Below the pieces are notes generated by a model. It worked only from the letters and a program-made list of their open reading frames with translations, made no database searches and had not been told where the DNA came from. Source: Bacteroidia bacterium (GTDB taxonomy: Bacteria; Bacteroidota; Bacteroidia; NS11-12g; UBA955). From it: a stretch of 64,000 nt of DNA. A program made the position numbers and the translations under genes. Positions 1 through 64,000 of this stretch are shown here, piece after piece. How positions within the stretch are numbered: the stretch's first letter is position 1; the number at the start of each line of letters is the position of its first letter. The stretch spans positions 64,772-128,771 of the forward strand of contig JAMNXP010000004.1 in assembly GCA_023653095.1 (NCBI GenBank), read 5' to 3'.

Positions 1-864
1 TCAAAAAGTCCAGATTGGCTTTCACTAAAAACCAAAACTCAAGAAAGATTCATCACTGAAACCTTGAACGGACTACAAGACAGTAACATCAGCAGAGTTT
101 GGCTGCCCTTATCAAATGACTTTGTTTTCAAGCCTGAAGAAACCGTTGAAGATAAAATGTTCATGGCAGATTTATTCCCTGCAAATGAAGAAACTCAGCA
201 AAAATTCATGGATTGGCTCAGAACTTATTACAACAATCCTTCGATCACTGCTAAATCAAAACTTCAATTTTACAACTTTGTTCCTACTGAGATGGAAAGC
301 AAAATGGATGTGGTTTTCCCTTATTACAGCAATCCCAAGAAAGGCATTGAAGACATTGAGAATGCCGCGAAAACGGGAAACTCGCATTTAACCGTTTTAT
401 ATGCGCGTATTTTTTACGATATAAACAAGGAGAAAGCCATGGCTAACAATGATCTGTTGTATCAATTCACCTTAAGCGCCATCAACAATCCAGAAATCAA
501 TGACAAAGTTCGTAGAGATTTAGCCTTGGTGCAGTTTTCAAGATTGACTAACCCACAGAAAAAATACGACTTGATGTTAGCTGTATTCAACAGCAATCTC
601 CACAAGGAATATCAATTTAAAGTATGCGACAGAGCCATTCCTTTTGCTGATGAAACTTCGGGCATGGAAAACACCCAGTTTTTACAAAAAATGTGGAACT
701 CAGAGGTGGTTAAAAATTCCATCCTTTTCAAACGCATGCTGAAGAAAGCTACTTCCAAAGAATGGGAGAGTTTGCAGAATGAATATCCAACAGAAAAAGA
801 CATCATCAAATCGAGCACCAAAGACCGTTACAAACTGATAAAAATCATACAAAATGTAGAGTGA
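1..864 (+). CDS. hypothetical protein, 5' end outside window
   Basis: Frame 1 is open from base 1. The listed 64..864 ORF starts on TTG, so it is probably internal. No motif recognised. Confidence 0.45.
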   Translation, partial: SKSPDWLSLKTKTQERFITETLNGLQDSNISRVWLPLSNDFVFKPEETVEDKMFMADLFPANEETQQKFMDWLRTYYNNPSITAKSKLQFYNFVPTEMESKMDVVFPYYSNPKKGIEDIENAAKTGNSHLTVLYARIFYDINKEKAMANNDLLYQFTLSAINNPEINDKVRRDLALVQFSRLTNPQKKYDLMLAVFNSNLHKEYQFKVCDRAIPFADETSGMENTQFLQKMWNSEVVKNSILFKRMLKKATSKEWESLQNEYPTEKDIIKSSTKDRYKLIKIIQNVE

Positions 865-925
865 TTTCAAGAACTTTGTGTTAATTCTTGGTTGTTATTT
901 AAAATCATTCTAAATTTGTGAGAGG

Positions 926-1156
926 ATGATCACAAACGCGGCAGAAATTGAACTGGAAAGCACTTATGAAATTGAGTCGCTCAGTGAAGGCAGTTTGCAT
1001 CAGAAACTTTCTGAAATGGGCTGTATCCCAGGAACAGAAATAGAGAAACTATTTACTGCGCCGGGTGGAGACCCAGTAGCTTACAGGATTGACTCATACA
1101 TACTAGGACTTCGCCTAGCTGAAGCTTCACAAATCATGGTAAAGCGCGTTAAATAA
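926..1156 (+). CDS. feoA: FeoA family ferrous iron transport protein
   Basis: 76 aa SH3-like FeoA pattern (GCIPGTEIEK...PVAYRIDSYILGLRLAEA). Sits 6 nt upstream of feoB. Confidence 0.85.
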   Translation: MITNAAEIELESTYEIESLSEGSLHQKLSEMGCIPGTEIEKLFTAPGGDPVAYRIDSYILGLRLAEASQIMVKRVK

Positions 1157-1162
1157 ATCCGC

Positions 1163-3115
1163 ATGAAGTGGAAACGCATAGCCCTGATTGGAAATCCAAA
1201 CTGTGGAAAGTCTACGCTCTTCAATAGATTAACTGGGCTATCTCAGAAAACCAGCAACCTACCCGGCACAACGGTTGATTCATTCGAAGGAAAACTTCAA
1301 AACAATGAAACTACCATTGTTGATTTACCCGGAATTTACAGTTTGTTCACCAACACAGACTACGAGAAAGTGGTGGCGAAAAATCTTCTTGGTTTCGACA
1401 CATCGGCCCCAGAAGCACTATTTTTCATTCTCGATGCCTCAAACTTGCGTCGCAATTTGTTGTTGTTGTCACAGGTAGCCGAATTAGGTATTCCCACTGC
1501 CGGAATCCTTACCATGCATGACACTGCACTCAGACGCAACATCGAAATAGATATTCAAGAGCTCTCTAAACAACTGGGCATTCCCATCATCACTTTCAAT
1601 CCTCGCAAAGACAGTGATTTAACCCCGGTATTAAATCTGAATCCAACTATCGGACAGAAATTACAAACCACTCCCCATTTTATTGATCGCTTAAATTCCT
1701 TCATCCAAGGCACACCTCCTGAAGGTATTTCTGCTGAAACTTTACTTCGATACAACCAAATAGACGGTGTTATTAAAAAAAGCGTCAAGCGAAAGACCAA
1801 ATTCAGTTCGGTCAACACCCTCAAAATAGACAAAGTACTTACTCACCCTATTACTGGAATTTTAGCCTTCGTTTTGGTGATGCTAGCCCTATTCCAAAGC
1901 GTATTTATGCTTGCAGAATTCCCCATGCAAGGAATTGAATGGGCCTTTTCCTCCGTGCGCTTACAAGTTGACCAATGGCTCCCTTCAACAACTACCCTTG
2001 GAAACTTCGTAAGCAATGGCATCATCAGCGGCTTGGAAGGAGTCATCATCTTTGTGCCGCAAATTTTCATCCTTTTTTTCCTGATTGGAATTTTAGAAGA
2101 TAGCGGATACATGGTTCGTGCCAGCTTTTTGACCGATAGAATCATGCGAAAACTAGGCCTGAACGGCCGTTCCATCATTCCCCTTGTTGGAGGATTTGCC
2201 TGTGCCATTCCCTCTATCATGGCCACCAGGAACATTCGCAACAAGACCGAGCGCTTAGTTACCATGCTGATTGTACCCCTGATGAGCTGCAGTGCCCGTT
2301 TACCGGTGTACATCTTACTCATTTCGTTGGTTGTGCCCGTGGGTGTTTTTTGGGGACCGTTTCACGCTCAAACGGTCTTAATGACATCAGCCTATTTCGC
2401 CGGCATTTTTGTGGCGATCATCATGGCCCTTGTTCTTAAAATCTTCCTAAAAAACAAAGAAACCTCAGAATTTGTATTAGAACTACCCACCTATCAAGCT
2501 CCCCGACTACAAACCGTTTTGAACAACGCTTGGATCAAGTGCAAGTCCTTCCTTGGAGAAGCGGGTAAAGTCATCATCATCATTTCCATGGTATTGTGGG
2601 CTCTTTCAAATTATGGTCCATCAAAAGCTATGCAAAAAGCAGAGCAATTGGCACAAACAGAAACATCGAACGGCAACCCTGACAGCCTACAAATTAAGAA
2701 TTCCCTGAAATTAGAAGCCAGCTATGCAGGACATCTAGGAAAATTCATTGAACCAGCCATCAGACCCTTAGGTTATGATTGGAAAACCGGAATAGCCCTG
2801 ATTTCATCATTTGCCGCTCGCGAAGTATTTGTTGGAACCATGAGCACCCTCTTTCAATCAAATGAAGAGGAAGATGTGGTGGGAATCAGACAAAAAATGC
2901 AAGCCCAAATCAATCCAACAACGGGCCAAGAACAATATACTCCCGCTTATGCTGTAAGCCTCATGTTGTTTTATGCTTTTGCTTTGCAGTGTGTGAGTAC
3001 GGTTGCCGTGCTCAAAAAAGAAACAAATTCTTGGAAATGGCCAATCATCTTGTTCGCTTTGTATGGATTCATCGCATATTTCTCAGCGTTCATCGCATAT
3101 CAATTACTATCTTAA
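1163..3115 (+). CDS. feoB: ferrous iron transporter FeoB
   Basis: N-terminal G-domain P-loop IALIGNPNCGKSTLFN and DLPGIYSL switch, followed by a polytopic membrane domain. Confidence 0.95.
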   Translation: MKWKRIALIGNPNCGKSTLFNRLTGLSQKTSNLPGTTVDSFEGKLQNNETTIVDLPGIYSLFTNTDYEKVVAKNLLGFDTSAPEALFFILDASNLRRNLLLLSQVAELGIPTAGILTMHDTALRRNIEIDIQELSKQLGIPIITFNPRKDSDLTPVLNLNPTIGQKLQTTPHFIDRLNSFIQGTPPEGISAETLLRYNQIDGVIKKSVKRKTKFSSVNTLKIDKVLTHPITGILAFVLVMLALFQSVFMLAEFPMQGIEWAFSSVRLQVDQWLPSTTTLGNFVSNGIISGLEGVIIFVPQIFILFFLIGILEDSGYMVRASFLTDRIMRKLGLNGRSIIPLVGGFACAIPSIMATRNIRNKTERLVTMLIVPLMSCSARLPVYILLISLVVPVGVFWGPFHAQTVLMTSAYFAGIFVAIIMALVLKIFLKNKETSEFVLELPTYQAPRLQTVLNNAWIKCKSFLGEAGKVIIIISMVLWALSNYGPSKAMQKAEQLAQTETSNGNPDSLQIKNSLKLEASYAGHLGKFIEPAIRPLGYDWKTGIALISSFAAREVFVGTMSTLFQSNEEEDVVGIRQKMQAQINPTTGQEQYTPAYAVSLMLFYAFALQCVSTVAVLKKETNSWKWPIILFALYGFIAYFSAFIAYQLLS

Positions 3116-3191
3116 AAGAAGTTATTAATTTATCGGTTTTTTAGTTGCAAAAATTGTAATTTTGCACGGCTAATATTATCGTATTTTATAC

Positions 3192-4055
3192 ATGAGGCAG
3201 TTAAAAATTTCAAAACAGTTTACCAACCGCGAAAACAAGTCCCTTGATAAGTACTTGAACGAAATCTCAAAAGTGCCAATGATTGATGCACAAGAAGAAG
3301 TTCTACTCGCTCAGCGAATCAGAGAAGGTGACCAAGCTGCGTTGGAAAAACTAGTTAACGCCAACTTAAGATTTGTGGTATCTGTATCAAAGCAATACCA
3401 AAACCAAGGGCTCACCTTGGGTGACCTCATTAACGAGGGGAACATGGGCCTAATCAAAGCCGCAAAACGTTTTGATGAAACCCGCGGATTCAAATTTATT
3501 TCTTACGCTGTTTGGTGGATCAGACAATCCATTCTTCAAGCTTTAGCAGATCAAAGTCGTATTGTTAGACTACCCTTGAATAAAGTTGGTAGTTTAGGCC
3601 GTATCACACAAGCCGCTGCCCGTTTGGAACAAGAACTTGAAAGAGAACCTACACCACAAGAAATTGCTGACTCTTTAGAGATTCCGCTAACTGAAGTCGA
3701 AAACGCCTTGCGTTCTTCAGGAAGACACCTTAGTATCGACGCTCCCTTGGCCGAAGGCGAAGACAACACACTGCTTGGTGTTCTTGACAACAACGATGAG
3801 CCCAATCCTGACATGCCCCTTTTGAACGAATCATTGCAAAATGAAATCAATAGGGTTATCTCTACTCTAAGCGACAAAGAACGCGATGTATTGAAGTATT
3901 ACTTTGGTCTTGACGGCAATGCCGCTCATACCTTAGAAGACATTTCAGACAAAGTAGGCCTTACTCGTGAAAGAGTGCGTCAAATCAAGGAGAAAGCATT
4001 ACGTCGATTGAGAAAATCAAGCAAAAGCAAAATTCTGAAAAGTTATTTGGGTTAA
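3192..4055 (+). CDS. rpoD: RNA polymerase primary sigma factor (sigma-70 family, short Bacteroidota SigA type)
   Basis: 287 aa. Region 2 ([40 protein letters not shown]), region 3 and region 4 ([28 protein letters not shown]). Confidence 0.9.
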
Positions 4056-4083
4056 TCATCTGATTATTTACATGCCCAACAAT

Positions 4084-4113
4084 AAAAAGGGCCGTCTCGC
4101 GACGGCCCTTTTT
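4084..4113. terminator. bidirectional rho-independent terminator hairpin
   Basis: AAAAAGGGCCGTC-TCGC-GACGGCCCTTTTT: an 8-bp GC stem flanked by an A-run and a T-run, between convergent rpoD and the adhesin gene. Confidence 0.8.
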
Positions 4114-4135
4114 ATTGTTAACCAAATCAATTATT

Positions 4136-7100
4136 CTAATTCAATAATGTTACTGTACCCTTATATGTGTAAAGCTGGTTATCTACATATCTAAAAACCA
4201 TAGAATATCCATAAACACCTTCAGGCACTTTAGTTCCATCATTATCATATCCTAACCACTTCTCTTCTGGGTTAGTTGTCTTCCACATGATATTCCCCCA
4301 TCGGTCAAAAATCATCAGCTCATACCTTTCTAAACCAAAAGTGGTATATGGACCAAATCCTTCGTTCAAACCGTCAATATTAGGACTAAAGGCCGTAGGC
4401 AACCACATCAACAATTCAGGCTTCAAGAAAATCATTGCAGACGCACTGTCTTTACAACCTGATGGCGTCGATGCCATTAATCTAACCTTGAAATCTCCAG
4501 TTGCACTGAATGTTTTATTTATAGGGCCCATTCCGTAGTCAACTTGTCCGTCTTGGAACACCCATTCTAAATCTGTTGCACCAGAACCCGTAAAATCAAA
4601 TCTCCAATCGGTTTCAAGCCCTTTGCTCAACAAATACTCCGAGGTAAAGCTTGCTTTAGGTTTTACATATATATTTACGGGATATGCAGATGCTTTTCCG
4701 GTACATCCATAAGAACTGACAACATTCAAATTGACTAAATAAGGCCCTGCAGTATTGTAGGTGTATTTTGGGCTGGATGAAGTTGATGTTGATCCGTTAC
4801 CAAAATCCCAAGAATAGGAAGCGGTTCCTTTATTCAGCAGCAATACGCTTCCAAATTGTATTTCTTCACTTGCACAAGCGTCTTTACCAGTAATTGAAAC
4901 CAAAGGAGTTTCTGCTACATATATATTCAATGATTGAGTAGATAAACAACCCTCTGCAGATGCAACTCCCAACGTAACCACTTTAATTCCGGTATCAGTC
5001 AAGGTTTGAGTTGGAATGTTCTTTTGTAAAACCTGTATTGGGGCACCACTGCTACCTGCAATTTGCCACCCATACATAACAGGAGTAGTTGCTCCATTTT
5101 CGTTAGAAGTATTGGTAAACACAAAACTATTCCCTTGAACACATTGTTCATCGTCGTTCACTGTAAATTTAGCTACAGGAACAGAGAAAACTTTTATGTC
5201 TTTTGTCATTGAATCTTTACAACCTTGACTGGAAGTTACTACCATCTTAACAGGATATTTTCCAGTAGAGGTAAATGTTTTATTCAAATACGTTGAACCA
5301 GTCGCAGTCGTTCCATCGTTAAAGTCCCAAAGAACCGTAAATGAACCCGAAAAATTAGTTCTATCTACAAAATCAAAATCTTGGGAGTAATAACAAGCGG
5401 TATCTTTATTCACTGTAAAATTAGCCGTAGGCGTATTCACAACCGTAACCGTAGTAACGGCAGAATCTTTACAACTTTGATTAGAAGTTACAACATGCTT
5501 CACGTTATAAGTACCAACTGCTGCATAAATCTTCACAAAAGAATCATTTGACGAACTAGAACCGTCTCCGAAGGTCCAATCATGGAACAACTTTCCTCCA
5601 GCAGTCCACTTATTGGCACTCTTGAAATTGAACCTATTACCTACCAAACACCCTACGGCATTGTCTGGACTGATGCTCGCATCAGGCACATTATAAACCG
5701 TAAGATTCTTTTGTACAGAGTCCATACATCCATGAACAGTTGTGGCAATTAATCGCACCCAATAAACTCCTTCAGTATTGAATTTCTTAGAAGTAATCAC
5801 TTTTGCATAGTTGCTTGTTCCGTCACTAAACTTCCAATCACTTCTGGCCGTTAATTGACTATTCAAAGCTACCGTACTCTTACACTCTAAATCGAAGAAA
5901 TGTCCATCAAAACAATTTGAACTATCTGTTACCGTTAAGATTGCTTTCGGTTCGGGAGCTACAAATACCGTAGAAAGTGCGCTATCTCTACATCCTTTAT
6001 CAGTCTCTGTAATCAACAATATCTTCTGGGTACCTGTGTCTGAAAACTTGATGTTGGTTAAAGTGCCTTGATTTGGGTACGACTTTCCAGCTATTTGCCA
6101 TTCGTCGGTAAACGAACCAATATCGATAGTTGTGTTATCATAAAACTCAAAGCTGTTGGTTTTCTTGCATTGATCAATGATTTTACTACCAATCTCAGTT
6201 TTTCCCACCGGATAAACAATAAACAATGAATCAATGGTATCATGACAGAAATAAGGAGTCTCTGTAATCAATCGAATATTAAAGGTATCAGCAAATTTAA
6301 AGACATGTCTTCCTTTTCTATCTGAGGTTGTATCTTTAGAAGAACCATCCCCAAAATCCCAGAAAGATCTTCCAACTCCTAGCGGACTACTGCTACTATC
6401 AATAACATTAGCAACGGCGTTTTGACAGAAATGAGTTACGGGAAAGTTGATCTTTGCGATTGGATAAGGGTGAACTATCAACGTTGTATCAAGGGTATCT
6501 CTGCACCCTTTTCTAGATTGAACAATGTATCTGAGATTGTTGGTACTCAGTGAATCAAAAGAAATTTTGAAGTCTTTCGCGCTATCTTTCTTGGTAATTG
6601 CCTTTGTATGTTCATATTGTGCAGACCACCAAGAAACCTTCCAGCCATCATCATTGTATTTGGAACCATCGGTCATATCAAATACGTTTTGCTTGTAACA
6701 TTGATTCAAGGTGTCGTATTTAATGCCCGCATAAATCACATTGGCTCTGCGCACGTAGGTAGTATCGGAAGCGGCACAATTTGTAGAGGTATCTAAGACT
6801 CTAACCCATGCAAATCCGTCTTTGGTTGCTGTAAAAGTATTGGCAGTGGAATTGTCATGCCATTTGTATGTGAACTTCGCAGAAGATGGTACCTTTAGTT
6901 GCACATTCAACGTATTTGCGCATTGAGTGGTGGTATCAGGAAAACTAAATACAGGCCCAGGTAACACGTTGATGATTTTACTTCTTATAATCGTATCATC
7001 TTTATTACAAGCATTGGGAACAACTACTTTCATTAAAACGTAATATGTTCCAATTTTTGAAAATTTATGCGTTACCGAATCACCCCACTCTTCTGGAGAT

Positions 7101-8668
7101 CCGTCACCGAAATTCCATTTAGTACCTTTAATTTTTGAATTTTTATTTTTGGAAACAAGCTTTACAGGTTCGCTCGGACATTTACCGTTTCGTTTAATGT
7201 CATAATCATATTCAACGTTTTCAAAAAGTGCACCTGCTGAATAAGTATAACTCTCATAAGGACCAGTACCATAAGCAACAACAATACAACCACTGTCACA
7301 CTCAATTATATTTGAACTTGGATTATTTACCTTAATTTGAGCGTAGGCATATTTACCATCATTGGTATTTTTAAAAGATGCTGTTGCAACCAGAGTTCCG
7401 TTTAATTTGACCGCTTTGGTTGCTGATTTGTCTACTAGGATATTTACCCAGTGATTTTTCATATTGGAAGTTGTTGCCGTTCCTACAATGGTTCTTAAAA
7501 GCCGTTGATTAACATCTGGGCTAATAAAAACAGCGGCATCTCCATCCTGACTACCAGACCAACCATTGCACACTCCGTTCTTCATGTACTGAGCACAATA
7601 TGCCGGTTTGTCGGTAACTATTCTTGTAGTATTGGTATTGGTAACATCCTGATAAATCCAATCGCCTTTTTTAGGAATAGTCGTAAAAAGAGTACCGTTA
7701 ATAAAAACTTTCGTAGAATCGTAAGCAGCTATAACCTTATATACGTACCCTCCATTTTGATTGGCGTAAGGCATTAAAACGTACTCCTTTCCCAACGCTA
7801 CTGTTGGAAGAACTTGAGTGTACAAATGATCCCTACCATTAATTCCACCAGCACAGTTACCTCTCGGCGTATGAGAACTTCTCGTACCAGAAAATACATT
7901 GATCTTACCACAACCCTCAACCACTCTAATTCTTGTTCCCGTTAAATCTCCGCTCTTCGCACCTGAACCTGTCCATGAATAAGTAGCCGGATTCGTATTG
8001 TTCGTGCCCACATTATTTGGGCTTTGGACTTGCAACATGGTACCTTTTTGACCTAAACTTACGGTGAATGGAGTACCAGCAGTTTTTCCTCCTTTGGTAG
8101 CAACAGATGGTGTAATTTCCACCTTTACGTTGTTATCCATCGACACAATAACGAATTCACTTTCAGCGTATTTACCCCCTGAAATAGGTGCATTTGGCGG
8201 AAAACTTACAACAAAATATTCGGGTGCAGCTGGTATTGATTCGTAGGGCATGACGAAAGTTCCGTCTGAACGATTTAACTCCAAGTTTATGCAATAAACA
8301 TTCACTGGTTTTTGAGCCACAATACGAAGAGACCTTTTTGCATTTTGATCATTCACTCCAAACTCAGAACCTATAGGGTAATAAAAGTTTGCGTCTACCG
8401 CAATTCTGTTTACCTTATTTTTTTGGATGTTATAAGTTTGACTAGAACCCGTTAACCTCGGATTATCCAAAGTAACTTTGGTATCCTCTTCTGAAGTTAC
8501 AAATATTAGCAACGTATCAGGATAACCCCCATTACGCGTCTCCATCTCCATGAAAGACATGTAAAACTCTTTACCCGTTGAACTGATTTGCGCCTTCGCA
8601 TTTGTCGAGAGAAATAGCATTAAAAATGCCATTAACGCCTTAAAAATACCTTTGTATTTATATTTCAT
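4136..8668 (-). CDS. giant cell-surface protein: IgGFc-binding-like N-domain, multiple PKD repeats, T9SS type B C-terminal sorting domain
   Basis: Signal peptide MKYKYKGIFKALMAFLMLFLSTNAKAQ; ATG at 8668 is preferred over the GTG at 8716. At least 7 repeats carry W.FGDG/W.F.DG motifs. The C-terminus (FSPNIDGLNEGF...YELMIFDRWGN...GVYGY) matches the gliding-motility-associated CTD pattern. Confidence 0.85.
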   Translation of the reverse strand: MKYKYKGIFKALMAFLMLFLSTNAKAQISSTGKEFYMSFMEMETRNGGYPDTLLIFVTSEEDTKVTLDNPRLTGSSQTYNIQKNKVNRIAVDANFYYPIGSEFGVNDQNAKRSLRIVAQKPVNVYCINLELNRSDGTFVMPYESIPAAPEYFVVSFPPNAPISGGKYAESEFVIVSMDNNVKVEITPSVATKGGKTAGTPFTVSLGQKGTMLQVQSPNNVGTNNTNPATYSWTGSGAKSGDLTGTRIRVVEGCGKINVFSGTRSSHTPRGNCAGGINGRDHLYTQVLPTVALGKEYVLMPYANQNGGYVYKVIAAYDSTKVFINGTLFTTIPKKGDWIYQDVTNTNTTRIVTDKPAYCAQYMKNGVCNGWSGSQDGDAAVFISPDVNQRLLRTIVGTATTSNMKNHWVNILVDKSATKAVKLNGTLVATASFKNTNDGKYAYAQIKVNNPSSNIIECDSGCIVVAYGTGPYESYTYSAGALFENVEYDYDIKRNGKCPSEPVKLVSKNKNSKIKGTKWNFGDGSPEEWGDSVTHKFSKIGTYYVLMKVVVPNACNKDDTIIRSKIINVLPGPVFSFPDTTTQCANTLNVQLKVPSSAKFTYKWHDNSTANTFTATKDGFAWVRVLDTSTNCAASDTTYVRRANVIYAGIKYDTLNQCYKQNVFDMTDGSKYNDDGWKVSWWSAQYEHTKAITKKDSAKDFKISFDSLSTNNLRYIVQSRKGCRDTLDTTLIVHPYPIAKINFPVTHFCQNAVANVIDSSSSPLGVGRSFWDFGDGSSKDTTSDRKGRHVFKFADTFNIRLITETPYFCHDTIDSLFIVYPVGKTEIGSKIIDQCKKTNSFEFYDNTTIDIGSFTDEWQIAGKSYPNQGTLTNIKFSDTGTQKILLITETDKGCRDSALSTVFVAPEPKAILTVTDSSNCFDGHFFDLECKSTVALNSQLTARSDWKFSDGTSNYAKVITSKKFNTEGVYWVRLIATTVHGCMDSVQKNLTVYNVPDASISPDNAVGCLVGNRFNFKSANKWTAGGKLFHDWTFGDGSSSSNDSFVKIYAAVGTYNVKHVVTSNQSCKDSAVTTVTVVNTPTANFTVNKDTACYYSQDFDFVDRTNFSGSFTVLWDFNDGTTATGSTYLNKTFTSTGKYPVKMVVTSSQGCKDSMTKDIKVFSVPVAKFTVNDDEQCVQGNSFVFTNTSNENGATTPVMYGWQIAGSSGAPIQVLQKNIPTQTLTDTGIKVVTLGVASAEGCLSTQSLNIYVAETPLVSITGKDACASEEIQFGSVLLLNKGTASYSWDFGNGSTSTSSSPKYTYNTAGPYLVNLNVVSSYGCTGKASAYPVNIYVKPKASFTSEYLLSKGLETDWRFDFTGSGATDLEWVFQDGQVDYGMGPINKTFSATGDFKVRLMASTPSGCKDSASAMIFLKPELLMWLPTAFSPNIDGLNEGFGPYTTFGLERYELMIFDRWGNIMWKTTNPEEKWLGYDNDGTKVPEGVYGYSMVFRYVDNQLYTYKGTVTLLN

Positions 8669-8836
8669 TTTAACTGTGTCCCTTTTATAACAATCAAACC
8701 CTGTTTGTCGTTTCACGACAACAACGAAAAAACCAAAGGTTTATTGTCAAGCCTTACAGGCTTAGGACACCAAATACCCTTAAAAAGATGCCTAGATTTT
8801 TAATAATTACAATTAACAGACAATAACACCAAAATA

Positions 8837-10075
8837 CTAGAGCGAAATAACCCCACTAAAGATCAATTCATCTTCTGAATAAACAGCAACGAACTGACCA
8901 GGGGTTACGTTTTTTTGTAATTCTTTAAACACCACAATGATTCCATCTTGGGAATCACTTAGCAAAGCACAATCAAAAGCCGCTTGCCTGTATCTAATCT
9001 GACTCTTCAAATTGAAAATAGGAGAACCCGAAGTGTATAGCTGTAAGAATTCAGTTTTCAAATCAGGCCTAATCCATTGAATTTCTGCTGCTTTAACATG
9101 CAAACCACGGTAATGCATCGCTCCATGCGATTCTCCTTGTCCTACGTAAATGATGTTTTCATCCACGTCAGTGGCCAAAACAAATAACGGCAAGGGTTTA
9201 CCGCCAATTTGCAAACCTTTTCGTTGCCCACGGGTGTAAAAATGTGCACCCTTATGTTCACCAACCGCTTTCGATAAACTCAAACGAGGATTGAACCTCA
9301 GAACAGCAGCATCGGCAGTTGCATTTTGATCAATAAAGTTGTGATAGCTTTCAACCTCTGGATCTGAAGCGTCTATTTCTAAAACTCGCCCATTTTTTAC
9401 AGATAATTTCTGCTGTAAAAATTCAGGCAAACTCACTTTACCAATAAAGCAAAGACCCTGAGAATCTTTCTTGGAAGCGGTTGACAAGTCAATTTCATGG
9501 GCAATTTCCCTAACTTTGGGTTTTAGCAATTCCCCTATGGGAAACAAAGCCTTAGAAAGCTGATATTGATTGAGTTGACACAAAAAATAACTTTGATCTT
9601 TATTGGGATCTATTCCCCTGAGTAGGCGAAAAACCTCTTCTCCTTCCTCATTGACAAACGAGTCTTTACGAACATAATGCCCTGTAGCCACAAAATCAGC
9701 TCCCAATCCCATAGCCGCTTTCAAGAAAACATCAAACTTTATTTCTCTGTTGCACAGCACATCTGGATTTGGTGTTCGCCCTTGTTCGTATTCATTGAAC
9801 ATATAATCAACGATGCGTTCTTTGTAAGTTTCGCTTAAATCAATGACTTGAAATGGAATGCCTAATTTCTCTGCAACCATCAATGCATCTCTCGAATCAT
9901 CAATCCACGGACATTCATCTTCCAAAGTTACAGAGGCATCGTTCCAGTTACGCATGAAAAGACCAATCACTTCATATCCTTGTTGCTGAAGCAGATACGC
10001 CGCAACTGAGCTATCAACCCCTCCCGAAAGTCCAACGACTACCTTTGGCTTAAAGTTTAAATCTTGCCTTCCCAT
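8837..10075 (-). CDS. mnmA: tRNA 2-thiouridine(34) synthase MnmA
   Basis: PP-loop VVVGLSGGVDSSVAAYLL, then CNREIKF and GHYVR motifs. Start taken at the ATG at 10075; the ORF extends to 10090. Confidence 0.9.
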   Translation of the reverse strand: MGRQDLNFKPKVVVGLSGGVDSSVAAYLLQQQGYEVIGLFMRNWNDASVTLEDECPWIDDSRDALMVAEKLGIPFQVIDLSETYKERIVDYMFNEYEQGRTPNPDVLCNREIKFDVFLKAAMGLGADFVATGHYVRKDSFVNEEGEEVFRLLRGIDPNKDQSYFLCQLNQYQLSKALFPIGELLKPKVREIAHEIDLSTASKKDSQGLCFIGKVSLPEFLQQKLSVKNGRVLEIDASDPEVESYHNFIDQNATADAAVLRFNPRLSLSKAVGEHKGAHFYTRGQRKGLQIGGKPLPLFVLATDVDENIIYVGQGESHGAMHYRGLHVKAAEIQWIRPDLKTEFLQLYTSGSPIFNLKSQIRYRQAAFDCALLSDSQDGIIVVFKELQKNVTPGQFVAVYSEDELIFSGVISL

Positions 10076-12039
10076 TTCCTTAAGAACCATTCTACACCAA
10101 AGAGTAAAACAATGATATACAAAAATAAGACTTCGTCTGTTGCAAAAACTCTGCTCTGGAGAATTTCTATACGCGGTTTGTCTAGATCTCTTTTTACAAA
10201 TTGCGATAAAATAGAATCAATACCGTTGTTCCTTGGTTCATAAAACCCACCCAACGATTGATTACTCACATCTTTGAGAACCTGATGATTCGCTTTCGAT
10301 GTTTGCAACTCTAAAGAAACCGTGTCTACATCTATCACCTGAGTAAACTCTTGTTGATTTACCCCTTGAATGGCTGTATTTAATCTAACTTTTATGATAT
10401 GTCTGCCGCCTTTGTTGGGTCTAATCACGCCAGTAAAAACCCCTAAATTCGTTGTCAATCCAATGGTTTGTGATTTACCTAAATCATCAATCAAAGTGCA
10501 AGTGATTTTAGCATTTTCAACCTTTTTTAAAGCCGCATCGAAAAGACTGAACTTGAATTTACGCTGCTCACCTAAAATCCAATCTCGTTTATTTATGCTC
10601 CATTCAATGTTCTTGGCTCCCAAATTTTGATTGCTTAACCAATCCACATTGCCCCTCACCCATTTATCAAACCATTTACTTTCATTCGTTTGTTTCAGCT
10701 CTTGAATGCGCCATTTCCAAATGCCATATCCCAAAAAATACAACTTCCTACCCTCCAAATCATCGGCAAAACAGAGCGGCAAATTGGTATTTACTCTATT
10801 CCACTGCTGAAAAAGCTGGATTTTTTCTCGGGGGACATTTAACTTGAGTAATGGACAATCAACGCTCTTGAACGAAAACGGAAGTGTTTCTAAAAAGAAT
10901 AGTTCAAAATCACTGTTCACCTCTGGAGTTACTGCTTGATTTTTACCAGTCGTCACTCTATTTGAAATAGAAGTTTCTCCTGTTAATTGACTGGGCACAT
11001 CCGAAAACAACCAAAAAGGCAATTTACTCTTTTTCAAATCATTATAAGAATCACTTTTGATGTTAAAAGCAATAATCATTTGCACATCATTTGGCAAATC
11101 TGAAAGATTTTTGCTTTCAACAGGTTCATATTGTTGCACCCCCAATAAAGCACTTCTTATGGCTCCAAGATCTGGATGAACAGCTTGATACAAAAGGGCA
11201 ATTTTCTTTTTTTGTGACACTACATCAATTACAGACTTTTGAATATTGTTGTATGTGTTCTTTTCGGAAGTATTTATGGTTCGAACTTTCACCTGTAGTT
11301 CGTTTAAACCATCTATCTCTCCTTTTCCCTTGAAAAGAACTCTTTGCAAATCTATGTCCCTCTGTGGCACAAGGGATATTGACTCTTGTAACCTGCCTTT
11401 CTGAAAGAAATCAACCAACACTTTTGAACCTTTTAACAATTCAGTTTGGATGCCGGCTTCAACTTCAAATTCATTTCCTTTAAAGACAGATTCATTCACA
11501 GATATAGATGAAACAGAAGCGTCTGGATATGTATTGGGATCGCCAATTCCTAGCGAAAAAATGGGGCTTTTCACTGAATTCAACAATGGACTCCCACCCC
11601 TATTTGCTATACCGTCAGATATCAAAATACTGGCTTCAGGCTGAATGGGTTCTTGCTTGATAAAATCTATTACCTTATCTAAGCGAGTTGAAAATCCAAT
11701 TGAATCATTGACCTTTTCTACAACCTCAGCCCCAAAGAAAAACTCTCTTAACTCAATATCATCACCAAATTTCTCTGTGATTTTTTGCTTGACATCTTTT
11801 GAAACTGAGATGCTTTGTTTCTTAGCTGATTGACTTGCATCTGAGAAGAGAAAGACCACGGGTTTCCGTTGTAAATTTTTTTCCGCGTTCCAAGACGGGT
11901 TAAACAACAAGAAAACGACCAAAAAAGTTGCTAAAAACCTCAGAAGTGCTTTAACTGACTTCCACTGGCTTCTATATACAATGAACGTAACTGCTACGGC
12001 CCCGCCAAGAGCCACAGGCCAGGCGTACCAGTTAACCAT
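10057..12039 (-). CDS. membrane-anchored hypothetical protein (weak vWA/BatA-like resemblance)
   Basis: 660-aa ORF with N- and C-terminal TM helices. The FLFSDASQS...ILISDGIANRGGSP stretch resembles a vWA MIDAS region. Product call is tentative. Confidence 0.55.
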   Translation of the reverse strand: MVNWYAWPVALGGAVAVTFIVYRSQWKSVKALLRFLATFLVVFLLFNPSWNAEKNLQRKPVVFLFSDASQSAKKQSISVSKDVKQKITEKFGDDIELREFFFGAEVVEKVNDSIGFSTRLDKVIDFIKQEPIQPEASILISDGIANRGGSPLLNSVKSPIFSLGIGDPNTYPDASVSSISVNESVFKGNEFEVEAGIQTELLKGSKVLVDFFQKGRLQESISLVPQRDIDLQRVLFKGKGEIDGLNELQVKVRTINTSEKNTYNNIQKSVIDVVSQKKKIALLYQAVHPDLGAIRSALLGVQQYEPVESKNLSDLPNDVQMIIAFNIKSDSYNDLKKSKLPFWLFSDVPSQLTGETSISNRVTTGKNQAVTPEVNSDFELFFLETLPFSFKSVDCPLLKLNVPREKIQLFQQWNRVNTNLPLCFADDLEGRKLYFLGYGIWKWRIQELKQTNESKWFDKWVRGNVDWLSNQNLGAKNIEWSINKRDWILGEQRKFKFSLFDAALKKVENAKITCTLIDDLGKSQTIGLTTNLGVFTGVIRPNKGGRHIIKVRLNTAIQGVNQQEFTQVIDVDTVSLELQTSKANHQVLKDVSNQSLGGFYEPRNNGIDSILSQFVKRDLDKPRIEILQSRVFATDEVLFLYIIVLLFGVEWFLRKWEGKI

Positions 12040-12686
12040 TAATGCTTAACAACCAATCTTTGATTGACCCAATCATTATTTTGTAAAAAGCGAACAAAAT
12101 AAATACCGTTGGGTACTTCAGAAACATTCAAACTTCCATCAAAGGTATTCATGACCACTCTACCTTGAATATCAAACAATTGAGCGGCCTCAACCGGCAA
12201 TTTAACATAATTATTGGCAGGATTTGGAGATAGCTTGGTAACTACTTCATAACTTTGAGTAGAAGCACCCCAACGCACCATGATGGTATATGTCAACCTG
12301 ATTTTATCTGCTGGAGCGTACTTGTTCCAAACTTCATAAATAACAACAGCAGTATCGGATTTACCGTTTGGATAGACGGTTAATTTTAGAGAGTTTTTGT
12401 CATCTGAAGGCATAATGGGACTCATAGTATCTTCGTCAACAAATCCTCCGAAACAATTTCTGTTATCGCAAAAGCTAATATCCCAAGTTGATGGAAAATC
12501 AACACTTACTTTTTTGTATTGTAAAACTACCGGAGATTGTGTCATATTTTTCAAGTGAATAGCACAATCCATGAACCCATTTGCATTGGGATAATATTGC
12601 ACATCAGTGCCTTCAACTGCTTGAAAAGACTGTGCTTTAAGACCTGTCGAAAAAAGGCCCAAGGCCAAGACAATAAAAATTCTCAT
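12039..12686 (-). CDS. T9SS type A sorting domain-containing secreted protein
   Basis: Signal peptide MRIFIVLALGLFSTGLKAQ. C-terminus LSPNPANNYVKLPV...GIYFVRF...QRLVVKH matches the Por secretion tail pattern. Confidence 0.8.
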   Translation of the reverse strand: MRIFIVLALGLFSTGLKAQSFQAVEGTDVQYYPNANGFMDCAIHLKNMTQSPVVLQYKKVSVDFPSTWDISFCDNRNCFGGFVDEDTMSPIMPSDDKNSLKLTVYPNGKSDTAVVIYEVWNKYAPADKIRLTYTIMVRWGASTQSYEVVTKLSPNPANNYVKLPVEAAQLFDIQGRVVMNTFDGSLNVSEVPNGIYFVRFLQNNDWVNQRLVVKH

Positions 12687-13414
12687 AGTACAAAAATACG
12701 GGCAAAATCATCCAAATGAGAAAACTTGCCTGCGAATAATTTGTTTGACACCAAATCAGTCGGCAAGACTTGGTCTTGAAACTTCTGATCTTTATCAAAA
12801 AATGCGGTTCTGATACCAGAGTGGATGCCACCCCAAACATCGGTTTCCAAATTATCTCCAATGTAAATGCACTCATCTGATGCAACTCCAAGACTGTCAA
12901 ATACATGGGTAAAAAATTGGGTGATGGGCTTTGCAAATCCAACACGTTCAGATGACTGCATAAAATCTACAAAAGCACCAATGCCTGAAGATTTCAACTT
13001 TATTTGTTGAGTCTCTTCAAATCCATTGGTCAGAATTCCTACTTTATATTTCTGACTAACATGTGACAAGCATTCCAAGGCACCTGGTATCAAAATGGTC
13101 ATGTAGGGACAGATATCTAAATATTCTTCCCAAACATTTGAGGGCTGCAAAGCTGGTTGAATTCCCATTAGGTCAAAAGTATCCGTAAACCTGCGCGTTC
13201 TGAGAATCTCTTTAGTAACCTCTCCTTTCTCGTACTTCTTCCAATAGGCTTTGTTCACATCTTCATATAGCGCTATGAACTGATCTACGTGATAATCTGA
13301 ATGCAAATGAAGTTGATGACGTTCAAAAAGAACTTTCAATGCCTCTCTAGCATTCGCATCAAAATCCCAAAGGGTATTGTCTAAATCAAAAAATACCCAC
13401 CTGAGACGGTTCAT
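12683..13414 (-). CDS. HAD family hydrolase (YjjG/nucleotidase-like)
   Basis: Motif I FFDLDNTLWDF, motif III/IV IYIGDNLETDVWGG. 4-nt overlap with the downstream gene. Confidence 0.8.
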   Translation of the reverse strand: MNRLRWVFFDLDNTLWDFDANAREALKVLFERHQLHLHSDYHVDQFIALYEDVNKAYWKKYEKGEVTKEILRTRRFTDTFDLMGIQPALQPSNVWEEYLDICPYMTILIPGALECLSHVSQKYKVGILTNGFEETQQIKLKSSGIGAFVDFMQSSERVGFAKPITQFFTHVFDSLGVASDECIYIGDNLETDVWGGIHSGIRTAFFDKDQKFQDQVLPTDLVSNKLFAGKFSHLDDFARIFVL

Positions 13415-13425
13415 TTGAAAAGAAT

Positions 13426-14001
13426 TTAGTTAACCGAGTCAATCCATTTGCAGAGCTCAGAATTGATTTCACCAATTTCACCCAAGCCATTAATGCCATG
13501 ATATTTGTTTTGATCTGAATAATATCCCTGAATGGGTAGGGTTTTATTCAAGTATTCATGGAAACGATTCCGAATAGTTTCTTCGCTTTGATCGTCTACT
13601 CTGCCACTTGTTTGTCCCCTAAGAAGCAATCTTTTCACCAATTCATCCTCGTTTACTTCTAGGCCTAGTACCATTGAAATTGAGGTATTGAATTCGTTCA
13701 ACATTTGATCTAGTGCTTCAGCTTGAGGAATGGTTCTCGGAAATCCATCAAAAATAAATCCAGCTGCTTCAGCATGCGATTGCATGTAGTTTCTAACCAT
13801 ACCAATAACAACTGCATCAGGTACTAATTCACCTTTGGCAATATATTCATTGGCTTGATTACCCAATTCGGTACCTGCTTGACGTTCTGCCCGCAGCAAA
13901 TCACCTGTAGAAATGTGTTTTAGATTATAGGTAGCAATTAACTTTTCGCTTTGTGTTCCTTTACCAGCACCTGGAGGTCCAAATAAGATGAGATTTAGCA
14001 T
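13426..14001 (-). CDS. adk: adenylate kinase
   Basis: P-loop LFGPPGAGKGTQ, HISTGDLLR, short LID (no zinc motif), FDGFPRT. Confidence 0.95.
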   Translation of the reverse strand: MLNLILFGPPGAGKGTQSEKLIATYNLKHISTGDLLRAERQAGTELGNQANEYIAKGELVPDAVVIGMVRNYMQSHAEAAGFIFDGFPRTIPQAEALDQMLNEFNTSISMVLGLEVNEDELVKRLLLRGQTSGRVDDQSEETIRNRFHEYLNKTLPIQGYYSDQNKYHGINGLGEIGEINSELCKWIDSVN

Positions 14002-14122
14002 AGCTTGTTTGACGCTGCAAAGTAAAAGATAATTCTATGGGAATTAAAATGAAAAATAGCATTGATTTTTTTTGAGATGAGAGGAATTATCCGTTATTTC
14101 GTAAAATAACAATTGTAACACA

Positions 14123-15088
14123 ATGAAAAAATTATTATTTATTGCTCTGATTTCAGTAGGTGCTGCAGGTTTCATGCAGAGCTGTAAAGACGAAACTCCT
14201 AGTGGTGGAGACCAACCATTGACTGTTGCTAATAAGCAACGCTCATTATTAATTTACAGTACAGCTACTTGGTGCGGACCTTGTGGTGCTTCAGGTGGAC
14301 CCGTTTTCAAAAACGCTATGGCTGCCATGGGTACTGACGATTTGATTTGCTTGGATTTGCACCCTGCATTGGGTAGCTTGTCTATGTTAACTCCTGTTGG
14401 ATTACGCGACGACAAACCCGCTGACTCCGTTTTCTTTGCTCCATTTTCTAGTCAATTGTACGGTGCATGTTTGCCTAACGGTTACATACCTCACTTCTAC
14501 TGCGATAACTCAGTATTGGGTAACAGCGGTGTGACAGTTGACCAAATCAAGAGCTTTGCTTCTAGCTACAACGCAAACATCGCTCCACAAATTGGTGTTG
14601 CTTTGAATGCTACTGCAAGCGGAAACGACATCAACATCAAATACAAAATGAAAGCTTTGAATGCCGACGGTGGTGACTACTACACTTCTTTGGTTGTTCT
14701 TGAGAAGAGCATCAACGCTTACCAAAACGTTTCTGGTGTAGGTAATACATCTGTTGAGCACAAGAACATTGTTCGTGGTTCTGCTAAATACGGAAGTGTA
14801 CCCACTGCCACTACTCCTTGGACCAACGCTCCTGTAGCATTTGGTGATGTTGAAATGAGCAACCCAACAAACGGTACTGAAATTGAGAAAACGGCTAAAT
14901 ATACTTTCAAAGCACCTTCTCAGGGTTTCAAAGACATGTTGGATGGTCAAATCAAGCCTCAAATTGGTGGATACGGTTTCGGTTGGTGGAACTTCAACAA
15001 GAGCAATACTGCTGTAGTTGCTATTGTTTGGAAAAAAGAAGGTAATTCTTGGTTCTATGTTAACTCTGCTTACGCTGACGTTAAATAA
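14123..15088 (+). CDS. lipoprotein with thioredoxin-like WCGPC motif (Omp28-related, tentative)
   Basis: Lipobox AGFMQSC and STATWCGPCG motif. Family assignment is from memory only. Confidence 0.55.
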   Translation: MKKLLFIALISVGAAGFMQSCKDETPSGGDQPLTVANKQRSLLIYSTATWCGPCGASGGPVFKNAMAAMGTDDLICLDLHPALGSLSMLTPVGLRDDKPADSVFFAPFSSQLYGACLPNGYIPHFYCDNSVLGNSGVTVDQIKSFASSYNANIAPQIGVALNATASGNDINIKYKMKALNADGGDYYTSLVVLEKSINAYQNVSGVGNTSVEHKNIVRGSAKYGSVPTATTPWTNAPVAFGDVEMSNPTNGTEIEKTAKYTFKAPSQGFKDMLDGQIKPQIGGYGFGWWNFNKSNTAVVAIVWKKEGNSWFYVNSAYADVK

Positions 15089-15106
15089 TAAATATAACAC
15101 TATCAT

Positions 15107-15138
15107 AAAAAAAGGCTGCCCAAGGGCAGCCTTTTTTT
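15107..15138. terminator. bidirectional rho-independent terminator
   Basis: AAAAAAAGGCTGCC-CAAG-GGCAGCCTTTTTTT between convergent genes. Confidence 0.8.
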
Positions 15139-15156
15139 ATGCAATTAACTTTCAGT

Positions 15157-15936
15157 TTATCTATTTTTAAACTCGGGCTTGCGCTTCTCCACAAATGCAT
15201 TCATACCCTCTTTCTGATCTTCGGTGGCGAACAACATATAAAAGTTCTTCCTTTCAAAGAATAGCCCTTCCTGCAAGCCACTATCAAATGCTTTCAATAC
15301 ACTCTCCTTTGCCAATTGAATGGCAATGGGTGATTTTTCAGCCACTTTGCGAGCCAATTTTATGGCCTCGTCTAAGTACAATTCAACAGGTACTACCTTA
15401 TTAATCAATCCTGCTTCACGAGCTTCTTCGGCAGATATGAAATTACCCGTTAATACCATTTCCATGGCACGGGCTTTTCCTACCGCTCTTGTCAAACGCT
15501 GAGTACCACCGGCACCAGGCATTACACCAATGTTGATTTCGGGCTGCCCAAATTGTGCGGTTTCGCTGGCCACAATCATATCGCACAGCATGGCCAATTC
15601 ACAGCCCCCACCCAAAGCAAATCCGCTTACGGCTGCAATTATGGGCTTCTTGGTACGTCTAATGCTATCCCAAGTAGAAAATTGATCAATTTTCAACATA
15701 TCTACGGCATTTCTGCCTGCCATCTGCTTGATATCAGCACCAGCTGCAAATGCACGCTCATTCCCAAAAATGACGATAGCTCTAATGGAGTCATCTGCGT
15801 CAAATTGCTCCAAAGCAACTTTAATTTCACCCATCAGCTGCAAATTCAGAGCATTCAATTCTCTGGGACGATTCAACTGAATACCCGCAACCTGTGGAGC
15901 AAGTTCAGCATGCGTTAAAATAAATTCATACGACAT
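15157..15936 (-). CDS. enoyl-CoA hydratase/isomerase (crotonase) family protein
   Basis: AFAAGADIKQM and GFALGGGCELAMLCD crotonase motifs. Start taken at MSYEF (ATG 15936). Confidence 0.9.
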   Translation of the reverse strand: MSYEFILTHAELAPQVAGIQLNRPRELNALNLQLMGEIKVALEQFDADDSIRAIVIFGNERAFAAGADIKQMAGRNAVDMLKIDQFSTWDSIRRTKKPIIAAVSGFALGGGCELAMLCDMIVASETAQFGQPEINIGVMPGAGGTQRLTRAVGKARAMEMVLTGNFISAEEAREAGLINKVVPVELYLDEAIKLARKVAEKSPIAIQLAKESVLKAFDSGLQEGLFFERKNFYMLFATEDQKEGMNAFVEKRKPEFKNR

Positions 15937-15953
15937 GCCACAAAAGTACAAGA

Positions 15954-16526
15954 TTATAACTTGGAGATAAAATACCGTTTATAAAAGGTCCAAATTCCCC
16001 ATCCAATCAATGCACCTAAAATTCCCCCACAAAAAACATCGCCCAAATAATGCCTGCCTAAGTAAACTCTAGAATAAGCAATAGCACTGGCGATGAAAAT
16101 CATCAGAAAAAACAAAGGCTTTCGCCATTTCGGATCATCCACCAAAATCAAAATAATTAGTGGATATAATGCGAAAGAATTAGCTGAATGACTGCTTACA
16201 AATCCAAAACTGTTGTGCCCCTGTCCGTCAGGAAATCGGGCATGTAAATGCTCTTCATAAGCGGGCCTAACTCGTTTAAAAGCAGGTTTAAACACTCTAG
16301 AACTGATAGAATCAGCCAATCCAAAACTCAGCAACATGGCTACAATAGGGATCAGAGCTTTTTTCCTGAATTTCCTCAATGCTGCAATGAGGGCCCATAT
16401 GTAGAGAAAAACAAAGGTCTTACTCGAACTCAATGCAATCATCAATGCATCGAGGGAGTTCGAGGCCCAATCTTGATTGATCTTTATAAAAAAATACTCA
16501 TCAATACTTTGCAGAATATCAAGCAT
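15954..16526 (-). CDS. PAP2 family phosphatase (membrane)
   Basis: KxxxxxxRP (KRVRPAY), SSHSANSF and SRVYLGRHYLGDV acid-phosphatase motifs. Multiple TM segments. Confidence 0.85.
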   Translation of the reverse strand: MLDILQSIDEYFFIKINQDWASNSLDALMIALSSSKTFVFLYIWALIAALRKFRKKALIPIVAMLLSFGLADSISSRVFKPAFKRVRPAYEEHLHARFPDGQGHNSFGFVSSHSANSFALYPLIILILVDDPKWRKPLFFLMIFIASAIAYSRVYLGRHYLGDVFCGGILGALIGWGIWTFYKRYFISKL

Positions 16527-16530
16527 ACAC

Positions 16531-17280
16531 TTACTTCTTTTGCGAAATTAAAATCAATCGTGGTGATGAAGGTGGATCAAAATCATCTAGCTTGTAATTT
16601 CCAAAGACTTGCTTAACATTAAACCCCGCCTGTTCGTGCAAGAATTTCAATTCTTCCAAAGTGTAGGCTTTCACCTTTTCCTGAAAATTGAGGGTGTTCT
16701 GTCCGTCCATTACTTCAATATCTTTGAGTATCTGCCCTTGATAAAAATGCTTAATCCATGAATAATTCACTCCATCTATTTCCGTTTTACCTTTGGATGG
16801 AAGTTCATTCATTACGGGTTCAGCATTCAAATAATCTTGCACAAAATAGCCACCATCTGACAATGAATGGTACACATTTCTGAGACTGATTAAATCGTGT
16901 TCGCTCCTATCAAAATATCCAAAACTGGTAAAAAGATTGAAGGCCGCATCAAATGAGCCTTCATTTAGGGGCTCTCGCATATCGTGAACCTTAAATTGCA
17001 GCTCGTCTGAGGAATATATACCGGCTTCGTTTATGCTATTCTCAGACAGGTCAAATCCTAGAACTTTTAGCCCATGTTCATGCAATACTCTACTGTGCCT
17101 ACCTTTGCCACAGGCCACATCTAACACCCGTTGATGCGGTTGCAACTTAAGATACATGACCATGGTAGCAATAAACAAACGGGCCTCTTCGTCGTTTCGG
17201 TGTTGATACAACGCATGATAATATGCGGTATCAAACCAAGATTCGAACCATTGTTTTTGTTCCGTGTTCATTTTCTTCAA
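16531..17280 (-). CDS. class I SAM-dependent methyltransferase
   Basis: Motif I VLDVACGKGRHS, with acidic residue FDLSE after beta-2. Confidence 0.8.
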   Translation of the reverse strand: MKKMNTEQKQWFESWFDTAYYHALYQHRNDEEARLFIATMVMYLKLQPHQRVLDVACGKGRHSRVLHEHGLKVLGFDLSENSINEAGIYSSDELQFKVHDMREPLNEGSFDAAFNLFTSFGYFDRSEHDLISLRNVYHSLSDGGYFVQDYLNAEPVMNELPSKGKTEIDGVNYSWIKHFYQGQILKDIEVMDGQNTLNFQEKVKAYTLEELKFLHEQAGFNVKQVFGNYKLDDFDPPSSPRLILISQKK

Positions 17281-17325
17281 AGTTATTGTAACTAATCGAC
17301 CTAGCCAATCGTTTTATAAAAGAGA

Positions 17326-17814
17326 ATGGATTATAGAGAGTTCAACCGTATTGTGGAAGCACATAGCGATGCTCTTTATCGATTTGCTCTCAAAAATATC
17401 AAAGTCGCTGAAGATGCCCAAGAAATTGTCCAAACTGCATTCGAAAGATTATGGATTAACAGGAATACCGTTGACCCAGAGAAGAGCAAAGCTTTTCTCT
17501 TCCGAGTGGCGTATAACTTCACCATCGATATGATTCGAAAACAGCGTAAAGAAGCAGATATGGAAACAACCAAATTCAAGGAACCATCATCGGAGGGGGC
17601 GGACTTTAAAGACTTAAAGCGCGTTCTTGAGCGTGCTCTTTCCAAACTCTCCGACATTCAGCGCAACGTGATATTGCTCCGTGATTATGAAGGATACAGT
17701 TACCAAGAAATTGGAGATATTCTAAGCATTACCGAGGCCCAAGTAAAAATCAATATTTTCAGAGGAAGAAAACAACTACAAGAATACCTAGGAAGAATGG
17801 AGGACTACCTATGA
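17326..17814 (+). CDS. ECF-type RNA polymerase sigma factor
   Basis: 162 aa. Region 2 (DAQEIVQTAFERLW...FLFRVAYNFTID) and region 4 (YSYQEIGDILSITEAQVKINIFRGRKQL). Confidence 0.9.
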   Translation: MDYREFNRIVEAHSDALYRFALKNIKVAEDAQEIVQTAFERLWINRNTVDPEKSKAFLFRVAYNFTIDMIRKQRKEADMETTKFKEPSSEGADFKDLKRVLERALSKLSDIQRNVILLRDYEGYSYQEIGDILSITEAQVKINIFRGRKQLQEYLGRMEDYL

Positions 17815-18647
17815 TGAACACGCAGAACAACATCCCCGAAGAAATTCAATGGCAAATTTTTGAACTTTTGGAAGGCAATCTTACTGCTGAAGAAAGTGAA
17901 AAAACTCTCCATTTGATTGAATCTAATTCAGATTATCAAACTTTTTACCATGAATTAAGCCTCACCTATCTAAAACCAGAACCGGCTGAATATCCAAATA
18001 AATCAGTGCTGCTGAAATCTTCTCCAAGCACCTTCAAAATTTGGAGAAATCTATCCATCCTGGTAAGCTCAGCCGCTGCTATTGCCATGTTGATGCTGTA
18101 CAAAACTGAAACACCCCTTAAAACAACCCATTCAATATCAACCTCACCACAGAAAACGGCTTCCGTTAATCACGCTCACTCTACTGAATCTACTGTCAAT
18201 ATTACGGCACCTGCTTTGATTAAACACCTGAAAAAAGCAAACCCAGAGACCCTCCAAAAAGACACTCAACCAGCAGCATCGTCCGAAGTTGCTACTCAAT
18301 TTGCGAAAGTGGATGTCCCCAATAATAAACCCTTTAGAGTCATTCGCATCATGGAAGACCCTTCGAACGAGTTCACGTCCCCCAGCGGGGAAATAAACCC
18401 TGATAATTCCACAAATACCATTGACCCCGAAGTGCAAATTGTATACACGGGCTTTGACCGTAACGCTTCAGACGCATCTGAAACCTCTCAAACAGAGTTT
18501 CTTCTAGACATTGCCGAAAACCTTCGATACGGAAGATTACCCAAAATGAAACTGGTACCCAGAAGAAGACAAAACCATTTAATTCCACAAGTAGACATGC
18601 TTGTAGGAACAGATACTCGATTCATTCAAACCACCTTAATTCAATAA
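17811..18647 (+). CDS. putative anti-sigma factor (single-pass membrane protein)
   Basis: ATGA overlap with the sigma gene. One central TM helix (ILVSSAAAIAMLMLY). No catalytic motif. Confidence 0.6.
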   Translation: MMNTQNNIPEEIQWQIFELLEGNLTAEESEKTLHLIESNSDYQTFYHELSLTYLKPEPAEYPNKSVLLKSSPSTFKIWRNLSILVSSAAAIAMLMLYKTETPLKTTHSISTSPQKTASVNHAHSTESTVNITAPALIKHLKKANPETLQKDTQPAASSEVATQFAKVDVPNNKPFRVIRIMEDPSNEFTSPSGEINPDNSTNTIDPEVQIVYTGFDRNASDASETSQTEFLLDIAENLRYGRLPKMKLVPRRRQNHLIPQVDMLVGTDTRFIQTTLIQ

Positions 18648-18649
18648 TC

Positions 18650-19756
18650 ATGAAAAACATACATCATATTATCATCTTGATTGGAGCTCTATTCTCATTG
18701 AAACCAGTTTTGGCTCAAAAACAATCTCACCGCATCATTATTTACACGGACACCACCTACAGCTCATCTCAATTTTGGAAGAAAAATGCTGATGCTTTAA
18801 AAGCTTGGGTAGACACCATTCAAAAATTAACAAAGTCAGACGATGCTAATATAGAAATTCCGCCGCCGGCCATTTCAGGATTAGAAGATCTTTTTAATTT
18901 GGACGTAAATGTTTTGAGAAATCAAGATTCTACTGTTGTGAAACTCAAGATCCGTAAAAAAGGAGACCGCTCCACCGCTCGAATCCTTGAACTTGAGCAA
19001 CTTACTGAAACAGCGGTGATTGACGAAGCTGCTGATTCTTCCTATACATTTGAACTCGAAGAATCTCCCAAAGTTTTTGAATTCACCATAGACGAAGATC
19101 ATCCCATAAATCAACGTCGTAAAAGAAAGCCCGAATTGGTCATTACCAATTTGAGAATTCACGGGGGACATTTAATGTTGCAACCCCTGAAGGGTTTTTC
19201 TACCACTGTTGTTAGACCTTACGAATTGACTGAACTTCAAAACGGTAAAACATTGAATTTCTGCATTGATCAAAACTGGGGGCTGAATTTATTCAAAGGG
19301 AAAATCAGATTTTGGTACGGACTATCATACTCAATCAACAATTACCGATTCAGCAATCCTCAAGTATATTTAACTCCAAACCTGCCTATTGCAAAATCCC
19401 AGTTTGCAGTTGAACCCCAGAAAAAATCGAAATTGGTATCTAACTACATTGGCATACCCATTTCAATCGGATTCCAAGACAAGGCAAACGACAATTATCG
19501 TTTCAAGTTAAATGTGGGCATTGAAGCCGGGTATCTTGTTAGAGCCCATACCAAAGTTGTCAATAATAACGACCAAAAAACTAAAGTATTCGATGATTTC
19601 AACTTAAACAACTTTGTGGTTCAACCTACGGTTCATTTTCAATACGAAGACGTGGCCATTTTCGCCAAATACGCTTTAACTCCATTGTTTAAACCAAATC
19701 AAGGTGCTGATTATCAGAAAAATATGGTAATTGGTGTAGCTTTAAATTTAGATTGA
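18650..19756 (+). CDS. outer-membrane beta-barrel protein (PorT-like), co-transcribed with the sigma/anti-sigma pair
   Basis: Signal peptide. The C-terminal half shows alternating-hydrophobic beta-strand patterning. Lies 2 nt after the anti-sigma stop. Confidence 0.6.
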   Translation: MKNIHHIIILIGALFSLKPVLAQKQSHRIIIYTDTTYSSSQFWKKNADALKAWVDTIQKLTKSDDANIEIPPPAISGLEDLFNLDVNVLRNQDSTVVKLKIRKKGDRSTARILELEQLTETAVIDEAADSSYTFELEESPKVFEFTIDEDHPINQRRKRKPELVITNLRIHGGHLMLQPLKGFSTTVVRPYELTELQNGKTLNFCIDQNWGLNLFKGKIRFWYGLSYSINNYRFSNPQVYLTPNLPIAKSQFAVEPQKKSKLVSNYIGIPISIGFQDKANDNYRFKLNVGIEAGYLVRAHTKVVNNNDQKTKVFDDFNLNNFVVQPTVHFQYEDVAIFAKYALTPLFKPNQGADYQKNMVIGVALNLD

Positions 19757-19800
19757 TAAATCTCCACAATTGGATGAACTTCTCGTTGTAAATTTGCAAC

Positions 19801-20622
19801 ATGAGCCAAAGAAATTGGGAAACCATCAAAGACTATTCTGACATACTTTTCCAATTCCACGAAGGAATTGCCAAAATAACCATCAACCGCCCCGAAGTAT
19901 ACAACGCATTCCGTCCACAAACCGTGACCGACATGCTTGATGCAATGGATCATTGCCGTGAAAACCCGAAAATCTCTGTGGTGATTCTTACTGGTATTGG
20001 AGACAAGGCATTCTGCTCAGGCGGAGACCAAAACGTTAAGGGAATTGGCGGTTACGTAGATGATTCTGGTATTCCGCGTCTAAACGTTCTTGATTTACAC
20101 AAGAAAATCAGATCACTCCCAAAACCCGTAATTGCCATGGTCAATGGTTATGCTATTGGCGGGGGACATGTGTTGCACGTAGTTTGTGACCTGACCATCG
20201 CTGCTGACCATGCCAAATTTGGTCAAACCGGCCCCAAGGTGGGAAGTTTTGACGGCGGATTTGGAAGCAGTTATTTAGCGCGCCATGTAGGCCAAAAGAA
20301 AGCCCGCGAAATTTGGTTCTTATGCAGACAATATACTGCTGACGAATGCGAAAAAATGGGACTTGTCAATAAAGTGGTTCCCCTCTCCCAACTCGAAGAT
20401 GAAACCGTTGATTGGTGCAACACCATCATGGAACGCAGTCCTATGGCCATCAGAATGCTCAAACGCGCATTCAACGCTGAATTAGACGGACAACACGGCC
20501 TCATGGAACTCGCTGGCGACGCCACTCTTCTTTATTACCTCACCGAAGAAGCTCAAGAAGGCAAACACGCATTCTTAGAAAAACGCAAACCCGACTTCCA
20601 GAAATATCCGAAGTTTCCTTAG
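19801..20622 (+). CDS. menB: 1,4-dihydroxy-2-naphthoyl-CoA synthase
   Basis: 273 aa. [55 protein letters not shown]. Confidence 0.9.
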
Positions 20623-20855
20623 ATCGGTGATCAGCCGTCAGCTCTCAGCTCTCACCTCTCAGCCGTCAGCCGTCAGCCGTCAGCTCTCAGCTCTCAGCTC
20701 TCAGCAACGCCAAAGGCGTAAAGCAACGCGAAGCGTTAGTCTCTAAGTCACAAAGTCTCCGGCGAAGCCGCTAGCCGTCATCCGTCAGCCAAAGACCAAT
20801 GACCAAAGACCAAGGACCAAAGACCAATGACCAAAGACCAAGGACCAAAGACCTA
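20623..20855. repeat. composite heptanucleotide tandem-repeat element, locus A
   Basis: 11 in-phase TCAGCNN units (20631-20707), then a core with three triloop hairpins (20707-20719, 20725-20737, 20760-20770), then 9 in-phase AARGACC units (20791-20853). Fills the whole gap between two convergent stop codons. Confidence 0.95.
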
Positions 20856-21641
20856 TCAAAACAAATAACTCACCGAAATTGAGCCTTGCAAAAGCTTGGC
20901 GTTTAGTTCTCGGCGAGCAATTGCGTAATCGTAAAAGTCTTGAGAATTGGTGGGCACATCTTCCGTTCCCATTTTAACATTTCCAGTTTGATATACCGTG
21001 AATCCAAAACCATAATGGGCGTTAATTCCAATTTCTTTGGTGATCATGCGTTTTACACCAAAATTTAAAGATGTAGCGATTGAAGTTAAACTGCCTGAGT
21101 ATTTGGGAAAATTCATGCCCGCTGTCCAAATAACGTCTTCGCTAGTGGGAGAACAGTTTGATGTACTTAACTCTAGCCCTACATAAGAACCAAATGGCGC
21201 CATCGCTCCTTTTCGTTCACTATAAAAACGTGCTTCTACGGCAACCTCGTTGACGTTGTAATTCAAGGTACCTGACTCCATGGAGATGCGTTGTATACCA
21301 CCGAATGGTTCAACATAATAAATGCCATCGTAATCATCGCTTTCCACCACGTCATTGCGATTACGGTAGCTGAAAAGCCATGAAAATCCTTGACCTTTGG
21401 CCAATTCGTAATCCACTCTAAATCCAGAATTTAATAGCTTCGTTGTTTCGTTGCCGTTTCCAACCATCGCGCGGAGCAATCCACCTGTATGTAAACTGTA
21501 ACCGACAGAAAATCCTTGGCGGGCGCCTAAAAATCCGGGGTTCGACTGCGAAAAAACATCCGCGGGAGCGAAAAACATCCCCGACAAAAAGCCCAATAAA
21601 AGGAAGCGTTTAACGGTTGCTTGGTAAATGTGAAATTTCAT
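20856..21641 (-). CDS. outer-membrane beta-barrel hypothetical protein
   Basis: Signal peptide ...FLLLGFLSGMFFAPADVFSQ and C-terminal aromatic residue (SYLF). Start uncertain (ATG 21641 or 21677); either overlaps the upstream gene's end. Confidence 0.6.
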   Translation of the reverse strand: MKFHIYQATVKRFLLLGFLSGMFFAPADVFSQSNPGFLGARQGFSVGYSLHTGGLLRAMVGNGNETTKLLNSGFRVDYELAKGQGFSWLFSYRNRNDVVESDDYDGIYYVEPFGGIQRISMESGTLNYNVNEVAVEARFYSERKGAMAPFGSYVGLELSTSNCSPTSEDVIWTAGMNFPKYSGSLTSIATSLNFGVKRMITKEIGINAHYGFGFTVYQTGNVKMGTEDVPTNSQDFYDYAIARRELNAKLLQGSISVSYLF

Positions 21642-23880
21642 AAAGTGTCTCATAAATTTGGGCCTTATTGTAATCATCCATCATGCGATAATTCTTGCGT
21701 TTCACGCGGTTCATGACTGCTCTTGAAGTACGCATATTATATACCACTGTGGTCTCTTCGGTGTAGTAATCAACTTTAAATTGGCTATACAGGTAAATAG
21801 GAGTATAAATGGGAAACATGATAGCGTACAAGAAATCATTGACTAAAAAGGGACGCTTCGTAGATTTATACTCATAACCTTCCCAACAAATGAGGGGTTC
21901 ATTTTGGGTTTCCGCGAACCCATCTACAAATTGCGAGTAGAATAAAATCATTTCTTGAGTGTCATTATTTAAACGCTCTGTAAGCCAATCGTTTAGTTGA
22001 CTATATTTAACCAATTGCTCTGTTTTGTAGCCCTCTCGGGCGATATTTTCAACGATTTCAGCTGATACTTGAGAATTTTTAATGACCCAATTCCAAGCTT
22101 TTAACAATTCAATTTTCTTGGTTTCTTCACCAAAATAATTGCGTTTATTTACTCCTCCAAAACTTGATGTATAGTAACTAAAGTTGGGCTGCAAAACAAA
22201 AATTTTCTGGGTTTCATTGAGGTTTTTTTGATACCTCTTCCGATTCACTTGATCTAACTCAGCCATTCTCTCGCGGAATCCTTTTCGCGGTGCTACTCCT
22301 TGAGTGCCCGAAGTGATTCTATTCACCTCCAGAAAATTGGCTATGTTTTTAAGTTTCAGTAAGTGATAAATAGACCCATAATGATAAGGTTTTACCCCAG
22401 GATTACTCGAAATTTGACCAGGTTTAACCAATCCACCATTTTTAGTGGGTTGGGCTTCACTTTTCACGGACGAATCAAGACTAAATTTCAGGTATTCATC
22501 AAGATTAATTACACCGATAGCTTGAGTGATATTCAATAGTTTCGCACCCAATTGATCTATAAAAAGATCAGAAGGATATCTATTTTTTTCTTCCAGCACG
22601 ACTTTCAATGCAAATGAATTCATTTCTTTTGCATCCAACTTGAGGAGCGCAGCGCTCAAAGGACGCCAGCCACCTCTATTGTCTAGAACCGAACAACCAT
22701 AGGCATTTAAATCTTTGAGCTTCCATCTATGTTCAGCTAAGGCATAGGCATTCATAGCTTTTACTCTAGAGATAAAGGGTGATGAACCATACAATAATTC
22801 AAAAACACGGGTCAAATACAGAGACCTACCATGGTCACCCCGGCGAACATACAGCAAGAGCAATTCGTACCTTGAAATTTTGCGGACCATTTCAAATTCC
22901 TCTTTAGAAAAGAGAAATTTCTTTTTTTCAGATAGATTTAGGCTTTTCACATCACCCTGCAATGCCATAATTCTTTTATCTAAGTTGGGATGAGAAGAAT
23001 AAGCATCATTCAATTCCTGTTCAATTCGCTTACGGTCCTTTTTTTCTGCTTCTTCCAATAGAGAAGTAACGCTTGACTTTAAATTTTCAGGAAAACGATA
23101 ATAACGAGTTTCAAAAGAATCAATACTCCATTGAGCCTCGAGAAATGGGTGATCTTGGTACTTTAAATTTTCAAATACATTAATGCCCTCAGAAAAGTCA
23201 TATTCCGTTTCACGCAACATTTCAAAACCCATTTTGTCAGCCTCTTCCTCTTGTCCTACATTGAATTTATAGAACGCTTTGATTCTCTCATCTAAATCTG
23301 AACCTCGGGAATAACCGCTAACATATTTGGCTTCTTTGTAGGCAATTAAAGAGTGTTTAAGAATGTAATGCTGCAATTCATGAGCAAGAATGACGGCCAA
23401 CTGAGCTTCGTTATCCAATCTAGCTAAAAGTCCCAAACTAACAAAAACCAATCCATGATGGGTTACATAAGCATTGGGAACATGAGAACGGAGCACAAAA
23501 AACTGCACTTGACTTTGCAATTCGGGTTTTGACGCCAAAACTTTAAGACCTACTTTCTCTAGGAAATTTGTCATGGGATCTCCGTACAAAATTTGACCAG
23601 AAGTCAAGATTTGATCTTCCAAAAAATTAGATTGTATGGCAAATTCCAATTCGCGTTTGCGGTCTCTACCTGAAGATTTTGAAGATCTAATTCTTCGAAC
23701 TTCCTCTTGAGCCTTAGCGCTAGATAATTTTTTGAGATTGTAAGGAACTTCCCCTGAACAATATAAGGGCTGGTAATTATTAAAATCAATAGGCCCCGTC
23801 ACCACTGCTTGCGCTGAAACGAAACTATTAGAGCCTGCCAATAATACAAATGAAGCAATAACCTTGCTGAAAGAATTCAT
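21610..23880 (-). CDS. M48 family metallopeptidase, large secreted form
   Basis: Signal peptide and zinc motif AHELQHYILKH (HExxH). 756 aa. Confidence 0.75.
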   Translation of the reverse strand: MNSFSKVIASFVLLAGSNSFVSAQAVVTGPIDFNNYQPLYCSGEVPYNLKKLSSAKAQEEVRRIRSSKSSGRDRKRELEFAIQSNFLEDQILTSGQILYGDPMTNFLEKVGLKVLASKPELQSQVQFFVLRSHVPNAYVTHHGLVFVSLGLLARLDNEAQLAVILAHELQHYILKHSLIAYKEAKYVSGYSRGSDLDERIKAFYKFNVGQEEEADKMGFEMLRETEYDFSEGINVFENLKYQDHPFLEAQWSIDSFETRYYRFPENLKSSVTSLLEEAEKKDRKRIEQELNDAYSSHPNLDKRIMALQGDVKSLNLSEKKKFLFSKEEFEMVRKISRYELLLLYVRRGDHGRSLYLTRVFELLYGSSPFISRVKAMNAYALAEHRWKLKDLNAYGCSVLDNRGGWRPLSAALLKLDAKEMNSFALKVVLEEKNRYPSDLFIDQLGAKLLNITQAIGVINLDEYLKFSLDSSVKSEAQPTKNGGLVKPGQISSNPGVKPYHYGSIYHLLKLKNIANFLEVNRITSGTQGVAPRKGFRERMAELDQVNRKRYQKNLNETQKIFVLQPNFSYYTSSFGGVNKRNYFGEETKKIELLKAWNWVIKNSQVSAEIVENIAREGYKTEQLVKYSQLNDWLTERLNNDTQEMILFYSQFVDGFAETQNEPLICWEGYEYKSTKRPFLVNDFLYAIMFPIYTPIYLYSQFKVDYYTEETTVVYNMRTSRAVMNRVKRKNYRMMDDYNKAQIYETLYEISHLPSNR

Positions 23881-23902
23881 CGCAACAAAAATGCGATAAA
23901 AT

Positions 23903-25018
23903 TTAGAAAAAGTCTCTCATTCTATCAAAGAATGACTTTTCCTTTTGATCAGGTCTGAAATTCTTACTTTCTTGAAGTTGATTTAACAACTCTTTTTCTT
24001 CAGAAGACAACTTTGTTGGAACATAAATATTTACGATGACCAATTGGTCTCCGGTTCCATAACCATTGATTTCTGGAAATCCTTTGCCCTTTAATCGAAG
24101 AACTTTTCCAGGCTGAGTACCCGCATCTATTTTGATTTTCGCTTTGCCATCTAAGGTTGGAACTTCAACATTCGAACCCATTGCAGCTTCGGGAAAGCTC
24201 AACCATAAATTATAATGTACATTATTACCTTCTCTAGACAATTCTTCGTGAGCAACCTCTTCAATCAGTACAATCAAATCTCCTGGTGACCCGCCGCCTG
24301 GCCCGTCATTTCCTTTACCATTGACGTTGAGCTGCATACCTTCTGCTACTCCACCCGGTATTTTGATGCTGGTTTCAAATTCTTTAGCGATAAGTCCGTG
24401 TTCATTTGCATCAGCAGGTTTACTTTCAATCACCTTACCCATACCTTGACACACGGGACAAGCACTTTGGGTAGCCATTTGTCCTAAAAAAGTATTGGTA
24501 ACTTGTTTAACTACACCGCTACCGTTACAATGTCTACATGTGCCAAATTTAACCCCTTCAGCCGCAACCATCCTGCGGTATTTCACCTTTTTCTCAACCC
24601 CATTCTTCATTTCAGAAAGGGTGAGTTTCATTTTAATTCTGATGTTAGAACCAATCGTTCTTCTAGATCCACCTCTACCGCGACCACCGCCGCCAAAGAA
24701 CGACCCGAAGATACTGTCATCGCCAAAAACATCTCCAAACTGACTAAAGATGTCATCCATGCTAAATCCGCCTCCGCCATATCCACCAGCGCCACCCATT
24801 CCAGCATGTCCAAACTGATCGTATCGACTCTTCTTATCAGGATTGCTCAACACGTCGTAGGCTTCAGCTGCTTCCTTGAATTTTTCTTCTGCCTCTTTGT
24901 CTCCTGGATTTTTATCCGGGTGAAATTTGATGGCTAGTTTTCTATATGCTTTCTTTAGCTCATCGGCAGAGGCCGATTTGGGAACGCCCAGTATATCGTA
25001 ATAATCTCTTTTACTCAT
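23903..25018 (-). CDS. dnaJ: molecular chaperone DnaJ
   Basis: J-domain with HPDKNP, G/F-rich linker, four CxxCxGxG zinc motifs. Confidence 0.95.
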
Positions 25019-25024
25019 AAATGT

Positions 25025-25642
25025 TTAGTTACCAACTACTACTTTGGCAAATCTCAGTACTTTATCGTTTAAAAAATAGCCTTTTTCTACTTCATCAATT
25101 ACTTTTCCAACCAATTCAGGTGAAGGAGCTGCAAATTGGGTAACGGCTTCGTGCAAATCGGGATTAAAATCTTCGCCTTTTGCGTTCATGGGCTTCAACC
25201 CTTTACGCTCTAAAATTCCGTAGAGTTTTTTGAAGATCAATTCCATTCCTTCTGAGGCCGTTGAATCTCCAGCATTTTTCAGAGCACTTAATGCCCTTTC
25301 CATGTCATCCACAACCGGCAAAACAGCTTCTATCATGTCTTTGCTGGCATTTTGCATCCATTCCAAACGTTCTTTGGTAGTTCTCCTACGGAAATTCTCA
25401 AATTCACTGTATAACCTTAGGTACTTTTCTTTTTCTGATTGTGTACTTTCAGCATCATTACTCTCAACTAGTGCAGCATCTTCGGTCTGATTTGATTCTA
25501 ATTCAGATTCATTGCCTTTTACTTGCTCTTGATTAACTGTATTTTCAGCCATATTTTCAGGTTGTTGAAATTGCTCTTTTTCTTTTTCGGTGGATTTTTT
25601 GCTTGCCATAACGATGTTCTTATACATCAAATTGCTTGCCAT
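25025..25642 (-). CDS. grpE: nucleotide exchange factor GrpE
   Basis: YLRLYSEFENFRRRT and C-terminal GY.LNDKVLR.A.V pattern. Immediately upstream of dnaJ. Exact start ambiguous (three in-frame ATGs). Confidence 0.9.
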   Translation of the reverse strand: MASNLMYKNIVMASKKSTEKEKEQFQQPENMAENTVNQEQVKGNESELESNQTEDAALVESNDAESTQSEKEKYLRLYSEFENFRRRTTKERLEWMQNASKDMIEAVLPVVDDMERALSALKNAGDSTASEGMELIFKKLYGILERKGLKPMNAKGEDFNPDLHEAVTQFAAPSPELVGKVIDEVEKGYFLNDKVLRFAKVVVGN

Positions 25643-25719
25643 TACACATTATTGTCAATTTGTCAGTTAATAGACTAAAAAATTTTTTGATTGTCCGAAT
25701 TTAATCCTACTTTTATGAC

Positions 25720-26316
25720 ATGTTCACGGGTATTATAGAAGACATGTCTGAAATCCTTGATGTAGAAGAGGAGCAGACCAATTTACATATCACATTTAGA
25801 TCTGATTTCACTTCTGAATTAAAAGTGGATCAAAGCGTATCTCACAACGGTATTTGCCTCACAGTGACGAACATCAATTTTGAAAATTCAACCTATAAAG
25901 TTACAGCCATCGCTGAAACACGGAGTGTAACAAGCATAAATAATTGGCGTAAGGGAAACTTCATCAATACTGAACGTTGCATGCCGGCCCACGGCAGATT
26001 TGACGGTCACATTGTTCAAGGACATGTTGATTGTGTGGGTATATTGGATGAAATTCATGACGTAGATGGTTCGTATATGCTCTTTTTCTCTCATCCGCCC
26101 GAAGCGGGGATTACGGTTACAAAAGGCAGTATTTGCATCAATGGAATTAGCTTAACTGTGGTAGACAGTTTTCCCGATGCCTTTAGCGTGGCCATCATTC
26201 CCTACACTTGGGAACACACCAATCTAAAATTCCTCAAGGCAGGAGACCCTGTCAACTTAGAATTTGACGTCATTGGGAAGTACCTTCAGCGCCTCGATAA
26301 ATTACGCAATGATTAA
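25720..26316 (+). CDS. ribE: riboflavin synthase alpha subunit
   Basis: MFTGIIE start and duplicated lumazine-binding halves (SVSHNGICLTV / SICINGISLTV). Confidence 0.9.
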   Translation: MFTGIIEDMSEILDVEEEQTNLHITFRSDFTSELKVDQSVSHNGICLTVTNINFENSTYKVTAIAETRSVTSINNWRKGNFINTERCMPAHGRFDGHIVQGHVDCVGILDEIHDVDGSYMLFFSHPPEAGITVTKGSICINGISLTVVDSFPDAFSVAIIPYTWEHTNLKFLKAGDPVNLEFDVIGKYLQRLDKLRND

Positions 26317-26422
26317 CTTTTGTTCAATAGATAGATTCTAAATAGTACTCAAAAACAAAGCGCATGTGCAGTGAGTACCTATATTTTGTAAATTTGCCAA
26401 ATACAAATATTTAATATCATTT

Positions 26423-27121
26423 ATGGGAGTATTGTCATTCTTGTTTTCATCCAGCCTTGGTAGAAAACTCGTTATGGCCGTGACAGGGATTGCTTTAATC
26501 GCATTTTTATTAGTTCACTGCCTAATTAATGCCATGGTTTTGCTAAACGACGGAGGTCAAACCTTCAACGAAGCTGCACGATTCATGGCCGAGAATCCGT
26601 TCATCAGAATTTCAGAAATTCTGTTGTTTGTTGGTTTTCTACTTCACATCGCTCAAGGTCTTTACCTTACATTTGATAACCGCAAACGCCGTGCGGCCAA
26701 ATACACCGGTAACCCAGGAAATGCTAACTCAAAATGGTACTCTCGCTCTATGGGCTTTTTGGGAACCATCATTTTGATTTTCTTGGTACTTCACCTTAAG
26801 CACTTTTGGGTAGTAAGCCGCTTCCATGCTCCACATGCTTTAGGTGAAATAACCTACGCAAACGGTGACACCATGGAAAACTTATTCTTGGAAATGGCTA
26901 GTGTATTCACCAATCCCATTGCTGTAGTTATATATGTTTTGGGTTGTTTTTCTTTGGCTTATCACCTTTTGCATGGATTTTCTAGCGCCTTTCAAACTTT
27001 TGGCGTGAACCATAAATCTTACACCCCCATTATTGCATCGGTTGGTGCGGCTTTCTCAATCATCGTTCCTCTAATTTTTGCCATTATTCCTGTAGTAATG
27101 CACTTTGGTATCATTAAATAA
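26423..27121 (+). CDS. sdhC: succinate dehydrogenase/fumarate reductase cytochrome b subunit (b558 type)
   Basis: 232 aa with five TM helices and conserved His residues. Directly precedes the flavoprotein and Fe-S subunits. Confidence 0.85.
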
Positions 27122-27135
27122 TTAATCGAAATCGT

Positions 27136-29115
27136 ATGAAATTAGAATCAAAAATCCCTCAAGGTTCAGTAGATACTAAATGGACCCAATATAAAAGCAG
27201 TGTTTCATTGGTGAATCCTGCGAACAAAAGAAGTTTGCACGTTATTGTTGTAGGAACTGGACTAGCTGGTGCTAGCGCAGCAGCAACTTTGGCTGAAATG
27301 GGCTACAAAGTTTCTGCATTTTGTTTTCAAGATTCTCCCCGAAGAGCTCACTCTATTGCCGCTCAAGGGGGTATCAATGCTGCCAAAAACTACCAAAACG
27401 ACGGTGACAGTGTATACCGTTTATTCTATGATACGATTAAGGGTGGTGATTACCGAGCTCGTGAAGCAAATGTGCACCGCCTAGCAGAAGTATCAACCAA
27501 TATCATTGACCAATGCGTAGCGCAAGGTGTTCCTTTTGCCCGTGAATACGGCGGAACATTAAGCAACCGCTCTTTTGGTGGAACACAAGTACAACGTACA
27601 TTTTATGCCGCCGGACAAACGGGCCAACAGCTCCTATTAGGTGCGTATTCAGCTCTTGAACGTCAAGTGGGTCTAGGAAACGTGACTATGTACAGCCGAC
27701 ATGAAATGGTTGAAGTTGTAAAGATTGACGGAAAAGCACGCGGAATCATTGCTCGTGACTTGGTTTCTGGAAAATTGGAGCGTCACTTCGGACACGCGGT
27801 ATTGCTTTGTACAGGTGGCTACGGCAACGTGTTCTATTTGTCAACCAACGCCATGGGTTCTAACGTTACCGCTGCTTGGAAAGCACACAGAGCCGGGGCA
27901 TTTTTCGGCAACCCTTGCTTTACTCAAATTCACCCTACTTGTATTCCCGTTTCTGGACATTACCAATCAAAATTAACTTTGATGAGCGAGTCTTTGAGAA
28001 ACGACGGACGTATCTGGGTCCCCAAGAAAAAAGACGAAACCCGTCAACCTAACGATATTCCCGAAGATGAGCGCGATTACTACTTGGAACGCAGATACCC
28101 TGCCTTCGGTAATTTAGTTCCTCGTGATATTGCAAGCCGCGCTGCAAAAGAGCGTTGCGACGCGGGTTACGGCGTTGGAACAACAAAAATGGCGGTTTAT
28201 TTGGACTTCAAGTACAACATGATCAATAAATACGGTCGTACAGAAGCAAGCAAACGCGGCATTCAAAACCCCAGTGAAGACGTTTTGTTAGAATTGGGTA
28301 AAGAAATTGCTAAGGAGAAATACGGCAACTTGTTTGATATGTACAAACAAATCACTGCCGAAGATCCATACGAAGTTCCAATGAAAATCTACCCAGCGGT
28401 TCACTATACTATGGGTGGACTTTGGGTTGATTATGAATTACAAACTACGGTTCCTGGCTTGTATGCTTTGGGTGAAGCGAATTTCTCAGATCACGGAGCA
28501 AACCGTTTGGGGGCATCTGCTTTGATGCAAGGTCTTGCTGATGGATATTTCATCATTCCATACACTTTGGGAAGCTATTTGAGCAAGGAAATCCACACCA
28601 AGCCAATTTCTACTGATCACGAAGCCTTTGTTGAAGCTGAGAAAAAGGTTTCAGACCGCATCAATCAGTTGATGGGAATTCAAGGTAAGCGTACCGTTGA
28701 AAGTTATCACCGCGAATTGGGTCTAATCATGTGGGACAAATGCGGAATGGCAAGAAACGAAAAAGGCTTAAAAGAGGCCATTGATCAAATTCGCGCCCTT
28801 CGTGATGATTTCTACAAAAACGTTAGAATACCAGGTAGCGTAGATGAGTTCAATCCTGAACTTGACAAAGCCGGTCGAGTGGCTGACTTCTTAGAACTAG
28901 GTGAATTGATGTGCTGGGATGCATTGAACAGAAACGAAAGTTGTGGTGGACACTTCCGTGAAGAGTATCAGACCGAAGAAGGCGAAGCATTGCGCGACGA
29001 CGAGAATTTCAAAAACGTATTTGCTTGGGAATACAAAGAGAACAATCAATGGGAACTTCACAAAGAAGAACTCAACTACGAAAACATTAAAATTCAACAA
29101 AGAAGTTACAAATAA
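27136..29115 (+). CDS. sdhA: succinate dehydrogenase/fumarate reductase flavoprotein subunit
   Basis: FAD fold [12 protein letters not shown], covalent-FAD His region [17 protein letters not shown] and HYTMGG motifs. Confidence 0.95.
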
Positions 29116-29117
29116 TC

Positions 29118-29870
29118 ATGGCAACAATGAATATTAATCTGAAGGTTTGGCGTCAAAGAAATCAAAACTCTGAAGGTCGTTTCGAAGAATACAAAGTTCA
29201 AGCGAGCCCCGATATGAGTTTCTTGGAAATGTTTGACGTTTTAAATGAACAACTCATTGAAGACGGTAAAGACCCAGTAGCTTTTGACCATGATTGCCGT
29301 GAAGGTATTTGTGGTATGTGCAGCATGGTGATCAACGGTCGTCCACACGGTCCTAAACAAGGTGTTACTACTTGCCAACTTCACATGAGAAGCTTCAGCG
29401 AGGGAGATACTATTGTGGTTGAACCTTGGAGAGCCAATGCGTTTCCTGTAATCAAAGATTTGAGTGTTAACCGCGGTGCATTTGACCGTATCATTGCCTC
29501 GGGCGGATATGTTTCTGTAAATACGGGTAACGCAGTTGATGCTAATAGTATCTTGATTCCTAAAGAAGTGGCTGATGAAGCTTTTGAAGCGGCAACTTGT
29601 ATTGGATGTGGAGCTTGTGTGAGCGCGTGTAAAAACGCTTCTGCAATGCTATTTGTGGGCGCCAAGGTAACTCAGTTATCGATGTTGCCACAAGGACAAC
29701 CTGAGCGTCAAGCTCGTGTTGTTGCCATGGTAAACCAAATGGATGCTGAAGGATTTGGAGCATGTACCAACACAGGTGCTTGTGCAGCAGAATGCCCCAA
29801 GCAAATTCCTCTATCGGTTATCGCGAACCTAAATCGCGAATATTACAAAGCAAAACTCAACGGAAAATAA
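29118..29870 (+). CDS. sdhB: succinate dehydrogenase/fumarate reductase iron-sulfur subunit
   Basis: 2Fe-2[10 protein letters not shown], then [11 protein letters not shown] and [12 protein letters not shown] clusters. Confidence 0.95.
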
Positions 29871-30717
29871 ATCCGAGCTCAACGCTGGCGTTCACTCCCG
29901 AAGCGGTTTGAACGCCGGTGTGGTTGGGCAACAAAGCTGTTTGAAATCGGGGTTGCAGTAAAACAGTCATTCCTTCGGCCATGATATATTCGGCCCTTAA
30001 ACCCACCCCTACAAACGCATTTATACGGGGATTCACCACTCTATTCACAACGGGTCTATCATCTGGTCCTGGCGTTATGTAATAATCATACACTTTCACG
30101 TTTTTGCCTTCTGCGAGAGCAAAACCCGCAGATTTCAATACCAAAGCATCTGAGATCAATAACGATGGGCTAAATGACCCTAAAAAGTACAATTTAACGT
30201 TTTCTAACTGAAGCTTTAAACCATCTAAACGTTGCATATATTGAAAATCGAAAGTTAAATACCTCTGCTGAAAATTATAGGTCAATTCTTGAGCAGGACC
30301 TTGAACCAGATGTCGGTAAATTTCTAAATCAGGATGCGGCTGATAGGCGAACATTCCTCCTGTTTTTACACGGTCAAATCCCCATTCACTATAAGACACA
30401 CCTACACCAAATAACTTTTTGTCTGACTGTGAGAAATTAACTGAAACTCCATAACTCATGAGATTGGTCCATTGATCATGAGTTCGAAAAGAGTCAGAAA
30501 GGCCCTCAGATGTATAGGTTGTGCGAATGGCCGGAGTGGTAGACCATAGCAATCTTGAGCCCTGACCTAAACCCACTTTTATGTCGTAACTCTTTTTCCA
30601 AACTCCTTTAGATTGTGCATTCACAACAGAAATTGCGGTAACCAACAGAATGAAACAAAACCCTTTGCTTACAACTCCGCCCCAACTGATTCTGGTGAAA
30701 ATTTGATTCTTTTCCAT
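29857..30717 (-). CDS. outer-membrane beta-barrel hypothetical protein
   Basis: Signal peptide ...AISVVNAQ, beta-strand patterning, C-terminal GFIFR. 14-nt convergent overlap with sdhB. Confidence 0.55.
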
Positions 30718-32051
30718 TGATAATAAAATCTATATACTCCTAAAATTGCTGCCAAAAATAAGCCCGCAGAGAATCCCATCCAAACTCCATAAACACCCTT
30801 CTGTAATATTTCACCAAATAAATACGAAAGAGGCAATGAAACTACCCAATAAGCTATGATTGAAATGATAGACGCCCAAACCACATCCTTGATTCCTCGT
30901 AAAACAGACATAGCTGCTGCTTGCAGTCCATCGCTGATTTGAAAAAAGGCAGCCAAAAAGAACAAAGGCAAAATGTATGGCATTACATCATTTTCAACAC
31001 CATAAAGGCCCGCAATCTGTTTGCTGAAAACGATAAAAACCAAGGCATTGAAAATTTCAAATACTACAACCATAAAAAAGGTCATGTTTGCAATTCTTCT
31101 GATGCTACTCAGAGATTGTTCCCCATAGGCATTACCCACTCTAATACTCCCCGCCATTGAAAGTCCCGAAGCCACCATATACGTCAAAGAAGCCGCGTTC
31201 AAAGCCACTGCATGTGCCGCCAACTGAACAGAGCCATACCAACCAATCATGATGCCCGAAATAGCAAAGCAAGCCCATTCGGCGAAAGTTTGAAGCGCAA
31301 TAGGAGTACCAATTTTCCAGATCTCGAAGGTTTCCCTCCAAATGGCCTTGAAATCAGGCATCTTAACCGGTAAATATTGCTTCATCAAAGACGAATACCT
31401 CACATACCAAAGGGCCGCAACTGCCATTAATATACGGGTGATCAAAGTGGCCCATGCAGCACCATTGGCCCCTAAAGCAGGAAATCCCCACCAACCATAA
31501 ATCATGATGGCATTCAACAACACATTCAAACCTAATCCGCCCAAGTTTAATACCATCGAAATCTTGGTGTGCCCCAAACCATCGGTAAACTGCCTGCAGT
31601 TTGTAAATATGAGCATCGGCAACACCGACCATGCGATGATTTTCAGAAATTCAGGAGCAATAGCTTCAATTTCTGGCGACTGTTTGAGCCAATGAAAATT
31701 CTCAATCAACACCCATAGAATTAAATATTGAAACACAAACAACAAAACTGAAACTAGAAGTCCTGCTCTGTAGGTAATAAAACCCAAATCGGGACGCTTC
31801 TCACCCACTTTAATACTTACTAAAGTACTCACCGCAAACAACACACCGAAGGTGAGTCCACTAAATAAAAAGAAAATATTGTTGGCCTGATTGACCCCCG
31901 CAAGCGCTACCTTACCCAATTTACCTACCATTACGGTATCGGCAACTCCCATTAAAACAATACCTAAATGACCCAAAACAATGGGATAAGCCAACTTTGC
32001 AATTAACTTAACTTCCGCCTTAGAGATGCGACTCAATAACTTACCTAACAT
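30669..32051 (-). CDS. MATE family efflux transporter
   Basis: 12-TM protein with N-terminal KLAYPIVLGHLG...VDTVMVGKLG pattern. Start taken at ATG 32051; the longer ORF would collide with the divergent rluA-like gene. Confidence 0.85.
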   Translation of the reverse strand: MLGKLLSRISKAEVKLIAKLAYPIVLGHLGIVLMGVADTVMVGKLGKVALAGVNQANNIFFLFSGLTFGVLFAVSTLVSIKVGEKRPDLGFITYRAGLLVSVLLFVFQYLILWVLIENFHWLKQSPEIEAIAPEFLKIIAWSVLPMLIFTNCRQFTDGLGHTKISMVLNLGGLGLNVLLNAIMIYGWWGFPALGANGAAWATLITRILMAVAALWYVRYSSLMKQYLPVKMPDFKAIWRETFEIWKIGTPIALQTFAEWACFAISGIMIGWYGSVQLAAHAVALNAASLTYMVASGLSMAGSIRVGNAYGEQSLSSIRRIANMTFFMVVVFEIFNALVFIVFSKQIAGLYGVENDVMPYILPLFFLAAFFQISDGLQAAAMSVLRGIKDVVWASIISIIAYWVVSLPLSYLFGEILQKGVYGVWMGFSAGLFLAAILGVYRFYYQWKRIKFSPESVGAEL

Positions 32052-32096
32052 GAAAATGGGAGCAAAAATAGGCGAAGTTCGTCGTACCTTTGCATT

Positions 32097-32807
32097 ATGA
32101 TTGATGTACTCTATGAAGATAATCACCTGTTAATAGTAAATAAACCTGCGGGACTGCCCGTACAAGGCGATACCACTGGAGATACTCACCTTTTGGAACT
32201 TGCCGAAGAATACATCAGAACCAAATACAAAAAACCCGGAGCGGCTTATGTTGGCCTTGCACACCGAATTGATAGACCCGTGAGCGGTACCGTGATTTTG
32301 GCTAAAACGTCAAAAGCGCTTACCCGCCTCAATGAGATTTTCAAAAACAAACTCAACAAAAAAATCTACCATTGCTTAACCGAAACCCAGCTCCCTGAAG
32401 AGTTCGGAACCTTAGAACATTACCTATCAAAAGACAGTGTTACCCACAAGGCTCACGCCTACAATAAAGCCCGCGGAGATGCCAAACGTTCGGTATTGCA
32501 CTACAAACTCTTGGGGAATTTGGCAGGAAAATACCTTTATGAAATCACCCTTGAAACCGGTCGTTTTCATCAAATCAGAGCTCAATTGTCAAAGATGGGC
32601 TCGCCCATTTTGGGTGACCTAAAATACGGGGCATCCAACGCACTCCCTGACCGAAGTATTGGACTTCACTCGCGCCAGCTCATTACCCCGCACCCTGTAA
32701 AAACCAATCCCGATGTTAGTGTCATTGCCCCCTACCCTAAAACTCAGTGGTGGCAACTGTTCAATAACCCAGAGAGACGGGGTCCCAAAAAACCTCATCG
32801 AAATTAA
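32097..32807 (+). CDS. RluA family pseudouridine synthase
   Basis: LIVNKPAGLPV and catalytic HRIDRPVSGTVILAKT motifs. No S4 domain. Confidence 0.85.
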   Translation: MIDVLYEDNHLLIVNKPAGLPVQGDTTGDTHLLELAEEYIRTKYKKPGAAYVGLAHRIDRPVSGTVILAKTSKALTRLNEIFKNKLNKKIYHCLTETQLPEEFGTLEHYLSKDSVTHKAHAYNKARGDAKRSVLHYKLLGNLAGKYLYEITLETGRFHQIRAQLSKMGSPILGDLKYGASNALPDRSIGLHSRQLITPHPVKTNPDVSVIAPYPKTQWWQLFNNPERRGPKKPHRN

Positions 32808-33096
32808 TCACACGGTCGTTTACCACCTGAACACCTTCGTTTTCTAGCAACTCTTTCATTCTTTCGGGGGACGAAAAATGCGCTTTGCCGCTCAAATCTC
32901 CATTCCTATTAACCACCCGGTGTGCTGGTACCGGCGGAAGCTCGCCATGACTCGCATTCATGGCCCAACCAACCAATCGTGAACTGCTGCGAGCACCCAA
33001 ATACGCCGCAATGGCACCATAAGATGTTACACGTCCGTGGGGAATCAAACGTACTACATCGAAAACTCTTAAATAAAATGAATTCTTTTGCGTCAT
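32761..33096 (-). CDS. MGMT-fold alkyltransferase-like (ATL) protein lacking the acceptor cysteine
   Basis: DNA-binding domain pattern GRVTSYGAIA...SSRLVGWAM, with PAHRVVN in place of the canonical PCHRV. Start at ATG 33096. Confidence 0.75.
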   Translation of the reverse strand: MTQKNSFYLRVFDVVRLIPHGRVTSYGAIAAYLGARSSSRLVGWAMNASHGELPPVPAHRVVNRNGDLSGKAHFSSPERMKELLENEGVQVVNDRVINFDEVFWDPVSLGY

Positions 33097-33144
33097 AAGG
33101 CAACCCTTTGGCTTAATTTTTGTCTTAAATTTACGCAAACTTTA

Positions 33145-34728
33145 ATGAAGATGAAGAAAATCGCATTATTTAGCTTTATTGCCTCATTTATTTTTAATCA
33201 GACATACGCACAAATCATCCCGTATTCGGCTCCTGCTGAGCGACTTGAATACAAAGCAAAACGAACCAAAGAGAATGGCGTTTTTCCCAGACACCGCAAC
33301 TCGACTTGGGACGGCAGATTACCAGGAACTTACAACATTCGATTTAAAGTTAAAGGACTTAAACCCGGTGAAACAGTCTATTTAGCTGACCACCACATTG
33401 GCGGCAAATATCTTCGCGACACTGCCATTATTGATAAAAAAGGCATAGCTACCTTTGACGGAACCAAATTTCTGCAACGCGGAATGTATCTCTTCGTATT
33501 CCCAGAGAAGAAAGATTATTTTGAATTCCTCATCGATGATGATCAAGATTTCACCATCACTACAGATACCTCTTACTATGAGCACCTCTACTACAAAAAA
33601 ATGAAGGTGGAAGGGTCAGAAGAAAACCAGAGATTTGTGGAATATCAATTGGGTAAATCAGGCATCGTAGAAAAAATCATAGAAATTGACCAACAACTTA
33701 AGGCTGATTCTAGCGATGAAAATTACGCGAAACTCAATCCCCTAAGAAATCAATATCTTGATGATAAAAACAAGTTTGACAGCATATACATTGCTAAAAA
33801 TCCAAGTGGTATGTTGGCTCGATTCTTAAATTCCATGATTCCCGTTAGAATTCCTGAAGCACCCACTTTGGAAAACGGCAGTAAAGACAGCACATTTGCT
33901 TATAGATACTACCGCGCACACTATTGGGACAATGTTGACTTCAACGAAGATGCCTTGGTTCGCATGCCTGTAAACTCATTAAAACAAAAACTGGATGCAT
34001 TTTTTGATAAAGTCATAGTTCCTGACGCTGATACATGTATTCAAGCTTGTAATTTTTTATTGGAAAAAACCCGCAATTCCATTGAAAATGAGAAATACGT
34101 CATCTGGTACTTAACAAACCGTTTTGAATCAAGCAATATCATGGGACTAGACAAAGTATTTGTGCAAATGGCCATTTCTCAATATTGCCAGGGCAGAGCT
34201 TGGTGGGTTGACAGCGCATTGGTAAAAAGTATGTGCGATAATGCATACCGAAGATCTACTTCACTTATTGGTGAAAAAGGAGCTGACATGCAGTTGAAAA
34301 ATCAGGATTCGGTTTGGATTAACACCAACAGCATCAAAGGTCCTTATACCATTTTGATGTTCTGGGACCCTACCTGTGGACATTGTAAAGAAGTCATGCC
34401 AAAAGTGGCTAAGCTTTACGAAAACAATAAATCAAAAGGCTGGAAAGTCATTACTCTTGCATCGGGCGATAAAAAGAAAGAATGGTATGATTATTTAGCC
34501 AAGCACCCTGAAATCAGCGAATTCACTAACCTGATTCGCGGGGAGGTACTGTCACAGAAATACGCAGATGCCCTTTCTTCGTATTACGTAATTGCGAGTC
34601 CCACTTTATACATCCTTGATGAAAACAAAAAGATTGTGGCCAACCGCATTGACGTTGACAAAATTGAAGAATTTATTGCTCACTTAGACGAGGTAAAATC
34701 TTCATCAGCTCGTCAGCGTAAAAAGTAA
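33145..34728 (+). CDS. secreted protein with C-terminal TlpA/thioredoxin-like domain
   Basis: Signal peptide MKMKKIALFSFIASFIFNQTYAQ. The C-terminal FWDPTCGHCK redox motif sits in a thioredoxin-fold context. Confidence 0.75.
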   Translation: MKMKKIALFSFIASFIFNQTYAQIIPYSAPAERLEYKAKRTKENGVFPRHRNSTWDGRLPGTYNIRFKVKGLKPGETVYLADHHIGGKYLRDTAIIDKKGIATFDGTKFLQRGMYLFVFPEKKDYFEFLIDDDQDFTITTDTSYYEHLYYKKMKVEGSEENQRFVEYQLGKSGIVEKIIEIDQQLKADSSDENYAKLNPLRNQYLDDKNKFDSIYIAKNPSGMLARFLNSMIPVRIPEAPTLENGSKDSTFAYRYYRAHYWDNVDFNEDALVRMPVNSLKQKLDAFFDKVIVPDADTCIQACNFLLEKTRNSIENEKYVIWYLTNRFESSNIMGLDKVFVQMAISQYCQGRAWWVDSALVKSMCDNAYRRSTSLIGEKGADMQLKNQDSVWINTNSIKGPYTILMFWDPTCGHCKEVMPKVAKLYENNKSKGWKVITLASGDKKKEWYDYLAKHPEISEFTNLIRGEVLSQKYADALSSYYVIASPTLYILDENKKIVANRIDVDKIEEFIAHLDEVKSSSARQRKK

Positions 34729-35275
34729 GTCCACCAGACCAATAAGAACCCGAAAAATAGGCCCCGGGAGTAGCCGAAATACGAATTCCTACTCCCGCTG
34801 CCACTCCTATAAACTTCCATACACGGTAAGAAGCGTATACTCCGGTCTCTACGGGAACAATCATCTTAGAATAATACTGTTCTTCGCCGTCAACGGTGCG
34901 CTTAATATCGGCGCTTCCTATTCCCAATTGAACCGTTTGATTCACCTGCCAACGGTAAGTATGATACCACCTATATTCACCGGTGGCACTCAAATAAAAG
35001 TACTTGTATGAATTCTGGGCCAACGCATCTGTAAAAGCTGTTGCATAAATTCCGCCGTAAAGTGCCGTTTTCTTGTAATCCATCCCAGCCCTGATTCCAA
35101 AAATATTCACGGGTTGCGCAAGAACATATGATTGTCGACCGTCTAAGCTGCCCGAAAACTCAGGTTTATTCTTCAAACTTAACAAAATACTGTCTTTCAT
35201 AGACCACTTTTGCCCATACAAACCATTCAATATCAAACAACTAATACCAAAAACCAATGCAATCTTTTGCTTCAT
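34673..35275 (-). CDS. small outer-membrane beta-barrel hypothetical protein
   Basis: Signal peptide and Gly/aromatic-rich alternating strands. 56-nt convergent overlap with the preceding gene. Confidence 0.5.
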   Translation of the reverse strand: MKQKIALVFGISCLILNGLYGQKWSMKDSILLSLKNKPEFSGSLDGRQSYVLAQPVNIFGIRAGMDYKKTALYGGIYATAFTDALAQNSYKYFYLSATGEYRWYHTYRWQVNQTVQLGIGSADIKRTVDGEEQYYSKMIVPVETGVYASYRVWKFIGVAAGVGIRISATPGAYFSGSYWSGGLTFYADELMKILPRLSEQ

Positions 35276-35329
35276 ATTACGGCAAAATTAGTTTAATTTC
35301 GATTGCTTAACTTTGCGCATTCTAAGATT

Positions 35330-36199
35330 ATGAATAATTTGAGGTTTCTTATCGGGGGATGTTTCCTCTTCTTCGCCATCCAAGTACAAGCTCAAATTGG
35401 GCGCAAACCCATCACTCCTGATTTAAACGGACAACCAGTTACTCCAAATTTTCAAAAAACAACTACTACAGGAACTAACCCAACGGCTCCCGCTGAAAAT
35501 AACGCCAACAGCGCAGCACAGCCTGCGCCTCAACCCATCATCATTCAACAAAACTCCGAAAAAAAAGAAATCATCATCAACAAGCCCAAAAAAGGTGACT
35601 TTTTGATAGAAGGACTTGCGCAAATCAGTTTCGGGAATGCCCCCCTGATGATTCGATTTGATGACGTGAAACTTCGCTTATTCAACGAAGACAACCGTGT
35701 TTATCGTGTGCGCGGAATCATCAATACCACTACTGAAAATCGGACATTTGAAGAATCTCGCGGACAACAAGTAGAAGTTAAAATTACAGACCAAGACATT
35801 CACGGGGCCCTAGGAGTTGAGTTTCACCTAAAATCAAAAAATAAACATTTATCACCCTATTATGGTGCCGAAGTCATGCTCATCATGCGTACTCAAGGCA
35901 TCAAAGGAACCAACACCGATGACGGACGCACCTATAAATTTCAATATTCATACAACGAAACCATCAGCCGCACGGGTATCTACGCCGGCGGATTTGCTGG
36001 ACTTGACTATTACCTAAATTCAGACTTCTACATCGGCACCGAAATTCAAGCTGGCTTCTCTGCCTTAAACATCCGAAATTCTGGCCAATCAGTCTCCGTG
36101 GGCAATAGTCTCATCTCTCAAACAGGCTTTTATTCCGGAAATGAAATGAGCTTAGGCTTCAGTTATTCTCCTGGAATTCGTATAGGTTATAAATTTTAA
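35330..36199 (+). CDS. outer-membrane beta-barrel hypothetical protein with low-complexity N-terminal linker
   Basis: Signal peptide MNNLRFLIGGCFLFFAIQVQAQ, a Pro/Thr/Asn/Ala-rich linker, and C-terminal GIRIGYKF. ATG 35330 preferred over TTG 35303. Confidence 0.6.
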   Translation: MNNLRFLIGGCFLFFAIQVQAQIGRKPITPDLNGQPVTPNFQKTTTTGTNPTAPAENNANSAAQPAPQPIIIQQNSEKKEIIINKPKKGDFLIEGLAQISFGNAPLMIRFDDVKLRLFNEDNRVYRVRGIINTTTENRTFEESRGQQVEVKITDQDIHGALGVEFHLKSKNKHLSPYYGAEVMLIMRTQGIKGTNTDDGRTYKFQYSYNETISRTGIYAGGFAGLDYYLNSDFYIGTEIQAGFSALNIRNSGQSVSVGNSLISQTGFYSGNEMSLGFSYSPGIRIGYKF

Positions 36200-36255
36200 T
36201 TCATATTTAACACAGCAATAATAGCACCCTCAAAATTCCAGCGTTGATTTGAAGG

Positions 36256-36930
36256 ATGCAACCTAAACTCGCTGTGTTTGACATGGCTGGAACGACTATC
36301 AATGATAACGGACTTGTTCAGCAAGCCGCTGTAAACTCCATGTTCAATATTCTTTCAGTTTCTGTATCAAAAAGAGATGCTGATTTAGTTATGGGTATTC
36401 CAAAAAATATTGCTTTTGAAACTCTTTGTAATAAAGCAGGAATTTCAGCAGACGAACATACCATCAACCAACTGGTTAAATACTTCAACGACGAATTAAA
36501 CTCGCTCTACAGTCATTCTGAAAATTTATCTTTAATGCCTTTTGCCATGGAGTTATTTCAAGCCATGCACAACGCAAATACTTTAATTTACTTAAATACT
36601 GGATTCGAAAGATCAGTAGCAACAACCATTATTAAAACACTGAATCTGGAAACAGTGATTGACGGATATATTGGTTCTGATGAAGTTGAGAAAGGAAGAC
36701 CTAACCCAGATATGATTTTCAAAGCAATGGAGAAAACCAATATTACGAATGCCTTTGACGTCATGAAAGTAGGTGACACTGTAAGCGATCTTTATGAAGG
36801 ATATTCCGCGGGCTGTAGATATAACATTGCTGTTTTATCGGGAGCTCAAAACTTTGATGAATTATCATCATGTCCGCATACACATATCTTTGAAAATCTG
36901 GAACCTATCATTGATTTCTTTAAAAATTAG
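36256..36930 (+). CDS. phosphonatase-like HAD hydrolase (PhnX-like clade)
   Basis: Motif I AVFDMAGTTINDNG resembles the PhnX DWAGT motif; VGDTVSDLYEG is motif IV. Genomic context with the FAD oxidoreductase and HD protein supports the call. Confidence 0.7.
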   Translation: MQPKLAVFDMAGTTINDNGLVQQAAVNSMFNILSVSVSKRDADLVMGIPKNIAFETLCNKAGISADEHTINQLVKYFNDELNSLYSHSENLSLMPFAMELFQAMHNANTLIYLNTGFERSVATTIIKTLNLETVIDGYIGSDEVEKGRPNPDMIFKAMEKTNITNAFDVMKVGDTVSDLYEGYSAGCRYNIAVLSGAQNFDELSSCPHTHIFENLEPIIDFFKN

Positions 36931-36954
36931 GTGATTGACGAATACTGACAATCA

Positions 36955-38208
36955 GTGAAATCAACGCTTAAATCTAAAATTATCACAGCCGTAATTCTCG
37001 GCTTGGTTTCGTTAGTTACATATTCTTGTATGTATGCAATCAGAAAACCATTTTCTGGATTTATTTACACTGAATCGCTTTGGGGATGGAACATTAAAAA
37101 TTGGATGGTCATTGCCCAATTAATTGGTTACACACTGAGTAAATTTTTTGGCATCAGATGGGTGGGACAACTCAAACACCAAAATAGAAGACGTCAACTC
37201 ATTATTCTTTTGATTTTAGCCTCCATACCCCTTTGGGTGATGCCGTTATTGCCCATTTTTTCATGGCCCATATTGATGCTCTTAAATGGTTTCCCTTTAG
37301 GCATAGTTTGGGGAATAGTTTTTAGTTACATCGAAGGTAGAGACTTAACTGAATTCATAGGTGCAATTCTAGCTTGTACATTCGTTTTTTCATCAGGCTT
37401 TGTAAAATACTTGACTCTTTTAATACAACAAGAACTAAGTGTTTCTAACATAATCGCAACGGCCATAACATCTGCATTGGCATGCTTTTTAGCCATAATT
37501 TTCTCTTTGTTTCTTGATAAAACACCGCCTCCAAATGAGTCTGAAGCCAAGCACCATGCAAAAAGAAAAGAGCTCAGTAAAATCCAACAAAAACAATTCT
37601 TCAAGGAAAACTTGAATTTCCTAATTCCCGCTATTCTAATCTATTCTATTCTCACATTCTCCAGAGATTTTAGAGACAATTTCACCGCTGAACTATTAGC
37701 AGCAAACCACGATTATAACGGACTGAATATTGCGAAATACGAAACGCTAATCACCCTCGTACTGTTGAGTTGCATTCCCTTTCTATCACTGATTAGAAAC
37801 CATCTTAAAGCTATCCAAATCACTTTCATAGTTTCTGCATTTGGAAGCTTATTAAATCTAATTGCCCTACAATTATTTGAATTTGAAATTATCACTAGTA
37901 CCGCCTTTTTTCTCGTGACAGGTTTCGGATTATATGGGGGATATATTCTAATTAACATCAGCATCATGAACAGAATTGTTGGCTTTAGAAAATCACCTGG
38001 CAATTGTGGTTTTCTCATGTACTCAGCAGATGCTTCTGGTTATTTAACCTCAATCATAGTGATGTCTATTGCCCTTTTTCAAAATAAAATCAATGTTGAC
38101 TGGTTTGGAAATTTTAAACTATTAATTGGAATAGGCAGTATTTTAATTACCATAATTTCAGTAATTCCTATGTTCTATTCCTATAAATTAAAACACATCA
38201 ATGAATAA
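36955..38208 (+). CDS. polytopic membrane protein, putative (amino)phosphonate transporter
   Basis: About 12 predicted TM helices and a GTG start. Sandwiched between, and overlapping, phosphonate-catabolic genes. Substrate is inferred from context only. Confidence 0.55.
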   Translation: MKSTLKSKIITAVILGLVSLVTYSCMYAIRKPFSGFIYTESLWGWNIKNWMVIAQLIGYTLSKFFGIRWVGQLKHQNRRRQLIILLILASIPLWVMPLLPIFSWPILMLLNGFPLGIVWGIVFSYIEGRDLTEFIGAILACTFVFSSGFVKYLTLLIQQELSVSNIIATAITSALACFLAIIFSLFLDKTPPPNESEAKHHAKRKELSKIQQKQFFKENLNFLIPAILIYSILTFSRDFRDNFTAELLAANHDYNGLNIAKYETLITLVLLSCIPFLSLIRNHLKAIQITFIVSAFGSLLNLIALQLFEFEIITSTAFFLVTGFGLYGGYILINISIMNRIVGFRKSPGNCGFLMYSADASGYLTSIIVMSIALFQNKINVDWFGNFKLLIGIGSILITIISVIPMFYSYKLKHINE

Positions 38209-39325
38209 ATCTGTAAACATCGTAGGTGCAGGCATCATTGGATTAGCCTTTGCACGAGCATTTTCACTAAAAGGATATCAGGTAAATGTATTTGAAAGAA
38301 ATGAAAAAGTTATTGGCTCTTCTATCCGAAATTTCGGAATGGTTTGGCCCATTGGCCAGCATAAAAATGGCATGCTCAACCGAGCAAACCGAACTGCAGA
38401 AATCTGGCAAGAAATATGCGAGGAAGCTCACATCTGGTATAAAAAAACAGGCTCGCTGCAACTTTTATGCAGCCCAATTGAAATTACTATGGGACAAGAA
38501 TTCTATGACGCTGAAAAAGATGCCCGTCCTGAATTAGAATTCTACACGCTTTCTCAGGTTCAATCTTTAGTACCGTTTGTAAATAAACAACACGTTAGAG
38601 GTGCGTTATTTAGCCCTACTGAATTGATTGTAGAATCTAGGGAGGCCTTGCGATTATTACCTGAATTTTTAACTTCCAAATATCAGATAAATTTCCATTT
38701 TAATACCACGATCATTGACTGCTACAATAATACACTAACTACAAGCGCCGGCCAGAAACATCAAGCCGATCTAACCATTATTGCCAGCGGTTATGAAACC
38801 CAATTACTATTCCCTAATGTATTTGAATTGGCTCCTATTACCATTTCAAGTCTCAATATGTTAAGAAGCTACCCCATCAGCGACCAAATTCCAGCGCTTT
38901 GCGCAGGATTGAGTTTCTTGCATTATCCTTCTTATGAAGTTTGTAACTCTTGGCAAGAATATCAATCGTATTGCGAAAATGAGTTTCACTTACAAGTTCA
39001 AAACGGGGTACATCTATTGATTTCCCAAAATGCTCACGGACAATTAACTATTGGAGATTCTCACCATTACGGAAAACACCATGATCCCTTTCAATCCAAC
39101 GATATTGACCAAATCATATTAGACTATATGAATCGCCTATTAAACCCAATAAATTTCAACGTTGCAGAAAGATGGACCGGTCAATATTTAAAGTTAACCA
39201 ATGGAAAAAGTGAGTGGTTTGAAGAAATTCAACCCAATACCTACATTGCAAATGGAACTGGAGGTGCAGGAATGACTTTAGGATGGGGAATGGCCGAAGA
39301 ATGCGTTGAAAAAATCATCCATTAA
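38201..39325 (+). CDS. FAD-dependent oxidoreductase of the phosphonate-operon-associated (DAO-like) type
   Basis: Rossmann motif IVGAGIIGLAFARAFSLKGYQVNVFER. 8-nt overlap with the upstream transporter gene. Confidence 0.75.
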   Translation: MNKSVNIVGAGIIGLAFARAFSLKGYQVNVFERNEKVIGSSIRNFGMVWPIGQHKNGMLNRANRTAEIWQEICEEAHIWYKKTGSLQLLCSPIEITMGQEFYDAEKDARPELEFYTLSQVQSLVPFVNKQHVRGALFSPTELIVESREALRLLPEFLTSKYQINFHFNTTIIDCYNNTLTTSAGQKHQADLTIIASGYETQLLFPNVFELAPITISSLNMLRSYPISDQIPALCAGLSFLHYPSYEVCNSWQEYQSYCENEFHLQVQNGVHLLISQNAHGQLTIGDSHHYGKHHDPFQSNDIDQIILDYMNRLLNPINFNVAERWTGQYLKLTNGKSEWFEEIQPNTYIANGTGGAGMTLGWGMAEECVEKIIH

Positions 39326-39869
39326 GGCATTTTTCAATATCTTTCCAAACATTGATAGGTATTTCAGAATCTAAATCCAGTCGCTTACCTTCATCGTCCC
39401 AACGTCGGAGCTGTAAACATTCTTCGAAATAAGGTTGTTCTCTATATTTCTCACTCTCAGCATCGCTCAAGTGGCCACCTTGCAGATGAAAACTATTTAA
39501 ACTGGCCTGTGACAACTTATCAGAATAACCTGCTTCATTGCTCACCAAATACCTTTTAGCCCAAACGTGGGAATTTATTAACGTTGCCACTTTCTCTGGA
39601 AATCCCCATTCCAGTAACATCGTCGCGGCTAATTCCTCGTGCTTAAAGTCTGTTTCAAACTCATTCGAGGGTTCATAGGATAAATGACCAAGATCATGAA
39701 GAAAAGCAGCCACCCGAAGTTCCAAACTCGCATTTAACTCAACAGCTAATGTCCAACATTGTATGGCGTGTTCTAATTGGGTTATGTTCTCACCGTAATT
39801 CATTTTCCCTTTCTCTTGAAATAGATTTTTAATGGTGTCAATTATTTCATTTTTCATTGGTACAATCAT
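39315..39869 (-). CDS. HD-domain protein, PhnZ-like phosphonate-degradation-associated
   Basis: ITQLEHAIQCWTLA...AAFLHDLGH matches the phosphonate-associated HD family pattern. Start moved to ATG 39869 because the longer ORF runs through a terminator hairpin. Confidence 0.7.
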   Translation of the reverse strand: MIVPMKNEIIDTIKNLFQEKGKMNYGENITQLEHAIQCWTLAVELNASLELRVAAFLHDLGHLSYEPSNEFETDFKHEELAATMLLEWGFPEKVATLINSHVWAKRYLVSNEAGYSDKLSQASLNSFHLQGGHLSDAESEKYREQPYFEECLQLRRWDDEGKRLDLDSEIPINVWKDIEKCLNG

Positions 39870-39874
39870 TTTAA

Positions 39875-39908
39875 TTAAAAAAAGGAGGTGAAACAAGTTC
39901 ACCTCCTT
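39875..39908 (-). terminator. rho-independent terminator after susD-like gene
   Basis: The minus strand reads AAGGAGGTGAA-loop-TTCACCTCCTT followed by a T-run, about 30 nt after the SusD stop. Confidence 0.75.
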
Positions 39909-39936
39909 AACCAAACTTAACTATTCTAGAAAAACA

Positions 39937-41526
39937 TCATTTTAGAATCCACATTTCAGCGTTGATGTCGTCTTGACCACCAAACTGAGCGTCTACAGCC
40001 GCTTTCCAACTAGCTTGGTTGTTGGTTCTTTCACTAGCAGGATATTGATATCTCAAAGGAATTTTACCACTGTTACCAGTTCCAGGACCGTTTGTAGAAA
40101 AAGCAGGGAAGCCAGTTCTCCGATAGTTGAAATATCCTTCCAAGCCGCTGTTCTGGAAGAAAGATAAATACTTCTGAGTAATAATTTGTTGAAGGCCTAA
40201 ATTACCAGCACCTGCATACTTTACACTCATTTGATTGAAGTAAGCAGCTTCATCAAAATTATAAGTATTCTTGATATAGTCTGAAGAATTGGTTGGGGTT
40301 CCACCATTCCTGAAAGCGTAAACATCTAAAGGCCCATTTTTAATTCCATAGAACTCCATACTTGCTTTGATACCCTTAATGTACCAATCAGAAGCACTTT
40401 CGCTAATCCAACCTCTGTGTGCTGCTTCAGCGATATTAAAACACATTTCAGAATATCCTACTTGAATACAAGGTTCAGCTACAAAAGTGCGGTACCAACG
40501 GTAACGATTATACAATGAGTACTCACCATTCAAAAAGTCACCACCATTGCTCACCTGCATGCGGGTTGACATATCAGCCAAATCCTGATTAGCATCAGCA
40601 CCAACAAATGACTCAAAATCAGTATAACCTGAACCGGCTTTTAATTTAGCTCCCGAAGGCTCAGCTATGATGAAAGCTCTTGGATCTTTCAAATAAGCCA
40701 ATGCAGATAAATTAGTTGAAGACATGTTGTAACGCAATGCATCAAAACCATAATTATCCGGGCTCACTGGGTACTTGTTCAATGTGCTGTTATATAGAAA
40801 CTGCATATTATCAGCATTCGAAGTAAACACAGGGTACTTAGAAGGATTAGAAACAATAGCAGCAAATTTACCTTTAACATTCAAATCGGCATCAGACTCC
40901 TTGTTGCTCAACGACATCAAAACCCTTAAGGCAAATGTGTTATTCAACTTCTGCCAAGCCATCAAATTATTGTTGAAATAAATATCCCCATTAAAGGCCA
41001 TTTTCCCTTGGTTTGCTAATTCAGTCATGTCAGCGTTAGCTTCTTCCAACCAAACCAAAACTTGCTTGAATACCTCTTTCTGAGAATCGTATTTTGGCAA
41101 GAAGTTATCTGTTTTCAAAGCTTCAGACATTGGAACGTCTCCAGTCAACATGGTCATTTGATAGTATAAATAGGCTCTAAAAAACTTTCCCAAAGCAGAA
41201 TAAGGATTGACATCTGGATTTCCCACACGTTTAGCTTCCTCTTCCATTTTGATGACATTTTTTAAAGTAGTAAATGACCAACTTGCACCACCCCAATTGT
41301 ACTCATTATTTCCGTAGTAATTGTAGTTGCAAAGATTGTATTGACATATTCTAGCATCACCACCCCATGGGCGCTGATTGATAGAAAAGCATATTCCGTT
41401 CAACACCAAGTCAGGTGTTACTTGCGTTGGGCGATTAGGATCTTTATCCAATCCATCCACTGAACAACTGTTCATTGATACAACCAATGTAACTGCTGCT
41501 GCTATTGCAAAAATTATTTTTTTCAT
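39937..41526 (-). CDS. SusD/RagB family nutrient-binding outer-membrane lipoprotein
   Basis: Lipobox VVSMNSC. 529 aa, immediately downstream of a SusC-type gene, with TPR-like helical composition. Confidence 0.85.
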   Translation of the reverse strand: MKKIIFAIAAAVTLVVSMNSCSVDGLDKDPNRPTQVTPDLVLNGICFSINQRPWGGDARICQYNLCNYNYYGNNEYNWGGASWSFTTLKNVIKMEEEAKRVGNPDVNPYSALGKFFRAYLYYQMTMLTGDVPMSEALKTDNFLPKYDSQKEVFKQVLVWLEEANADMTELANQGKMAFNGDIYFNNNLMAWQKLNNTFALRVLMSLSNKESDADLNVKGKFAAIVSNPSKYPVFTSNADNMQFLYNSTLNKYPVSPDNYGFDALRYNMSSTNLSALAYLKDPRAFIIAEPSGAKLKAGSGYTDFESFVGADANQDLADMSTRMQVSNGGDFLNGEYSLYNRYRWYRTFVAEPCIQVGYSEMCFNIAEAAHRGWISESASDWYIKGIKASMEFYGIKNGPLDVYAFRNGGTPTNSSDYIKNTYNFDEAAYFNQMSVKYAGAGNLGLQQIITQKYLSFFQNSGLEGYFNYRRTGFPAFSTNGPGTGNSGKIPLRYQYPASERTNNQASWKAAVDAQFGGQDDINAEMWILK

Positions 41527-41544
41527 GATTAATTATAATATGAA

Positions 41545-44500
41545 TTAGAAGGTCAAATTGATGTTCACACCATATCTTCTCATAGTTGGACTCTGAAGAG
41601 CTGAATAACCTGTCATTCCAGGGAACTGATCTAAGTCAAGATCATGCAAACCTTTAGCGAAGTAAATTAAATTTCTTCCCACCAAAGAAACAGATGCTCC
41701 TTTGAAAGTCTTACCCATCATACTTGAAGGAATGTTATAAGTGATGGTCAACTCACGCAACTTCATGTAATCTTTCTTCATGATATTCGCTTCAAACTGA
41801 CCATAATAACGACTGATATAATCTTGTAAATAGGTTTGAGTTTCATTATTCTTGAACGCCAATTCTTCGTAATTGGTAATTTCACCCGTAATTGGGTCAT
41901 ACTTGATGCTACCAGAAGCAACTTGTACACCTTCACCCAACCAAGTTTTTTCTCCACGAGTATCTGCTTCACGAGCGTTTGCCATTGAATTGCCATTGGC
42001 ATCGGTTAAATTATCTTGAACAGTCTCAATGTGACGACCACCACGGAAAGTTTGACGTTGAATTTGGTTTACAACCAATCCGCCAATTCTACCGTCAAAT
42101 TGCAATCCCACCGTAAAATTCTTGTAGGTAAACTGGTTGTAAAAACCAATCACTAAGTCAGGCAATGTATAACCTTGGAACTGACCTTTAGGCAATACAA
42201 TTGGTCTTCCACCCGCATCATTTATCAAATTACCATCTTTATCGCGAGCAAAACCATTTGTGTATAAAGCATCAATACGGTCACCAACCTTCAAGAAACG
42301 GTTACTTGAGTTATCACTTACAAAGTAGTTCGCTGAAATTTGATTTACATCACCATATACGGCTGTTAAGAATTCTCTGTAACGAGACAAATTCAACATA
42401 CTGTTCCAAGCTAAAGAACCCTGTTTACGAGCCTTGATTACATCTCCTTTGAAACTTACTTCCCAACCTTTACGTTGAGTTTCAATTCCGTTAACCACTT
42501 GGTTGGTGTAACCAGTTGCTTCAGAAATTGTACGAGAGAAAATACCTGGACCGTCATTGTAAACATAATAAGTTGCTTCAACGCTCAATCTATTGTTGAA
42601 CATACGAGCCTCAGTTCCAAATTCAAAGTCTACACGCTCAAATGGAGCCAAACTTGCGTTAGGCAACACGTTGGTGTAGTTGGCAGAAGGCTTTCCATTG
42701 TATAATAAAGGCGTATTGTAGATACCAGAATTCACATACGCAGGACCGTCGTAGGGCGTAGAGTAATTTGACCCATAACCCAAAGTACTACCCGCTTGAG
42801 AAACCAATGGAGTAGTCAAACCACCTTTTACTTGTGCAAAAGAAGCACGGAACTTCAAGAAATTCAATGTCTTTGACTTTAAATTGGTGAATAATTCGGT
42901 TGGTAAGAATGATAAAGAAGCAGATGGATAAATAAATGAATTGTTGTCAGCAGGCATGGTAGAAAGTTGGTCCATACGGGCACCTAAGTTTACAAAGATG
43001 TACTTATAACCTACGTCAGCTAAAGCATATAATGAGTTAACAGCCATGCTCGAATTGAAGTTGAAAGATCTAACAGGGTTAGCGCTATTAGCAAAGTTGT
43101 AAACTTCAGGAACGTTCAAATAGTCTGTAGTTGTCCAGCTACTGGTGTAATTAAAATCACGACGGTTACCTCCAAAAGAAGCGTGAATGTCTAAATCACG
43201 ACGTTTTTTAGTGTAATTAAATAAAAACTCGTTGTTCATTTCGAACATTGCTCTTCTGTCTTCGCGGTAATCACCTCTGTTCTCTTCTCTACCATATGGG
43301 TGAGCACTGAAAGGCATTTTTTCTGTGCGCAATACATCATAAGTAGTTGCAGATGATCTAACCATCAAGTTCAAATCTTTGGTAATATCATAGTCAAAAC
43401 TAGTATACCCATAAAGATCGTTCTTATAATGTCCGCGTAACCACTTGTATGCTACGAACCAGGGGTTCTGATAACGCTTGTACTCAGAGTGAACAGATTG
43501 AACACCTTCTTTACCAGGCTGCCAAATTCCGCGAATGTCATCTGACATCACATCCCAATCAGCTCCTTGCCAAATTACAATGTTATAAATTAGAGAGTTT
43601 GGACCGTAAACTACATCATTGATGTTATCTGTTGCTTGACGGTTGTAGTTAACCGTTGCATTCATTCTGAATCTATCAGAAAAACGAACGGTATTTGATA
43701 TATTGAAGGTATTGCTTGATAAACCAGTATTTGGAACAATACCTTGTTGATTCAAATTACTGAAAGAGAAACGAATATCAACCTTATCTGTAGATGAAGC
43801 AATGCTAAAGTTATTGGTATTTAAAATTCCAGGTTGTAGAAATCTCTGTAAGTTATTCTTTCCGCGAGCTACAAAAGGAGTCGGGGTACGCTGACCAGTA
43901 ACAGGATCAATAGGACTATCGTATTGAGCCAATAATTGACCGTTTAACTTTGGACCCCAAACATCATAGTCGCCGTCATTAGTTCCACCGCCTAATCCGT
44001 CAACAAATGAATAGTTACCGTGGTCACCAGGTCCGTATTCATCCTGAACCTTTGGAATGGTTAAAAATCCATTTTCAATCATAGTAGATGAGTTAAAATC
44101 TACTGAAATACCGCCCTTGGTTCCTTTTTTAGTAGTGATAACAATAGCGCCATTTTGTCCTCTGTAACCGTAAAGTGCAGCAGCAGCCGGACCCATCAAA
44201 ACAGAAACTTTCTCGATGTCATCAGGTGATAAGTTGTAAGCATCAGAGTTGATCGGAATACCATCTACTACATAAAGAACTGATTGACCTCTTCTGATAT
44301 CACTTCCACGAAGTACCACTTGAGAAGTACCTAACAATTCGGCGCTTTGCCCTATGGTCAAACCTGCCACTTTACCCACCATGTTATCTAACACGTTGGT
44401 CTCTCTTGCTTTGACTAAGGATGCACCTTTAATTTCAGAAACGGCAAAACCTAGTTTCTTTTTGTCTTTCTTGATTCCTAGCGCTGTAACTACTACCTCT

Positions 44501-44619
44501 CCAACATTTGCCGTGTCAGAATCTGTAGCTGTTACTTGAGCATAGACACTGTTCGATGCAACTGCCATGGCTACACACGAAATCAGTGTTTTGGTTTGTA
44601 ACAAATAATTTGGTTTCAT
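41545..44619 (-). CDS. SusC/RagA family TonB-linked outer-membrane protein
   Basis: VVVTALGIKKDKKKLGFAVSEI signature, plug domain, large barrel, and C-terminal YGVNINLTF. Start at ATG 44619. Confidence 0.9.
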   Translation of the reverse strand: MKPNYLLQTKTLISCVAMAVASNSVYAQVTATDSDTANVGEVVVTALGIKKDKKKLGFAVSEIKGASLVKARETNVLDNMVGKVAGLTIGQSAELLGTSQVVLRGSDIRRGQSVLYVVDGIPINSDAYNLSPDDIEKVSVLMGPAAAALYGYRGQNGAIVITTKKGTKGGISVDFNSSTMIENGFLTIPKVQDEYGPGDHGNYSFVDGLGGGTNDGDYDVWGPKLNGQLLAQYDSPIDPVTGQRTPTPFVARGKNNLQRFLQPGILNTNNFSIASSTDKVDIRFSFSNLNQQGIVPNTGLSSNTFNISNTVRFSDRFRMNATVNYNRQATDNINDVVYGPNSLIYNIVIWQGADWDVMSDDIRGIWQPGKEGVQSVHSEYKRYQNPWFVAYKWLRGHYKNDLYGYTSFDYDITKDLNLMVRSSATTYDVLRTEKMPFSAHPYGREENRGDYREDRRAMFEMNNEFLFNYTKKRRDLDIHASFGGNRRDFNYTSSWTTTDYLNVPEVYNFANSANPVRSFNFNSSMAVNSLYALADVGYKYIFVNLGARMDQLSTMPADNNSFIYPSASLSFLPTELFTNLKSKTLNFLKFRASFAQVKGGLTTPLVSQAGSTLGYGSNYSTPYDGPAYVNSGIYNTPLLYNGKPSANYTNVLPNASLAPFERVDFEFGTEARMFNNRLSVEATYYVYNDGPGIFSRTISEATGYTNQVVNGIETQRKGWEVSFKGDVIKARKQGSLAWNSMLNLSRYREFLTAVYGDVNQISANYFVSDNSSNRFLKVGDRIDALYTNGFARDKDGNLINDAGGRPIVLPKGQFQGYTLPDLVIGFYNQFTYKNFTVGLQFDGRIGGLVVNQIQRQTFRGGRHIETVQDNLTDANGNSMANAREADTRGEKTWLGEGVQVASGSIKYDPITGEITNYEELAFKNNETQTYLQDYISRYYGQFEANIMKKDYMKLRELTITYNIPSSMMGKTFKGASVSLVGRNLIYFAKGLHDLDLDQFPGMTGYSALQSPTMRRYGVNINLTF

Positions 44620-44799
44620 TTGGTTGAGTTTGTTTTTCAAATCAACCACCCCAATGTTACGATAAGCGACCTTAAATATTATCCAATAATAAACAACAAA
44701 AAATTAATATCGAACCCTATAATTTGAATTTATTAAATATAATTAATCATATATTTAATTATATATCAATATTTTAAGAATTTATATATAAAATTAAAA

Positions 44800-46869
44800 T
44801 TAAAATTGAATCATCAAATTAATACTCCTACCAGGCATCAAAACACCACTTCCATGTACCTTAACAATTTCATTACTTATATTTTGTACACCAGTAGCAA
44901 TTCGGACATTGTTAAGTAAAAATTCTAACCCAAAATCTAACTGAATAAAACCAGCCGTACCGTGTGTACCAATTCTATTGTCAGAGATATCTCCAGCTGC
45001 CAATCTTCTTTGAAAACTCGAAGCTAAATACCGAATAAAAATCCGGTTTTGTTGTTTTTTCCCGTAAAGGTAATTCATTTGAATCAACCCATTAATAGGT
45101 GGAATTCTTCGCATAGGCTCAACCTTTGTCAAATTGTCTCCTATGGCTTGCGAATAACCTGCTTTTATGTGCAAATTAGAACTAATGCTAATTTCCGTAT
45201 AACACTCAGCCCCTTGAATGATAGCCCTCTCAACGTTCTCTTTTTTATACACTTGATAGCCCTGAATTGAATCGGTTCCCACCTTTACCCGTGCAATTAC
45301 ATTGTATAGATAATTCTGATAAACTGAAAAATTGAACTTAATAAAATCAGAACTCCATTTTAATCCAATCTCGTGGTTGTTTGAATACTCAGGTTTCAAA
45401 TCAAATTGCGGAATTTCATACCTAAAATCAACAATGCCTAAGGTTCCCAAATCGTCAATATTAGGTGCCCTAAAACTTCCAGAGTAATTACCAAACAACC
45501 TCAATTTACTCAGCAAATTCGAGGAATTCCTTGAAATTGCCGATGATATACCTATTGTATGAACAAGAGCCCAATTACGATCTCTTATCAATCCAAGATC
45601 TTTTTCAGAAACTTCAGTTTGTGTTGATTGAAAGCGACTACCCAAAGTTATATCAACCCATTTAAAATCTCCTTTTGCCATCAAATAAACCCCTTGTTGC
45701 AACATCATTGAATTATCTGGGTATAAACCACGCTTCAATTCTTGAGCACCGGAAGAAACATTGGTTAAAATTCTTGACGAGCCCACCTTATCGTAGTATG
45801 CCTCATATCCTGAATTAATTAACCAGAATTTTCTAAATCGATGATTCAACTCCGTTAGAAAAAATCCGGTATTAACCTCGTCTTTTTCATTAGATGTTGT
45901 CAACGAAAGGTTTTTCCTTGCAGATCTTTCTTCCAAAGTATGTATAACACCCGTTGTGAACTTCAAATTAGTTCTATTACCCAATTCAAGGAACCTGCGA
46001 GCATAGGCCAAATTCCGAGCTTGAAGATCCATTTGGTTTACTTCGAAATTCTCTAAGGCCACTTTGTGATAAACAGGAACATTAAATTGTTGATTGCTTT
46101 GATAAGCAAACTCCCATTCTCCATTGGTGGCCTTTAAACGCAATTTTAAATCCCCGTTAAATTCCTCATACCCTGTGGGATTCTGACGACCCACATTTCC
46201 CCCACCAACAAGATCTCCAAAGTGCCTAAAAGTAATACCAGCGGTAACAGCAACTTTATTGCTTGCTGCGTCTAGGTATAGTCTTTGGGACCCTTCTATT
46301 GTTGGGGACATGAATCGTGTAATGCCGCCTACCTTAGTTACTTTAAATTTGCCAGGTTCAGAATTAGAGACCGAACTAGAGAATTCTGGCCTTCGATAAT
46401 AAACAACCAAAGCTCCACCTATAGCATCGCTCCCATATTGTACACTGCCTGTTCCCAGAGCAAGATCCACCTGTGAAATTGCAAAACCATCTAAGGTATT
46501 TAAATATTGATTAGGACCATATCTGAATGTACTGTTGTTCATTCGGATGCCATCCACAAGAGTAAGAATCTGATTTCCCGTTACACCTCTCAAATAAGGC
46601 GACCCACCTCCATGATTGGTTTTCTGAACTTGTATTCCCGGTATCTCGGCCAAAGATTCTGGCAAGGTCCTATGAAAAGTCCCTGTTACTGGTTTTTTTA
46701 AAGCATAACATGTAAATGACGACTTTTGCGCGCCTTCACCTGCTCTGAAAGCAACATGAACCGTATCAATTAACGAAGTCAGATCTTCAACATTATTAGC
46801 CGATTGCTGAGTTTGGGCCACCAATATCGAAGGCAGAAAAATAAATCCCAAGAAAAACCTAATGAACAT
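44800..46869 (-). CDS. TonB-dependent receptor
   Basis: Signal peptide, plug motifs (RGVTGNQILTLVDGIRMNN, GSDAIGGALVV) and C-terminal barrel ending in F. Confidence 0.85.
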   Translation of the reverse strand: MFIRFFLGFIFLPSILVAQTQQSANNVEDLTSLIDTVHVAFRAGEGAQKSSFTCYALKKPVTGTFHRTLPESLAEIPGIQVQKTNHGGGSPYLRGVTGNQILTLVDGIRMNNSTFRYGPNQYLNTLDGFAISQVDLALGTGSVQYGSDAIGGALVVYYRRPEFSSSVSNSEPGKFKVTKVGGITRFMSPTIEGSQRLYLDAASNKVAVTAGITFRHFGDLVGGGNVGRQNPTGYEEFNGDLKLRLKATNGEWEFAYQSNQQFNVPVYHKVALENFEVNQMDLQARNLAYARRFLELGNRTNLKFTTGVIHTLEERSARKNLSLTTSNEKDEVNTGFFLTELNHRFRKFWLINSGYEAYYDKVGSSRILTNVSSGAQELKRGLYPDNSMMLQQGVYLMAKGDFKWVDITLGSRFQSTQTEVSEKDLGLIRDRNWALVHTIGISSAISRNSSNLLSKLRLFGNYSGSFRAPNIDDLGTLGIVDFRYEIPQFDLKPEYSNNHEIGLKWSSDFIKFNFSVYQNYLYNVIARVKVGTDSIQGYQVYKKENVERAIIQGAECYTEISISSNLHIKAGYSQAIGDNLTKVEPMRRIPPINGLIQMNYLYGKKQQNRIFIRYLASSFQRRLAAGDISDNRIGTHGTAGFIQLDFGLEFLLNNVRIATGVQNISNEIVKVHGSGVLMPGRSINLMIQF

Positions 46870-46878
46870 CCGTTTAAA

Positions 46879-49329
46879 TTATTCTATAAATGCAGCTCTG
46901 CGTACCGCTGGAACTTCGCTTTTCTCTCCGCGAACGTATTTCCATAGTACCTCATTCATAATGAACTCATCTGCCTCATCTTCTCGGTCTAACTTCAAGA
47001 GATTGCTTCTATCCATCAGGTATGAAGTTGACTTTGGGTTGGTTTCTGAATTGAGTTCATTTAAGTTGATTCTAGCGGGTTCGGATTGAAATCCCCCGGA
47101 AATAAGAGTGTCAGAAAAACAACGCCACATAGAAACAGCTCCGGCATCGTATTGACTCATAGGCGGCATCCCCAAAATCAACTCCATCGTTCTTAACATA
47201 GACGAAGTAGTGTAATGTGTGTGATCTATGAACTTGCGTTTCACAAATCCTCCTGCGACATAAGCAGTAGAACGGTGGGCATCTACGTGATCAGGTCCAT
47301 TTTGAGCATCGTCTTCTAAAATAAATACCGCTGATTCATTCCAAATGGGTGATTTTGATAAATATTCAACGAATAGACCCACAGCTAAATCATTATCAGC
47401 CACATGCGCAAAAGGTGTAGGCCTACCCTTTCTTACACCTTCGGTATGATCATTGATGAATCGCAAAGTACTTAACTGAGGAACAGCATTAATGGCCAAC
47501 AAAGAATCAAAATCACGTTTCCACTGCCAAAATCTCAGACTGTCTTTGATCGATTCATCCCAAGAAGTAAAATACTTGCAAAAATGTCCTTCCAAAACGG
47601 GTATGTTTGGTTTGTAATCATCTGCAAATTCGCCATAAGTTCTATAGGAGATATTCGCTCTTTTAGCGTGATCCCAGATAAACCCTTTATGAGGGTGTGC
47701 AATTTTCCACTGTCCTTCGTAAACATATTCTCCGCCCTTACCACCATAACTCGTGGGCCAGGTTTTTTCGGTGTAGTCATTTGCAATGGCGCCAGTACTC
47801 CAATTGTGACCATCGGCACTTACCTCAGCATCTACATAAAAATTATCCAAAAGCACGAACTCGCGAGCAAGTTTATGTTGATTTGGAGTGATATCGTCCC
47901 CAAAAAGCAACAAACTTGTATCGCCATTTCCTCCTTCAATATCACTCAAAACTTGATCGTAGGTTCTATTCTCTTTTATGATATAAAATACATATTTGAT
48001 GGGTGATTGCTGCCCCAACACCGCTGGAATTGGATTTCCTTTAGGAATCAAGGAATCTGCATTTTCACGAGATTTCCGGTAAGGAATGTTCTCTATACAA
48101 AGGGTGGTACTTGAACGTAAATCTTCCGCCTCATCAATTTCATTTAAGGGTATAATTTGTAAACTGCCCCTGAAGAGTGAACCTATATACTGGACTGGCA
48201 AGGCCTTGATACCTCCTTGATAGGTTACCTGATTTCTTTTTGCTGTTGGATTTGGACCCTTGGGATTTGCAGCAGATGAAACCCCTTTTCCATTGGCAAC
48301 AAACAAACCAGCACCGGCTATATTCACTTGAGTTGGATACCAACCCGTTGGCAAAAAGCCTAAAATCTTAGTCTCAGACCGTTCCCTTACATCAAATACA
48401 GCCAGATTGTTGTTGTCTGCATTTGCTACATATAATCTCCCGTTATTCATACACAAACCATTGGGTGTTGAACCCGTAGGTGCATCGCGTTCAATGGCGG
48501 TATTCAAAATCTCAGAAACTCGACCTTCCTGACCATCATAAATATGCACACTATTATCATTACCACAAGCCACAAAAATCCGATCGGTCAATTGATCATA
48601 TATTAATTCATTGGGATTTGACCCAACTTTCACTCTTTTTGATATCTTCAATGTGGAGGGATTCACTAAAACCAAATTTTCAGATCCCCATTCTGTAAGT
48701 ACCAATTCAGAATTCTTGACAGAAATCGGTTTTCTTGAATCTCGAGGCTTCAACAAAATAGCATAACCCGCAGATTTTAATTTCGCACTAAGGAGTATTT
48801 TCTTAGATTTCAAATCAACGGCATAGATGGATGAATCTTCTTTGGTCACTGTGTACAAAACCTTTTCATCGGCACTTAAAACCATTCCAACAGGAGAAAT
48901 TCTTGTGGGCCAAGGTTTACCCAAAAAAAGAGTATCTATTCTTTCGAGTTTGCCGTTCGAAAATTCAAACTTTTCTATCCAATTATTATTACCGCCACTT
49001 ACAAACAAATGATTGCCCGCGTTATTAAAACACATTCCATAAAAGGTTTTATTTACAGGCATACTATCAACAACTTGGTGCGAAAGCGCATCTATAACCA
49101 TGATTGAATGATCACTTTGTCCGGCATTTTGCACTAAGATCCATTTCTGTGATGGATGCACCAACATCTTGAGCGGTAAATCTCCCACCCTCACTTGCTT
49201 TCCTATGGGCGACAAACTCCAACCGTTGGGTAGTTCTACTTTGGTTGGACGTAAATTCGTTTGACCCAAGAGCGATGACAACAACGACATCACAAACGTT
49301 AGGGCAAGGACTATTTTTGGATTTCTCAT
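46879..49329 (-). CDS. beta-propeller (YncE/YVTN-like) + phosphoesterase (PLC/AcpA family) fusion protein, paralog 1
   Basis: Signal peptide. N-terminal half has repeated propeller blades. C-terminal half begins YVFYIIKENRTYDQVL (phosphoesterase family signature) and carries DAHRS. Confidence 0.75.
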   Translation of the reverse strand: MRNPKIVLALTFVMSLLSSLLGQTNLRPTKVELPNGWSLSPIGKQVRVGDLPLKMLVHPSQKWILVQNAGQSDHSIMVIDALSHQVVDSMPVNKTFYGMCFNNAGNHLFVSGGNNNWIEKFEFSNGKLERIDTLFLGKPWPTRISPVGMVLSADEKVLYTVTKEDSSIYAVDLKSKKILLSAKLKSAGYAILLKPRDSRKPISVKNSELVLTEWGSENLVLVNPSTLKISKRVKVGSNPNELIYDQLTDRIFVACGNDNSVHIYDGQEGRVSEILNTAIERDAPTGSTPNGLCMNNGRLYVANADNNNLAVFDVRERSETKILGFLPTGWYPTQVNIAGAGLFVANGKGVSSAANPKGPNPTAKRNQVTYQGGIKALPVQYIGSLFRGSLQIIPLNEIDEAEDLRSSTTLCIENIPYRKSRENADSLIPKGNPIPAVLGQQSPIKYVFYIIKENRTYDQVLSDIEGGNGDTSLLLFGDDITPNQHKLAREFVLLDNFYVDAEVSADGHNWSTGAIANDYTEKTWPTSYGGKGGEYVYEGQWKIAHPHKGFIWDHAKRANISYRTYGEFADDYKPNIPVLEGHFCKYFTSWDESIKDSLRFWQWKRDFDSLLAINAVPQLSTLRFINDHTEGVRKGRPTPFAHVADNDLAVGLFVEYLSKSPIWNESAVFILEDDAQNGPDHVDAHRSTAYVAGGFVKRKFIDHTHYTTSSMLRTMELILGMPPMSQYDAGAVSMWRCFSDTLISGGFQSEPARINLNELNSETNPKSTSYLMDRSNLLKLDREDEADEFIMNEVLWKYVRGEKSEVPAVRRAAFIE

Positions 49330-49330
49330 T

Positions 49331-52141
49331 TTATTTTTGTATATTAATAAATCTTTCATCATCCATGGGTTCACTCATTTGAATTTCCCTCCAAGGTATG
49401 TTTCGGTTGTATTTTTTGATGGCTACATTTGGATCAAATATGCGGGTATCGCTCTTCTCCAAATGATAAGATGTAAAATCAGGTTTATCTGTAAAAAAGT
49501 CCCCCAATAAAGTAGAAGTTAGGTCAAACTGATTGACCGGATTGATACCCAAAAGGGTATACATGGTTTTCAATATAGACCCAAAGTTTGCATGAGTTTT
49601 TGATACATATCCTCTCTTTACATAAGGTCCTGCCATCATCAATATACTTCGATGTGCATCTATATGATCTACACCGCCCTGTGGGTCATCTTCAGTCACA
49701 ATGACCAACATATTTTTCCAATATGGAGTATTTGATAAAAACTGCAGCATCCTACCCAATGCCAAGTCATTGTCAGCAACATATGAATGCACAAATGGAT
49801 ATCCGTCTTGGGGCCTAGGACCTGTGGTATGATCATTGGGCAATTGAATGGTAATCACCTGCGGCATGGTGTCTTTTCCCGACAACCATTTCTCAGTAAA
49901 TTCCTCTTCAAATTGCTCTACCCTGAACTGATCAGGAATGTTCATATTGTAACCTGCATATTTTCTCGAAGTAGAAGGATAAATAGCCGAAGGCATGGGG
50001 TATGCAACAGGCATAGCCGTTCCATTCGCTGTGTCATACCACTCCTCTTGTACGTCAGTATACTCATTGGCTTCCCCGAAATTATATACCGATACATTAT
50101 GGCGCTTCAAAGCTTCCCAAAATCCACCTATCTCATTGTAATCTTCTGGATCCTGTGCACCAGTTGTTCTAGGGAAGATTCTTCCAGGTGCCGGAGAAAA
50201 TATCCTGTAAGAACCTGAATTCGCTGAATTGGTCTCAACATACTCATTGGGAATGGTGCCCATCATCCAATGGTGCCCATGAATTGAAGCGTCGCTGTCG
50301 CAATAAAAATTATCTGACAATGAAAAGGTAGTCGCAATTTTCTTGTGATTGGGAGTTATTCTCACTTTCTCAGCATTTAGTAAAGCCTTCAGCATCAAGG
50401 TATCTAAACCGTACTTCTTCAAAAGCAAATTGAATTCTTCCGCTTTGAGAGGATTATCACTCAATAAAGACAATTTTTCTAACACGTCTTTTCGAATTAC
50501 CTGCTCACAATCCACACCAAATCTGGCCAACGTAGAATCACCCTTAACTTGAGATAACTGACCAAAAACCTCATCAAAAGTTCTATTTTCCTTGGTTATG
50601 TAAACTACATGTGCAATGGGTGAATTTCCCTTTTTTAACCAATTAGCTGATTTAAGTTGATTACTATCTAATTCACTGGTTTTTTTAAACGTATTTCGGA
50701 GGCAAATCTCACTGCCTTCTTCCCATTGTGCTTGACTTGTTAGAGAAATTCTTTGCAACAAACCCAATTGTATGTCACCCACATAGGTTCCTTGTGCCGG
50801 AGCTTTGAATCCCATGCCACCATTAGGCCCTGCTCCATATCCCCTAGCAGAGGTCACCAATATTTGATTCTTAACTCCTAAATATTTCACTCTCGTAGCA
50901 CCCCAACCTGAAGGTAAAAAACCCAATACCTTTCTTGTATCAAGATTAATACAAGCCACTGCGTTGTATCCCAATAAAGCCACGAATAATTGTTTGTTTT
51001 TGCGATCTACATCTAATCCGTAGGGGAAGTATCCTCTAACACCATCCAAAACTGAACCCGTTTGGATCGATATATGTTCTATCACCTTACGCTTCTTGAG
51101 ATCAATCACGGCAATTTTATCGTTTTGAGTTAATGACACGTAAGCATAACCACCATAACATACCAAGGAACTAGGGTGAGACCCACCCACAATTTCAGCA
51201 TCTTCAACCATCTCCCCAATTCTATGACCGGTTTTGATTGTTTCAATCAAACTGTTTTTCTTGATATCTATCATAGAAACCGTCATCGATTCCATATTAT
51301 CTGCTGCACCGAGCCCCGGAATTTTACGGCCATTCACCCATACGCCAGTATCAGATTCTGAAGTATGAGCACCATAGGGCGGAAAATGCAAATAGGCACT
51401 ATCCTTGTTGGTTGGAGTCACCCCAGGAACAAGCGAATATTGATAGACCCCTACATTGGAAAACAACACGTATTTGCCATCTTCTGATATGGTCAACCCG
51501 AAAGGAATTCGGCCAGTTGGAAAGGACTTCAATAACTTTTTACTTTTCAATTTGATTCGATACACCGATTTCCAAGCTCTATCCAACACCCACAATTCAT
51601 TTCTTTTTGCATCAAGTGCTATATCGGTTATAAAAGCTTCTTTTGGTGTATCGGGATGAAAACTGCCAACATCAATAGAGTCAACTACTTTTTTCAATTC
51701 GCAATCAAAGAACCAAAGCATCCCTTTATCACCGCCTCCAATCACCGCCGTTTTATTGTCTGGTAAGAACTGAATTCCAATAAAGGTTGCATTTCTTACC
51801 ACATCCAAACCTGAACCATCAAACTCAGGGAAACGCTGAATATTCAAAGAATCTTTTGATAAATCTACTAAACTGATAGCGTTACTGTGAGCTATAATTG
51901 CCCAATGTTCATCTGCCGAAACGGCTAAACCGTAGGGAGCTCTTGTAATACTTTTACACTCTCCAGACGGAGAAACCCATCTACCTGATGGGAGTACTGA
52001 AATACCATTGGGATTTATCTCGCAATATTGATTCTTTCCGGGGACTTCAATACCATTTTGAGCCTCAATACCCTCATTGACCATAAAACAAGCCACCAAA
52101 AAACTAAAATTCCAAATCTTAAGAATCAGTCTAATTACCAT
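49331..52141 (-). CDS. beta-propeller + phosphoesterase fusion protein, paralog 2
   Basis: Same architecture as paralog 1 (VVYITKENRTFDEVF, VDHIDAHRS). Its stop lies 1 nt from the start of paralog 1. Confidence 0.75.
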   Translation of the reverse strand: MVIRLILKIWNFSFLVACFMVNEGIEAQNGIEVPGKNQYCEINPNGISVLPSGRWVSPSGECKSITRAPYGLAVSADEHWAIIAHSNAISLVDLSKDSLNIQRFPEFDGSGLDVVRNATFIGIQFLPDNKTAVIGGGDKGMLWFFDCELKKVVDSIDVGSFHPDTPKEAFITDIALDAKRNELWVLDRAWKSVYRIKLKSKKLLKSFPTGRIPFGLTISEDGKYVLFSNVGVYQYSLVPGVTPTNKDSAYLHFPPYGAHTSESDTGVWVNGRKIPGLGAADNMESMTVSMIDIKKNSLIETIKTGHRIGEMVEDAEIVGGSHPSSLVCYGGYAYVSLTQNDKIAVIDLKKRKVIEHISIQTGSVLDGVRGYFPYGLDVDRKNKQLFVALLGYNAVACINLDTRKVLGFLPSGWGATRVKYLGVKNQILVTSARGYGAGPNGGMGFKAPAQGTYVGDIQLGLLQRISLTSQAQWEEGSEICLRNTFKKTSELDSNQLKSANWLKKGNSPIAHVVYITKENRTFDEVFGQLSQVKGDSTLARFGVDCEQVIRKDVLEKLSLLSDNPLKAEEFNLLLKKYGLDTLMLKALLNAEKVRITPNHKKIATTFSLSDNFYCDSDASIHGHHWMMGTIPNEYVETNSANSGSYRIFSPAPGRIFPRTTGAQDPEDYNEIGGFWEALKRHNVSVYNFGEANEYTDVQEEWYDTANGTAMPVAYPMPSAIYPSTSRKYAGYNMNIPDQFRVEQFEEEFTEKWLSGKDTMPQVITIQLPNDHTTGPRPQDGYPFVHSYVADNDLALGRMLQFLSNTPYWKNMLVIVTEDDPQGGVDHIDAHRSILMMAGPYVKRGYVSKTHANFGSILKTMYTLLGINPVNQFDLTSTLLGDFFTDKPDFTSYHLEKSDTRIFDPNVAIKKYNRNIPWREIQMSEPMDDERFINIQK

Positions 52142-52287
52142 CTCTCAATAATCCGAATTGAATTAAAACTAGTTGTTTCGCTGATTATAAGTAATTGTTA
52201 GGTTAAATACCTGTAGTTAACATTCCACTAATAGAAAAAAGGTAAAATAACATATAGATTAAAGAAATAGTCCTATTTTCGCTCACT

Positions 52288-52962
52288 ATGAGAAAAATTC
52301 TATTTGGTTTGGCTCTGGCCATTGCGGGAACGACTGCGGCGCAGAATTACAATCCCAACTCAAAAAACACCCTTGAGGTCAATATCAACCTTCAAACAGG
52401 CACCAGCCCTATAAGCTTCGATGCTCCTAGCCTTCGCCTAAGAAGATTCATCAAAGACGATCTCGCTCTTAGAGCTTTGGTGGCCGTTTCCACATTCTCT
52501 AACACAGACCGTATTTATGATGCAGGCAATCGCGCCAATTTTGGCATCACCACACAGAACAACTGGAATTTCAACATTGGTGTGGGCGTAGAAAAACACA
52601 TAAAATCTACCGAAAAACTAAGCGCCTATATTGGTGGTCAAGTTATGTTCGCTACGGGTGGAGGATCATTTAAAGGAACCAACACCACCAACGGTTTCAA
52701 CTATGTCTCAGGAGGTGAATTTAAAAACTCTATTTCTGGGGGATTTGGATTCGGACTTATGGGCGTTTTTGGAGCAGACTACTATTTCACCAAAAACATC
52801 TACGTAGGAAGCGAAATCTCTTTCGGCTACACCTACCAATTCAACGGATATCAACTCAACTGGAATAATCAAACAAACACCGCCACCGAATCAAAACTCA
52901 CCACTTCCATGGGCCTCGGCATTGCCGTTAATCCAGGCGTGAGATTGGGTGTGAGGTTTTAG
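52288..52962 (+). CDS. outer-membrane beta-barrel (porin family) protein
   Basis: Signal peptide MRKILFGLALAIAGTTAAQ, Gly/aromatic strands, C-terminal RLGVRF. Confidence 0.7.
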   Translation: MRKILFGLALAIAGTTAAQNYNPNSKNTLEVNINLQTGTSPISFDAPSLRLRRFIKDDLALRALVAVSTFSNTDRIYDAGNRANFGITTQNNWNFNIGVGVEKHIKSTEKLSAYIGGQVMFATGGGSFKGTNTTNGFNYVSGGEFKNSISGGFGFGLMGVFGADYYFTKNIYVGSEISFGYTYQFNGYQLNWNNQTNTATESKLTTSMGLGIAVNPGVRLGVRF

Positions 52963-53207
52963 TCCTTGGTCCTTGGTCCTTGGTCCTTGGTCTTTGGTCG
53001 TTGGCTAACAGCTTTCAGCTGTCAGCGGGCAGCTATCAGCCGACAGCCGACAGCCGACAGCCGACAGCCGACAGCCGACAGCCGACAGCCGACAGCCGAC
53101 AGCCGACAGCCGACAGCCGACAGCCGACCACCGACCACCGACCACCGACCACCGACCACCGACCACCGACCACCGACCACCGAACACCGAACACCGATCA
53201 CCGGCTA
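52963..53207. repeat. composite heptanucleotide tandem-repeat element, locus B
   Basis: In order: TCCTTGG x4, then 2 variants, then CAGCNNN x4, then 12 perfect CCGACAG (53040-53123), 8 perfect CCGACCA (53124-53179), CCGAACA x2, CCGATCA and CCGGCTA. Phase is unbroken over 53009-53207. Spans stop to stop between convergent genes. Confidence 0.95.
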
Positions 53208-54212
53208 CCTCACAACTATTCCCCACTCCACAAAATCGGGTTCGTCAAAGATGAATTTGCGGCGAAAATGGGTTTTAAAACGGGTGCGCAACTCTACATG
53301 TTGTGACAATCGGTAATCTAAACCTAAGCCTTGATAAAACATGGGTTTGGTAGAGGTTATTGGGCGTAAAACGTAAAAGCCAATATCTGTTCGAAGAGCT
53401 ATTCGGCCCATCAATATGAGGTTTCCTGCTCGAAGGGTGACTTCTGAGTTTTGAGGATATTTGAGCTCTGTGGGTTGACCGTTTGATTTGTAAAAGTAGG
53501 TTGGATCCGTGATCCATTCCAAACCTACATCCCAAGCCCGACGATTGGTTTTTTGGAACCGATAGGCAGCGTCAAGATTCCAAATTAAGTGAGTGCGATT
53601 GTAAAGCAGGCTGTGTTGTCTAAGGCCGAGTTTTAGCCCCACGCTGAAGGGATAGGCAAAAAACTTCCGCTTCACTCTATATATAGGTTGGATTTTTCGT
53701 GATTTGGGCGAGAACACCAAACCAGCGAAGCCCATTCCTTGATTGAAATTGAGGCTTGGGAACCTACTATTGGCCGAATTAATGTTGAACAAACGGTAGC
53801 CCGCTTGAATGGCCAACGAAGACGAAATTCCGAGTTTGAAACCGGCTTCGGCTTCCGTTCTGATAGACGATTTTGTAGCAAATCCGTAGCTCAATTGTCC
53901 ATAAACGCCAAAAAGATCTGCGAATGCATAGGTGACACCAAAACGGGGAGAGATGTGTGCCACGGGAATCGGAGTTAATAAGTTCATATAGGTTCCGTAA
54001 CCCAATTCTACACCGAGGTAGGGTGTTAGAAATCGTTTTTTCTTCTTGGAAAATCCTTGTTGTCTTTCGAGGAAAGCTTCCCAATCGGCTCCCAATTTTA
54101 TAGCTGCAGAATTACCAGATGCAGCAGCTAGATTGATAAATAGGTCACGTTGTGAATCTAGGCGTAAAAACGTCCCCAGAATGAAAAAAAGTAGAGCAAA
54201 AAAAGGCTTCAT
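53205..54212 (-). CDS. outer-membrane beta-barrel-like hypothetical protein, last gene of XrtF operon
   Basis: Signal peptide. ATGA overlap with the upstream gene. Beta-strand patterning. No catalytic motif recognised. Confidence 0.55.
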   Translation of the reverse strand: MKPFFALLFFILGTFLRLDSQRDLFINLAAASGNSAAIKLGADWEAFLERQQGFSKKKKRFLTPYLGVELGYGTYMNLLTPIPVAHISPRFGVTYAFADLFGVYGQLSYGFATKSSIRTEAEAGFKLGISSSLAIQAGYRLFNINSANSRFPSLNFNQGMGFAGLVFSPKSRKIQPIYRVKRKFFAYPFSVGLKLGLRQHSLLYNRTHLIWNLDAAYRFQKTNRRAWDVGLEWITDPTYFYKSNGQPTELKYPQNSEVTLRAGNLILMGRIALRTDIGFYVLRPITSTKPMFYQGLGLDYRLSQHVELRTRFKTHFRRKFIFDEPDFVEWGIVVR

Positions 54213-54652
54213 GACTGACCTTCTTTAGCGGCAAAATAATTGGCGTAAAGAAAGAAGAAAACCGAATATAACGGCGAGGCAATTAGCCCGATAATATTGT
54301 TATAAATGGCTTGAAGGGATGATATTTCAAAGGCAAATTGCCTAAAAAAACCAATCAATAGACAAACTATGTCTAGGGCAGCTAGGAAAACCCAAAACTG
54401 CATAGGATAGGTGCCCTTGAGGGACTTTTTAAGGTGCAAATAATTTATAATTGCAATAGAATAGACCGCTATCTCTCTGACTAAAAATCGAATAGGACCA
54501 GATTTAAACAAGCCTCCATCCCAAATAGATTGAAGAATGAATTTTTGATTGACATAGTAATAGGCAATATAAATGACCCAAGACGCCGCGAACCAAGGAA
54601 AGTACCGGAGAAACTTCTGGGTTAGGCTCTTCTCTTGAGGTAAATCAACCAT
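54209..54652 (-). CDS. exosortase F system-associated membrane protein (tentative)
   Basis: About 147 aa with 4 TM helices, immediately after and overlapping the xrtF-like gene. Start taken at ATG 54652; the long 221-aa ORF is an upstream in-frame extension. Confidence 0.55.
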   Translation of the reverse strand: MVDLPQEKSLTQKFLRYFPWFAASWVIYIAYYYVNQKFILQSIWDGGLFKSGPIRFLVREIAVYSIAIINYLHLKKSLKGTYPMQFWVFLAALDIVCLLIGFFRQFAFEISSLQAIYNNIIGLIASPLYSVFFFLYANYFAAKEGQS

Positions 54653-55161
54653 AGGGCAAACATAATGAGATAAACTACGATTTGGAAGACTGTTTTGTGA
54701 AAGAATTCGAAACTCTTGGGGTCCCAAGTGATGATTTGGAGCAACAAAGAAACCCTTAATACGTTGGTTCCGAATAAAATGATGACACCAATGATAGAGT
54801 AAAGTGCTTTTCTTTTCCAGGGGATATCTGGGAAGATTAAGATAAAAGCCACGTAAAGATAAAAAATATCCCATCCGTTACAGGGCCACCCAATGAATAT
54901 TCTACCCACCGAATCTTTGACGTTGTAACAAACGTAGTTGGTTGCGCCATAATGTTCACCGTAAATCTTGGAAGGTTCACCCGAAATAAATGCAGATACC
55001 CTTCCGCTGGCAGAAGCCAATATTCGGGTGAAGAAATTCTGCACTTCATAGTGATCTGCAATGAAGATCCAGCCAAAAATAGCAATGATGGCATTGCGAA
55101 GAAACAGTTTTTGTTCTCTCGAAAGCTGAGGAAGATTATTCAGAAGAGCCATTTCAGGCAA
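54622..55161 (-). CDS. xrtF: exosortase family protein, XrtF-like
   Basis: 179-aa polytopic protein with ordered Cys (GWPCNGWD), Arg (NVLRV) and His (FFHK) motifs, as in exosortase/archaeosortase active sites. Size and taxon fit XrtF. Confidence 0.65.
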   Translation of the reverse strand: MPEMALLNNLPQLSREQKLFLRNAIIAIFGWIFIADHYEVQNFFTRILASASGRVSAFISGEPSKIYGEHYGATNYVCYNVKDSVGRIFIGWPCNGWDIFYLYVAFILIFPDIPWKRKALYSIIGVIILFGTNVLRVSLLLQIITWDPKSFEFFHKTVFQIVVYLIMFALWLIYLKRRA

Positions 55162-55167
55162 AGTTAC

Positions 55168-55620
55168 CTAACCGGGAAATAACTCTTGCAATTTTTTGTA
55201 TCGGTAATCAAAAATATTCTTAACCTTGGCATGCACAAACAAAGCTCCAGCAATGTCACCCAAGATACTTTTTCCGATATCGTAGTGCAGAATATCAGTC
55301 ATTTTTACCCCGCCCTCAACTTCCTCGAAGTGGTGTTCGTGGTGCCATATATTGTAGGGACCTTTGCGCTGCTCATCTACAAAAAACTGCCTATCTTTAA
55401 TGTGTGTGATCTCGGTACACCAATCCATCTGAATGCCCAAAAGCGGACTAATCTTGTAGGTAATAAACAAACCCTCATACATCTTCTCTGGCACTTTCGA
55501 AGTGATTTTGAAGGTCATATCTTCAGGGGTAATTTCGTTCAAGTTCTTAGGCGACGAAAAAAAGTCCCATGCCAAATCGAGGCTGATGGGCAGAATTTGT
55601 TCGGTATATATTCTTCTCAC
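55168..55620 (-). CDS. SRPBCC (START/polyketide-cyclase-like) ligand-binding family protein
   Basis: 150 aa. Typical N-terminal pattern (...PISLDLAWDFFSSPKNLNEITP). Lies 6 nt upstream of xrtF. Confidence 0.6.
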   Translation of the reverse strand: MRRIYTEQILPISLDLAWDFFSSPKNLNEITPEDMTFKITSKVPEKMYEGLFITYKISPLLGIQMDWCTEITHIKDRQFFVDEQRKGPYNIWHHEHHFEEVEGGVKMTDILHYDIGKSILGDIAGALFVHAKVKNIFDYRYKKLQELFPG

Positions 55621-55657
55621 GTTAAACTAACAAATGTTAGTGGGTTTGGTTTTTATT

Positions 55658-55950
55658 TCAGCCATCAGTAGTCAGCTGTCAGCACTCAGCACTCAGCGGT
55701 CGGCGGTCAGCTTTCAGCGATCAGCGGGCAGCGGTCAGCGGTCTGCGGTCAGCGATCAGCACTCAGCACTCAGCACTCAGCCGTCAGCCGTCAGCGGTCT
55801 GCGGTCAGCTTTCAGCGGTGGCTATGCCGAAAAGCTGCACCGAAGGTGCCAAGCAACGCAAAGGGCAAGTCCTAGCGAAGCGTGAGTCCCATAGTCACAG
55901 ACAAAGCCATCAGCCAAGGACCAAGGACCAAAGACTAAAAACTAAGGTCT
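55658..55950. repeat. composite heptanucleotide tandem-repeat element, locus C
   Basis: 23 in-phase TCAGCNN units (55658-55818), a core with GCACC-GAA-GGTGC (55837-55849) and GCGAAGC (55875-55881) hairpins, then AAGGACC-type units (55916-55950) running into the stop codon of the next gene. Confidence 0.95.
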
Positions 55951-56613
55951 CATGACCGACATCAGTTTCAACTGCTCTCTAGCGATGTCGTTCCAGCGGT
56001 GCTCATCTGGGGTGGCGTGCCACCATAAATCGATCATATGTCCCTCGTAAAAAACGATGTATCTGCGCCCTGTGATGACGGTTTTCTTGACGAGTTTGAG
56101 CATTTCATTGTTGTAGATTTCACATTTGACGGTGTAACTCAACGCGGGCCGACCCCAAAGACTGTCGCATTCCAAAAAGCCAAGTTCTACATTTTTATAG
56201 GCATTCTGGAGGGCCGCCATGTGCTTGGCTTGACTGTCAGCGCCAAACTTGAAAACAATATTGGAAATAGTGTCGTTCTTGATATCTTTCAGGAACTGCG
56301 CATGAGTGGCATCACTCCAGGTGCGAGGAACGGGAAAGTAAATGCGCATTTCGAAGTGTGTTGCTTGCGCATCAAAATCATTGACGCCTTTGCTTTTGTG
56401 CTTGAAGAAAAACCCACGCGGATTCACCTGATTGACTGTTTGGATGTGCGGATGCACCGATTTCATCTGCAACAGGGGAGCTGGAGTTTCAACTTGCGCT
56501 TTACTCTTGCTTGGGGATTCTTCTGCAGGTGGCAATTTCCCGTACTGTGCCCATGCTAAATTAGTCAACATAAAAAAAGCCGCCAAGAATCTCAGAGATT
56601 TCATTGGCGGCAA
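55942..56613 (-). CDS. secreted hypothetical protein
   Basis: Signal peptide MKSLRFLAAFFMLTNLAWAQ. No recognised domain. Confidence 0.55.
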   Translation of the reverse strand: MPPMKSLRFLAAFFMLTNLAWAQYGKLPPAEESPSKSKAQVETPAPLLQMKSVHPHIQTVNQVNPRGFFFKHKSKGVNDFDAQATHFEMRIYFPVPRTWSDATHAQFLKDIKNDTISNIVFKFGADSQAKHMAALQNAYKNVELGFLECDSLWGRPALSYTVKCEIYNNEMLKLVKKTVITGRRYIVFYEGHMIDLWWHATPDEHRWNDIAREQLKLMSVMRP

Positions 56614-56629
56614 AGATAATGTACTACTA

Positions 56630-56783
56630 TCAGCTTTCAGCGGACAGCCGTCAGCGGTCAGCCTTCAGCGGTCAGCTTTCAGCGGTCAGTCGTCAGCGAT
56701 CAGCCGTCAGCCGTCAGCCATCAGCTGAAAGCTGATAGCCCTCTAAACTCTTAACTCTAAACTCTTAACTCTCCCCTCTACTC
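56630..56783. repeat. composite heptanucleotide tandem-repeat element, locus D
   Basis: 14 in-phase TCAGCNN units (56630-56727), a 7-bp-stem hairpin ATCAGCT-GAA-AGCTGAT (56720-56736), then six TCTNNNC units (56742-56783: TCTAAAC TCTTAAC TCTAAAC TCTTAAC TCTCCCC TCTACTC). Confidence 0.95.
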
Positions 56784-57137
56784 CCCCCTGGTCAGACTCA
56801 CATATCCATGCCTCGTCCACTGACTCATGATCTCGCACTCTGCCGGCGTGAGGCTCAGCGTTTCAGTTAGTTCACCAGTAATTCCGTTAGCGAAGATGGT
56901 GCCAATGGTATCAATCTCCCATCGAAGCATGAGCCGGTCCCAATGAAGACTTCCTTCGCACACCAACACCCCCGATGGGCGATAAAAATGTGCAATGATA
57001 ACCTCCTCACCTCCGCCCTCTCCGCCATTATTTCGGTCCTTTGGCGGACGCGTCCCTCCACCACCTCTGTCTTTTTCGGGGGATGTTTTTTCGGGGGATG
57101 TTTTGACGGCGATTGTTTCTAAGGTGGACATTGGCAT
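56778..57137 (-). CDS. orphan hypothetical protein, GC-rich relative to surroundings
   Basis: 119-aa ORF with a low-complexity Gly/charged N-terminus, including a 15-nt perfect tandem duplication (57075-57104, KTSPE x2). Coding status unproven. Confidence 0.4.
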   Translation of the reverse strand: MPMSTLETIAVKTSPEKTSPEKDRGGGGTRPPKDRNNGGEGGGEEVIIAHFYRPSGVLVCEGSLHWDRLMLRWEIDTIGTIFANGITGELTETLSLTPAECEIMSQWTRHGYVSLTRGE

Positions 57138-57198
57138 CCAAAATTACAATGGAAAACTTCAAATCATATAATGTTTATTTTCAATTATTTAAACTTCG

Positions 57199-57254
57199 AT
57201 TTTACATGTTTAGAATATTTCACTTTACATATTTGGAGTTTTCTACTTTACAAT
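57199..57254. repeat. three phased copies of a CTTTACA-type motif (23-nt period)
   Basis: TTTACA cores at 57201, 57224 and 57247 (ATTTTACATG, CACTTTACAT, TACTTTACAA), in the AT-rich spacer between the orphan ORF start and the endonuclease stop. Confidence 0.6.
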
Positions 57255-57294
57255 TTTTTAGAGAGTCTTATTGGTACATTTTGATTGATGATAA

Positions 57295-58371
57295 TTACAT
57301 AAATCTTATTTGAAGATTCAATTTGAAATAAAAATTCCCGTTTTCCTGATAGATTTTTCCAAAGTTGTATCTTGAAGTACTGGGTGTTTCAAGACGGGAA
57401 TTATTAAATAGGTAATTTTCAAACTCATTTTTGTGGTAAATATGATAACAAAGAACGTCACCTGTTTCTTTTACAACTAAATAACCGCCGTTTGCCTGAT
57501 AGTTGCCGTCCCACACCTTACTTGGGGTCATTCCCAACGCGACATCAGTTAAAAACTTCTTCATTTTATACGCATAGAATGAATGAGAATACCTGTTGTC
57601 GTATCCCAATGGATTACTAATGGCTATTTTCTCACAGATCTCTACAAGGTTCTTGTTATTGTATTTATATCCAAATATCAATAATTCCGCAATGATGTCG
57701 GGCAACCTACTATCAATCAAAATTAAATTATTTTCAAAAATTGGCTCTTCAATTCTGACAAATTCTAGGTAACCACCAACTTGATAAATTTGATTAACTC
57801 GATCAACAACTTTTGATTTCGTTTCGATAAAATTTATATCAAATAAATTATTCAGATCTTGAATATTATGACAAACTTTAAAAATAAAATTAGTTCCATT
57901 TCCTGCATTCAACAATGTAGATTCACTACCTAATTTTGATTTTATACTAAATCCAAGATCAACATTTGACGATACATGTTGATCATAGACAACAATTCGT
58001 ATATCAGTCTTTGAGGTAGATTTTGCTTTCAGCGAATTACAATAAATTGAATCTAAAAATGATTGGATTTCGGGCAATATAAAGGCCCCATTTTCCTTCT
58101 TTATTGCGGCAAGCAATTTTCCAGCTTGTTCTGAAAATACGGCTACATTTATTTTTAATGGTGCTTTTTCATTTCCAGAAATCAAAACAATCTCTCCATC
58201 TATTTCATACTCAAAATTTCCACCACTCTCCTCCCTAATAATCTTAATAATTGGATAAAAAATTTCTTCTACTCTATTTAAATTACCATCACCCAATAAC
58301 AATTCACCATCACCCAATAACTTTAAAAGTGTATAAATTTCACTCCATTCACCTTTGTTTCCCTTTAGCAT
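57295..58371 (-). CDS. HpaII family type II restriction endonuclease
   Basis: 358 aa. The N-terminus MLKGNKGEWSEIYTLLKLLGDGEL matches the characteristic start of the HpaII REase family. ATG overlaps the methyltransferase stop (ATGCTAA). Confidence 0.75.
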   Translation of the reverse strand: MLKGNKGEWSEIYTLLKLLGDGELLLGDGNLNRVEEIFYPIIKIIREESGGNFEYEIDGEIVLISGNEKAPLKINVAVFSEQAGKLLAAIKKENGAFILPEIQSFLDSIYCNSLKAKSTSKTDIRIVVYDQHVSSNVDLGFSIKSKLGSESTLLNAGNGTNFIFKVCHNIQDLNNLFDINFIETKSKVVDRVNQIYQVGGYLEFVRIEEPIFENNLILIDSRLPDIIAELLIFGYKYNNKNLVEICEKIAISNPLGYDNRYSHSFYAYKMKKFLTDVALGMTPSKVWDGNYQANGGYLVVKETGDVLCYHIYHKNEFENYLFNNSRLETPSTSRYNFGKIYQENGNFYFKLNLQIRFM

Positions 58372-59672
58372 AATTCTAACTTTCTTAAAATTTCAAAAGC
58401 CGTTGCTCGAATTGCTGGAACTGCGACAGAATTACCAAATTGTTTATACGCACTTGCATCAGAAACAGGTATAATAAAATTATCAGGAAAACCTTGAAGT
58501 CTAGCCCATTCACGAGGAGTCATTTTTCTGATACCTAATTTATTTACTTCTCCTTTGATTTTTGTTGTTGGAGTAAAGTCAGTAATTCGATCATCTACAA
58601 CCAAATTCCTTTCTCTTCCCATTCCGCCGCATACAACAGCATTCGCCACCTCCAGATCACCTATAATCTGATATCCAAATCCATTTCCTTTCTCCTCATG
58701 CCGCTTCTTATGATTTTCTAATGTCCATAAATATTGCGTTGACAAGTAATACCTAGTATCAACTGGCTTCGATTCCCTTATATCTATAAAGCTCAACCGA
58801 TCTGAATATGGTTCTGGGTAACGAAAAAATTCATCCTTAATATAATTCTTGTGAAAAGCAACGATATAAATTCTTTCTCTGTTTTGAGGAACTCCATAAT
58901 CCCTAGCATTTATTATTTGAGGATCGGGAACATAATAATTCAAATCCTCTCTGAGTACATTCAAAATAGTCGCCAAGGTCTTACCCTTATCATGATTTCT
59001 TAATCCCTTGACATTTTCCAGAAAAACTGCTTTGGGTCTTTTTCTTCTAATGATTTCAGCAACATCAAAAAATAAAGTCCCTCTAGTATCTTCGAACCCT
59101 CCTCTTCGCCCAGCAATAGAAAATGCTTGACAGGGAAAACCTGCACATAAAACATCAAAATCATCAGGAATTTCTGATTTATTTGCTTCATCGGTTATAT
59201 CACCAAATGGAATATCTCCGAAATTATTGAAATAGGTTTTTTGAGCGTCAGTATCCCATTCACTTGAATATACACAATCTCCGCCCAATGATTGAAGTGC
59301 CAACCTAAAACCACCAATTCCGGCAAATAAATCAATAAATCTGAATTTAGGTTGTAAATCTTTTTGAAAAGGTAAATTTCGCAAAACGCATTGTAATTCA
59401 AAATAAAAATCCACTATGTTTAACTGAGGTTTAATTTGAGATAAAAGAATAATATCATTTTGAATGTCTCTACTTAGTTGTTCAAAAGATAAATTAATTT
59501 TCCTTCCGATAACATGAGTTATCCTCGCCAATTTCTGATTGATTACTTCTTTATCATTTGCAAATATTTTATTAGTCTTATTCGAAAACAAATCGTTTGC
59601 AGTCAACAGAATATTGCAACCATTTTCATATTCCACTAATTTGTCCCGAACAACATGCTTCTTTTGACCCAT
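58365..59672 (-). CDS. DNA (cytosine-5)-methyltransferase with roughly 100-aa N-terminal extension
   Basis: Motif I FRFIDLFAGIGGF, IV GFPCQAFS, VI ENVKGL, VIII QNRERIYIV, X QFGNSVAVP. ATG at 59672; an alternative TTG at 59705. Confidence 0.95.
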   Translation of the reverse strand: MGQKKHVVRDKLVEYENGCNILLTANDLFSNKTNKIFANDKEVINQKLARITHVIGRKINLSFEQLSRDIQNDIILLSQIKPQLNIVDFYFELQCVLRNLPFQKDLQPKFRFIDLFAGIGGFRLALQSLGGDCVYSSEWDTDAQKTYFNNFGDIPFGDITDEANKSEIPDDFDVLCAGFPCQAFSIAGRRGGFEDTRGTLFFDVAEIIRRKRPKAVFLENVKGLRNHDKGKTLATILNVLREDLNYYVPDPQIINARDYGVPQNRERIYIVAFHKNYIKDEFFRYPEPYSDRLSFIDIRESKPVDTRYYLSTQYLWTLENHKKRHEEKGNGFGYQIIGDLEVANAVVCGGMGRERNLVVDDRITDFTPTTKIKGEVNKLGIRKMTPREWARLQGFPDNFIIPVSDASAYKQFGNSVAVPAIRATAFEILRKLELC

Positions 59673-59795
59673 ATAATTTTCTATTACAAATACTTGATTG
59701 TTCAAAAATAAGAGGTCATTTCTTTAAAACTATGGTAAACAAACATAAATAAATCCATTTGTTTTGCACTTTATACAACTACATCACCAACTAGC

Positions 59796-60794
59796 ATGTC
59801 ACTCTCTTACCTGCAGCTCAGAGAATACCTCGAAAGGCAAATGAAGATGAGCCACATCTATCAGCCAGTAATGATAAGAAGGTTGCTGTTAGATGGGGGT
59901 GTTTCGGAGGACAAATCTATTGCCGCTGACCTCTCTGCAAAAGATCCTAGCCAAATTGACTATTACACAGAGCGCGTCAATAACATGGTGGGGAAAGTTC
60001 TACGAAAAAATGGAGTTGTAACTAAAGAGAAAAATCTATACCTACTTGAAAAAGTTACCGAATTATCATCCCAAGAAATCAATGAATTGGTAGAACTTTG
60101 CGATAACAAGATCAATCAATACCTAGAAAAGCGAAACCTCGACATTTGGGAGCATCGCAACCGCACCCGCAGACCCATTTCTGGAGATGTTATTCATCAG
60201 GTATTGGAACGCGCAAAAGGCCGATGCGAACTTTGTGGCATCAAAAAGGAAATTAAACACTTGGAAGTTGATCATATTGTTCCCAAAAGTTTGGGTGGCG
60301 TTGACTCCATCCACAATTACCAAGCACTTTGTTACAGCTGCAACTCCCGAAAAGGCAACCGCTACTCCACTGACTACCGCACACTTGGTCAAATCTTCGA
60401 AGAACGACAACATTATTGTTTATTCTGTGGGACATCAAACGCCGAATTTTCCTCCCGCATTATACATTCTAACCATCTTGCTGTTTGTATTGAAGATGCT
60501 TTTCCGGTTACCGACGGACATAGCCTTATTATCCCTAAAAGGCATTTTGCCAACTACTACAATATAGAATCGGCCGAACTCAGCGCCACACATGAACTAA
60601 TAAAGTTGAGACAAAAAGAACTCATTAAAAAAGACTCAAGCATCACAGGTTTCAACATGGGTATAAACCAAGGAATTGACGCAGGACAAACCATTTTTCA
60701 TTGTCACATTCACCTCATTCCACGCCGCCAAAACGACGTTCCAGCACCCCGCGGAGGCGTCAGAAATATCATTCCAAATAAAGGAAACTATTGA
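59796..60794 (+). CDS. three-part fusion: helical (winged-helix-like) N-domain + HNH nuclease + HIT-family hydrolase
   Basis: HNH/zinc motif CELCG...EVDHIVPKSLGG...NYQALCYSCNSRKGN. HIT domain LIIPKRH...GFNMGINQGIDAGQTIFHCHIHLIPR. N-terminal 125 aa unassigned (SHIYQPVMIRRLLLDGG). Confidence 0.85.
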   Translation: MSLSYLQLREYLERQMKMSHIYQPVMIRRLLLDGGVSEDKSIAADLSAKDPSQIDYYTERVNNMVGKVLRKNGVVTKEKNLYLLEKVTELSSQEINELVELCDNKINQYLEKRNLDIWEHRNRTRRPISGDVIHQVLERAKGRCELCGIKKEIKHLEVDHIVPKSLGGVDSIHNYQALCYSCNSRKGNRYSTDYRTLGQIFEERQHYCLFCGTSNAEFSSRIIHSNHLAVCIEDAFPVTDGHSLIIPKRHFANYYNIESAELSATHELIKLRQKELIKKDSSITGFNMGINQGIDAGQTIFHCHIHLIPRRQNDVPAPRGGVRNIIPNKGNY

Positions 60795-60835
60795 AAATAC
60801 ACATCTATTTAATATACAATCATTTAACTAGGTCG

Positions 60836-60893
60836 TTTGTAACAAAGCGAACCCAATTTCTTCCATTTTTTGTAACAAAGCGAACCCAATTTC
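60836..60893. repeat. 25-bp perfect direct repeat, two copies, 33-bp period
   Basis: TTTGTAACAAAGCGAACCCAATTTC at 60836-60860 and 60869-60893, separated by 8 nt. Each copy contains the palindrome TTGTAACAA. Confidence 0.9.
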
Positions 60894-60996
60894 GGTGATC
60901 GGTGATCATTCGTCAGTGGTCAGCTCTAAACTCTGAATTCTAAACTCGCTGCTCTCCCCTCCCATCCAAAGACCAAGGACTAAAACCCTAAAACCT
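60894..60996. repeat. composite heptanucleotide tandem-repeat element, locus E (short)
   Basis: CGGTGAT x2, then CGTCAGTGGTCAGC, six TCTNNNC units (60925-60966: TCTAAAC TCTGAAT TCTAAAC TCGCTGC TCTCCCC TCCCATC), then AAAGACC AAGGACT AAAACCC TAAAACC running into the stop and C-terminus of the next gene. Confidence 0.9.
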
Positions 60997-61570
60997 CATA
61001 AGCCACTTCGTTGCGCCTATTGACCACATCCCAAGGCGCATTGTAACCCATGTAAAGAAGGGAACCCTTGGTGAAAATGTTGTTTTCTTGGAGCACACGT
61101 TTGAGTTCTTGGGCGTATTTGGAGATTTTTTCTTCGGAAGTGAATCCCCCGAAACGCAAAACTGCCAAGGTCATGGGGTTTTGAGCCACCAACGATACCG
61201 CGCTAGAATTGGGCGCTGGAAGATCTGACATTTGATATTGACTGGGCATGACGAACGACATTGACGCGTCAGAGTCAGAGATATTCATAATAACGGGAGA
61301 GGTCATGGCAATCTTTTGTTGCTGTTGGTTTCCGCCGAAAATGTAGCCCGCTACCGTGCTAAATCCGTTGTTACCATTCGAATCATAACGCTTTCCACCG
61401 AGTTTGGTTTGGGCCAAAATCAAGTTGGGATACTGCCTAATTTCTACCTCCCCTAGGGTTTTAACAATTTGATATTTAGGCGTTTCGATGTCTTTAAATT
61501 TAAAAGAGTAAAACAACAAAACGGCTCCCACAATCACGATGGGCACGGCAATCCAAACGACGATTTTCAT
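60980..61570 (-). CDS. SOUL heme-binding family protein with N-terminal membrane anchor
   Basis: After the TM helix: ETPKYQIVKTLGEVEIRQYP...FSTVAGYIFGGN...MTSPV...GYNAPW, the SOUL/HBP pattern. Start at ATG 61570; the longer ORF overlaps the tRNA. Confidence 0.75.
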   Translation of the reverse strand: MKIVVWIAVPIVIVGAVLLFYSFKFKDIETPKYQIVKTLGEVEIRQYPNLILAQTKLGGKRYDSNGNNGFSTVAGYIFGGNQQQQKIAMTSPVIMNISDSDASMSFVMPSQYQMSDLPAPNSSAVSLVAQNPMTLAVLRFGGFTSEEKISKYAQELKRVLQENNIFTKGSLLYMGYNAPWDVVNRRNEVAYEVLGF

Positions 61571-61607
61571 TGATAATGAAACAATTAAAGTCGAGAAAGG
61601 TTCAAAT

Positions 61608-61630
61608 AAAGCCTCGCAATGCGAGGCTTT
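61608..61630 (-). terminator. terminator hairpin after tRNA-Phe
   Basis: AAAGCCTCGCA-loop-GCGAGGCTTT, followed on the minus strand by ATTTG.. T-rich sequence. Begins 5 nt after the tRNA 3' end. Confidence 0.65.
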
Positions 61631-61634
61631 ATAG

Positions 61635-61707
61635 TGGTATCGGGCGGAATCGAACCGTCGACACAAGGATTTTCAGTCCTTTGCTCTACCAACTGAGCTA
61701 CGATACC
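61635..61707 (-). tRNA. tRNA-Phe (anticodon GAA)
   Basis: Reverse complement: GGTATCGTAGCTCAGTTGGTAGAGCAAAGGACTGAAAATCCTTGTGTCGACGGTTCGATTCCGCCCGATACCA. Perfect 7-bp acceptor stem, D-loop AGTTGGTA, anticodon loop CTGAAAA, T-loop TTCGATT. One A-C mismatch in the T stem. CCA not encoded. Confidence 0.95.
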
Positions 61708-61718
61708 GAACGGGACTG

Positions 61719-61749
61719 CAAAAATAGACTTTTTTCAGACAATTGCAAA
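61719..61749 (-). promoter_or_regulatory. Bacteroidota sigma-A promoter for tRNA-Phe (-33 TTG / -7 TATTTTTG)
   Basis: The minus strand reads TTTTG-N19-TATTTTTG, ending 11 nt upstream of tRNA base 1. Matches the TTG-N19-TAnnTTTG consensus. Confidence 0.65.
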
Positions 61750-61929
61750 AACTTTTAAAAAAAATAATTCCAAAAAACTTGAACTCGAGGTCATAATTGT
61801 ATTCTTTACAAAAATTATGTTCATTGTTATGCTATGTTATGTAAAATTAAAAAAATGAGTGATTGATCTGTTTGAGTTTTCAAATTTGGTATTACTTTTG
61901 CTTCATCAAAAATTGTATCAAAAACAAAC

Positions 61930-64000
61930 ATGATAAAATCTTTAAAAACTTTATTCGCGATGTGCTCTTCAAAATCTCTTCTGACAATAGCAATCGCACT
62001 AATAACCAATACACTAACTGCTCAGTCCCCACAAATTACTGGAATATCAGCAACTGGAGCAATTGTTGTTAGTACTGGCAGCACTTATGCCATTACCTGG
62101 ACAGCAATAGCTGGTTCAAATGCGGGAAACAAAGAAATCACCCTTACGCTTTCCAACATGGGTACAAATGACCAGATTTGGTTTGCGGATACTAGTTCAC
62201 AATCAACTTGGGAGTTGCAGTACGGTAGTGTACAGTCAAATGCTTGGAAAGAATTCTGTCCAGGAAATTCTGGCCCAGGTCAACCACAAGCTTTCAAGCC
62301 CGGAAACGGTGCAACAACGGCTAAAGTTTTCATCAGAAACTCATTAAATTCCACAGGTACATATAATAACTTGATAACATTCGGTTTTGGCACAGGATGT
62401 GGAAGTTTTACAACGTCTATTACCATACAAGCCACAGTAAATATTGTTAATGCTAATTCTGGAATTTACACCTGGAGTGAACCACCAACAGGTGTTGATA
62501 GTTCCTACAAAATAGCAGCTAACTGGACTCCTACAAGAACAACACCAAAGTCTTCTGACGTTTTGGTGGTAGATTTAGCACAAGGTTCAAACCGTAACAC
62601 CACCATTTATATGGACGGTGTAAATGATTCTATTTCACAATTCATTATCTATCCGTATAATAATGTAACCTTTAAATGTTCCACATCTACTAACTCGGGT
62701 AATTGGTATGTTGGTCCTAAAACAAATCAACTAAGTGATAATGAGTTTCGATTAGACTCACTGGCAGGCATGATTTACAACGGAGGTACCTTGAACTTGA
62801 ACCTCTTGAATAACAATCAAGCTCTGTTTAAAAGCAATTTGACCGTTTACTCCGGAACCTTGAATTTCAACGGACAAGGAACCCATACTTTCCATAAAGA
62901 CATTGCAATTCCAGGTGGAACACTCAAATTCCATCCTGTTACAGGGACAAACACACTGTACTTAAAAGGCACAAATACCAAACTTACAGGCTCAGGCGGT
63001 ACGTTATATATTGATTCATTGATGAATGTAGTCATCGGAAATGGCGCTACTTCCACCTATACCTTGGAAAGAACATTACCCATCATTTCGAATCTAACTT
63101 TAAGAGCGAATACCACCGTTGCATCCAACTCGCCTGCTAACTACACTACATCTTCAACAGTTAATGCCTTTAATCCACATTTACAACTTAAAGCAACTCC
63201 TAAGGCAAATTCAACCGCACACGGTCAAGTGACTGAAATACCTTCGACTTCCTCAATTACTGGAGGAGTGTTATTTGAAATATTCAACAATAAGCAACGT
63301 GCTTATCGTGCATTAGGTTTGCCGTTATCGAATGGTGTAATTATTCCTCAATTTACCGACGATATAGATGTAACAGGCAGCTATTCAGGCAATAATGCCG
63401 ATGAATTTACAACTTCTTGTAGTTGGTGTACACATTCTATTTTTTCATGGAATGAAACTACATCTGGTTGGACACCATATGCTTCTGCGAACAGTGTTAC
63501 AAATATTCCACACGGGTCAGGTACATTGATATTCTTCAGAGGTGCTAAGGGCAATGGCTTGGGCGACACTACCGTTGTTGCAAACGAACAAATTTTAGAC
63601 TTCAAAGGAAATCTCGCACAAGGTAGCTACAATTTCTCATTGGTTAATAACGGCACAGGTTCTCTTAAAGGCTACAATTTAATTGGAAACCCTTATCCAT
63701 GTACTATAGATCTTAGAAACGTTTACGAGAGCAATAAAAATACTTTATTGCCAAGATTTTATCTATATGATGCGGTTTCTCGTAAATACAATACATGGGA
63801 TAGTGTGGGCAACAATGGAAACGCACCCACAAGACAAGGGACTAGTAAATTTGAAAACGGGGCTAGCAGAAATACTTCAAAATTGCTAGCTGCTGGTGGA
63901 GCGGCTTTCTTTATATTAGACCCAAATGGCAGTTCTGCGACATTAACATTTAATGAAAATCATAAGTTTGTAGGGGCTCATTCATCTACAAAACACTTTT
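61930..64000 (+). CDS. large secreted Asn/Thr/Ser/Gly-rich surface protein, 3' end outside window
   Basis: ATG at 61930 followed by signal peptide MIKSLKTLFAMCSSKSLLTIAIALITNTLTAQ. I translated frame 1 by hand to base 64000 and found no stop. Absent from the ORF track, presumably because it is unterminated. Confidence 0.7.
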   Translation, partial: MIKSLKTLFAMCSSKSLLTIAIALITNTLTAQSPQITGISATGAIVVSTGSTYAITWTAIAGSNAGNKEITLTLSNMGTNDQIWFADTSSQSTWELQYGSVQSNAWKEFCPGNSGPGQPQAFKPGNGATTAKVFIRNSLNSTGTYNNLITFGFGTGCGSFTTSITIQATVNIVNANSGIYTWSEPPTGVDSSYKIAANWTPTRTTPKSSDVLVVDLAQGSNRNTTIYMDGVNDSISQFIIYPYNNVTFKCSTSTNSGNWYVGPKTNQLSDNEFRLDSLAGMIYNGGTLNLNLLNNNQALFKSNLTVYSGTLNFNGQGTHTFHKDIAIPGGTLKFHPVTGTNTLYLKGTNTKLTGSGGTLYIDSLMNVVIGNGATSTYTLERTLPIISNLTLRANTTVASNSPANYTTSSTVNAFNPHLQLKATPKANSTAHGQVTEIPSTSSITGGVLFEIFNNKQRAYRALGLPLSNGVIIPQFTDDIDVTGSYSGNNADEFTTSCSWCTHSIFSWNETTSGWTPYASANSVTNIPHGSGTLIFFRGAKGNGLGDTTVVANEQILDFKGNLAQGSYNFSLVNNGTGSLKGYNLIGNPYPCTIDLRNVYESNKNTLLPRFYLYDAVSRKYNTWDSVGNNGNAPTRQGTSKFENGASRNTSKLLAAGGAAFFILDPNGSSATLTFNENHKFVGAHSSTKHF

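Follow-up and report, generated by a model that had tools for sequence, protein, structure and literature searches.

The wH-HNH type IV enzymes carry a winged helix N-terminal to an HNH nuclease in one chain and are encoded by solitary genes that lack a cognate methyltransferase or a fixed partner. It has been argued that a stand-alone winged-helix nuclease of this kind must target modified DNA to avoid self-toxicity. The published account of these enzymes describes no HIT-bearing member. ScoMcrA and SprMcrA (SBD(wHTH)-SRA-HNH), TagI (SRA-HNH), and EcoKMcrA also follow a modular type IV design of a reader and an HNH domain. SauUSI, a modification-dependent nuclease (PLD-helicase-DUF3427) that was reportedly described in 2011, is linked to a NUDIX nucleotide hydrolase encoded by a second gene. 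This linkage is conserved and unexplained (PMC3141236, PMC3312211). The HIT proteins of the Hint/Fhit/bacterial branch (2eo4, 3imi, Hint1, Fhit, Rv2613c) share one fold with an N-terminal CxxC and the motif H-x-H-x-H-x-x, followed by P-R. In aprataxin, the HIT domain is physically joined to a zinc-binding, DNA-directed module, a C-terminal C2H2 finger.

The gene analysed here lies in a stretch of 64,000 nucleotides from a Bacteroidia bacterium, which as a whole is referred to as the window. Its product, the wH-HNH-HIT protein, is 332 aa long and is read from an ATG start. The modules follow each other in the order winged helix, long helix, Cas9/IscB-type four-Cys HNH, and Hint-type HIT. The locus comprises the following features, given with their positions in the window:

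57295 to 59705, minus strand: low-GC type II R-M cassette composed of a REase and a C5-MTase (Pfam, GC)
57295 to 58371, minus strand: HpaII-family REase (PF09561, E 9e-132)
58365 to 59705, minus strand: C5-MTase, divergent from the wH-HNH-HIT gene (PF00145, E 2e-98)
59706 to 59795, no strand: 90-bp gap between the methyltransferase gene and the wH-HNH-HIT gene, in part a recombination scar
59774 to 59794, plus strand: 3′ remnant of a replaced SauUSI-like gene, YNYITN and a TAG stop (identity to L071)
59796 to 60794, plus strand: complete wH-HNH-HIT coding sequence, 332 aa and stop codon (ORF list, homologues, dN/dS)
59796 to 60065, plus strand: N-terminal helix and winged-helix module, residues 1-90 (AF2, Foldseek, conservation)
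60069 to 60167, plus strand: long connecting α-helix, residues 92-124 (DSSP on both AF2 models)
60183 to 60380, plus strand: predicted HNH (ββα-Me) nuclease with a four-Cys zinc site, residues 130-195 (Pfam, conservation)
60408 to 60740, plus strand: HIT nucleotide hydrolase/transferase domain, residues 205-315 (Pfam, PDB, Foldseek)
60741 to 60791, plus strand: conserved C-terminal tail, residues 316-332 (comparison of family and control HITs)

The three-module architecture (winged-helix-like, HNH, and HIT) had been proposed in a preliminary description of this DNA, and the ORF, the motifs quoted there, Pfam, and AF2 agree on it. The same source had raised the concern that the ORF might be two genes joined by a sequencing error. 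This is ruled out by the identical architecture of the homologues: all 120 of the 120 best listed homologues are full length and share it, as do 80 metagenome loci and seven loci from viral contigs. The family members measure about 325 aa, are 45-68% identical, and come from Bacteroidota, Pseudomonadota, and Bacillota, mostly from aquatic metagenomes. With the full-length query, 5,508 database matches were retrieved at E ≤ 1e-3, stand-alone HIT and HNH proteins included. The catalytic residues of both the HNH and the HIT domain are invariant or nearly so in a 52-sequence family alignment. The pairwise dN/dS is 0.08 against the copy at locus L071, which is about 96.6-98% identical. Since full-length homologues number in the thousands and dN/dS is this low, the sequences indicate that wH-HNH-HIT is a real, selected gene family. 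As the preliminary description had supposed, no characterised member was found: the searched full-text literature, PADLOC, NCBIfam, and PHROG give none for the whole protein, and full-text literature searches found no publication on HNH-HIT fusions or on HIT in restriction.

The neighbours of the gene are, as first described, a C5-MTase and an endonuclease that are separated from it by a 90-bp divergent gap. From this arrangement the gene had been suggested to be a third component of the R-M operon with a shared promoter region, a view that the locus does not support. The GC content is 0.31 in the REase and 0.34 in the C5-MTase gene, compared to a host-like 0.42 in the wH-HNH-HIT gene, close to the 0.40 of the window. 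The L071 copy, 98% identical, comes after NUDIX and SauUSI-like type IV genes, the R-M cassette is absent there, and DNA homology to the window is confined to a segment that begins 22 bp before the ATG and ends about 100 bp after the stop codon. Positions 59774 to 59794 are identical to L071 3360 to 3380, the end of the PLD-helicase-DUF3427 gene, and stop one base before the wH-HNH-HIT ATG. Because the window thus keeps the last six codons and the stop of that gene, the R-M cassette has replaced a SauUSI-like gene beside the wH-HNH-HIT gene. These 22 bp correspond to the end of the SauUSI-like gene, and part of the supposed divergent promoter region thus amounts to a replacement scar. A scan that covers sigma-70 and not Bacteroidota-type promoters found no strong sigma-70-like promoter within the 90-bp gap, and across the locus neither its promoter nor its terminator predictions rose above shuffled expectation. 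The GC contrast and the scar together indicate that the wH-HNH-HIT gene is evolutionarily independent of the adjacent cassette. The locus cleanly illustrates how cassettes are replaced in a defence island: a type IV cassette dependent on 5mC gave way to a C5-methylase R-M system that would be at odds with it, and the neighbouring nuclease was retained.

The more specific proposal cast the protein as a nickase that senses mismatches or methylation and takes the place of Vsr, with an aprataxin-like end clean-up assigned to the HIT domain. It is hardly credible. A divergent C5-MTase adjoins the gene both in the window and in L002. In the available flanks, C5-MTases are found in 7 of 94 family loci and in none of 68 control loci (Fisher p = 0.02), but clustering in defence islands alone would yield the same enrichment. 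The co-occurrence with C5-MTases that had been anticipated is thus modestly present, but does not extend to the 87 loci without such a gene. Moreover, the gene in L072 adjoins both a C5-MTase and a bona fide Vsr (PF03852) and is therefore not a Vsr replacement; the wH-HNH-HIT protein itself gives no Pfam match to the Vsr fold. The nearly identical L071 copy beside a non-methylase cassette and the Hint/Fhit-like character of the HIT domain (see below) stand against the proposal as well. Co-residence with C5-MTases in the window and in seven other loci points to compatibility with C5 methylation, which makes a general 5mC-dependent enzyme unlikely.

What remains of the original idea is a defence-type component, and the neighbourhoods bear this out. 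The chances are about even that wH-HNH-HIT is a self-contained, single-polypeptide defence nuclease that is not part of the adjacent R-M system. If so, it would be a very widespread single-gene defence nuclease that is absent from PADLOC, NCBIfam, PHROGs, and the searched literature. Recognised defence genes lie within 8 kb in 7 of 11 Pfam-annotated contexts. They comprise SauUSI-like with NUDIX; GmrSD_N with HEPN and an EcoRII R-M system; an MvaI/BcnI R-M system with Vsr and an MZB helicase; SIR2-TPR with DUF4365; NERD; SIR2_2; and MazG with a Schlafen-type helicase. Two further contexts are ICE or integrase-adjacent, and two (L081, L251) have plain housekeeping flanks. Of the 45 metagenome or genome loci whose flanks span 5 kb or more, 25 show a recurrent neighbour that is a recombinase or of defence type, and SRA-HNH genes are direct neighbours in four family loci. 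The metagenome loci are mostly short, and all neighbour counts refer to the available flanks. The control set consists of 68 HIT-only loci from a scan of genome contigs with the single protein, which returned mostly stand-alone HIT genes and full-length members only at L001 and L002. No neighbour family occurs in more than 12 of the 94 family loci (at most 13%), so an obligate partner is not indicated. An upstream gene on the same strand lies within 50 bp at 38 of 80 loci. These tightly coupled genes vary and include a full GmrSD enzyme, WYL/PafC-type HTH regulators, and Schlafen-type helicases, and wH-HNH-HIT may be a shared accessory of different upstream systems.

A role outside defence is quite improbable. 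The protein would then act either in DNA repair or in the maintenance of a mobile element or phage, for instance as an HNH of the packaging or homing type to which a HIT accessory is joined. Seven full-length copies occur on IMG/VR viral contigs, the L092 gene lies directly 3′ of a phage small-terminase gene, serine recombinases or tyrosine integrases adjoin 15 of 94 loci, and SRAP genes are found near two. The phage families phrog_19494 and phrog_338 contain a HIT with the same C-terminal tail and an HNH of the partner type described below, respectively. Nevertheless, tblastn turned up no full-length relative among 50,697 annotated phage genomes and 72,556 plasmids, and the HNH proteins of packaging are small, with neither a reader nor a HIT domain. 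The main recurring neighbours are restriction and defence genes, which are common cargo of prophages and ICEs, and no repair operon is conserved around the gene.

If wH-HNH-HIT is a solitary defence nuclease, the N-terminal region would be its reader. This region, called winged-helix-like from the outset, takes on a winged-helix topology in the AF2 model of residues 1-128 (pLDDT 89, pTM 0.81). Two helices (3-15, 22-32) are followed by a strand (36-38), two further helices (39-46, 51-71), and a β-hairpin (75-78/81-84) that forms the wing (residues 75-84). The long helix 92-124 comes next and is likely a spacer or coiled-coil, judging from the model. Invariant residues are Y22-Q23-P24, M26, G35, I42, D50, Q53, Y56, M64-V65-G66, and L69. 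The Foldseek comparison suggested in the preliminary description points to no specific family, as only generic winged-helix proteins were matched (MarR/OhrR, E2F-DP, Sso10a, CprK; all E > 0.1). Residues 1-130 have no Pfam match, and the winged-helix region has no sequence match in Pfam, PDB, or PHROG, with the PDB-sequence profile search at chance level only. An exhaustive HMMER search with the winged-helix profile returned 1,688 clusters at 50% identity, and the 150 listed of these are all fragments or members of the same family. Against BFVD, the best viral Foldseek match (TMq 0.67, E 2e-3) lies at the N-terminus of an “AAA ATPase” of 850 aa, which hints at McrB-like fusions. A weak RE_HaeII signal in the N-terminal region of 3 of 27 members (best E 0.001) was dropped because it is absent in seven further members.

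In its N-terminal winged helix, single chain, and solitary occurrence, the protein resembles the wH-HNH type IV enzymes, and the published argument on self-toxicity is applicable to it. Unlike in these enzymes, the HNH is of the Cas9/IscB-like four-Cys type, and the chain also includes a long helix and an entire HIT domain. No sequence similarity between its winged helix and theirs is detectable. With ScoMcrA, TagI, and EcoKMcrA the protein shares the modular design, but it has neither an SRA nor the EcoKMcrA N-terminal domain. By analogy, it is probably a solitary type IV-like nuclease that depends on modification and is dimerised by a catalytically active HIT accessory. We infer that the winged helix binds DNA and would read a feature of foreign DNA, for example a base or backbone modification. 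A foreign-DNA mark is its most likely target, given that the putative recognition surface is invariant and no cognate methyltransferase or immunity partner accompanies the gene; the known wH-HNH and SBD(wHTH)-HNH type IV enzymes follow the same logic. Neither a DpnI- or HhiV4I-type 6mA reader nor an SBD structure was found for the winged helix in the PDB profile search or the Foldseek top 50, and the argument for modification dependence therefore comes entirely from solitary occurrence and analogy. If the invariant winged helix is a new reader of DNA modification, it would be a useful reagent.

One such modification could be phosphorothioate (PT). The winged helix would then be a divergent sulfur-binding wHTH, the HNH would cleave PT-DNA, and the HIT domain would desulfurate the released dNMPS to keep PT nucleotides from being recycled into host DNA. 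The PT-reading SBD of ScoMcrA-type HNH enzymes is indeed a wHTH (PMC10853773), and HINT1 turns dGMPS into dGMP (PMC8775712). The invariant hydrophobic/aromatic cluster Y22, P24, M26, and M64 could form a pocket. In the phage phiSASD1, a HIT with the C-terminal tail adjoins a gene of the PAPS-reductase/DndC superfamily. NF045808, the NCBIfam model for a PT-DNA restriction endonuclease, matches faintly (E 0.06), with 12.5 bits against a cut-off of 180, and does so at residues 108-179, which belong to the linker helix and the HNH region and lie outside the winged helix. Together with the lack of an SBD structure among the matches above, this renders the phosphorothioate variant very improbable.

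In the favoured reading of a type IV-like nuclease, the long helix would set the reader apart from the zinc-stabilised, Cas9/IscB-type HNH, which would nick or cleave the DNA nearby. The HNH domain scores well above threshold with Pfam HNH (PF01844, residues 144-190, E 3e-13, 50 bits against a cut-off of 21.4), and PF14279 scores 47.4 on the protein against a cut-off of 27.5. It contains the two CxxC pairs C144/C147 and C179/C182, the D159-H160 pair, and the asparagines N174 and N183, all invariant in the 52 sequences. These features place it in the HNH superfamily as a predicted metal-dependent DNA nuclease. The nearest named models and structures are IscB, Cas9, EcoKMcrA (6ghc, E 1.5e-4), and PtuB.

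The C-terminal HIT domain carries the hallmarks of the Hint/Fhit/bacterial branch, including the N-terminal CxxC and the H-x-H-x-H-x-x motif with the subsequent P-R. Unlike in that branch, it is fused to a nuclease and followed by an extra conserved tail. Pfam HIT (PF01230) matches residues 217-312 with E 5e-18 and 66 bits against a cut-off of 21.5. The residues found are C208-x-x-C211, H242, N287, Q298, and the triad H302-x-H304-x-H306. H242, N287, Q298, H302, and H306 are invariant, and H304 is kept in at least 90% of sequences. The PDB sequence matches belong to Hint, Fhit, and bacterial HIT proteins, the best at E 1e-17. Foldseek likewise gives Ap4A phosphorylase, Fhit, and Hint, with a probability of 1.0 and an rmsd of 1.5-3 Å over about 95-110 residues. 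The profile score, the fold, and the triad with its upstream His and Asn/Gln residues thus identify a HIT superfamily member. No characterised precedent was found for the fusion of a Hint-type hydrolase with a nuclease of the restriction type.

The aprataxin-like end clean-up that had been assigned to the HIT domain is not specifically supported by these matches. No aprataxin chain is among the best 60 of 73 PDB matches at E ≤ 1, and the protein ends 26 residues past the HIT triad without a C2H2 zinc finger, which rules out an aprataxin orthologue. The zinc module here is instead the N-terminal HNH nuclease. As in aprataxin, however, the HIT domain is joined to a zinc-binding, DNA-directed module, and by this analogy a role at DNA ends is conceivable.

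HIT proteins are obligate dimers. By analogy with them, the HIT domain is expected to be a homodimeric and catalytically active NMP-X hydrolase/transferase. From this general knowledge we infer the dimer geometry, since the interdomain arrangement in the full-length AF2 model (pTM 0.45) is unreliable, as well as the nature of the HIT substrate. Homodimerisation would pair two reader-nuclease arms, so that both strands are cut. As a live enzyme, the HIT domain would then hydrolyse a nucleoside-monophosphate-linked compound tied to the nuclease reaction.

An effector or accessory directed at nucleotides, the other option of the preliminary description, may still apply. An abortive-infection effector would use the same domains differently. 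In that case, the HIT domain would bind or hydrolyse an alarmone or a phage-induced nucleotide, and thereby license a non-specific HNH, with the winged helix providing general DNA affinity. This is unlikely. The ligand could be, for example, Ap4A or another NpnN or NMP-X compound. The solitary gene in defence islands and the tightly coupled but variable upstream gene at half of the loci would fit it, in one variant as a shared effector for variable upstream sensors. The HIT protein ThsC accompanies some Thoeris systems (PMC8565338), and the HIT domain has weak profile similarity to Thoeris ThsC2 (PADLOC, E 7e-9). Similarly, the HNH region weakly resembles Septu PtuB and the PADLOC candidate PDC-M01B (E about 5e-6). 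All PADLOC matches are at the domain level only (E 1e-5 to 1e-9). Because the PtuA ATPase, ThsA/B, and PDC-M01A partners are absent from the window and the surveyed loci, membership in Septu, Thoeris, or PDC-M01 is ruled out. Against a nucleotide-gated effector, the loci show no consistent association with a cyclase or any other gene that would generate a signal, and a winged-helix surface conserved this strongly is more suggestive of a specific ligand than of general affinity for DNA. In every characterised member of the superfamily, moreover, HIT active sites are established as catalytic and not regulatory.

The tail that follows the HIT domain has the consensus D-x-x-x-P-x-GG-V-R-x-x-I-P-x-K-x-x-Y (in short, P-x-GG-V-R), with the conserved residues P318, G320-G321, R323, P327, and Y332. 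Of 98 family ORFs, 92 carry this pattern, compared to none of 40 housekeeping stand-alone HIT ORFs from the control loci. It is also found in phrog_19494 and in stand-alone plasmid HITs that are operonic with HNH genes, and marks an HNH-associated HIT subfamily. A database search with a stand-alone tail-type HIT gave roughly 7,400 matches. In these split forms, the tail-bearing HIT is a separate gene of 106-133 aa that directly adjoins a gene for a Cas9-type HNH protein of about 340 aa. The HIT gene precedes the HNH gene in Polaromonas and Aromatoleum (with a 4-nt overlap in Aromatoleum), and follows it, at a distance of 0-3 nt, in Hymenobacter, Persicobacter, and a metagenome lineage. None of the 40 housekeeping HITs in the control loci has an HNH neighbour. 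As the tail-type HIT is elsewhere a separate gene operonic with HNH, the gene arrangements indicate that HNH and HIT are mechanistically coupled in both the fused and the split form. In Acinetobacter relatives of the split system, a small SAM-methyltransferase occupies the HIT slot. This substitution suggests a small-molecule-handling accessory and would also fit the abortive-infection effector. A resemblance between “SHIYQPVM” in the family and “SATYKFAL” in the split-operon HNH partners was discarded, as a profile-profile comparison aligned the HNH core only. The split-operon partner HNH gave no tblastn match in annotated phages.

In the reading of a solitary nuclease with an active HIT, the accessory would parallel the NUDIX and MazG pyrophosphohydrolases that are paired with SauUSI-like and Schlafen-helicase genes in the same islands. 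To our knowledge, Hint-type HITs are not dNTP pyrophosphatases, so this analogy is thematic rather than chemical. The substrates are (d)NTPs for NUDIX and NMP-X compounds for Hint-type HITs. Both activities have other folds here than in the NUDIX-SauUSI pair and are united in one fusion instead of two genes. Doubtful but worth considering is the further step that the HIT domain is a catalytic partner acting on a nucleotide-linked restriction product, and that wH-HNH-HIT and the split operons form a “nuclease plus nucleotide-hydrolase” class of type IV-like immunity. Within this proposal, the HIT domain may destroy recycled modified nucleotides (dNMP derivatives, dNMPS) and spare host DNA from being marked. 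Alternatively, it may strip AMP from 5′-adenylated nicks or from ligase-AMP, such that phage ligases cannot reseal the HNH cuts. If the HIT domain is such a catalytic partner, the same principle would explain the NUDIX-SauUSI and MazG-helicase pairings, and its substrate could show why modification-dependent nucleases travel with nucleotide hydrolases. The NUDIX-SauUSI pair adjoins family members in L071, L085, L147, and L254, and on a Hymenobacter plasmid it also adjoins a split HNH-then-HIT pair.

The wH-HNH-HIT protein is encoded by a 332-aa open reading frame (ORF) with an ATG start that joins a winged helix, an HNH nuclease and a HIT domain. This three-module composition, proposed in the preliminary description, was confirmed by the ORF listing, by Pfam for HNH and HIT, and by an AlphaFold2 model for the N-terminus. 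The gene and its surroundings are located as follows.

57295-58371, minus strand, HpaII-family restriction endonuclease (REase; Pfam)
58365-59705, minus strand, C5 cytosine methyltransferase (C5-MTase; Pfam)
59774-59794, 21-base remnant of a SauUSI-like gene
59796-60794, plus strand, wH-HNH-HIT gene
61634-61707, minus strand, tRNA-Phe

The HNH (residues 144-190, E 3e-13) and HIT (residues 217-312, E 5e-18) domains both score well over the curated Pfam cut-offs, and residues 1-130 have no Pfam match. With NCBIfam and PADLOC, the HNH region matches IscB, Cas9, PtuB, PDC-M01B and type IV/II REase models and the HIT domain matches HinT, ATP adenylyltransferase and ThsC2, in each case at the domain level only. 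The AlphaFold2 model of residues 1-128 (pLDDT 89, pTM 0.81) takes on an N-terminal helix followed by a canonical winged helix (helix 22-32, strand 36-38, helices 39-46 and 51-71, hairpin 75-84) and a long helix (92-124). Its Foldseek matches are generic winged-helix proteins only, all with E > 0.1; DpnI-, HhiV4I- and SBD-type entries are absent among the top 50, and among viral structures the N-terminal part of an AAA ATPase of 850 aa matches best. At the sequence level, profiles of the N-terminal module found no match in PDB, Pfam or PHROGs. The earlier label “winged-helix-like” is correct at the fold level, and this fold without a profile match marks the module as a predicted winged helix of a distinct subfamily. 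The full-length model (pLDDT 79, pTM 0.45) is confident within the domains and unreliable in interdomain geometry. Its Foldseek matches are HIT proteins only (Ap4A phosphorylase, Fhit, Hint); the protein is not an aprataxin, and the aprataxin-like clean-up formerly suggested for the HIT domain is not supported.

An artefactual fusion is ruled out by the same architecture in the best 120 of 5,508 database matches (311-340 aa, 50-98% identity, at least 95% query coverage, each annotated HNH + HIT) and by a dN/dS of 0.08 against a 96.6%-identical DNA copy (32 nucleotide and six amino acid differences). A metagenome scan gave 533 relatives, 80 metagenome loci being kept in which the match spans at least query residues 8-315, and a scan of viral contigs (IMG/VR) gave seven full-length relatives. 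In a 52-sequence alignment, the HNH and HIT catalytic residues are invariant or nearly so, and the invariant N-terminal positions are Y22-Q23-P24, M26, G35, I42, D50, Q53, Y56, M64-V65-G66 and L69. The protein is thus a member of a conserved family.

The gene is divergent from the restriction-modification (R-M) operon, 90 bp from the methylase ORF. The latter has a TTG start and an N-terminal extension of ~115 aa, its Pfam domain beginning at residue 121; translation may in fact begin further into the ORF, in which case the gap would exceed 90 bp. Three independent lines show that this adjacency is not functional: a contrast in GC content (REase 0.311, C5-MTase 0.336, wH-HNH-HIT gene 0.422, window 0.399), a near-identical copy in another context, and the limits of homology between the two. 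The copy, on contig L071, encodes a protein with 98% identity (P0001) and begins one base past a SauUSI-like gene (PLDc_2-DEAD/ResIII-Helicase_C-DUF3427), which is preceded by a NUDIX gene; no R-M cassette adjoins it. DNA homology to L071 is confined to window positions 59774-60892. The 21 bases upstream of the ATG, TACAACTACATCACCAACTAG, are the last six codons and stop of the SauUSI-like gene (YNYITN*, identical to L071) and end one base short of the ATG. The low-GC HpaII-type cassette has therefore taken the place of one with NUDIX and SauUSI-like genes. The adjoining wH-HNH-HIT gene was already resident and is not the third component of the R-M operon that had been proposed. The remnant records a 5mC-dependent type IV cassette giving way to a C5-methylase R-M cassette. 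The swap is biologically sensible, since SauUSI-type enzymes attack 5mC DNA (PMC3141236) and would conflict with a C5-methylase. Because the wH-HNH-HIT gene outlasted it, the encoded protein would tolerate the neighbouring methylase's C5 methylation (presumed CCGG specificity).

The 713 neighbouring ORFs in 618 kb of sequence flanking the family gene at 94 non-redundant loci were clustered, and the largest cluster is present at no more than 12 of these loci.

Neighbour clusters around the family gene (loci out of 94)
Serine recombinases, 12
HNH_2 endonucleases, 8
C5-MTases, 7
Uncharacterised 160-aa protein, upstream and translationally coupled, 7
MazG-like pyrophosphohydrolases, 6
Tyrosine integrases, 6
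Sel1-repeat proteins, 6
SauUSI-like enzymes, 4
SRA-HNH enzymes, 4
NUDIX, 3
GIY-YIG-Schlafen-helicase proteins, 3

The co-occurrence with C5-MTases that a role beside the methylase implied comes to this 7/94 versus none of 68 housekeeping HIT loci used as controls (p = 0.02), a modest enrichment at the level expected of defence-island clustering. Replacement of Vsr, also put forward, does not hold, as a C5-MTase, a true Vsr and an MvaI/BcnI REase adjoin the family gene at locus L072. In 11 Pfam-annotated contexts, recognised defence genes lie less than 8 kb from the family gene in seven (including GmrSD_N + HEPN + EcoRII R-M, SIR2-TPR + DUF4365, NERD and SIR2_2), two are ICE or integrase-adjoining, and two have housekeeping flanks. 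In 38/80 loci, an upstream gene of the same orientation lies no more than 50 bp away; its identity varies, examples being a full GmrSD enzyme, WYL/PafC-type HTH regulators, helicases and another HNH protein. The gene thus has no fixed partner and resides in variable defence and mobile-element islands.

Several single loci add to this picture. At L254 (5803-12227), the order is MazG-like, Schlafen-type helicase, wH-HNH-HIT, and convergent SauUSI-like + NUDIX, so that three nuclease/helicase genes are each paired with a different nucleotide hydrolase, HIT being the fused one; this line-up suggests a general pairing rule. In the L092 and L088 lineage, the family gene lies directly 3' of a phage small-terminase (Terminase_4) gene, which together with the seven IMG/VR contig matches suggests prophage carriage. 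The ~160-aa upstream protein belongs to one subclade (L125, L140, L144 and L161, with a 4-nt overlap with the family gene start; also L121, L146 and L120). Neither Pfam nor PHROG gave a match to it; its 'IIYTVF...YIYVGIGG' stretch recalls GIY-YIG nucleases.

On plasmids, tblastn found no full-length relative; the matches are stand-alone HIT proteins aligned through a conserved C-terminal tail (H-x-H-x-H..PR...P-x-GG-[VIL]-R). This pattern is present in 92/98 family ORFs versus 0/40 housekeeping HIT ORFs in control loci, where no HNH gene lies one or two genes away from any of them. Polaromonas pPNAP03 and Aromatoleum plasmid 2 both carry an HNH gene of 340-351 aa directly after the HIT gene (4-nt overlap in the latter). 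The order is reversed in Hymenobacter and Persicobacter plasmids and a metagenome lineage, where a 338-345-aa HNH_4 gene precedes a 121-aa HIT gene with a gap of 0-3 nt. A comparison of four partner HNH proteins from plasmids places them in a single family. They have a Cas9-like HNH core, as does the window protein, and N-termini unrelated to the winged helix. Two plasmid HITs without the tail have no HNH neighbour. That HNH and HIT are fused in one lineage and form tight operons of either order in others is classical evidence that their activities act together.

Stand-alone tail-type HIT proteins are a large family too, with phrog_19494 as phage counterpart. The Hymenobacter pair lies 1.5 kb from a NUDIX-then-SauUSI-like pair, and a Pseudoalteromonas partner-type HNH gene abuts a SauUSI-like gene. 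On an Acinetobacter lwoffii plasmid (L262 2863-4502), the HIT slot is taken by a 196-aa class I SAM-dependent methyltransferase (3-nt gap), and the pair adjoins a type I-F CRISPR-Cas locus. On a Marinomonas plasmid (L264), the neighbours of a partner-type HNH gene include a WYL regulator as well as McrB/McrC-type genes. In Streptomyces phage phiSASD1 (gp3-gp4, L244 4045-5372), tail-type gp4 is 42% identical to residues 207-332 of the window protein and directly follows a PAPS-reductase/PP-loop (DndC-superfamily) protein, with a dNMP kinase nearby; the tail-type HIT subfamily may, on this hint, take part in the metabolism of nucleotides or of DNA modifications.

Proteins of the HIT superfamily form homodimers and act as nucleoside-monophosphate-X hydrolases or transferases. 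In the reader-spacer-nuclease-hydrolase architecture, whose two active sites are intact, the winged helix would recognise foreign DNA by a mark that it carries, the HNH domain would cut DNA, and the HIT domain would dimerise the enzyme and hydrolyse a nucleotide-linked by-product. We give this composite an even chance. The probable reading is a defence-type nuclease that is solitary and does not depend on the R-M system; it deserves more confidence than any particular HIT substrate or modification dependence, itself a tentative proposal. The nearest known kind are the wH-HNH type IV enzymes, which share fold order and solitary occurrence; homology to their readers was found neither by the PDB profile search nor in the Foldseek top 50. 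In ScoMcrA-type HNH enzymes, the PT-reading SBD is a wHTH (PMC10853773). HINT1 also desulfurates dNMPS (PMC8775712), and NUDIX is a conserved gene partner of SauUSI-type enzymes without known role (PMC3141236, PMC3312211). Aprataxin, Vsr, a PT-restriction family member, and a part of Septu, Thoeris or PDC-M01 were each rejected as identities. No description of the HIT fusion, the tail-bearing HNH-associated HIT subfamily or the split operons was found in the searchable literature and libraries, and “uncharacterised defence-type fusion” was the right designation. The protein is a widespread, testable candidate for a single-gene defence nuclease, and the coupling to HIT, for which no precedent was found, may help to explain why nucleotide hydrolases accompany type IV nucleases.

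The tRNA-Phe gene, ~0.8 kb from the block, may be the edge of a variable island. A SOUL haem-binding ORF (60980-61707 region) has its first start codon at 61666 and overlaps the tRNA gene, which has the same orientation; translation of the ORF probably begins further downstream. Intergenic 7-bp tandem-repeat arrays (CAGCCGA, GTCAGCG, TCAGCCG; 5-21 copies) occur at 52962-53203, 55671-55819, 56630-56780, about 60895-60950 and 20659-20684, and on L071 at 4518-4564. They lie on the left flank of the R-M block and, on L071 as in the window, 3' of the wH-HNH-HIT gene. They yield spurious 'PTADSRQ'-type ORFs on both strands and may mark the limits of recombination when cassettes are exchanged. Between an array and the REase gene lies a Gly-rich candidate ORF of 119 aa (56778-57137, minus strand) with no Pfam or PHROG match, at which a terminator-like hairpin (57064-57082) is located.
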